From Candidatus Sulfobium sp. (GTDB taxonomy: Bacteria; Nitrospirota; Thermodesulfovibrionia; Thermodesulfovibrionales; UBA6898), in the NCBI GenBank assembly GCA_037380845.1, contig JARRRI010000025.1, forward strand, positions 1-33,795: a DNA stretch of 33,795 nucleotides, written 5' to 3'. Below are positions 1 through 33,795 of this stretch, piece by piece; the stretch's first letter is position 1, and each line of letters starts with the position of its first letter. Below the pieces are notes generated by a model. The model was not told the DNA's origin. It ran no database searches and saw nothing but the letters and a program-made list of their open reading frames with translations. The translations under genes and the position numbers were made by a program.

Positions 1-179
1 CTGATGACCATAGGCAAAAGAGTTGAAGATATGAATCTCGACTTCTTCTGATATAAAATATAACAAAAGTGGTAATATAATGGCTCTGATGGGATTCACA
101 ATTTCTTCACGAAATTTTCGTATCCTATGGAAAACAAAGGCGTTTTAAAGCGTCTGTAAAGGGAGACCAGAGGACTGAG

Positions 180-1616
180 ATGAAAGAACATGATGTTTTC
201 GATGAAATAATAGAGTTGGGTAAGAAGCGGGGAACGCTCACGTATGATGAAATAAATGACGCCCTGCCGTCCGAGTTTTTCTCGCCCGACGAGCTTGAGG
301 ACCGTCTGGAACTGCTGAAGGACCTGGGGATCAAGGTCGTAGACAGCGAGGAACAGGACATCTTTGAATCCGAGGCCCTTGAAGAGGAGGAGCCCGAAGA
401 GGAGGAGAGGTCAGAAGACTTGGTCCAGGCATATTTTCATTCGATGGGGAATATCACCATTCTCACCAGGGACGCCGAGACCGAGCTTGCAAAGAGACTC
501 GAAGAAGGCAGAAGTATCGTAAAGGAAATCGTCACATCTCTGCCTTTATACAACAGGATCGAGAGCAGCCTGACGAATACCGGCGACGTGGAATGGACTG
601 AAGAGGAGGAGAAGGAAAAAGCGGACGAAGCCCTCCATACGTCTCTGACAATCCTCGACAACACAATGCGGAAAGTGGAGGAGGCGGACAGGAAGATCGG
701 GAGGCATGGCTCTCTGAAGAACCTGAAACGGACCGTTTCCGAAAAGAAGAAGAAGAACATCAACCCGGCAAAGCTCCAGGCGCTGGCCAAGGAGGTTGGT
801 GCCGTCTATAAACAGGCTGAAGCCGAAACGGGGATCAAGATAGACGAGCTGAAGGCCGGGTGGGAGAGGATTCTGAGGGCCCGGGCATTGTATGAAGAGT
901 CCAAGAACGAGCTGACAACACGGAATCTCAGGCTGGTAGTGAATATCGCCAAGAACTATATAGGCAGGGGGCTTTCCCTTCTGGACCTTATACAGGAGGG
1001 TAACATAGGACTTATGAAGGCAGTCGACAAGTTCAAATACGAGAAGGGCTTCAAGTTCAGCACATATGCAACCTGGTGGATCAGGCAGGCGATGACGCGG
1101 GCCCTGATAGACCAGACAAAGACAATAAGGGTCCCCGTACACATGATGGAATTTTACAACAGGGTTACCAAGGCGACCCGGGAACTTACCCAGGAGCTGG
1201 GGAGAGAACCCGTGGACGACGAAATAGCAGAAAAGCTTGGCGTTCCCAAGAGGAAGGTGGAAGAGGTCTTCAGGGCCATCCAGGACCCGATTGCATTACA
1301 GACACCGGTGGGCGATGAAGACACCGAGCTTGAAGATTTCATCGGGGACGAGAGCAAGCCTTCCCCTTACGAGGATGCCGAGCAGACGGAAATGTCCGAG
1401 CAGATGATCATGATCTTGAAGACGCTTACCCCCAAGGAAGAGCAGGTTATAAGGATGAGGTTCGGGATAGGTGTTGACAGGGATCACACTCTTGAAGAAG
1501 TGGGGAGGCATCTGGCGATCACAAGAGAAAGGGTGAGGCAGATCGAGGCAAAAGCATTGAGAAAGCTCAAGCACCCTCACAGGATGAAAGCGCTGAAGAA
1601 CCTGATTACCGCCTGA
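180..1616 (+). CDS. rpoD: RNA polymerase sigma-70 factor, RpoD/SigA-like (possibly a non-primary paralogue)
   Basis: Region 1.1 (ELGKKRGTLTYDEIND), region 2 (NLRLVVNIAKNY...DLIQEGNIGLMKAVDKF...FSTYATWWIRQA) and region 4 (TLEEVG...TRERVRQIEAKALRKLKHP). RBS GAGGA upstream. Confidence 0.9.
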   Translation: MKEHDVFDEIIELGKKRGTLTYDEINDALPSEFFSPDELEDRLELLKDLGIKVVDSEEQDIFESEALEEEEPEEEERSEDLVQAYFHSMGNITILTRDAETELAKRLEEGRSIVKEIVTSLPLYNRIESSLTNTGDVEWTEEEEKEKADEALHTSLTILDNTMRKVEEADRKIGRHGSLKNLKRTVSEKKKKNINPAKLQALAKEVGAVYKQAEAETGIKIDELKAGWERILRARALYEESKNELTTRNLRLVVNIAKNYIGRGLSLLDLIQEGNIGLMKAVDKFKYEKGFKFSTYATWWIRQAMTRALIDQTKTIRVPVHMMEFYNRVTKATRELTQELGREPVDDEIAEKLGVPKRKVEEVFRAIQDPIALQTPVGDEDTELEDFIGDESKPSPYEDAEQTEMSEQMIMILKTLTPKEEQVIRMRFGIGVDRDHTLEEVGRHLAITRERVRQIEAKALRKLKHPHRMKALKNLITA

Positions 1617-1634
1617 TACACCGGCACGGTGCCG

Positions 1635-2174
1635 TCAGGATGCCTTCCTGAGCCTTGCAAACCTTGTAAGGAGACCGTCACGTGAGAGTTCGAGAGCGCA
1701 GCCCAGGTCCTCAAACATCGAGACCGTTTCTTTCATGGCTTTTTCTCCGACCTCCAGGGTGGGTTCATAGATAGAGATAAAACCGCCTTTTTTTAATATC
1801 CTGCATATATTGGAGGCGGACGCCTCCCTGTTTCTGACTTCATGGAAGCTGTAATACAGGATGCAGACGTCGGCGATGCTTTCTTCCACCGGCGATAAAG
1901 ATATGTCGCCTTTTACAATCTCTACCTTACCGGGTTGCGGCGGCACCCTTTTTTTAAGCTTTCTTACCATTCCTTCCTGGAGTTCGACTGCGATTATCTT
2001 TCGGGCGCGCCGGACGAGGACCTCTGTCAGGAACCCGTTACCGGCACCTGCTTCGAGCACGACGGAGTCGGTTGTGACGCCTGATTCGTCGAGGATCCTC
2101 CCGCGGTCCGTAAGGAGTTTCCTCACCGGGTTATACAGGATAAATGAAAGCCATGAGGGGCAGACAAATGACAT
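1635..2174 (-). CDS. Class I SAM-dependent methyltransferase
   Basis: Motif I VLEAGAGNG, acidic post-I AVE, GD motif and LKKGG. Start placed at ATG 2174 behind an AAAGGAG RBS. Confidence 0.85.
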   Translation of the reverse strand: MSFVCPSWLSFILYNPVRKLLTDRGRILDESGVTTDSVVLEAGAGNGFLTEVLVRRARKIIAVELQEGMVRKLKKRVPPQPGKVEIVKGDISLSPVEESIADVCILYYSFHEVRNREASASNICRILKKGGFISIYEPTLEVGEKAMKETVSMFEDLGCALELSRDGLLTRFARLRKAS

Positions 2175-2347
2175 CAGTTCACTCCTTTCGGTTGAAGTTT
2201 GTCCTGTCATGTTATCACAATGAAGGGACCTTTTTTCCGGAGGCGGAGATCACTTGATTTTGGCAACTTTTTGTGAGCTAATAGTAGGAAGTGAATTAAT
2301 TATGGCGGACAAAGGGTTTCTTGTGAAACGGGAGCGGCTATAAACGG

Positions 2348-3088
2348 ATGGAACGGTTTCTGGATTTCGCTATCCTCCCCCAGCCTGACGAGACCACGTG
2401 CGGACCATCGTGCCTGCACGCCGTCTACAGATATTACGGGTATGATATATCTCTGGACCAGGTGATACGGGAAGTGAGAAACCTGGAGGGAGGCGGCACA
2501 CTGGACGTATTCCTCGCCATACATGCCCTCAGAAGGGGCTTTTCCGCCGTGATATATACCTACAACCTGGCTGTCTTCGATCCCACCTGGTTTAAACAGG
2601 GCGGGGCAGACCTGAAAGAACGGCTGCTTGCACAGATGAGGGCGAAGGACGAACCGAAGCTGCACGTAGCCACAAGAGGATACCTTGAATTCCTCGATCT
2701 TGGCGGTCAAATCCGTTTTGAGGACCTTACCACTGCCATTATCAGAAAATACCTCAAGAGGTCGGTCCCTATCATAACGGGCCTCAGTTCCACTTACCTT
2801 TACCGCAGCGCCAGGGAGGTGGGGGAAAAGGGGGAAGAAGATGACATAAGGGGCGAGCCCGCGGGCCACTTTGTCGTGCTCTGTGGTTATAACCGGGAAG
2901 AACGCACCGTCCTGGTTGCCGACCCCTTTTCCCCGAACCCGTTTTCGGAGAGCCACACTTATCTGGTAAATATCGACCGCGTCTTGTGTTCCATTCTCCT
3001 CGGGGTCCTCACATACGACGCAAACTTCCTGATTGTCAGGCCTAACAGGCCCTCCGACGCCCATGCCGATCCTGATCGTCGTAAATGA
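2348..3088 (+). CDS. C39-like (papain-fold) cysteine peptidase
   Basis: QPDETTCGPSCL (oxyanion Q and catalytic C), GHFVVL (H), VADP (D). Stand-alone, with no ABC-transporter domain. Confidence 0.8.
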   Translation: MERFLDFAILPQPDETTCGPSCLHAVYRYYGYDISLDQVIREVRNLEGGGTLDVFLAIHALRRGFSAVIYTYNLAVFDPTWFKQGGADLKERLLAQMRAKDEPKLHVATRGYLEFLDLGGQIRFEDLTTAIIRKYLKRSVPIITGLSSTYLYRSAREVGEKGEEDDIRGEPAGHFVVLCGYNREERTVLVADPFSPNPFSESHTYLVNIDRVLCSILLGVLTYDANFLIVRPNRPSDAHADPDRRK

Positions 3089-4538
3089 CCCGAAAGACCT
3101 TCCGCTTCACTTCGAGGGAGTGGAAGTCGTTTCGGCAAAGACCTATCTGACCGGTTCCGGTTATGCATTGATGCGCGGAGCCAAGGTCTTCAACCTCTGC
3201 ACGTCATACCGTTACCAGAGCACCGGATACTATGTTTCACTTCTCGCGGCCGCCAGGGGGCACAAACCCGTCCCTAACATAACGACCATACAGGACCTGA
3301 AGTCGCAGAAGCTTGTCCGCCTCGCCTCGGAAGACCTTGATGAACTCATAGGAAGGAGCCTTTCCCCGCTGCAGTCGAGTGAATTTATTCTGAGCATTTA
3401 TTTCGGCAGGAACCTCGCAAAGCGTTACGACCGTCTTAGCCTCCGTCTTTTTAAGCTCTTCCAGGCGCCGTTTCTGCGGGCTCTTTTCATGTTCAACGGG
3501 AAGAGCCGCAGGTGGTATCTCCACAGCGTGACGCCCATGGCGGCAAACGAGATCCCGGAAGACCACAGAGATTTCGCTGTCAGGACGGCCCAGGAATTTT
3601 TTGCCAGAAGGCCGCGTGTTTCCCGAAAGGCCGCATACAGATATGACCTTGCCGTCCTCCATAATCCTCTGGAGAAGGAGCCTCCTTCGGACCCGCGGGC
3701 ATTGAAAAAATTCGTGAAGGCAGCGGAGTCCCTGGGGATGGCGGCGGAGATGATCGAGAAGGACGATATCGGTCGGCTTCCCGAGTTCGACGCCCTCTTT
3801 ATTCGGGAGACCACGAGCGTGACTCATCACACCTACCGCTTTGCCCGCCGGGCGCTGGCCGAAGGACTGGTCGTTGTGGACGATCCCGAGTCGATCCTCA
3901 AATGCACCAACAAAGTGTTTCTCGCCGAGGTCCTGGGGAGGCACAGGATTTTGACCCCGAAGACTCTGATCGTTCATCGCGAAAACAGCGGTGCCGTATG
4001 CCGTACCCTCGGGTTGCCCTGTGTCCTGAAAAAGCCGGACAGTTCTTTTTCCCAGGGCGTCGTGAAGGTCGGGAGCGACAAGGAACTGATGGAAAACGTC
4101 CATAAGATGCTTGAACGGTCGGACCTCATCATTGCGCAGGAACTTATCGAGACGGAATATGACTGGCGTGTCGGGATCTTCAACCGCCAGCCGTTATTTG
4201 TCTGCAAGTACTTCATGGCCAGACATCACTGGCAGATTATAAAAAGAGATGCCGCGGGAAAAAAGACCGGGGAAGGGGACTGGGATACTCTGTCTGTCGA
4301 GTATGCTCCTACGCGCCTTATCAAGACTGCACTGAGAGCCGCGAACCTTATAGGAGACGGCTTTTACGGAGTGGACATCAAGCAGGTGGGAGACAGGTTT
4401 TATGTTATCGAGGTAAACGACAACCCGAGCATCGAGAGCGGCGTCGAAGACCGGGTGCTCAAAGACGAGCTCTACCTGAGGATTATGAGGGTGATTCTCC
4501 GCAGGATCGAGCAAATAAAGGAGGGGTACCTTCCGTGA
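3063..4538 (+). CDS. RimK-like ATP-grasp ligase with N-terminal RLAN-type extension
   Basis: ATP-grasp motifs CTNK, PCVLKKPDSSFSQGVVKV, QE, DWR and YGVDIK...VIEVNDNP. N-terminal NLCTSYRYQSTGYYVSLLAAARGH is typical of RLAN. ATG 3063 overlaps the end of the upstream gene. Confidence 0.88.
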   Translation: MPILIVVNDPKDLPLHFEGVEVVSAKTYLTGSGYALMRGAKVFNLCTSYRYQSTGYYVSLLAAARGHKPVPNITTIQDLKSQKLVRLASEDLDELIGRSLSPLQSSEFILSIYFGRNLAKRYDRLSLRLFKLFQAPFLRALFMFNGKSRRWYLHSVTPMAANEIPEDHRDFAVRTAQEFFARRPRVSRKAAYRYDLAVLHNPLEKEPPSDPRALKKFVKAAESLGMAAEMIEKDDIGRLPEFDALFIRETTSVTHHTYRFARRALAEGLVVVDDPESILKCTNKVFLAEVLGRHRILTPKTLIVHRENSGAVCRTLGLPCVLKKPDSSFSQGVVKVGSDKELMENVHKMLERSDLIIAQELIETEYDWRVGIFNRQPLFVCKYFMARHHWQIIKRDAAGKKTGEGDWDTLSVEYAPTRLIKTALRAANLIGDGFYGVDIKQVGDRFYVIEVNDNPSIESGVEDRVLKDELYLRIMRVILRRIEQIKEGYLP

Positions 4539-5773
4539 GGAGAAAGCCCGGGCTTTTTGAAGGCTATGGTGTGGAGCTCGAATACATGATCGTCGACAGA
4601 TCTACACTTGATGTGCTTCCCGTCTCAGACGAGGTACTTCGTGCTGCAGCGGGAAGATATACCACAGAGTTCGAAGAGGGCCCTGTTGTATGGTCCAACG
4701 AGCTGGTGCTACACGTCATGGAGATCAAGAACAATGGACCTGCAGGGTCCCTCGACGGGCTGGCAGAAAAATTTCAAAAGGGTATTCTGCGCATTAACGG
4801 GATACTCGAAGGGTTCGGCGGGAAGCTCATGCCCTCGGGCATGCATCCATGGATGGACCCTTCGACGGAGACAAGACTCTGGCCCCGCAGGAACAGGAAT
4901 ATCTACGAGACTTACGACCGCATCTTCGACTGCCGCAACCATGGCTGGTCGAACATCCAGAGCGTACACCTCAACCTCCCTTTCAGGGGGGACGAACAAT
5001 TCGGGAGGCTTCACGCCGCGGTCCGTCTTCTCATCCCGCTGATGCCGGCTGTCGCTGCAAGTTCTCCAATAGTAGGGGGAAGAATATCGGGGCTGATGGA
5101 CTCACGCCTGTACTATTACGGAGAGAACCAGTTTAAGGTCCCTTCTATTACCGGAAAGGTAATACCGGAGGCGGTCTTCACGAGGGAGGAATACGAAAGC
5201 AAAATCCTGAGGAAAATTTACAGGGGGATAGCTAAATACGACACCGAAGGTGTCCTAGGTTACGAGTGGGTGAACTCGCGTGGGGCCATCCCCAGGTTCG
5301 ACAGGAGTACCATAGAGATCAGGACGCTGGACGTCCAGGAAAGTCCTCTTGCCGATCTGGCACTTGCGGTCAGTATCTCGGCCGTAACCAAGGCGCTGAT
5401 TGACGAACTCTGGTGTGGTTACGGAGAGCAGAAGGCGTGGGGTATCGACCCTCTCCGGACCGTCCTTGAGGAGACGATGCGTTACGGGGAAAAAGCCGTT
5501 ATCGGAAACCCTTCATATCTGCGGGCTTTCGGTTTAAAGGCGGAACGGGCCACCGCACTGACTCTATGGAAGCACCTGCGAAAGGAGGTGCTCATCCACG
5601 ACCCTTCCTTCGGGGATGAGGCGGCCGGCGCAATGGACGTCATCCTGGGAAAAGGACCTCTTTCCAGACGGATACTTACGGCTGCGGGCAGAAAGCCCGG
5701 GCCGGCGAAAATCAGGACTGTATATGAAAGGCTCTGTGACTGTCTGATGAAAGGAGAGATGTTTCCTGGGTAG
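4535..5773 (+). CDS. Glutamate-cysteine ligase family 2 (GCS2, carboxylate-amine ligase)
   Basis: GVELEY, ELVLHVMEIK, GMHP, SVHLN, ASSP and IEIRTLD motifs. GTGA overlap with the upstream stop. Confidence 0.85.
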   Translation: MRRKPGLFEGYGVELEYMIVDRSTLDVLPVSDEVLRAAAGRYTTEFEEGPVVWSNELVLHVMEIKNNGPAGSLDGLAEKFQKGILRINGILEGFGGKLMPSGMHPWMDPSTETRLWPRRNRNIYETYDRIFDCRNHGWSNIQSVHLNLPFRGDEQFGRLHAAVRLLIPLMPAVAASSPIVGGRISGLMDSRLYYYGENQFKVPSITGKVIPEAVFTREEYESKILRKIYRGIAKYDTEGVLGYEWVNSRGAIPRFDRSTIEIRTLDVQESPLADLALAVSISAVTKALIDELWCGYGEQKAWGIDPLRTVLEETMRYGEKAVIGNPSYLRAFGLKAERATALTLWKHLRKEVLIHDPSFGDEAAGAMDVILGKGPLSRRILTAAGRKPGPAKIRTVYERLCDCLMKGEMFPG

Positions 5774-6488
5774 GGGTGTCAGAGTAATTGTCTCCTGCGA
5801 GCACGCCGGAAACGAAGTGCCGGGGCCGTTTCGCCCCCTTTTCAGGGGGTATGGCGGCATGCTTCGGAGTCACCGGGGTTACGACGTCGGTGCAATGGAA
5901 CTGGCCGGCACCGTCGCGAAACGCTTCGGTGCCGTTCCATTTTCGTCGACAGTCACCCGACTTCTCGTGGACGTGAACCGTTCTCCTGACAACCCGGCGC
6001 GTTTTTCAGAGGTATCCCGCGTACTCACGGCTTCTGAAAAGAAGTCCGTCATGAACAACCACTATTGGCCCTGGCGGCAAGAGGTAGAATCGGAGATAGG
6101 TCGTCTCTGCCGGACAGGGAAGAAGGTGCTTCACCTCTCGGTCCATACCTTTACGCCGGTACTGGACGAAAAAGTCCGTTCCGCGGATGCCGGTCTGCTG
6201 TATGATCCTGCAAGAAAGGGGGAGGGCCTCTTCTGCAGGCGGTGGAAACGACGGCTGCAGGACCTGCAACCATCCCTGAACGTGCGTCTTAATTACCCGT
6301 ATGCCGGAAAATCAGACGGTTTCACCACCCATCTCCGCTCCCTCTTTATGGAGAAATTTTATCTGGGCATCGAAATCGAGGTGAATCAGAAGTACGCGCT
6401 CCGCAGGCCAGGGAGATGGAAAGAGATACAGCGCGCTATTGTTAATTCGCTGGATCTGACCCTTAAGGAATATGAAAGATCCACGTAG
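5766..6488 (+). CDS. N-formylglutamate amidohydrolase family protein
   Basis: VIVSCEHAGN (upstream of the listed ORF start), GYDVGA, RLLVDVNR, HLSVHTF and IEIEVNQ. Start uncertain; CTG 5766 behind AAGGAG is proposed. Confidence 0.8.
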   Translation: MGRGVRVIVSCEHAGNEVPGPFRPLFRGYGGMLRSHRGYDVGAMELAGTVAKRFGAVPFSSTVTRLLVDVNRSPDNPARFSEVSRVLTASEKKSVMNNHYWPWRQEVESEIGRLCRTGKKVLHLSVHTFTPVLDEKVRSADAGLLYDPARKGEGLFCRRWKRRLQDLQPSLNVRLNYPYAGKSDGFTTHLRSLFMEKFYLGIEIEVNQKYALRRPGRWKEIQRAIVNSLDLTLKEYERST

Positions 6489-6608
6489 ATTTGTCCGGAC
6501 ATTCCCTGTCAACCCCTTTGCCTCTTTTTATAGGGGATACAGCGGAATTTGCAGTCAGCCGATATTTTTGGATGGGATCTCAGGCGGCCTGAGACCGGCT
6601 AACCGGGC

Positions 6609-7250
6609 CTACTCGGACCAGCCGTGGGAGCCGATCAGAGGGACGAAGACGCAGGGCGTATGATATTCCTCGGCCAGGCCCTCTTTGGTCTTCCTTATCC
6701 TGAGAAGCTGCTGTGAATGCCTGCTTCCCACGGGTATCACGAGGATGCCACCTTCTTTAAGCTGTTGCAGAAGAGGGCCGGGGATTTCAGGGGCGGCTGC
6801 GGTTATAATTATACGGTCGAAAGGGGCCTGCTCCGGCCATCCGAGGGTACCGTCTCCAGATTTCACATGCACGTTTTCGCAGGAAAGAGAGCGCAGTACG
6901 GAGGCCGCCTTCTCGGCAAGGGAGGGGAACCTCTCGATGGTATAAACCTCGCGGCTTAGTTCAGAAAGGACCGCGGCCTGGTAGCCGGAGCCGGTCCCGA
7001 TCTCCAGGACTTTCTCGGTGCCGCCGAGTTCGAGCAGCTCGGTCATTATGGCGACCATGTAAGGCTGAGAGATAGTCTGGCCGTCGCCGATGGGCAACGC
7101 CATGTCGTCGTAAGCATTGCGTTGAACGAGAGCCTCCACAAAAAGATGTCTCGGTACCCGTGCCATCGCATCCAGGACCCTGCGGTCCTTGATCCCTCTC
7201 GGAATCAGCTGGGTCTTTACCATCTCCTCTCTCAGCGCCTTATCGTCCAT
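6609..7250 (-). CDS. pcm: Protein-L-isoaspartate O-methyltransferase
   Basis: VPRHLFV, GQTISQPYMVA, VLEIGTGSGYQAAVL, APFDRII and FVPLIG. Confidence 0.95.
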   Translation of the reverse strand: MDDKALREEMVKTQLIPRGIKDRRVLDAMARVPRHLFVEALVQRNAYDDMALPIGDGQTISQPYMVAIMTELLELGGTEKVLEIGTGSGYQAAVLSELSREVYTIERFPSLAEKAASVLRSLSCENVHVKSGDGTLGWPEQAPFDRIIITAAAPEIPGPLLQQLKEGGILVIPVGSRHSQQLLRIRKTKEGLAEEYHTPCVFVPLIGSHGWSE

Positions 7251-7296
7251 TAATAAATACCGCAGCGAACTTCTGTTTGGCGAATCCCATGCCTTT

Positions 7297-8688
7297 TCAT
7301 GACAAACGGTCCAGTATCTCTCTTGCGGCCACCACGCCCGAGGCGGAAGCCTGTATGAGGCCGCGGCTTACCCCGGCACCGTCACCTACTGCAAACATGT
7401 CCTTCACCTCGGTCTCCAGGTGGTCGGAAAGTTTGAGCTGCCTTGAATAAAATTTGACCTCGACGCCGTATAGCAGCGTATGGCGTGAGCTCACCCCCGG
7501 GGCGATGCTGTCAAGGGCCTCCAGCATTTCCATTATATCACAGAGATATCTGTACGGAAGCACGAAACTGAGATCCCCCGGCGTCGCGTCCCTCAGAGTG
7601 GGCCGTACTACGCCCTTCGAAATCCGTTCCGGCGTAGACCGCCTTCCCGCTGCGAGATCGCCCAGTCTTTGGACTATTACACCGTCCCCCAGGAAGTTGG
7701 CAAGCTGAGCTATATATCTGCCATAGGAAATGGGTTCGTCGAACGGCTCCGTGAAATGGGTGCTGACGAGGAGGGCAAAGTTGGTATTGTTCGTTTTCCG
7801 CTTCGCGTAGCTGTGGCCGTTTACCGTCCATATACCCTTCAGGTATTCCTTCACAACTTCACCGTAAGGGTTTACGCAAAAAGTCCTGACCTTGTCGTCG
7901 AACCTCTTTGAATAGAAGAGAAGCTTCGGTTCGTAGGTCGCCTTCGTGAGGGGCTCGAAGACCGGCGCGGGCAGTTCTATCCTCACGCCGATATCGACCG
8001 GGTTTTTAAGAAGGGTGAGGTCCAGCCGCCTGGATTCCTCCTCCAGCCACCTCGATCCCTCCCTTCCGGGCGCGAGGACCAGGTGCCCCGACAGGAACTC
8101 CGTCCCGTCTTTCAGCCTGACCCCCTTGCACCTGCCGTTTTCTACTATGACCGCCTCGGCCTCGGTCTGAAAGAGGACGTCTACCTTCCTGTTGATGTCT
8201 TCCTTTATCCTTTTAAGGAGCGCGCCACACCTGTCAGTACCGATATGCCTTATCCTGGAAGGGACGAGAACGAGATTGTTCTTTGCCGCCAGCCTTTCCA
8301 GTTCATGGACCTCCTCCGGCCTGCTGCCGAACAAATTTTTCGGTGCTCCGTAATGGACATAGATGTCATCGACATAGCGTATCAGCGTTTTTACATTGTC
8401 CTTGTCCATATAACGCGAGAGGAACCCGCCGACCTCGGGGGACAGGCTGAGTTTACCGTCGCTGAAGGCCCCCGCCCCGCCCCATCCGCTCAAAAGGTCG
8501 CACTCCCGGCACCTGGTGCACGAAATATCCCTGATGATGAGGGGACAGGCCCTCCGGTCGATGTCCTTGCCCTTTTCAATCATAAGGACCTTCGGTCTCT
8601 TGCGCGATTTCAGCAGTTCCAGGGCGGTAAATATGCCGGCCGGACCAGCCCCTATGATTATCACATCATATTTCTTTGTCCGCTTCAT
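7297..8688 (-). CDS. Uncharacterised FAD/NAD(P)-dependent oxidoreductase (COG2509-like)
   Basis: DVIIIGAGPAG, GWGGAGAFSDGKL, RTFCVNPYG, VNGHS and GDGAGVSRGL. Start at ATG 8688 (MKRTKK). Confidence 0.85.
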   Translation of the reverse strand: MKRTKKYDVIIIGAGPAGIFTALELLKSRKRPKVLMIEKGKDIDRRACPLIIRDISCTRCRECDLLSGWGGAGAFSDGKLSLSPEVGGFLSRYMDKDNVKTLIRYVDDIYVHYGAPKNLFGSRPEEVHELERLAAKNNLVLVPSRIRHIGTDRCGALLKRIKEDINRKVDVLFQTEAEAVIVENGRCKGVRLKDGTEFLSGHLVLAPGREGSRWLEEESRRLDLTLLKNPVDIGVRIELPAPVFEPLTKATYEPKLLFYSKRFDDKVRTFCVNPYGEVVKEYLKGIWTVNGHSYAKRKTNNTNFALLVSTHFTEPFDEPISYGRYIAQLANFLGDGVIVQRLGDLAAGRRSTPERISKGVVRPTLRDATPGDLSFVLPYRYLCDIMEMLEALDSIAPGVSSRHTLLYGVEVKFYSRQLKLSDHLETEVKDMFAVGDGAGVSRGLIQASASGVVAAREILDRLS

Positions 8689-9445
8689 CCCATATGTCCC
8701 GAAGGGCCCATTTCTCCCTGAAAAAGGAAAGGGCCTCGTAATTTGTAAGATCCAGATGTATAGGCGTGATGGATATGCAGTTTCTCTGGACGGCTTCCAT
8801 ATCCATGTCTTCACCGCGCTCCCAGTATGGAGTGCCTCCACCTATCCAGTAATGCTTCTCACCCCAGGGGTTGTAGGTCTCCTGTATGGAGTTGTCATAG
8901 ACCCTTTTGCCCTGTTTGGTAAACCTCACCCCCCGGATTTTTTCAGCTGCCATATTGGGGATGTTGACGTTCAGAAGAGTGTCGTAGGGGAGGGAGTGTT
9001 GCAGTACAAAAGCGGCGAGGCGGAGAGCGAAATGTGATGCGGTATCGTAGTGGTAATGTTTGCCGAAAATAAGCGAAAATGCTATGGAGGGTATCCCGAA
9101 CATGGTACCCTCGACGGCTGCGGAAACAGTACCGGAATAAGTGATATCGTCACCCAGGTTCGCCCCCCTGTTGATGCCCGAGACGATAAGTGAAGGCCTT
9201 TCCGGGAGGAGCTTGTTTACCCCAAGCGTAACGCAGTCGGTCGGGGTGCCGTTTACGCTGAAGACCCGTTCCCTGATCTCCTCTGCCCTCAAGGGTCTGT
9301 GAAGTGTGAGGGAATGTCCTGCAGCGCTCCTTTCACGGTCGGGAGCGACCACGAAGGCATCGCCCAGCTTCTCCACTGCTTTATGGAGAGCGGAAATTCC
9401 GGGGGAGTGTACGCCGTCGTCATTTGTCACGAGAATAACCGGCAT
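8666..9445 (-). CDS. surE: 5'/3'-nucleotidase SurE
   Basis: ILVTNDDG, APDRERSAAGHSLT, GTPTDCV and SGINRGANLGDDITYSGTV. Confidence 0.95.
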   Translation of the reverse strand: MPVILVTNDDGVHSPGISALHKAVEKLGDAFVVAPDRERSAAGHSLTLHRPLRAEEIRERVFSVNGTPTDCVTLGVNKLLPERPSLIVSGINRGANLGDDITYSGTVSAAVEGTMFGIPSIAFSLIFGKHYHYDTASHFALRLAAFVLQHSLPYDTLLNVNIPNMAAEKIRGVRFTKQGKRVYDNSIQETYNPWGEKHYWIGGGTPYWERGEDMDMEAVQRNCISITPIHLDLTNYEALSFFREKWALRDIWDEADKEI

Positions 9446-9453
9446 CACTGCAT

Positions 9454-9462
9454 ATTCTATCA
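9454..9462 (-). promoter_or_regulatory. Extended -10 promoter of surE (TGaTAGAAT), 8 nt from the ATG
   Basis: Minus strand reads tgaTAGAATatgcagtgATG. Confidence 0.5.
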
Positions 9463-9675
9463 GAAACTCCCCGCCGCCGCATCCCGAAACAAGGTCCGGC
9501 GAATTACCACAGAAAAAGATAGCTTTCACGCAAAATAACCAAAGAAGCGGCGTAAACCCCTTATTATGAGAGATCGCCGGCGATAAAAACCTGGAATTTT
9601 CTTCCATGAGAATCTCTCCTCCGGCGAGTGGCCTGCATTTATTCACGGAAAACCCTTCTTTTCAGGATAAAAACC

Positions 9676-9704
9676 TTGCCTCTCGGGATCTTTTTATGCA
9701 AAAT
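9676..9704 (+). promoter_or_regulatory. Putative sigma70 promoter of purM
   Basis: TTGCCT-17 nt-CAAAAT. Confidence 0.4.
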
Positions 9705-9738
9705 AGAACCGATTAAGACCTGCCGCTTAGAGAATATT

Positions 9739-10782
9739 ATGAAAAGAAAGGCGCTCACATACAAAAAGGCCGGGGTCGATATTAACGAGGGGGACAGGTT
9801 CGTAAAAATGATCGCCCCACTCGTGAGCAAGACCTTCAGGCCAGGCGTAATGACCGATATCGGTTCCTTCGGAGCACTCTTCAGGCTTGACAGGAGGAAG
9901 TACCGGGAGCCGGTGCTCGTCAGCGGGACCGACGGCGTAGGCACCAAGCTCAAGGTGGCATTCATGATGGACCGTCACGATACCGTCGGTATAGACCTCG
10001 TAGCCATGTGCGTCAATGATATTCTCACGAGCGGGGCGGAACCTCTCTTTTTTCTTGACTATTTTGCCACGGGGAAGCTGAAGCCTGAGAAGGCGGCAGA
10101 GGTAGTCAAAGGCATCGCCGAGGGGTGCAGGCAGGCAGGCTGTGCCCTCATAGGCGGTGAGACAGCCGAGATGCCCGGTTTCTACGAGAAGGGGGAGTAC
10201 GACCTTTCGGGATTCGCCGTCGGTGTTGTCGAGCAGCGGAAGATTATAGACGGAAGACGTATCAAGGCAGGCGACGCAATTATTGGTGTTGCTTCGAACG
10301 GGCTTCACAGTAACGGATACTCGCTGGTGAGGAGAGTTTTCCCGGAGGCTAAAAGGACATCGCTGCGGAAGCTACTGCGGGAGACCGGGCGTACGCTTGG
10401 CGAGGAGCTGCTGAGACCGACGAAGATATATGTTGGAGCCTTCAATGCGCTCAGCCGCAAGACAGACGTAAAGGGAATGGCCCACATTACGGGCGGCGGC
10501 ATTCCAGGCAATCTCCCCAGGGTCTTACCGAAAGGGAAGGGGGCCATCGTAAATCAGAGTTCCTGGCCGCTCCCTCCAATCTTTGAAATTATTCAGGAAC
10601 AGGGCGGGGTTCCGGATGAGGACATGAAGAAAACCTTTAACATGGGCATAGGGTTCATCTTTATTGTCGACGACAGCAAGAGGGAAAGCTCCATCAGAAT
10701 TCTCCGCCGGAACGGTTTTGACTCTTATCTGCTGGGCTATGTTGAAAAAGGGATTGAGGGAGTGCGGTTTGCGAAAGGTTAA
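9739..10782 (+). CDS. purM: Phosphoribosylformylglycinamidine cyclo-ligase (AIR synthetase)
   Basis: TYKKAGVDI, TDGVGTKL, GIDLVAMCVND, GGETAEMPG, SNGLHSNGYSL, HITGGG and FNMGIG. Confidence 0.96.
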   Translation: MKRKALTYKKAGVDINEGDRFVKMIAPLVSKTFRPGVMTDIGSFGALFRLDRRKYREPVLVSGTDGVGTKLKVAFMMDRHDTVGIDLVAMCVNDILTSGAEPLFFLDYFATGKLKPEKAAEVVKGIAEGCRQAGCALIGGETAEMPGFYEKGEYDLSGFAVGVVEQRKIIDGRRIKAGDAIIGVASNGLHSNGYSLVRRVFPEAKRTSLRKLLRETGRTLGEELLRPTKIYVGAFNALSRKTDVKGMAHITGGGIPGNLPRVLPKGKGAIVNQSSWPLPPIFEIIQEQGGVPDEDMKKTFNMGIGFIFIVDDSKRESSIRILRRNGFDSYLLGYVEKGIEGVRFAKG

Positions 10783-11463
10783 GAGATTGCTGCAGAAGGC
10801 CTTCACACCGATAACCATCATGCTGATTCCCCATAGCGACGGCAGACCCTTGAGATTTAAAATCCCCTCGATAGGCATACTCCTTTCAATCGTCCTCTGG
10901 GTGACCGGGATGGCATATGTTTTTCACACAGCGGTAAACACGGCCGAATACAACAAGATGAAGATCAAACTTAATTATTATTCGTCTCAGTTTCTTGAGC
11001 TGAGGTCGACAATGTACACGCTGAGAGAGACCGAAAGCGAATTAGCAAACAAAGAGATATTTATCTCGCCACTCCCAAGGGATGGCCTACCCACGGACAT
11101 ATTACTTCTCCATACGGCTACAGGATTAATCCCGTGACTGACGGAAAAGAATTCCATAGCGGTCTCGATATAGCGGCGGAACCGGGAGAGCCGGTAAGGG
11201 CCACCGCCGACGGCATTGTCATCTTTGCCGGCTGGAGCGGTAATAACGGAAACCTGGTCGCCATAGAGCACGGCCTGGGGTTCCGGACATATTACGCCCA
11301 TAACAGGAAAGTGGTCGTAAAGGTCGGGCAGAAGGTGAAGAGGGGCCAGGTCATCAGCTACGTCGGCTCCACCGGCCGTTCCACCGGCCCCCATGTGCAT
11401 TATGAGATCTGGCATGAGGGAAAGCGTGTTAACCCGAAGAAATATATCAAAGGGAGGTCGTGA
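10769..11463 (+). pseudogene. M23 family metallopeptidase (TM + coiled coil + LytM), frameshifted near 11000-11060
   Basis: The N-terminal TM/coiled-coil part lies in one frame from TTG 10769. The LytM domain (TPKGWPTHGHITSPYGYRINP, HSGLD, YAH, STGPHVHYE) lies in the -1 frame. Confidence 0.75.
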
Positions 11464-11837
11464 TGTTTGGCAAGAATACCGGGAAGCTGGAGTCGATAAT
11501 AGGGGCCGACTCCCATTTCAAGGGTGAGATAGAAACAAAGGGAACACTCAGGATAGACGGCGGAGTGGAGGGAAACGTAAGGGCAGACTGGGTAGTAATA
11601 GGCGAAAAGGCTTTGATACGGGGGGACGTGGCAGCCAGAGGAATAATCGTGGGGGGCAAGGTCGAGGGTAACCTGAGGGCCAAGGAGATCGTGGAGCTGA
11701 AGAACAAGGGTAACGTCTCCGGCGAAATTTATTCTAACAAGCTCACCATAGCGGAAGGTGCGCTCTTCGAGGGGAAGTCTTTCATGCAGAAAGAAGAGAA
11801 GGTCGTCGAGATTTCCAGCAAGGAAAAGTCCGGATAG
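11463..11837 (+). CDS. Bactofilin (polymer-forming cytoskeletal protein, CcmA family)
   Basis: SIIGADSHFKGEI, LRIDGGVEGNV, IIVGGKVEGNL and LTIAEGALFEG beta-helix repeats. GGGAGG RBS. Confidence 0.92.
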   Translation: MFGKNTGKLESIIGADSHFKGEIETKGTLRIDGGVEGNVRADWVVIGEKALIRGDVAARGIIVGGKVEGNLRAKEIVELKNKGNVSGEIYSNKLTIAEGALFEGKSFMQKEEKVVEISSKEKSG

Positions 11838-12000
11838 CATTCCGGAACCCTATTGGATGTCGAAGTGTTCGCTGGTCGTCCTTTGCTAAACGGGAGTTCC
11901 TCGTTAATTTTCACTGCTGTCGGCGGCCGGGGCAGGAATTTCCCGGTCGGACGAGGCGCCCGTCCGGACACATAATTGTAGACTGCACTATTTTTCACGA

Positions 12001-12867
12001 TTACTTGCTGATCAATGAATTCCAGTCGTCCGAAAATTTCTCCATACCTTTTACTGTCAGATCATGATCAATTTCGTACTCCTGCCACTTGCGCGTCAGT
12101 TCTATCTCCTTGTAAGGTATGGGTTTGTAGTCTCTGGAATCATATTTGTAATCGTCGCCCGGCATTGACATTCCTCTCTCCCCCCATTCCTTGATTATTT
12201 TGAACGGAGAAGTGACGATATCCGATCCGAGTTTCAGGGCATAGAGGAAATGGTCGCTGTTCCGTACGCTTGCAGTGAGGACCTCGACGTGGCCGTCCCC
12301 TTTCTCATACATCCTGAGGATATTGGCGATGAGATCCATGCCGTTCTCACCCCGGTCATCGAGCCTGCCGATGAAGGGAGATACATAAACGTCCCCTTTC
12401 TTTGTCCCCAGGGTAGCGGCATATACGGCCGCCGCCTGTTCCTGCCTGAAGCAGAGCGTCATATTCACCCTAAGCCCCTCCTTCACCGCCTGTTCGGCGG
12501 CCTTCAGCCCCTCGTGGGAGGAGGGAAATTTGATCTGCCCGTTGGGGATCCATTTGAACATCTCTCTTCCCTGTTCGAGCATCTGTTCGGACTTCGTAGA
12601 GGTATCGGCATACACCTCGATAGAGATCGAACCTTCCGGAATCATGCCCGAGATTTCCTTTACCACGGACTGGTAGAAATCGAGGATCTCCTTCTCGGAG
12701 AATTTTTCACCTTTTTGGAGGCGTTCCTTCGCCTCGGGATTCCTGGAAATGAGGGTAGGGTTTGTCGTCTGTCCGTCCAGAAATCCACAAATTTCCAAGA
12801 CTTGTTTTGTTTCTGCGGGGTCGCCCCCGTCAAGGAAAATCCTGGTTTTCAGGTCTTTGGGTCTCAT
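12001..12867 (-). CDS. tal: Transaldolase
   Basis: FLD, GQTTNPTL, SIEV (catalytic Glu), IKFP (Schiff-base Lys), NMTLCF, YVSPFIGR (Phe as in transaldolases, not the Tyr of FSA) and ASVR. Confidence 0.88.
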   Translation of the reverse strand: MRPKDLKTRIFLDGGDPAETKQVLEICGFLDGQTTNPTLISRNPEAKERLQKGEKFSEKEILDFYQSVVKEISGMIPEGSISIEVYADTSTKSEQMLEQGREMFKWIPNGQIKFPSSHEGLKAAEQAVKEGLRVNMTLCFRQEQAAAVYAATLGTKKGDVYVSPFIGRLDDRGENGMDLIANILRMYEKGDGHVEVLTASVRNSDHFLYALKLGSDIVTSPFKIIKEWGERGMSMPGDDYKYDSRDYKPIPYKEIELTRKWQEYEIDHDLTVKGMEKFSDDWNSLISK

Positions 12868-14702
12868 AGCAGCTCCTTAATTTTCTTGATGATAGCTTTT
12901 CGTGAAATCTCTTCGAAATCGAGAAGCTCCTCCGGCTTCCCGCTCTTGGGTATTTTGGTGACCGCAAGTGAATGGATTGGTATATCATAATCGCCAAGGG
13001 CGCTCCTGACCGCCTCTGCGATGCCGCCCTCGGGATGATGGTCTTCTACCACAACGAGGTGCTGGGTGACGCTCCCTGCCTTCCTGAGTGTCTCCGCATC
13101 CACCGGCTTTATGCTGTAAAGGTCGATTACCCTTATCATGAGACCCTCTTTTTTCAGCTCCTCGTGGGCTGCGACCGCCTCATGGAGGGTTATGCCGGCT
13201 GCCGCGACAGTTACAGAGTCTCCGTCGCTCTCCCTGACCACCTTGCTCCCCCCTATGGCGAACTGCTCGTCCGTGCCGTAAATAACGGGCGTACCTGAGC
13301 GCGTTGTCCGGATATATACCATTCCCTTGTGTTTTGCGGCCGCTTCCACCAGTTTTTCCGTAGACACCGCGTCGGAAGGATACAAAACCACGGAGCCTGT
13401 TATCGACCGGAACATGGCAATGTCCTCAAGTCCCATCTGCGACGGGCCGTCCTGGCCTATGGAAACACCCGCGTGGGAGCCGCAGAACTTGATGTTTGCA
13501 TATGAGTATTGGCTCATCCGGATCTGGTCGAAGGCCCGTGTGAGAAACGCGGCAAAGCTGGATACAAACGGCAGTTTCCCTCTGGCGAAAAGTCCGAGCG
13601 CGGTCCCGGCCATGTTCTGCTCGGCGATAAACATTTCGAAAAACCGCTCAGGATGTGCATCCTTAAAGTACTCGGCCCTCGTGGAATTGCTCACTTCGGC
13701 GTCCAGCACAACCATATCGGGAAACTGCGGGAATATCCTCTTGAGACCGTTGCCGTAAGCGTTTCTGGTAGCAACCGACTTACCTTTTTCATATGACATT
13801 TCGGCGATCGCCGGGCCGGGACCCCGGTCGGCGGGCTGCAGGTCATCGGGTCTGGCAATGCTGCCCCGGACCGATTTATCCACTTCCCCCAGTTCCCCCA
13901 GTGCCTTCTGAAGAAGGTCCTTGTCCAGGGCCTTGCCGTGCCAGCCGTTCTTGTCCTCCACTTCGGAGACCCCTTTCCCCTTAACGGTCTTGGCGATGAC
14001 CATTACCGGTCTGTCTTTGACCTGCGGGATTTTTTCATAAGCGGCAAGGATTTCGTCCATGTCGTGGCCGTCAGTTATGATGATCGTTTCCCATCCAAAC
14101 GCTGAAATACGTTTTTCATAGGCCGCAATATCATGGCCGTACATCGTTTCTCCCCGCTGTCCCAGCCGGTTTACATCAAGGATTCCGATCAGGTTGTCCA
14201 GCTTGTAATAGGCTGCCAGCTGGATGGACTCCCATTGGGAGCCTTCGGCCATTTCACTGTCTCCCAGGAGGATGTAACTCCTGTAAGGAAGGTTGTCGAT
14301 ATACTTTGCGTTGACAGCCATGCCCACTCCGATGGCGAGCCCCTGCCCGAGGGAGCCTGTAGCAGCCTCGACATAGGGAAAGACAGTCGTCGGATGTCCC
14401 TCGAGGCGGCTGCCGAATTTTCTGTAGGTCATTATCTCTTCCTCGGTCACCTTGCCGGCGGCAAGCCAGGAGGAATAGAGCAGGGGAGAGGCGTGCCCCT
14501 TCGAAAAAAGGAGCCTGTCATTGTTGGGATGACCGGGATTGTCGGCATCGAACCTGAAAGTGCCTCCGAACATAAGTGCCGTCAGAAGGTCGGTTGCCGA
14601 TAACGCCGATGTCGGGTGTCCCGACCCCGCTTGTGAAGTCGACACAAGAATATAGTATCGGATGAGTTTAGCCAATTTCAGGAGATTGTCTCTGTTCGCC
14701 AT
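12864..14702 (-). CDS. tkt: Transketolase
   Basis: GSGHPTS, SKGHA, LEGHP, TGSLGQG, TPP motif GDSEMAEG...DVN, IAEQ and GVSIGQDGPSQM. Start ATG 14702 behind GAGGA. Confidence 0.93.
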   Translation of the reverse strand: MANRDNLLKLAKLIRYYILVSTSQAGSGHPTSALSATDLLTALMFGGTFRFDADNPGHPNNDRLLFSKGHASPLLYSSWLAAGKVTEEEIMTYRKFGSRLEGHPTTVFPYVEAATGSLGQGLAIGVGMAVNAKYIDNLPYRSYILLGDSEMAEGSQWESIQLAAYYKLDNLIGILDVNRLGQRGETMYGHDIAAYEKRISAFGWETIIITDGHDMDEILAAYEKIPQVKDRPVMVIAKTVKGKGVSEVEDKNGWHGKALDKDLLQKALGELGEVDKSVRGSIARPDDLQPADRGPGPAIAEMSYEKGKSVATRNAYGNGLKRIFPQFPDMVVLDAEVSNSTRAEYFKDAHPERFFEMFIAEQNMAGTALGLFARGKLPFVSSFAAFLTRAFDQIRMSQYSYANIKFCGSHAGVSIGQDGPSQMGLEDIAMFRSITGSVVLYPSDAVSTEKLVEAAAKHKGMVYIRTTRSGTPVIYGTDEQFAIGGSKVVRESDGDSVTVAAAGITLHEAVAAHEELKKEGLMIRVIDLYSIKPVDAETLRKAGSVTQHLVVVEDHHPEGGIAEAVRSALGDYDIPIHSLAVTKIPKSGKPEELLDFEEISRKAIIKKIKELL

Positions 14703-15010
14703 GGTATCCTCTCTTCCTTTTTGCATCCGTGTTCATCCCGGCCGATCTTTTCTGCGACCGGTTCTTTTTGCTTTTCCTGCTGTCTTCTGGAGGAACGCGG
14801 AATAGTTATCTTAAAAAGGGCGATTTTAAATCTTTTTTGGGTGAGAACGCTTTTTTGCACGACGGAAAACTGGGGGGTTCAAAATGTCGGCCGGCATGAG
14901 ACATTCGAAGCCCTCATTTAGATCTCGGCGACTGCGCAATGTTACTTTTTGCGATGTCCCGGCACAATGAACCTCTGATTATGGGCCGATATTATAGATG
15001 TAAGTTCACG

Positions 15011-15040
15011 TTGACAGCAGACTCTTCGCTGTGATAAAAA
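15011..15040 (+). promoter_or_regulatory. Putative sigma70 promoter of the CBS gene leader
   Basis: Perfect TTGACA followed 16-18 nt later by an A/T-rich (TGT)GATAAAAA. Confidence 0.45.
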
Positions 15041-15054
15041 ATGATCAGGAAGCA

Positions 15055-15276
15055 TCATCCGATAGTATTAACCCCTTCTTGAGGGGGGGAATGAAATTGA
15101 CTTTCTTTTTTGAAACCGGCCGGACCGCCGAAGCAAGCAACCATGGTGGTTCGGCCTTTTCGTTTGGAGAAAGGAGGCGAAACGACGCGGGGAGTGAAGG
15201 GCGGGATTAACGGGACTTTGCGGACCCTGCCCCAAATTTCTGAAAGGGAAGGTCCCGAAAGCAACACGCCCTTTAC
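15055..15276 (+). ncRNA. Structured 5' leader, candidate cis-regulatory RNA (family not recognised)
   Basis: Stems 15118-15129/15145-15156 (12 bp, followed by UUUUCGUUU), 15194-15203/15267-15276 (10 bp) and 15211-15219/15249-15257 (9 bp). Confidence 0.4.
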
Positions 15277-15313
15277 AGAGGTATGAACGGCATCGATGAA
15301 AGGGAGGTAAAAC

Positions 15314-15766
15314 ATGACCACCGTAAGAAGATTACTTGAATCAAAGCCCCGGGATACATGGACAATCCGCCCGGGGGCCACTGCATATGAGGCCCTCGAG
15401 ATAATGTCCGACAAGAATGTGGGCGCCCTGCTGGTGATAAGGGACGATGAATTGGTGGGAGTATTCTCGGAACGCGATTATGCAAGGAAGGTCATCCTCA
15501 GGGGGAAGTCTTCGAAGAATACCACTGTGGGGGAGTTGATGACCGCCCCCGTATATTTTGTGACGCCGGACATGACAATAGGCGATTGCATGGCCCTCAT
15601 GACCGACAGGAGGGTGCGCCACCTGCCGGTCATGGAAAACCGGAGAGTCTTGGGCGTGGTAAGCATCGGCGACGTGGTCAACAGGATCATAACCGAACAG
15701 CAGATCACGATCCGCGACCTCGAAAGTTTCATCACCGGCGGCTATGCCGACGTCGGGAGTCGCTGA
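15314..15766 (+). CDS. Stand-alone tandem CBS-domain protein
   Basis: NVGALLV, GVFSERDYARK, VRHLPV and GVVSIGDVV. Strong GGGAGGT RBS. Confidence 0.92.
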   Translation: MTTVRRLLESKPRDTWTIRPGATAYEALEIMSDKNVGALLVIRDDELVGVFSERDYARKVILRGKSSKNTTVGELMTAPVYFVTPDMTIGDCMALMTDRRVRHLPVMENRRVLGVVSIGDVVNRIITEQQITIRDLESFITGGYADVGSR

Positions 15767-15851
15767 CGAGGCTTACCGGGAAAACCGGCTCTTTGTATAG
15801 CGGGCAATAGCTTCTGTCACCGGTTCTCTCCGTTTATTGATGGCTTGCATG

Positions 15852-16634
15852 TCAGCCGCCGTGAGCAAAATCCGGATAGTCGGTCATGCCTCCGTCAACA
15901 TAGATGGTGCGGCCCGTGACGTAGGAGGCGACGTCTGATGCAAGCACGACAACCATGCGGCCTATATCCGAGGCTTCACCCATACGTTTAATTGGGATCT
16001 TTTCGAGGAGGTCCCTCAGGCTGTCGGGATTGTCCCATACCGACCGGTTGATCGGGGTCTTGATGGCGCCGGGTCCTACCGACACGACACGCACTCCGTG
16101 GGGCGCGGCTTCCTGGGCCAGTGTCCGGGCCATCATGCCTACGCCTGCCTTGCTGGCGGTGTATGCGCTATACCCGGACCAGGCAACGATCTCATGAACG
16201 GAGCTGATATTAATGATGACACCGCTCTTGTTCGGGACCATCCGCTTCAGGGCCTGCCGTGAACAGTAGAAAGCGCCGAACAGGTTTATTTCAATCACCC
16301 GCCGCCACTCGCCGATATCGGCATCCCAGCCAAAGGCCCGCGACCCGTCGATACCGGCATTATTTACGAGAATGTCGATGCCGTTCCACTCCGCGTCGAT
16401 TTCCTTAAACATTGCAGAGACCGCCCCGGGATCGGAGATGTCTGCGTGAAGCGCAGTCGCCTTGCCGTGTTTCTCCCTGATTTCCGCCACTACCTTCTCC
16501 GCGGCTTCGGGGCGGGTGACGTAATTGATGCCCACTGTTGCGCCGGCGTCGGCCAGTTCCCGGACAACTGCTTCGCCTATTCCCGAGTTGCCGCCGGTCA
16601 CCAGTGCCCTCTTTCCTTCAAGGTTGATGTTCAT
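15852..16634 (-). CDS. Short-chain dehydrogenase/reductase, glucose 1-dehydrogenase-like
   Basis: TGGNSGIG, NNAG, SSVHE, YTASK, PGAIKTPIN and VDGGMT. Confidence 0.88.
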   Translation of the reverse strand: MNINLEGKRALVTGGNSGIGEAVVRELADAGATVGINYVTRPEAAEKVVAEIREKHGKATALHADISDPGAVSAMFKEIDAEWNGIDILVNNAGIDGSRAFGWDADIGEWRRVIEINLFGAFYCSRQALKRMVPNKSGVIINISSVHEIVAWSGYSAYTASKAGVGMMARTLAQEAAPHGVRVVSVGPGAIKTPINRSVWDNPDSLRDLLEKIPIKRMGEASDIGRMVVVLASDVASYVTGRTIYVDGGMTDYPDFAHGG

Positions 16635-16908
16635 ATCGAATACCTCCGTGGTAACTTCAACTCATTCGTAGGGAAAAGCCGCATCCGGCAGGTGCTTGTC
16701 AGGCGGTAAAGTCTGAACCGGCACGACGTTTTCGGCTCCCTGCCAGATTGCGCAAACCTTGCCAAATTATCGCACCGGTACTGAGCAGTGTCAACGTAGC
16801 ATATGTGCCGTAACTTGTTCACGGAAGGCATGGGACGCCGGGCCGGTCCAGGCTCTGCAGAAATGAAGGAGGTGTTTGTCCCGCTGGTGCGCCTGTGAAT
16901 GATCCGGA

Positions 16909-18570
16909 CTAATACGAGACGCTCGCCCTGAACAACCGCTCCTTTTTTCGTTGCTTCTTATGGTGCGGCTTTCGGGAGCGTGACACTGAAGAAACTGCAA
17001 ATGGCTTCGCTTTTTCAACGGCGACTTTCCTGCCTCTGATGACGGCCTTGTTCATCGCGGTCAGGACTCTTTCGACTATGTCGGAGGGGACCTCGAAGAA
17101 AGTAAAATTGTCCATAATATCGATCTTGCCTATTTGACGTCCCGAAATTCCTGTCTCAGTCGAGACGGACTTTAGTATCTCGGCGGTCTGTACCCTGTCC
17201 TTTTTCCCCAGAGTCATAAACAATCTCGTCATTCCCTTTTCTTTCTGGTGAGGCCTGATCTGCTGGAGTTCGCCCGCTTCCCTGTTTCCGAAGGCAATGG
17301 AAAGGGCGGCAGCGGCTATTTCGTCTGCGGCCAATACGTCGGCAAGCTCCCGGACAGCACCGAGGTACATTTTATGTCTGTTGTCGGCGATCATCTTCGT
17401 CAGGCTCTCCTTTATGATCCTCTGACGGGCCTTCTTAACGTCGGCAGCGGACGGGATTTCTTTCCTGCTGAGCTTTGTCCTGGCGACCCGCTCGATTGTC
17501 TGGAGCTGACGGTATTCCCTGGGAGTGACAAAGGTGACAGCTATGCCGGCGCGCCCGGCCCTGCCGGTGCGGCCTATTCTGTGGATATAGCCCTCGGGGT
17601 TCTGCGGTATGCTGTAATTGATGACATGACTTATATTTTCTACGTCTATGCCCCGACCCGCCACATCGGTGGCCACCAGTATCTCTATTTCGCCGCCCCT
17701 GAACCTGGACATAATCTCCTCGCGGTGCGACTGGCTAAAATCTCCGTGCAGTGCGCCGGCGTTATATCCGAGATGCTGGAGCTTCGCAGCAATCTCATCC
17801 ACCTCTCTTTTGGTATGGCAGAAGACAAGGGTCAATTCGGGAGCCTCCACATCAAGAAATCTGGTCAGGACCTCGGCCTTGTCCCTCTCTCTGACCTCGT
17901 AAAATACCTGTTTGATTTGCGGCGTAATAATGTCTTTTACGTTTATCGTAATCTTCAGGGGTTCCTTCATATGGCGCTTTGCCACCCTCAGGATTTCCCG
18001 GGGCATGGTGGCCGAATAGAGCATGGTCTGTCTCGATTCAGGTGTCATTTCGAGTATCCTTTCAACGTCGGCTATAAAGCCCATATCCAGCATCTCATCG
18101 GCCTCGTCGAGCACCACCGTCGAGATATTCTTCGCCGACATGGTCCCCCTGTTCAGGTGGTCTATCATGCGGCCGGGTGTTCCCACTATTATGTCGGCGC
18201 CCTTGCGTAGGGCCCGTATCTGGCGTTCCATGGACGCTCCCCCATATATGGTGAGGACGGAGCATTTCTTGTGGGCTGCAAGAGAGCCCAGCTCTTCTGA
18301 AACCTGCATGGCCAGTTCCCGTGTCGGCTCGATGACCAGGGCGTAAGGACTCTTGGCCGAAGCTCCCTTCTCGACAACCGGTATGCCGAACGACGCCGTT
18401 TTGCCCGTGCCGGTCTGGGCCTGGCCGATAATATCACGGCCTTGCATGGCATGGGGTATCGTCATTTTCTGTATGGGTGTAGGAGCCTCGAAACCCATCT
18501 CGCGTACCGCCTTCATCAATGCCTTGCTCAAACCGAACTCTTCGAAACTTACTGATGCATTCGCTTCCAA
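16909..18570 (-). CDS. DEAD-box RNA helicase with C-terminal DbpA-type RNA-binding domain (CshA/DeaD-like)
   Basis: Q motif (GFEAPTPIQ), AQTGTGKT, PTRELA, TPGR, DEAD, SAT and HRIGRTGRAG. TTG start behind GAGGAG. Confidence 0.95.
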   Translation of the reverse strand: MEANASVSFEEFGLSKALMKAVREMGFEAPTPIQKMTIPHAMQGRDIIGQAQTGTGKTASFGIPVVEKGASAKSPYALVIEPTRELAMQVSEELGSLAAHKKCSVLTIYGGASMERQIRALRKGADIIVGTPGRMIDHLNRGTMSAKNISTVVLDEADEMLDMGFIADVERILEMTPESRQTMLYSATMPREILRVAKRHMKEPLKITINVKDIITPQIKQVFYEVRERDKAEVLTRFLDVEAPELTLVFCHTKREVDEIAAKLQHLGYNAGALHGDFSQSHREEIMSRFRGGEIEILVATDVAGRGIDVENISHVINYSIPQNPEGYIHRIGRTGRAGRAGIAVTFVTPREYRQLQTIERVARTKLSRKEIPSAADVKKARQRIIKESLTKMIADNRHKMYLGAVRELADVLAADEIAAAALSIAFGNREAGELQQIRPHQKEKGMTRLFMTLGKKDRVQTAEILKSVSTETGISGRQIGKIDIMDNFTFFEVPSDIVERVLTAMNKAVIRGRKVAVEKAKPFAVSSVSRSRKPHHKKQRKKERLFRASVSY

Positions 18571-18595
18571 AAGAATCTCCTCATTGTCGTTTTGA

Positions 18596-18630
18596 CAAAA
18601 TAAAACCCCAGGGCTGACATCCCTGAGGTT
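18596..18630 (-). terminator. Intrinsic terminator-like hairpin in the helicase leader
   Basis: Minus strand AACCTCAGGG-atgtcag-CCCTGGGGTT followed by TTATTTTG. Confidence 0.55.
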
Positions 18631-18649
18631 CTTGCGTCAGTGATGCATT

Positions 18650-18679
18650 ACTATGTATGAATCACACCCATTTTGTCAA
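18650..18679 (-). promoter_or_regulatory. Putative sigma70 promoter of the DEAD-box helicase
   Basis: TTGACA-18 nt-CATAGT. Confidence 0.5.
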
Positions 18680-18781
18680 CGTGAAACGCCTTACAGACAG
18701 GTCAATTTTGGAACCTAATCGTCGGACCACCATTGTAGTTTGCCCGTGAGCCTTTCTTCTGAAAACTGCTATGGATCGGGG

Positions 18782-19456
18782 TCAGGATAATGTCTCAACA
18801 AAACTCTCAAGTGTCGCCTTGTCGTCGTCCGATAGGTCCCTGAATTCCACTCCCGTCTCATATTTTTTCGACATTCTTCCGTCTATTTCGTTATAAAAAG
18901 CGATTCTGCCCTTACAATGGACGGATGCGTGAGACTTGCCCAGAAAGAGTTCCAGTAAAAATATCGTGTCTACGGACGGCTTCTGTCCGATCTCGATCCT
19001 CATGCCGCCCACGCTGATATCCTTGATCTCGCAGTCCTCGATATAACTGAGGATAGATCTCTCCGGTGGAGAAACCTTTACCCTGACTCCGCTCAGTCTG
19101 CGGTCCTTAAGTTGGGGGAGAACTTTGTCGGTTATGAACTCCTTAAGCAGCTGCGCCTTATTCGTCTGGATATCCAGAAACTCTATGCCCGCCGTGTAGA
19201 CGGTCATCTTCTCTCCCTCAGCGGTTCTTTCGACAGCATTTTTTTCCCATACGACCACGCCGTCGACTGGTATGATCCTGTCGCCGTGCTCTATTTTAAA
19301 AGTATACTTGCATCCTATCAGCATCCCCCGGGCGCCCCTGATCAAGGCGCCGTTCAGGCTCAGTTCAAGGATCTCGACCGTAGTATTGAACATCGTCCTG
19401 GCATAGACGCCCAAGCCTTCAACTGAATACCTTCTCGGTTGTCTCTTCTCAATCAT
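18782..19456 (-). CDS. Tandem PilZ-domain protein
   Basis: Two repeats: RQPRR...ELSLNG...GIEF and DRRLSGVR...DISVGG...GVEF. Confidence 0.85.
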   Translation of the reverse strand: MIEKRQPRRYSVEGLGVYARTMFNTTVEILELSLNGALIRGARGMLIGCKYTFKIEHGDRIIPVDGVVVWEKNAVERTAEGEKMTVYTAGIEFLDIQTNKAQLLKEFITDKVLPQLKDRRLSGVRVKVSPPERSILSYIEDCEIKDISVGGMRIEIGQKPSVDTIFLLELFLGKSHASVHCKGRIAFYNEIDGRMSKKYETGVEFRDLSDDDKATLESFVETLS

Positions 19457-19536
19457 TCGTCCGTTTTCGGAAGGGGTACGATTTCCGACTTTCACAATGA
19501 GCAAGACGCTTCCTGAATGGAAGCCCTAGCATTAAT

Positions 19537-19564
19537 CTTATAACCGAATGACATCCCGGGTCAA
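19537..19564 (-). promoter_or_regulatory. Putative sigma70 promoter of the PilZ gene
   Basis: TTGACC-16 nt-TATAAG. Confidence 0.35.
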
Positions 19565-19903
19565 GAGGAAGTAACCGGCCGCCTCGGTTTCCCTTTGATG
19601 TTTTGATCCCCAAAGTATTACCCTGATCGCACACTAAAAAGCTTTCGTTTCAACTTCGTCTCGAAGCGAGTCGCGCAGAGTCGCACCGGCATTCCCGGCT
19701 CCTGTCCTCGAAGGTCTCAGCTGTGCGACCTCGGGCACGACGGAAAAAAAGCTTCACCGGAGTCAACGTTGAGTGAATGACGGCATTTAGAGCCTTGGTA
19801 AAGCCCTTCATCAAGCCTTTGATAGCGTTTATTCGAAAACTTTTCACAACTGCAAGGTTTATAATAGAATCGTGGGAACGGTGAGAGAGAGGGCCGGACA
19901 AGG

Positions 19904-20479
19904 GTGAGTTGCGAACGGGAAGATACTCCTGCGAATTTCATTCAGGTCTCGCGCGAAGGTCAGGCGGAAGTGGTCGAAGCCCTGGCCAAAGAGATCTGGA
20001 CCGAACATTACACATCGATCATCGGCAGGGGACAGGTCGATTACATGCTGGGAAAATTTCAGACAAAGAAGGCGATTTGGGAGCAAATCAAAGACGGCGA
20101 AAACTATTTCCTTATTGAGACCGGAGGTAAATTTATCGGATATATAGCCGTCCGGCCGGAGGGCCATGAATTGTTTGTGAGCAAGATATATGTCAGTTCG
20201 TCGAACCGCAGGAGAGGCTTCGGCAAAAAGGCCGTTCAGTTCATCGAATGCGTGGCGAGGGGAAAAGGACTGACCAGGATATCCCTCACAGTCAATAAGA
20301 ATAACACGGGCTCTATCAAGGCATACGAGAATTTGGGTTTCACCAACACAGGCCCGGCAGTCCGGGATATAGGTGGCGGCTTTGTCATGGACGACTACAG
20401 GATGGAAAGAAATGTCTCCAGCCACGACACGGAAAGACCTATGCTCCGCAAATGCGGGAGACGGCTGAAGGGGGAATAA
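19904..20479 (+). CDS. GNAT family N-acetyltransferase
   Basis: LAKEIWTEHYTSIIG, VSKIYV...RRRGFGK (acetyl-CoA motif), LTVNKNN, AYENLGF and GFVMDDYRME. Confidence 0.88.
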   Translation: MSCEREDTPANFIQVSREGQAEVVEALAKEIWTEHYTSIIGRGQVDYMLGKFQTKKAIWEQIKDGENYFLIETGGKFIGYIAVRPEGHELFVSKIYVSSSNRRRGFGKKAVQFIECVARGKGLTRISLTVNKNNTGSIKAYENLGFTNTGPAVRDIGGGFVMDDYRMERNVSSHDTERPMLRKCGRRLKGE

Positions 20480-20482
20480 GTT

Positions 20483-21733
20483 ATTACACGGTTTTTTGTC
20501 TACACGGCACTCCTATGCCTGGTCCTCCTGACGGCGTACCAGTATCACAACAGAAAGGCAGCCGAGAGAGAGGTCAGTCAATCACAGGCACCGACAGCTG
20601 CTGCGGTGCTGCGACAAGAGCCGACACATGTTTCCATTGACCCGCGGGTGCTGACAGACTACCCACGGGAAGCACTCTCTGATGATATCCAGGACACGGC
20701 TTCAACACCCGTCCCCTCTGTGCCCCGGATTACTAACGGGCAGAAAGGGGTCCGAGAAAAAGCGATAGCTCTTTTCAACAAAAAGAATTACGAAGGCGCC
20801 ATCGATCTCTTACTACATGTTGAAGACCCCGACAAAGAGGTCCTTCTGGGTACAGGGCTCTGTTATTATAAACTCGGCGACTATCGGAAATCCGTGTCCT
20901 TTCTCAGGAAGGTCCTCGATCGCGACGGAAAGAATTTTGTTGCGCGGAAGGTCATTGCCTTCGCATATTACAGGCTTGATGACATCGATGCGAGTTTCGC
21001 CAATGCCCGGAAAGGGCTGTCTTTACGCGATGAACCCGCACTGCGAGACCTCTATGAAAGGCTGGGCCGGGAGAGAAAGGCCCGACGCGGATATACGGAG
21101 GAAGACTCGTGGCATTTCAGGATCCTTTTTGACGGCTATGAGCATGGAGGCGTCGAAAGAGAAATTCTCGATATCCTTGAAGACGCATACAGGTCGATCG
21201 GGCAGGAACTCGATTATTTCCCCCCTGATCAAGTGACCGTCATATTGTATGCGGATCGCGATTTTTATGATACAACGCAGGCCCCGCGCTGGTCGAGGGG
21301 GATTTACGACGGAAAGATCCGGGTTCCTGTTAAAGGAATCGGCGTGCAGATGACTCTTGTGAGAAAAGTCCTGTTTCACGAATATACTCACGTCCTGGTC
21401 CATGATCTGGCTTCTTCTTGCCCCCTGTGGCTTAATGAAGGACTCGCCGAGTATTTCTCTACCACTTATCCCCATAAGACCGGACAGGTGATACCGCTCC
21501 GGAATATTGAGAAATCGTTCGCGGGGCTGGGGAGTAGAAGTGTTGCCGTCGCATACAGGGAGAGCTACTCGGCCGTCTCTTACTTGATAGACAGATACGG
21601 GCTTTACAGGGTGAGGGCCGTCCTTGAAGCGTTCGGGGCCGGTAAAGAAGCTGATGCTGCATTTGAAGACGGGCTGGGCGTCACTTACAGCCGCTTCATT
21701 TCAAGCTGGGGAAAAGATGCCGGCTCTTCATAG
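20483..21733 (+). CDS. Membrane-anchored TPR + peptidase MA (zincin) family protein; start uncertain
   Basis: TPR-like helices, HEYTH zinc motif and PLWLNEGLAEY. An in-frame TM segment (FFVYTALLCLVLLTAY) lies upstream of the listed start at 20606. Confidence 0.8.
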   Translation: MTRFFVYTALLCLVLLTAYQYHNRKAAEREVSQSQAPTAAAVLRQEPTHVSIDPRVLTDYPREALSDDIQDTASTPVPSVPRITNGQKGVREKAIALFNKKNYEGAIDLLLHVEDPDKEVLLGTGLCYYKLGDYRKSVSFLRKVLDRDGKNFVARKVIAFAYYRLDDIDASFANARKGLSLRDEPALRDLYERLGRERKARRGYTEEDSWHFRILFDGYEHGGVEREILDILEDAYRSIGQELDYFPPDQVTVILYADRDFYDTTQAPRWSRGIYDGKIRVPVKGIGVQMTLVRKVLFHEYTHVLVHDLASSCPLWLNEGLAEYFSTTYPHKTGQVIPLRNIEKSFAGLGSRSVAVAYRESYSAVSYLIDRYGLYRVRAVLEAFGAGKEADAAFEDGLGVTYSRFISSWGKDAGSS

Positions 21734-21840
21734 TAATTATTAATGGACCTATAAATTTATGCCGTAAGTATTGAATTTTTCTGACATTGTGGGGTAGTCT
21801 ATAATTCCTGAAAATCTTATTCGGTGGGGAGGACTGTTTG

Positions 21841-24579
21841 ATGGCAAAAGCATCCGCGAAGTCTAAGAAATATGTTTACTCCTTCGGAAGCGGCAAGGCG
21901 GACGGAAGGGCCGACATGAAGAATCTTTTGGGAGGCAAGGGTGCCAACCTGGCTGAAATGACAAACCTCGGGATACCTGTTCCTCCCGGCTTTACAATAA
22001 CGACGGAGGTCTGCACTCTTTATTATAAAAACGACCGCAAGTATCCTCCGGAACTGAAAAAACAGGTTGATTCGGCACTGAGCAGGGTCGAGAAGATTAT
22101 GGGAAGAAAATTCGGAGATCCGAAGAACCCCCTTCTGGTTTCGGTCCGTTCCGGGGCCAGGAGTTCGATGCCGGGCATGATGGAAACAGTGCTCAACGTA
22201 GGACTTACGACCAGGACCATACCCGGTCTCGTCAAAAGGACGAACAATGAGCGTTTTGTCTATGACGCTTACCGCCGCCTGCTCATGATGTATTCCGATG
22301 TGGTGATGGAAAAGGCGGCGGGCATCGAGCCGGAAGACGGCCACGGCATCCGCCATAAGCTTGAAGAGGCAATGGACAAGGTGAAAAAGGCAAAGGGCTA
22401 CTCCAACGACACCGAATTGTCAGTGGATGACCTGAAGGCGCTTTGCGACGAATTCAAGGTGATTATCCGCAGGACGTTAAAAGAGGATTTCCCGGACACC
22501 GCGGAAGACCAGCTGTGGGGTGGAATAAGCGCCGTCTTCCAGTCCTGGATGGGTAAGCGGGCCGTATCTTACCGGAGGATAGAAAAGATCCCCGAAGAGT
22601 GGGGGACCGCTGTCAATGTCCAGACCATGGTTTTCGGGAATACCGGAGACGACTCTGCCACCGGTGTTGCTTTTACACGGAACCCGGCCACCGGCGAGAA
22701 CATGTTTTACGGGGAATGGCTGCCCAATGCGCAGGGCGAGGACGTAGTGGCCGGCATCAGGACCCCCAACCCGGTGAACAAGGCAGGAAAGACCGAAGAT
22801 ACCAGACACCTTTCGTCCCTTGAAGAGGCGATGCCGAAGGTATACAGGGAATTGTTCAACATCCAGAGGAAGCTCGAGAAGCATTACCAGGACATGCAGG
22901 ACATCGAATTCACCATCGAAGGCGGAAGGCTCTGGATGCTCCAGACCAGGGTGGGCAAACGTAACGGCCAGGCAGCGATACGCATGGCCGTAGAGATGGC
23001 AAAATCGAGGCTTATTACAAAAGAGACGGCTCTTTTGAGGGTAAAGCCTGATCAGATAGACGAGCTTCTGCATCCCAGTGTCTCTGCCGACGCCGAAAAG
23101 AAGGCGGTGGAGCTTGCCAAGGGACTTCCCGCCGGACCGGGCGGAGCCTTTGGAAAAGTCGTATTTACTGCGGACGATGCCGAGGCCTGGGCAAAGAGGG
23201 GCGAAAAGGTCATCCTTGTAAGGAATGAGACTTCCCCGGAAGATGTACACGGGATGCATGCAGCGGAAGCTATTCTGACGGCAAAGGGTGGGATGACGAG
23301 TCATGCCGCCCTGGTTGCCAGAGGTTGGGGCAAGTGCTGCATAGTCGGCTGTTCAGCGCTGGACATAGAACTCCGGAACAAAGTGATCCGTGTCAACGGC
23401 CATACCCTGGGCGAAGGCGACTGGATTACCCTTAACGGAACGAAGGGGAGAGTTTACGAAGGCAGGCTCGACCTTATGCCCGCAGACCCCGAGCACAACC
23501 GCTGGTACAAGGAACTCATGAAATGGGCGGACCAGATGAGGACCCTGGGTGTCCGGACAAACGCCGATACTCCGAACGACGCCGCCGTAGCCCGTTCTTA
23601 CGGGGCCCAAGGCATAGGGCTCTGCAGGACGGAGCACATGTTTTTCGAGGCGGACAGGATAAGGTCTGTGCGGGAGATGATACTGTCGGACACGGTGGAA
23701 GGAAGAAAGAAGGCGTTGGCCAGGCTCCTTCCGATGCAGAAGGGTGACTTTGCCGGCATCTTCAGGGCCATGAAAGGTCTTCCTGTGACAATCAGACTTC
23801 TGGACCCGCCTCTTCATGAATTCCTGCCGCACAGCGATGCGGAGCTTGAGGAACTATCCAGGGACATGAAGGTCTCTTTTGAACAGTTGAACGCAAAAAA
23901 CAAGTCTCTGCACGAGTTTAACCCCATGCTCGGACACAGGGGCTGCCGTCTGGGAGTCACCTACCCCGAAATCTATGAGATGCAGGTACAGGCCATCATG
24001 GAGGCGGCGTGCGAACTTACCAAACAAAGAGTGAAGGTGATACCTGAGATAATGATACCTCTTGTGGGTCATGTCAACGAGCTGCGGAAGCTCCGAAATC
24101 TCACCGTTTCGGTAGCTGAAGAGACGATGAAAAAGTATAAGGCCAAGATCCCTTATAAAGTAGGGACCATGATAGAGCTGCCGCGGGCCTGTGTCACCTC
24201 CGACGAGATAGCTTCCGTGGCCGACTTCTATTCCTTCGGTACGAACGACCTGACCCAGACGGTGTACGGGCTTTCGAGGGATGACGCAGGCAGGTTCCTT
24301 CCATTTTATGTAGAGACCGGCATTCTCAAGGAAGACCCTTTTATTTCCATAGACACGGACGGCGTCGGCTCGCTGATGCGCCTTGCTCTCGAAAAGGGCA
24401 GAAAGGTCAAGAGGGACCTCAAGACCGGGATATGCGGGGAGCACGGCGGCGAGCCTAAATCAGTGGAATTCTGCCACAATCTCGGCCTCGATTATGTCAG
24501 TTGCTCACCTTTCAGGGTCCCCATAGCCCGGTTCGCTGCGGCTCAGGCCGCGATTAAGGGAAAACCGCGGAGAAAGTAG
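21841..24579 (+). CDS. ppdK: Pyruvate phosphate dikinase
   Basis: LLGGKGANLAEM, SVRSGA, GGMTSHAA (phospho-His), GIGLCRTEHMF, FGTNDLTQ and GICGEHGG. Confidence 0.97.
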   Translation: MAKASAKSKKYVYSFGSGKADGRADMKNLLGGKGANLAEMTNLGIPVPPGFTITTEVCTLYYKNDRKYPPELKKQVDSALSRVEKIMGRKFGDPKNPLLVSVRSGARSSMPGMMETVLNVGLTTRTIPGLVKRTNNERFVYDAYRRLLMMYSDVVMEKAAGIEPEDGHGIRHKLEEAMDKVKKAKGYSNDTELSVDDLKALCDEFKVIIRRTLKEDFPDTAEDQLWGGISAVFQSWMGKRAVSYRRIEKIPEEWGTAVNVQTMVFGNTGDDSATGVAFTRNPATGENMFYGEWLPNAQGEDVVAGIRTPNPVNKAGKTEDTRHLSSLEEAMPKVYRELFNIQRKLEKHYQDMQDIEFTIEGGRLWMLQTRVGKRNGQAAIRMAVEMAKSRLITKETALLRVKPDQIDELLHPSVSADAEKKAVELAKGLPAGPGGAFGKVVFTADDAEAWAKRGEKVILVRNETSPEDVHGMHAAEAILTAKGGMTSHAALVARGWGKCCIVGCSALDIELRNKVIRVNGHTLGEGDWITLNGTKGRVYEGRLDLMPADPEHNRWYKELMKWADQMRTLGVRTNADTPNDAAVARSYGAQGIGLCRTEHMFFEADRIRSVREMILSDTVEGRKKALARLLPMQKGDFAGIFRAMKGLPVTIRLLDPPLHEFLPHSDAELEELSRDMKVSFEQLNAKNKSLHEFNPMLGHRGCRLGVTYPEIYEMQVQAIMEAACELTKQRVKVIPEIMIPLVGHVNELRKLRNLTVSVAEETMKKYKAKIPYKVGTMIELPRACVTSDEIASVADFYSFGTNDLTQTVYGLSRDDAGRFLPFYVETGILKEDPFISIDTDGVGSLMRLALEKGRKVKRDLKTGICGEHGGEPKSVEFCHNLGLDYVSCSPFRVPIARFAAAQAAIKGKPRRK

Positions 24580-24596
24580 CTGTCCAACCCATACTG

Positions 24597-24633
24597 AATA
24601 GAAGGGCCGCTTTCGGCGGCCCTTCTATTTTTT
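24597..24633 (+). terminator. Rho-independent terminator after ppdK
   Basis: AATAGAAGGGCCGC-tttcg-GCGGCCCTTCTATT plus a T run. Confidence 0.9.
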
Positions 24634-24666
24634 ACTTAACATCATCTTATAATTATAACTTAAAGT

Positions 24667-24696
24667 TGACATTACCCGCGTAAATGCTGTAAAAAT
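24667..24696 (+). promoter_or_regulatory. Putative sigma70 promoter
   Basis: TTGACA-18 nt-TAAAAA. Confidence 0.45.
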
Positions 24697-24751
24697 ATAT
24701 ACATTTTGGGCGCATGCAGTGATGGACAGTGTTTGTGATCGGGGAGGAAAA

Positions 24752-25366
24752 ATGGGGCTAACAGAGGCAAAAAAATATATTCAGGATCTTCACAGGAAGC
24801 AGGGCGATCCGTACCTGTGGCCGGATTTTCTGACGGGCCTTCCGGACAGGAAGGCCATCATCAGAAGGCTTGAAGATCTCTTTCCCAGGCTCGGCAAGTA
24901 TTCCATCGCGTATGTCAGGATATCGAATATACACCCTTACCTGATCAAATACGGACCGGACAGACATGCCGAGATAATACAATGGGCTGCAGCCATCCTG
25001 AAGACGACCTGCGACAAGTGTTCCGGGTGCTTCGTCGGCACTCTCAGTACGCATGACTTTGTAGTCATGTGCGAGACTGACAGGATGGTGAGGCACATAG
25101 AAGAGGCCGGAAGGCTGTTCGAAAAGAAGATAAAAAGCTTCTACTCCGCAGAAGACCTCAGAACAAAGACGACTCTTTCCTTTAGGAGGGGGAGGGAAAA
25201 GGTCCACGCGGGATTGTTGAAATTGACTGCAGTTGTAGCGCAGGATAAACCGGGAATCGAAAAAAGTGAGCTCCTGCAGCATATGGGCCATCTCTGCGAG
25301 TCGGCCGAGAGAACTGCCGACGAAATCGTACTGATGACCGGGAATACTGCCTCGGCTGGGCTCTAG
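24752..25366 (+). CDS. Degenerate GGDEF-like domain protein
   Basis: DFLTGLPD (cf. DxLTGLxN), KYG (cf. xYGH), and VGTLSTHDFVV in place of RxGGDEF. GGAGG RBS. Confidence 0.65.
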   Translation: MGLTEAKKYIQDLHRKQGDPYLWPDFLTGLPDRKAIIRRLEDLFPRLGKYSIAYVRISNIHPYLIKYGPDRHAEIIQWAAAILKTTCDKCSGCFVGTLSTHDFVVMCETDRMVRHIEEAGRLFEKKIKSFYSAEDLRTKTTLSFRRGREKVHAGLLKLTAVVAQDKPGIEKSELLQHMGHLCESAERTADEIVLMTGNTASAGL

Positions 25367-25411
25367 ACCGCCTTTTTCTTTAGTAACCGCGGGCGGTGTC
25401 GCGTCCTCCTA

Positions 25412-25440
25412 TTGACAAGCAACTCCCTTTTATTCATACT
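25412..25440 (+). promoter_or_regulatory. Putative sigma70 promoter
   Basis: TTGACA-17 nt-CATACT. Confidence 0.6.
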
Positions 25441-25466
25441 GTGTCCTGTCCCTTAACATAAAGGGG

Positions 25467-26156
25467 ATGGCGGAACCTTTTGACTGCATGAGAAAGAGCG
25501 TACCTCTTATCGGAATGACATGCAGGGGTCTCGGGAACCTCCCGGCCCATCCTGACCTTTACAGGAGGGCCGTAGAGAGGGCGGGGGGCTCTTCGATATT
25601 TATACCGCCCGGGACGGACGTGAAAGATATCTCCCTGTCGTGCGATGGCTTTATCATCCCCGGCGGACGGGACCCGGCCCCCGCTTCATATAACGAAGGA
25701 AGTCTATTCTCCTTGGAGACTGAAGACCCGCAGCGAACGGGTTTTGAATTGATGCTTCTGCATGAGATAATAAGATTACGGAAACCGGTACTCGGTATAT
25801 GTTACGGAATGCAGCTTATTAATATATTTTTCGGAGGCAGCCTATACCAGGACATCCGCGGGCAGATACCGGGAAGCCTGGAACATGAAAGGAAGATGCA
25901 CCCCGTAATAATCAGCGGAAACCCTTTTATGAAAAGCGGAGAATTTCCTGTGAACAGCCGTCATCATCAGGCTGTCAAAGAGACGGGTAGGGGGGTCGTG
26001 GTCTTCGCTTATGCCCGGGACGGAATAACAGAGGCTTTTTACCTCGAAGAATACCGTTTTCTTGTAGGCGTGCAGTGGCATCCTGAGAGGAACGGGTCTG
26101 CCCTGAGCTCAGCTCTGTTCGGCAAATTCATTGAGGCATGCCGTGACCACCAATAG
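25467..26156 (+). CDS. Peptidase C26 / gamma-glutamyl-GABA hydrolase family (class I GATase fold)
   Basis: PGGRD, PVLGICYGMQ (Cys), NSRHHQ and GVQWHPE (His-Glu). Confidence 0.88.
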   Translation: MAEPFDCMRKSVPLIGMTCRGLGNLPAHPDLYRRAVERAGGSSIFIPPGTDVKDISLSCDGFIIPGGRDPAPASYNEGSLFSLETEDPQRTGFELMLLHEIIRLRKPVLGICYGMQLINIFFGGSLYQDIRGQIPGSLEHERKMHPVIISGNPFMKSGEFPVNSRHHQAVKETGRGVVVFAYARDGITEAFYLEEYRFLVGVQWHPERNGSALSSALFGKFIEACRDHQ

Positions 26157-27228
26157 GTTCTATTTCCTCATGCTCCTCTTTCTCCTTGCCGTCCTGGGAT
26201 ACCTCACGTTTGAGATAATGCGGCCTTTTTTGAATGCGATAGGGTGGTCCGTTGTCCTCTCAATAGTGTTTTATCCGGTCTACGCGGCCATTTCCAGGTA
26301 CGTGAGGTTAAAGTCCGTGGCTTCCGTCATAACGGTCTTCCTCATAGTAATAATAATCATAGGACCCATTTCATATCTGACTTTTATGCTGGTCAACGAA
26401 ATTCAGGTAATTGCCCAGAAGATAAACCAGAACGGTCTTGAATCCCTCCGGGACCTCATCAATCAGGTGAAGTCGTTTTCCCTGTTTGATGCCATCCGTT
26501 CCTATACGGGCATCCAGGATATCATGTCCGAGCAGGCTCTTACCGAGAGTGTGAGAAAGCTGGGCAACAGCCTTCTTCAATTTTTTTCGCTCCGGATAAC
26601 CAACATAATCTCATCCGCAGTTGATTTTATCTTCATGGTATTTGCGGTCTTCTTCCTCCTGAGGGACGGACCGGGCTTCCTGTCTAAAGCGCGGGACTAC
26701 ATGCCCTTCAGTGAGACCCAGAAAAACGTCCTGGCCTCCCAGATAAATGATACGATAATCTCAACGGTGTATGGAGGCGTCGTCATAGCGATTATTCAGG
26801 GTGTACTCGGAGGTTTTGCCTTCTATGTAATAGGTATCGAATCCCCGGTCCTCTGGGGGGTTGCCATGTCAATAATGTCCTTCGTTCCTCTGCTGGGTAC
26901 TTTCGCCGTCTGGGGGCCGACATCGGTATATCTGGTAGTGAAAGGAAGCTTTATGGAAGGGGTTGGCCTGTTCCTGTTCGGGGTACTTGTTATAAGCATG
27001 GTGGACAACATATTGAAGCCCCTGATAATCGGGAGCCGCACGAAGATGCACACTCTCATCATCCTTTTCAGCGTGCTCGGGGGTATCAAGCTCTTCGGGA
27101 TGATAGGTCTGATCATGGGACCCCTTATAACGGCCCTGTTCGTATCGGTATTCGAGATCAGCAGGAACATAGAGACCGGGGGAGGGGACAACCCTCCATC
27201 GAGTGAAACGACGTCCCCGGGCGAGTAA
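26143..27228 (+). CDS. AI-2E family transporter
   Basis: Multiple TM segments, FFLLRDG, SFVPLLG, DNILKPLIIG and GLIMGP. Confidence 0.9.
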   Translation: MTTNRFYFLMLLFLLAVLGYLTFEIMRPFLNAIGWSVVLSIVFYPVYAAISRYVRLKSVASVITVFLIVIIIIGPISYLTFMLVNEIQVIAQKINQNGLESLRDLINQVKSFSLFDAIRSYTGIQDIMSEQALTESVRKLGNSLLQFFSLRITNIISSAVDFIFMVFAVFFLLRDGPGFLSKARDYMPFSETQKNVLASQINDTIISTVYGGVVIAIIQGVLGGFAFYVIGIESPVLWGVAMSIMSFVPLLGTFAVWGPTSVYLVVKGSFMEGVGLFLFGVLVISMVDNILKPLIIGSRTKMHTLIILFSVLGGIKLFGMIGLIMGPLITALFVSVFEISRNIETGGGDNPPSSETTSPGE

Positions 27229-27341
27229 ACCCGGCTAAGGCGATTATGTTGACCGGTACTGTTCATAGATGCTTTCCTGTAAGTAGTCGAAGTGCAGTTA
27301 ACCTGAAAAAGTACGCTTGAAAGAGTTCGTGTGAAGCGACT

Positions 27342-27791
27342 TTACTGTCGAAAGCCGAGACGGTGCATCAAAATGCCAAGGTATTTGTTCAGGAAGTTGC
27401 TTCTCGGCAAAAAAGGGAACACCGGTTTTCTTCTGGCTCCCAGCTTCTCCAGAAGCCGCTTTATCTCCATGGTTTCATAGCGGGAAGTGTCCTTGCCCGC
27501 TCCGGAGCGCAGCGTTGCCAGCGCATCTTCCTTCTGCTTTGCGTGAAGATAGACCCTGCCCAGATTGAGATAATGCGAAGGGTTTTCAGGCTCCTGGGAG
27601 AGAGCCTCCTCACATAATCTGACCGCCTCTCTGATCTGGCCCCGTTCGATGGATATGCAAAAAGCAAGGTAGGACTGCACTTCCGGTGTCTTCCGTATAT
27701 CATAGGCCTTTTCGAAACACGCCAGTGCCGCCAGGGTGTTGTCCTCTCTCAAAAAAGACAGCCCCTGTTTAAATATTTCGTCCACCTTCAT
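27342..27791 (-). CDS. Tetratricopeptide-repeat protein
   Basis: TPR-like helices (ALACFEKAY; AVRLCEEALSQEPENPSHYLNLGRVY) and a C-terminal PVFPFLPRSNFLNKYLG. Confidence 0.8.
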   Translation of the reverse strand: MKVDEIFKQGLSFLREDNTLAALACFEKAYDIRKTPEVQSYLAFCISIERGQIREAVRLCEEALSQEPENPSHYLNLGRVYLHAKQKEDALATLRSGAGKDTSRYETMEIKRLLEKLGARRKPVFPFLPRSNFLNKYLGILMHRLGFRQ

Positions 27792-27855
27792 TCTGTCATA
27801 CCTAAGCCCGCCAACATCCGAAACCCTCCGGCGGCACAGGCCGACAAGCCGCCGA

Positions 27856-28521
27856 TCATTCCACGATCTTCTTTATGTAAATTTCTTTGGCTATTTCGGG
27901 ATCTATTGCCACAGTCGTTTCATCGATCTGCAAAACGCAGGACGGCGTCTTCTGAACAAACTTTATGACACTTCCGGCCGTTATGCCGAGAGAATTGAGC
28001 TTGCTGATCCTGGAGGGATCAGACGGTACGATAAAGGTGATCTTTCCTGAGGCTCCCACTTCGAAATCAGTGAGTCTGGTAACAACAGGCCTTACTTCAA
28101 CTCTGAATTTCTTGCAGCATTCTCCCCGCGGTATCGGTTTGCCGTGAGGACACGTCGGCGGATGGCCCAGAAACGTACAGACACTGTCAGTCAGTTCCTC
28201 ACTCAGAATATGTTCCATCTTGCAGGCATCGTCAAGCACCGTGTCGTCGGGCATTTCAAAAACATCGGTAAACAGGCGTTCGGCAAGACGCTGCCTACGT
28301 ATCAGTCCCCTCGCAATTCCTCTGCCCCTGTCGGTCATATTGATCCGATCATCGCCGACCGCAGCCAGGCCGTTCACAGTCAGCGTCTCCACGAGAGACT
28401 CAATGTCCGAATCATCCGAACTCAAGTTGAAACGCTCCAGTTCCGTATGCCCGTCCTCCCCGAGGACCCACAGCAGTTCCAATGCCTCCTCAATCCTTTC
28501 TTTGTCGGTAATGATCGCCAT
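27856..28521 (-). CDS. DtxR/MntR family metal-dependent regulator with C-terminal FeoA/SH3 domain
   Basis: RRQRLAERLF, ACKMEHILS, PPTCPHGKPIP and LNSLGITAG. Confidence 0.88.
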   Translation of the reverse strand: MAIITDKERIEEALELLWVLGEDGHTELERFNLSSDDSDIESLVETLTVNGLAAVGDDRINMTDRGRGIARGLIRRQRLAERLFTDVFEMPDDTVLDDACKMEHILSEELTDSVCTFLGHPPTCPHGKPIPRGECCKKFRVEVRPVVTRLTDFEVGASGKITFIVPSDPSRISKLNSLGITAGSVIKFVQKTPSCVLQIDETTVAIDPEIAKEIYIKKIVE

Positions 28522-28528
28522 GGTGATA

Positions 28529-28558
28529 ATTATATTCTAAAGAATAGCCTTAACTCAA
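28529..28558 (-). promoter_or_regulatory. Sigma70 promoter of the DtxR-family gene, -10 box 7 nt from the ATG
   Basis: TTGAGT-18 nt-TATAAT-tatcacc-ATG. Confidence 0.55.
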
Positions 28559-28835
28559 TTCAAAACAGAAAAGGAGACGAGAAAGACAGTAAGAAGAACG
28601 GACATCGGTAATGCCTCCCTGGAAAAAAGGGGGCAGGGGCATAAATCGTGGCAGAAGAGAGGGTTTGACTAAGAAGACAAAGGAGATCACTGCTGCGGCC
28701 ACAGCCCCTTTTCCATCATGCCTGCCGGCTGACATGTAACCGATGTGTTTGAAAACGCTGGTTCCTGAACTACTGCCTTCCGCATAAGAAAATGCAGTTT
28801 TGACATTCGGATTTTTTGGAATGTTGCGTTTACCT

Positions 28836-29447
28836 TCAGAACGGCAACGGCACCGACATCACCTGTTTAAAGCTTCTCCTGTGGATCGGGCAGGGGCCGT
28901 GAATACGGATCATGGCCATGTGTTCAGCGGTACAGTATCCCTTGTTCTTTCTGAAGTTGTATGCAGGGTAAACATCGTGGTAGTGCAGCATCACGGCATC
29001 CCTCACATATTTTGCAACGATTGAAGCGGCTGCCACGGAGGCACTTTTTGATTCGGCCTTGAAAAAGGATAGCTGTCTCGCCTTCAGGGAGGGGAGGGTG
29101 ACAGCATCTATGACGACGAGATCCGGCGTCAGACGGAGATCCCATACCGCCGATTGCATTGCCTTCCGGGTCGCTCCCAATATGTTCAGCCTGTCAATCT
29201 CTTCGTGGCCGACTATCCCGACGCCTATGTCCTCAGCCTGGCAGACTATCTCCCGAAAAAGGACTTCTCTCTCCTTTTCAGGCACTTTCTTCGAATCGCG
29301 AAGACCTTCGATTCTGAGGCTGTCGGGCATAATAACCGCGGCTGCCACGACCGGCCCGGCGACGGGACCGCGTCCTGCCTCATCAACGCCCGCCAGAACT
29401 CCAAATCCGTCCCCTCTCAGGGAAGAGTCATGATCGTATATATCCAC
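28836..29447 (-). CDS. rnhB: Ribonuclease HII
   Basis: GVDEAGRGPVAGPV, DSKK, AAASIVAK, NKGY and HRRSF. Confidence 0.95.
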   Translation of the reverse strand: MDIYDHDSSLRGDGFGVLAGVDEAGRGPVAGPVVAAAVIMPDSLRIEGLRDSKKVPEKEREVLFREIVCQAEDIGVGIVGHEEIDRLNILGATRKAMQSAVWDLRLTPDLVVIDAVTLPSLKARQLSFFKAESKSASVAAASIVAKYVRDAVMLHYHDVYPAYNFRKNKGYCTAEHMAMIRIHGPCPIHRRSFKQVMSVPLPF

Positions 29448-29633
29448 ATCACAAGTGTCCGGTGATCGTTACTCTTCTTATCCATCGTTCCGGCGGAAGC
29501 CGGAGCGGCTCCGAGCGACCCGCTCGAGCAGGAATCCGATTAGCCCGAAGGATGCCGATTAAACCCCGGGGCAAGGCACCGCAAAAGGGCCGACAGTCAT
29601 AATGTGAGACTTTGATGATCTGACCGGACCCCG

Positions 29634-29981
29634 TCAGTTCGAGAACTCCTTCTCCTTGATCTTGGCCGCCTTGCCTTTCTTGCTCCGTATATAATAGAGC
29701 TTGGCCCTTCTGACGTCGCCCTTTTTTACGACTTCAACCCTGCTTATGGCTGGAGAGCAGACGGGGAATATCCTTTCAACCCCTACGCCGAAAGAGACTT
29801 TCCTTACCATGAACGTCTCTCTGGTACCGCTCCCTTTCCTGGCGATAACCGCGCCCTGAAAAGGCTGGATCCTTTCCTTGTCTCCCTCAACGACCTTCAC
29901 AAATACCTTTATCGTGTCACCGACATTTATATTCCCAAGGTCTCTCTTGTAACTTTCTTCCACAGCATCTACCAGATTCAT
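29634..29981 (-). CDS. rplS: 50S ribosomal protein L19
   Basis: [24 protein letters not shown] and [14 protein letters not shown] overlap with trmD. Confidence 0.96.
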
Positions 29982-30715
29982 TTCAACTCCTCCTTTATCT
30001 CTTCCAGTATTCTTTTGTCCTCGGACGACAACTTGTATTTCTCTACAAGGTCCGGTCTCTTCTGAGCCGTCCTCTTCAGTGACTGCGCTCTCCTCCACCG
30101 GCAGATTTCAGAATGGTTGCCGGACAACAGGACTTCCGGAACCTTCACGTCCCGAAAGACCTCGGGCCGCGTGTAGTGCGGGTAGTCCAGGAGTCCGCAG
30201 GAAAAAGAATCTTCCGCGGAAGATCGGCTGTCCCCCAGCACTCCGGGCACCAGTCTGACGACGGCATCTATTATAACCAAAGCGGGCAATTCTCCGCCAG
30301 TCAAAACGTAATCTCCTATTGAAATCTCATCGTCCGCCAGGGCTTCCCGCACCCTTTCGTCTATGGCTTCGTATCTGCCGCAAAAGAACACGATTTCCCT
30401 TCGCTCCGCCGACAACTCCCTGGCCGTCTCCTGGTCGAACCTCCTGCCCTGGGGAGAGAGGAGAATAATTCTTCTTCTTTCCCGTTCCGGCCATAAATCT
30501 TCCGCAATCCTGAAAAAAGGCTCGGGTTTCATCACCATGCCGGCCCCTCCGCCGTAAGGGTAATCGTCGGTTGTGTGGTGTTTGTCCTTTGTGTAATCAC
30601 GCAGGTTGTGCACCGTGACGTCCACGGACCCGCCGCCTATGGCCCTCTTCAGTATGCTCGCACCCAGATATGACCGGACCATATCGGGGAAAATTGTGAC
30701 CACATGAAATTTCAT
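29978..30715 (-). CDS. trmD: tRNA (guanine37-N1)-methyltransferase
   Basis: [33 protein letters not shown] and YPHYTRP. Confidence 0.97.
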
Positions 30716-30723
30716 AGGGATAT

Positions 30724-30732
30724 ACTATAACA
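30724..30732 (-). promoter_or_regulatory. Internal extended -10 promoter of trmD (TGtTATAGT), 8 nt from the ATG
   Basis: Minus strand reads tgtTATAGTatatccctATG, with no SD. Confidence 0.5.
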
Positions 30733-30815
30733 CGCGGCGACAAAAAGTAAGACGACGCATCGGGCTCAAATGAGGAGTATAGTTCTGAGGCATTCGGGGT
30801 ATCGAAGAGAGGCTT

Positions 30816-31325
30816 CTAATCCAACATCCCCTCCATCGCTTTTATGAGGATCCTGCCGCCCTTGGGGTCGATCTCCCTTATGACATCCTTTATCGCGGGA
30901 ATAAGATATTCGCGGTCGCCGCCCTTCACCACATACACATCATTGCTTCCGGTCTCCATTATGTCCATGACTTCCCCGACAACTGAACCGTCCGTCGTAA
31001 TTACTGTCAAACCTATTAAATCGTCGCAAAAAAACTCGCCGTTTTCGAGCGGAATGGACTCTCTCTTCACTTTTACAAGAGAGTTCCGGTAAGGGACGGC
31101 CGACTCTCTGTCATCAATACCGACGAAGGAAATAATAAGATGTCTGCCGATGGGTTTGATTGATCTTACTGTCAGCGGGCATAAGCCCGCCGGCGACGAC
31201 AAATAGGCAACTCCTCCCGGCCTGAGAAGAAAGATCTTGCGAGAGAGGGGGAGGGCCTTCATTTCTCCCTTTATCCCCCGTTCCTTCAGGATTTTTGCTA
31301 ATGCGGCAAAATCAGAGTCGTTGAA
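30816..31325 (-). CDS. rimM: 16S rRNA processing protein RimM (start uncertain)
   Basis: GEFFCDDLIGL, TGSNDVYVV and LIPAI. The conserved N-terminal AKILKERGIKGEMK lies upstream of the listed ATG. Operon position fits. Confidence 0.88.
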   Translation of the reverse strand, partial: FNDSDFAALAKILKERGIKGEMKALPLSRKIFLLRPGGVAYLSSPAGLCPLTVRSIKPIGRHLIISFVGIDDRESAVPYRNSLVKVKRESIPLENGEFFCDDLIGLTVITTDGSVVGEVMDIMETGSNDVYVVKGGDREYLIPAIKDVIREIDPKGGRILIKAMEGMLD

Positions 31326-31336
31326 AGGTTGTCCCT

Positions 31337-31567
31337 CTACTCCAGGATTTCTAGCACGCAGCGCTTGCCTATTTTAGTGCCCGCTGCGCTGAGGATCGTC
31401 CTCATGGCCCGCGCCGTCTTCCCCTGTTTCCCGATCACCTTACCAAGGTCGCTGGCCGCAACCCTCAGTTCATAGACGGTAGTCTTTTCGCCATCAATCT
31501 CATTCACAACCACTTCCTCAGGTTTGTCCACGAGAGCTTTAGCCATCCTGTCGACTAACTCTTTCAT
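31337..31567 (-). CDS. khpA: KH-domain RNA-binding protein
   Basis: ALVDKPEEV and [18 protein letters not shown]. Located between rpsP and rimM. Confidence 0.93.
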
Positions 31568-31597
31568 CGTTCTACCTCCATGTGAAATTTGGGCCGC

Positions 31598-31834
31598 TTA
31601 TAAACCGGCCCTTTGCATCAGCTTCCTTGCGGTCTCAGTGGGTTGCGCTCCTTTTTGTATCCACGTCCTTGCTTTTTCCAGGTCAACCTTGACTTCTGAA
31701 GGTTCTTTCAGTGGGTCGTACGTTCCCAGAATTTCTATGAAGGGGCCGTCTCTCCTTACGCGCGAATCTGTTACTACGAACCTGTAAAAGGGTCTCTTAT
31801 GTGCTCCCATCCTTGTTAATCGAATCTTGACCAA
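31598..31834 (-). CDS. rpsP: 30S ribosomal protein S16
   Basis: [16 protein letters not shown] and GAQPT. TTG start behind GAGGAGGTG. Confidence 0.97.
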
Positions 31835-31894
31835 AAAACACCTCCTCTAAAATATGTCAAATTGTAATATATCAGGCTCTGCAAAGTAAAGCAG

Positions 31895-33214
31895 CTAAAA
31901 AGGGAACATTTTCGGCATCTTAATCTGTTTTTTCCCTTTAAACATTCTGAGCATTTTCTTCAGTTCGAGATATTGTTTCAGGACTCTGTTGACGTCTGCG
32001 ACAGTCGTGCCGCTGCCCTGAGCGATCCTCTTCCTCCTGCTCCCGTTGATCAGGTTGTGGTTCGTCTTTTCCTTCTTCGTCATGGAATTGATTATCGCCT
32101 CGATCTTGACGAATTCCCTCTCATCGACGGCCACGTTCTTCACCTTGTTCATTCCGGGGATCATTCCGAGGATGTTCTCCAGCGGCCCCATGCTCCTTAT
32201 CTTCTTCAGCTGTTCCCTGAGATCGTCGAACGTGAAGGAATCTTCGAGTATCCGCTTCTGCAGGTTTTCAGCCTCTTTCTCGTCAAATGACTTCTGTGCC
32301 TGTTCGATGAGGCTCAGCATATCCCCCATACCCAGTATTCTCGAAGCTATACGGTCCGGGTGGAAGGGTTCGATCATGTCTATCTTTTCGCCGACGCCGA
32401 TGAACTTGATAGGCTTACCCGTAATGGCCCTGATAGAGAGCGCAGCGCCCCCCCTGGCATCTCCATCCATTTTTGTGAGGATTATTCCATCGATGCCGAT
32501 CTGCTCATTAAACTGCTTTGCGATGTTTACTGCATCCTGCCCGGTCATTGCGTCGGCAATAAGCAGGATCTCCCGGGGAGTGACACTCTCCCTGATCTCC
32601 TTCAGTTCGTTCATGAGCGCTTCGTCCACATGCAGCCTTCCGGCGGTATCTATAATAAGAATGTCATGCGCGTCGGCTTTTGCCTTCTTTACGGCGCCGC
32701 GGGCAAGGGCCACGGGATCCTTGACCTCCCGTGACGAAAAGACGGGTACGCCGATCTGTCCGCCGAGAGTAACGAGCTGATCAATGGCCGCGGGCCTCTG
32801 CAGGTCACATGCAACGAGCATCGGACGACGCCCCTCCTTTTTAAAAAACCTCGCAAGCTTAGCCGACGTCGTGGTTTTACCTGAGCCCTGGAGGCCTACC
32901 ATCATTACAACGGTGGGAGGGTTTGGAGAAAGCGTGACCCTGCTGTTTGCCTTTCCAAGCAGCTCGCAGAGTTCGTCATTGACGATCTTTACCACCTGCT
33001 GACCGGGCGTGAGACTTTCCAGGACTTCTTTGCCGATCGCCTTGCCCCTGATCTTTTCGACAAAGTCTTTCGCGACTCTGAAATTGACGTCAGCCTCAAG
33101 CAGGGCCAACCTGATCTCCTTCAGGGCAACCTCGACGTCCTCTTCTTTCAACAGCCCCCTGCCTTTGAGTTTCTTGAAAACGGCCTCTAATTTTTCATTT
33201 ATATTTTCGAACAT
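31895..33214 (-). CDS. ffh: Signal recognition particle protein
   Basis: ALLEADVN, GLQGSGKTT, DTAGR, TKMDGDARGG, RILGMGD and SRRKRIAQGSG. Confidence 0.97.
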   Translation of the reverse strand: MFENINEKLEAVFKKLKGRGLLKEEDVEVALKEIRLALLEADVNFRVAKDFVEKIRGKAIGKEVLESLTPGQQVVKIVNDELCELLGKANSRVTLSPNPPTVVMMVGLQGSGKTTTSAKLARFFKKEGRRPMLVACDLQRPAAIDQLVTLGGQIGVPVFSSREVKDPVALARGAVKKAKADAHDILIIDTAGRLHVDEALMNELKEIRESVTPREILLIADAMTGQDAVNIAKQFNEQIGIDGIILTKMDGDARGGAALSIRAITGKPIKFIGVGEKIDMIEPFHPDRIASRILGMGDMLSLIEQAQKSFDEKEAENLQKRILEDSFTFDDLREQLKKIRSMGPLENILGMIPGMNKVKNVAVDEREFVKIEAIINSMTKKEKTNHNLINGSRRKRIAQGSGTTVADVNRVLKQYLELKKMLRMFKGKKQIKMPKMFPF

Positions 33215-33781
33215 TTATAGCAGCCTCTCGATTTCTGCTGAAACCTTGCTCTGGTATTGATCAATGTATCCCGAGTACGACTGTCTGATTTTTCCCTCCT
33301 TATCGATAAGGAAACTTCTGGGTATGCTCCAGACCCCGTAATCATGCTCGACAGCCTCGTCCCCCAGGAGAACAGGGTAATTGATATGAAATTTCCTTGA
33401 AAAATCGGTCAACTCTTTTTGAAGGTTCTGTTCATGGTCATCGAGCGAAACCCCCAGGACGGCAAAATCCCTGCCTTTAAATTCTTTCTGAAGGTTGACC
33501 AGCTCAGGGACAGTCGCCCGGCAGGGAGGACACCACGTCGCCCAGAATTCCAGAAGTACCACTTTGCCCCGGTAATGCGACAGCGCTACGTTCCTTCCCT
33601 GCAGGTCCCGTAGTCTGAAATCGGGTGCGGCACTGCCCGCCAGGGCCGAAGACGCGGACCTGTTTTCTGCGGTCCTCTTCTCTCTCGAACAGGAAAAAGC
33701 GGCAACACAGAAAAGAAGCACAAGAACGATTATGAAAGTCCGTCTCAGACCGAAACCTGAGACCTTGCGGTATATCTCCAT
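33215..33781 (-). CDS. TlpA/ResA family thiol-disulfide oxidoreductase, probable lipoprotein
   Basis: FWATWCPPC, APDFRL and SIPRSFLIDKEG. Hydrophobic N-terminus ending in AFSC (lipobox-like). Confidence 0.88.
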   Translation of the reverse strand: MEIYRKVSGFGLRRTFIIVLVLLFCVAAFSCSREKRTAENRSASSALAGSAAPDFRLRDLQGRNVALSHYRGKVVLLEFWATWCPPCRATVPELVNLQKEFKGRDFAVLGVSLDDHEQNLQKELTDFSRKFHINYPVLLGDEAVEHDYGVWSIPRSFLIDKEGKIRQSYSGYIDQYQSKVSAEIERLL

Positions 33782-33795
33782 CTCAGCTGCAAACA

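Follow-up and report, generated by a model that had tools for sequence, protein, structure and literature searches.

A three-gene ligase core with an accessory amidohydrolase in Candidatus Sulfobium sp.: a candidate route to a small N-acyl or gamma-glutamyl peptide

What might be made, or modified, by four adjoining genes that combine a C39-like papain-fold enzyme, an RLAN/RimK-type ATP-grasp ligase, a GCS2-family ligase and an FGase-fold amidohydrolase (g1 to g4)? These genes occupy the + strand at 2348-6488 of a Candidatus Sulfobium contig of 33,795 nucleotides, the whole of which was analysed and is here called the window. An initial annotation had read them as a functional unit for ribosome-independent writing and erasing of amide bonds. 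We examined this proposal through the conservation, folds and active sites of the four proteins and through comparison with known systems.

Layout and conservation of the cassette

Re-reading of the reading frames and junctions confirmed four same-strand genes with start/stop overlaps at all three junctions (Table 1). Translation of g2 begins at ATG 3063, 26 nt within g1, and ends at 4538; this is the conserved start, as relatives align from residue 1. A TTG at 3033 offers an alternative upstream. The GTG of g3 at 4535 overlaps the g2 stop as GTGA. For g4 the reading frame is open from 5751 to 6488, and its first in-frame ATG, GTG or TTG (GTG 5817) comes only after the conserved metal motif SCEHAGN (from 5790). 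Because none of these codons precedes the metal-binding motif, g4 translation probably starts at CTG 5766, which aligns with the ATG of relatives, lies 9 nt behind GGAG (5753-5756) and overlaps the g3 stop at 5771-5773. The start near 5766 proposed earlier is therefore right, given a non-standard CTG codon. Runs from two further studies yielded contigs in which the g3/g4 junction is identical, so it is not an assembly error.

Table 1. Positions of the cassette features in the window
Feature	Position	Strand	Description
Promoter-like block upstream of g1	2254..2284	+	conserved across loci
g1	2348-3088	+	stand-alone cytoplasmic C39-like papain-fold enzyme, 246 aa
g2 RLAN domain, residues 1-190	3063..3632	+	compact ATP-grasp-like fold (model)
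g2 RimK/LysX-type ATP-grasp ligase domain, residues 191-491	3633..4538	+	intact nucleotide/Mg site
g3	4535..5773	+	GCS2-family carboxylate-amine ligase, 412 aa
g4	5766..6488	+	FGase-fold metallo-amidohydrolase, 240 aa if started at CTG 5766

Conservation was counted over the 80 best related loci. The third gene is present in all 80, and g1 adjoins g2 in every locus with room for it (76/76), whereas g4 is adjacent in only 38/65; this indicates a three-gene core, g1-g2-g3, with an accessory FGase. No PF05013 (FGase) gene was found anywhere in the five g4-less genomes tested. When ORFs of 70 aa or more from the 80 loci were clustered, no fifth conserved neighbour emerged, the next gene cluster occurring in only 10 loci, and hence no conserved exporter. 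The carriers include Nitrospirota, Desulfobulbaceae, Desulfuromonadales and Deferrimicrobiaceae among others, and the cassette is spread over many anaerobic bacteria; RLAN exceeded its cut-off in 4 of the 301 genomes sampled across the phylum, and 7 of 41 relatives carried g2. Purifying selection acts on each of the four genes (dN/dS of 0.05-0.16 against same-genus loci; 0.15-0.16 for g4). This selection, together with the recurrence of the gene order across phyla, indicates that the cassette is more than a chance assembly. The claim of a functional unit is thus upheld by wide co-occurrence, translational overlaps and natural g2-g3 and FGase-NUDIX fusions.

Upstream of g1, the promoter-like block comprises TTGATT (2254-2259), a 17-nt spacer, TG (2274-2275) and GCTAAT (2277-2282). 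It is kept in three same-genus loci (L003-L005) and one from another genus (L006), with diverging flanking bases. A consensus scan did not list the block, so a promoter function is something that we infer. No conserved small ORF was found upstream of g1, and there is no riboswitch.

Folds and active sites of the four proteins

The family searches suggested in the initial annotation placed Peptidase_C39_2, RLAN, RimK, GCS2 and FGase all above their Pfam cut-offs, and the catalytic motifs described there as intact proved invariant across alignments of relatives; the catalytic roles given to these residues are what we take to be their functions from family knowledge.

The first protein matches Peptidase_C39_2 (46.3 bits against a cut-off of 24, 8e-12) and Peptidase_C39 (3e-6). 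Its residues Q12, C18, H174 and D192 are invariant in an alignment of 53 relatives and line up with the Cys and His/Asp motifs of PCAT1; an insertion of about 100 aa spans residues 68-172. The AF2 model (pLDDT 78.5) was matched by VIA to PCAT1 (Z 18.0), the 6mpz double-glycine protease (Z 17.8), PeiR (Z 17.0) and phytochelatin synthase caught as its glutathione acyl-enzyme (Z 16.0, 160 residues aligned), and CtaG was among the Foldseek matches (E 4e-3). The position of the catalytic Cys, residue 18, rules out a signal peptide, and a Pfam scan detected no transporter domain. Pfam, ORF clustering and the upstream check agree with the earlier description of a C39-like enzyme lacking both a transporter domain and an evident precursor.

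In g2, the RLAN domain (PF14401) scores 150.6 bits against a cut-off of 25 (3.4e-44) and is modelled by AF2 with a pLDDT of 91.2. A wide VIA search matched this model to ArgX (Z 11.2, 175 residues aligned, rmsd 4.5), LysX/ArgX (Z 11.0) and RimK (Z 10.4); the top 40 matches listed were all ATP-grasp-fold enzymes, as judged from PDB titles, and Foldseek agreed. A PDB profile search with RLAN returned 0 hits, and hhalign gave a probability of 8% for similarity to the ATP-grasp half of g2 itself. Judged from the predicted structure, RLAN is a shrunken or degenerate ATP-grasp-like fold without detectable sequence similarity to ATP-grasp. The C-terminal domain matches RimK (29.7 bits against 21), ATP-grasp_3 and Dala_Dala_lig_C, and K284, K323, Q359, R369, D438, E450 and N452 are invariant among 53 sequences. 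Among NCBIfam models, the top matches LysX (58 bits) and rimK_fam (55 bits) both fall below cut-off, as does the S6-ligase equivalog (16.8 bits against 331). Identity across phyla is unusually high (58-85%).

The third protein matches GCS2 at 99.9 bits against a cut-off of 21 (2.3e-28). Seven residues are invariant among 51 sequences (E14, E16, E56, H60, E63, R249 and R263), E14, E16, E56 and E63 forming an acidic cluster. The GshA, YbdK and EgtA models all score far below cut-off: the YbdK family model gives 48 bits against 176, and the GshA models give less. A GshA/GshB-type glutathione role was rejected, as GshA and YbdK models reach at most 48 bits against cut-offs of 176-427 and no GSH-S_ATP domain was found in the host genome (estimated completeness 100%).

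The FGase match of g4 stands at 54.6 bits in the truncated form and 67.9 in the full frame (cut-off 28.9), with C11, E12, H13, H127, E203 and E205 invariant among 34 sequences. A PDB profile search placed it with Atu2144 (2odf, 4e-38), the true FGase 2q7s reaching only 3.5e-5. A HutG role was likewise rejected: the equivalog gave 16.9 bits against 278.75, and the host genome contains no urocanase.

Fusions and the closest known systems

Natural variants of the cassette bear on its logic. In L062, g2 and g3 form one RLAN-RimK-GCS2 protein of 905 aa. A deeper RLAN branch (37% identity) lacks GCS2 and has a GNAT-DUF3335 (C39-like) fusion as its neighbour (L105-L107, partial in L101 and L108). Another branch carries GNAT-RLAN-RimK as one gene that stands alone (L093-L097; P0201, P0259 and P0172). 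Since GNAT and GCS2 are both N-acylating enzymes, 'N-acylate, then ligate' is the theme that stays constant. The lone bifunctional GNAT-ligase would most simply be a maker of a small N-acyl dipeptide, and these swaps favour a small-molecule rather than a protein substrate. For the GNAT domain of these fusion proteins, RimI is the best match, though it scores below cut-off (58.5 against 86.4).

Neighbourhoods that resemble the cassette and share its RLAN family are reported to have been first predicted in 2009, from comparative genomics, by Iyer, Abhiman, Burroughs and Aravind (Mol Biosyst): RLAN/RimK-type ATP-grasp genes reportedly beside COOH-NH2 ligase, GNAT and peptidase genes, read as peptide-metabolite or tagging systems with no assigned product. 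Among characterised routes, the GCS-fold ligase GshA and then the ATP-grasp GshB build gamma-Glu-X-Y in glutathione synthesis, and phytochelatin synthase is a papain-fold enzyme that forms an acyl-enzyme with such a peptide. The cassette resembles these routes in folds and gene set, including the g1 match to phytochelatin synthase, but curated GshA and GshB models all score far below cut-off on it, g2 carries an additional RLAN module and is of RimK/LysX type, and C39 domains match g1 better than phytochelatin synthase does (Z 18.0 against 16.0). ATP-grasp-type synthetases that act on small peptides are also paired or fused with a papain-like amidase in glutathionylspermidine synthetase/amidase (Gss) and with a GNAT in N-acetylglutaminylglutamine synthetase (Ngg). 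However, the GNAT-RLAN-RimK proteins score 32.9 against 569 on the Ngg model TIGR03103 and are not Ngg, so the N-acetyl-dipeptide parallel is an analogy only. RimK, the ribosomal protein S6 L-glutamate ligase, shares its ATP-grasp clade and conserved nucleotide/Mg residues with g2 but lacks an RLAN module, and its usual partners RimA and RimB are absent from the cassette.

Closthioamide CtaD/CtaG and butirosin BtrJ/BtrH likewise pair an ATP-grasp enzyme with a papain-fold partner, whose Cys-His-Asp triad serves acyl transfer, in non-ribosomal amide assembly; their pathways differ in being PCP-thiotemplated with a PLP decarboxylase, and the passages on closthioamide name neither GCS2 nor FGase (PMC7183216). 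TgiB and TgiB-II of the thioglutine/actinothioneine clusters are RimK-Pfam/YbdK-like ligases producing free gamma-glutamyl or other dipeptides, but the clusters are defined by a sulfoxide synthase (NHISS) that the cassette lacks and have no C39-like or FGase partner (PMC13674229).

A candidate pathway and its rivals

The reading that we favour, at a probability of about 0.45, is that two ligases build a small N-acyl or gamma-glutamyl peptide in the cytoplasm without a carrier, with trimming enzymes alongside. Here g3 would couple a carboxylate (most probably the gamma-carboxyl of glutamate) to an amino-acid amine in an ATP-dependent step, giving an N-acylated (gamma-glutamyl) amino acid, to whose free alpha-carboxylate g2 would add an amino acid, most likely L-glutamate, at the expense of ATP; RLAN may be a non-catalytic docking or oligomerisation module. 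A Cys18 acyl-enzyme would form between g1 and the g2/g3 product and be either hydrolysed (an amidase setting its level) or relieved of its acyl part by another amine (a transpeptidase), and g4, where present, might remove a terminal N-acyl-glutamate-type amide. Every substrate, the order of the steps and the direction of g1 action are what we infer. By analogy, the logic matches glutathione, NAAG and N-acetylglutaminylglutamine synthesis, with N-acylation first and carboxylate extension next. There is precedent in the free gamma-glutamyl dipeptides of RimK-Pfam and YbdK-like enzymes (PMC13674229) and in non-ribosomal peptide assembly, where ATP-grasp ligases cooperate with papain-fold partners of the C39/DUF3335/BtrH-like kind (PMC7183216). 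The reading also draws on the conserved gene unit, the g2-g3 fusion, the GNAT-for-GCS2 swaps, the lack of a carrier or precursor in the scans and clustering, the rejection of the ordinary roles and the phytochelatin synthase match of g1. Of the write/erase proposal, the functional unit stands, but its symmetry does not, the FGase being optional. Nor does the C39-like gene fit easily as an eraser, since it is obligatory and the nearest characterised ATP-grasp partners, CtaG and BtrH, are transacylases (PMC7183216).

Several observations instead suit reversible post-translational tagging of a conserved protein encoded elsewhere, with g2 adding glutamate or another residue to a C-terminus or side-chain carboxylate, g3 making a second, isopeptide-type link and g1 and g4 removing or trimming the tag. 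The ligase domain of g2 belongs to the RimK/LysX clade, and RLAN is most like ArgX, LysX and RimK, which bind protein C-termini (LysW, S6), the target of the best-studied RimK being such a terminus. The high conservation of g2 would suit a macromolecular substrate, g1 has the full peptide-cleaving catalytic set of C39 peptidases, whose usual substrates are peptides rather than small amides, and RimI, the closest match of the GNAT variants, is a ribosomal-protein acetyltransferase. We nevertheless consider tagging unlikely, if worth keeping in view: none of the 80 loci has a candidate substrate gene inside the cassette or next to it, GCS2 enzymes are not known to act on anything but small substrates, all S6-ligase and LysX equivalogs score far under their cut-offs, the lone GNAT-RLAN-RimK gene is hard to fit to a two-ended protein modifier, and so rare and patchy a cassette is not what a housekeeping modification would lead one to expect.

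Synthesis and turnover of a homopolymer or oligomer for storage or metal binding, for example poly-alpha/gamma-glutamate or a (gamma-Glu-X)n chain like that of phytochelatins, is improbable. It would require iterative ligases, of which the sequences give no sign, with g1 as a chain-transferring or depolymerising enzyme; the Pfam scan and ORF clustering of the 80 loci found no exporter or capsule-type membrane partner, and the GNAT variants point to a product that is capped rather than polymeric. In its favour, the FGase fold is shared with the poly-gamma-glutamate hydrolase PghP, g1 matches phytochelatin synthase, the host lacks a glutathione synthetase domain, and RimK yields poly-alpha-glutamate in vitro (PMC10375531). 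Thiotemplated assembly, with the ATP-grasp enzyme loading and extending amino acids on a carrier protein and g1 as chain-moving transacylase, is more doubtful still, even though such a pairing has been reconstituted for CtaD/CtaG and is known for BtrJ/BtrH (PMC7183216) and CtaG is among the g1 matches. A PCP lies near 95% of CtaD homologues in the cited survey (PMC7183216), whereas Pfam scans of the four cassette genes, six window neighbours and selected fusion proteins of relatives detected no PCP/ACP domain, and the window's cassette and neighbours showed no PLP decarboxylase or phosphopantetheinyl transferase; with no conserved fifth gene in the 80 loci, no conserved carrier accompanies the cassette. 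By NCBIfam models, g2 is RimK/LysX-like. Finally, chance neighbourhood of ordinary enzymes with no shared substrate (gamma-glutamylcysteine synthesis by g3, histidine catabolism by g4), the case that the initial annotation had set against itself, has only the Pfam family names in its favour and is scarcely credible: it fails on the equivalog scores and the missing urocanase and GSH-S_ATP domains, g2 and g3 are fused in L062, and identical gene order and overlaps recur in at least 76 loci.

Layout of the locus and the start of g4

The cassette consists of genes for a C39-like papain-fold enzyme (g1), a ligase joining an RLAN domain to a RimK-type ATP-grasp domain (g2), a GCS2 carboxylate-amine ligase (g3) and an FGase-fold amidohydrolase (g4). 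It lies on contig 25 of a 3.18 Mb genome in 104 contigs, and the closest relatives of the window are labelled Thermodesulfovibrionales. The gene overlaps described in the initial annotation were all recovered: ATG 3063 of g2 lies 26 nt inside g1, a GTGA is common to GTG 4535 of g3 and the g2 stop, and the g4 frame runs over the g3 stop at 5771-5773. The start of g2 was placed at ATG 3063 and not TTG 3033 because relatives align from the residue encoded at 3063.

Features of the window and of related loci (Lnnn, loci in other genomes or metagenomes)
Feature	Position	Strand	Description
RpoD-type sigma factor	180-1616		478 aa
Methyltransferase gene	1635-2210	-	divergent, upstream flank of cassette
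Promoter-like block	2254-2284		upstream of g1
g1	2348-3088	+	Pfam Peptidase_C39_2 8e-12, Peptidase_C39 3e-6
g2	3063-4538	+	Pfam RLAN 3.4e-44; weak RimK, ATP-grasp_3, Dala_Dala_lig_C
g3	4535-5773	+	Pfam GCS2 2.3e-28
g4	5766-6488	+	Pfam FGase; inferred start CTG 5766
pcm gene	6609-7250	-	convergent, downstream flank of cassette
surE/pcm region	6609-9646	-	pair split by FAD-dependent protein gene
surE ORF	8666-9646		as listed
Peptidase_C26 and AI-2E transporter genes	25467-27228		overlapping
g2-g3 fusion	L062:5992-8709		RLAN-RimK-GCS2, 905 aa
FGase-NUDIX fusions	L024:8689-10080, L029:8871-10130, L031:5478-6731		YfcD-like NUDIX
GNAT-DUF3335 fusions	L105:1267-2394, L106:211-1338, L107:1440-2624		two-gene variant without GCS2
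g2-g3 pair	L099:4962-9029		metagenome; without g1 upstream

These overlapping junctions leave no room for a precursor ORF within the cassette. Two very short ORFs (18 and 13 codons) precede g1 but were rejected as precursors, not being conserved in same-genus loci, and inspection of ORFs below 70 aa in the window's own genus found no double-glycine-leader precursor peptide near g1. A promoter-like block upstream of g1 is conserved in the same-genus comparison. A scan for consensus promoters and terminators detected none ahead of g1 on the plus strand, and its site count did not exceed that of shuffled sequence; a permissive Rfam scan of 1500-7400 gave no matches and hence no riboswitch.

The frame of g4 opens at 5751, directly after TGA TGA (5745-5750), and holds no ATG, GTG or TTG until GTG 5817, whereas the codons for the invariant SCEH(A/G)GN motif begin at 5790. 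In most relatives the g4 ATG lies 4-8 nt ahead of the g3 stop, and the codon of the window aligned there is CTG 5766, which sits 9 nt behind a GGAG at 5753-5756. Same-genus genomes vary at this point: one has a g4 ATG four codons ahead of the metal motif, and two others without a nearby ATG have a GTG or ATG approximately 20-27 codons upstream, where the frame is closed in the window. Sequencing runs of two other studies gave contigs with an identical g3-g4 junction, which is thus not an assembly slip, and a dN/dS of 0.15-0.16 against same-genus loci indicates purifying selection on g4. Because of this confirmed junction, the selection and the alignment with the ATG of relatives, we infer that g4 starts at CTG 5766. 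Gene callers requiring ATG, GTG or TTG would probably cut g4 at GTG 5817 and lose the metal-binding motif. A programmed frameshift from g3 into g4 was set aside, since in relatives g4 has an ATG of its own at this place in the alignment.

Families and folds of the four proteins

By Pfam scan g1 is a stand-alone protein of 246 aa, and it has both the fold and the catalytic set of Peptidase C39. Across 53 sequences Q12, C18, H174 and D192 are invariant and align with the Cys and His/Asp motifs of the PCAT1 peptidase; for these and for the invariant residues of the other three proteins, the catalytic roles are presumably those familiar from each family. In its AF2 model (pLDDT 78.5), g1 adopts a papain fold of the C39 type, interrupted by approximately 100 inserted residues. 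In structure comparison with VIA it matched PCAT1 (Z 18.0, rmsd 2.5, 140 residues aligned), the double-glycine protease 6mpz (Z 17.8) and the pseudomurein endoisopeptidase PeiR (Z 17.0), and the amide-forming CtaG was among its Foldseek matches (E 4e-3). No ABC exporter is fused to or encoded beside g1, and no transporter is a conserved neighbour in 80 loci. The family is large, with 7379 matches at E up to 1e-5 in a metagenome protein collection. A predicted g1-g2 complex scored 0.01 against a mark of 0.32, which weighs neither for nor against an interaction.

The RLAN domain (PF14401) of g2, which Pfam describes merely as an N-terminal domain, scored 150.6 bits against a gathering cut-off of 25 (154 bits in the genome scan). 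The model of g2 residues 1-190 (pLDDT 91.2) matches ATP-grasp enzymes over whole chains, with VIA Z scores of 11.2 for ArgX (175 aligned, rmsd 4.5), 11.0 for LysX/ArgX, 10.4 for RimK and 9.1 for glutathione synthetase; the top 40 VIA matches are all ATP-grasp-fold enzymes by title, and Foldseek was concordant. Because alignment of RLAN to the ATP-grasp half of g2 itself with hhalign reached a probability of 8%, and an RLAN profile found no match among PDB sequences, this likeness is one of predicted structure. An ESM Atlas search with the RLAN part also gave no usable match. The invariant residues of RLAN include Y51, G55-Y56-Y57, R65, H67, S111, Y113 and N117, which are not the usual nucleotide ligands. 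On its model, RLAN is probably a shrunken, non-catalytic ATP-grasp-like module, in which case g2 would be a tandem of a degenerate and an active copy. The C-terminal half carries the Lys/Arg/Asp/Glu-x-Asn set of nucleotide and Mg ligands of the ATP-grasp superfamily, with K284, K323, Q359, R369, D438, E450 and N452 invariant in 53 sequences; we take these residues to have the roles that family motifs assign them. Assignment to known ligases failed, g2 scoring 55.2 against 143.4 for the RimK family alpha-L-glutamate ligases (TIGR00768) and 16.8 against 331 for the S6 ligase (NF007764).

For g3, the GCS2 domain (PF04107) scored 99.9 bits against a gathering cut-off of 21, and E14, E16, E56, H60, E63, R249 and R263 are invariant in the alignment of relatives. 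Models of GshA and YbdK did not fit (at best 48.3 against 176.4 for TIGR02050, and at most 44 bits against 249-427 for the others), nor did EgtA, scored on a fused homologue (18.8 against 370.8). The full frame of g4 scored 67.9 bits against a cut-off of 28.9 for the FGase fold family (PF05013), with C11-E12-H13, H127, E203 and E205 invariant among relatives, and only 16.9 bits against 278.75 for HutG (TIGR02017). A profile search of the PDB matched g4 most closely to the uncharacterised Atu2144 (4e-38), as against 3.5e-5 for a true formylglutamate amidohydrolase. The genome, estimated to be 100% complete, contains no urocanase and thus lacks the context of histidine utilization; it also lacks a GSH-S_ATP domain and any FGase gene besides g4. 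None of the four proteins matched a PADLOC defence-system model (E up to 0.01).

Distribution and variant architectures

Pattern scanning of the GTDB representatives, one genome for each species, yielded 446 confirmed relatives of g2, and the best 80 of these (58-85% identical) were fetched and searched by tblastn with the proteins of the window. The next gene after g2 was g3 in 80/80 loci, and g1 preceded g2 in all 76 loci whose upstream sequence spanned 800 nt or more. In contrast, g4 followed g3 in 38 of the 65 loci with 800 nt or more available downstream. For five of the 27 loci in which g4 was not adjacent, the whole genome was searched (completeness not given), and none of these genomes contained a PF05013 gene. 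Clustering of ORFs of at least 70 aa across the 80 loci revealed no further conserved neighbour, the next family being present in only 10. Because of these adjacency counts and the five genomes, the core of the cassette is g1-g2-g3 and the FGase-fold g4 is accessory. The four-gene set reported in the initial annotation is real, in its genes, overlaps, conserved active-site residues and recurring neighbourhood. Of the write/erase ligase/hydrolase operon proposed from it, the conserved unit stands, whereas g4 as a fixed member does not.

The cassette is rare and patchy. Among 41 genomes sampled from the order (G000 included) g2 was present in seven: 4/4 genomes of the genus, 2/21 from other genera of the family and 1/16 from other families. 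In a sample of 301 genomes from the phylum, four had an RLAN domain above the cut-off. Cultured hosts include Desulfobulbus alkaliphilus (DSM 24258) and Desulfurivibrio strains, represented by loci L054, L066 and L080. In a quick maximum-likelihood tree rooted with a deeper RLAN variant, with taxon labels taken from submitters' titles, 10 of 11 Nitrospirota copies formed one group (support 94, not starred) nested among sequences mostly labelled Thermodesulfobacteriota or delta-proteobacterial. This pattern, together with a g2 identity of 58-69% across phyla, fits horizontal spread.

Natural fusions and variants were also detected. One protein joins g2 and g3, and in three loci the FGase domain shares a protein with a YfcD-like NUDIX domain (165.8 bits, cut-off 152); three loci devoid of g4 (L021, L022 and L025) encode a NUDIX homologue approximately 5 kb upstream of the cassette. 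This link could hint at a nucleotide-linked substrate; three fusions in 80 loci and three upstream genes are too few for NUDIX to be counted as part of the system. More widely, searching 1.84 billion cluster representatives with the RLAN profile (E up to 1e-3) gave 925 matches, the majority of full-length ones being approximately 490 aa. From these, 11 representatives, mostly with an internal RLAN, were picked for Pfam scanning and five had an N-terminal GNAT domain, among them the full-length P0201 and P0259 (approximately 650 aa) with the order GNAT-RLAN-RimK. The same gene stands alone in five metagenome loci (L093-L097), with no g1, g3 or g4 nearby. It does not correspond to Ngg (TIGR03103), for which P0259 scored 32.9 against 569 over the GNAT part only; of the other proteins scored, P0201, P0172 and P0122 gave no match at E up to 1e-5. 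A deeper branch of RLAN-ATP-grasp proteins, 37% identical to g2, has a GNAT-DUF3335 fusion encoded just upstream of the RLAN-ATP-grasp gene (partial in L101 and L108), and the C39-like DUF3335 domain of this fusion is homologous to g1 residues 12-193, insertion included (26% identity, E 4e-6). These variants therefore indicate that RLAN-RimK is the constant element, a C39-like enzyme its usual partner and the third function N-acylating, supplied by GCS2 or GNAT. Among further metagenome loci, L098 holds a complete four-gene cassette, and L099 is the sole case observed of g2-g3 without g1 upstream, having a KAS III-like gene next and an upstream 360-aa minus-strand ORF without a Pfam match.

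Candidate products of the cassette

Glutathione, N-acetylaspartylglutamate and N-acetylglutaminylglutamine are each made by coupling an N-acylating enzyme to a ligase. By analogy, the theme of the cassette, an N-acylating enzyme with a RimK-type ligase, most likely shares this logic. In such a scheme g3 would make a gamma-glutamyl (or other acyl) amino acid from presumed substrates, g2 would extend this product at its free alpha-carboxylate, probably with glutamate, g1 may form an acyl-enzyme with the ligase product at Cys18 and then hydrolyse or transfer it, and g4, if present, may cleave an N-acyl-glutamate-type amide; the steps would follow in that order. The parts of this scheme have experimental precedent: RimK-Pfam and YbdK-like ligases produce free gamma-glutamyl dipeptides (PMC13674229), and the pairing of an ATP-grasp ligase with a C39-like transacylase is known from the carrier-bound assembly discussed below (PMC7183216).

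Protein tagging by the cassette ligases is the likeliest alternative to this peptide synthesis, because protein C-termini are the substrates of the best-known members of the clade (RimK, LysX and ArgX), these are the very enzymes that RLAN resembles, and g2 is very conserved. However, no substrate gene accompanies the cassette, GCS2 enzymes to our knowledge act only on small substrates, and the lone GNAT-RLAN-RimK variant reads more easily as a dipeptide synthase. Ordinary gamma-Glu-Cys synthesis with HutG-type histidine catabolism, the reading that the initial annotation had set against its own, is contradicted by scores far below the cut-offs and by a genome with neither urocanase nor GSH-S_ATP.

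For g1, the model aligned over 160 residues with phytochelatin synthase in its glutathione acyl-enzyme form (VIA Z 16.0), and a polymer or phytochelatin-like product is a less likely outcome of the cassette. We also consider it improbable, though worth stating, that strictly anaerobic sulfur- and metal-cycling bacteria without glutathione synthetase make an unknown glutathione-like gamma-glutamyl peptide, for which g1 would be a phytochelatin-synthase-like transpeptidase, not a protease, passing gamma-glutamyl-X to build or remodel oligomers, and the RLAN pseudo-ATP-grasp would hold the growing product or a partner enzyme. A thiotemplated route has a precedent in closthioamide and butirosin assembly, where an ATP-grasp ligase works with a C39/DUF3335/BtrH-like papain-fold transacylase on carrier proteins (PMC7183216). 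Pathways of the closthioamide type include a PCP/ACP carrier in the cluster, whereas the g1-g4 cassette has none: no PP-binding domain occurs in the cassette or six neighbours in the window, nor is there a conserved fifth gene in 80 loci. A thiotemplated route would thus need an unlinked carrier, and is likewise less likely than the peptide synthesis.

Iyer and colleagues reportedly described the RLAN family and its amidoligase neighbourhoods in 2009 with no product assigned, so the cassette is a further member of a catalogued but uncharacterized kind. That work or its supplements may already hold the three-gene core with optional FGase, the exchange of GCS2 for GNAT, the ATP-grasp-like fold of RLAN and the non-canonical start of g4. 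In searches of full-text literature, mostly outside subscription journals, no report of a product for these genes came up, and the names PF14401 and RLAN domain had no full-text match. The cassette is compact, strongly conserved, apparently horizontally mobile and without assigned chemistry, and a core of only three genes lends itself to direct reconstitution, making the cassette a biochemical target and not a new principle. Identifying its product would extend anaerobe physiology by a novel small peptide or protein tag, and would provide a function for the RLAN domain and a role for a free-standing C39-like enzyme without exporter or leader peptide. If the product were only a minor metabolite, the annotation would still be corrected, g4 not being HutG and coming out too short under start-codon rules, and g3 not being GshA.

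Other genes of the window also merit description. The RpoD-type sigma factor is short at 478 aa; it has regions 1.1, 1.2, 2, 3 and 4 but scored 473 against a full-length RpoD equivalog cut-off of 555. The stationary-phase pair surE/pcm is split by a gene for a 514-aa FAD-dependent protein (Pyr_redox_2/FAD-depend_C); the true start of surE is probably further downstream because its ORF overlaps this neighbour and enters the SurE domain only at residue 71. Finally, 19 kb away from the cassette, a Peptidase_C26 gene (gamma-glutamyl hydrolase or class I amidotransferase-like) runs into the beginning of a gene for an AI-2E family transporter.
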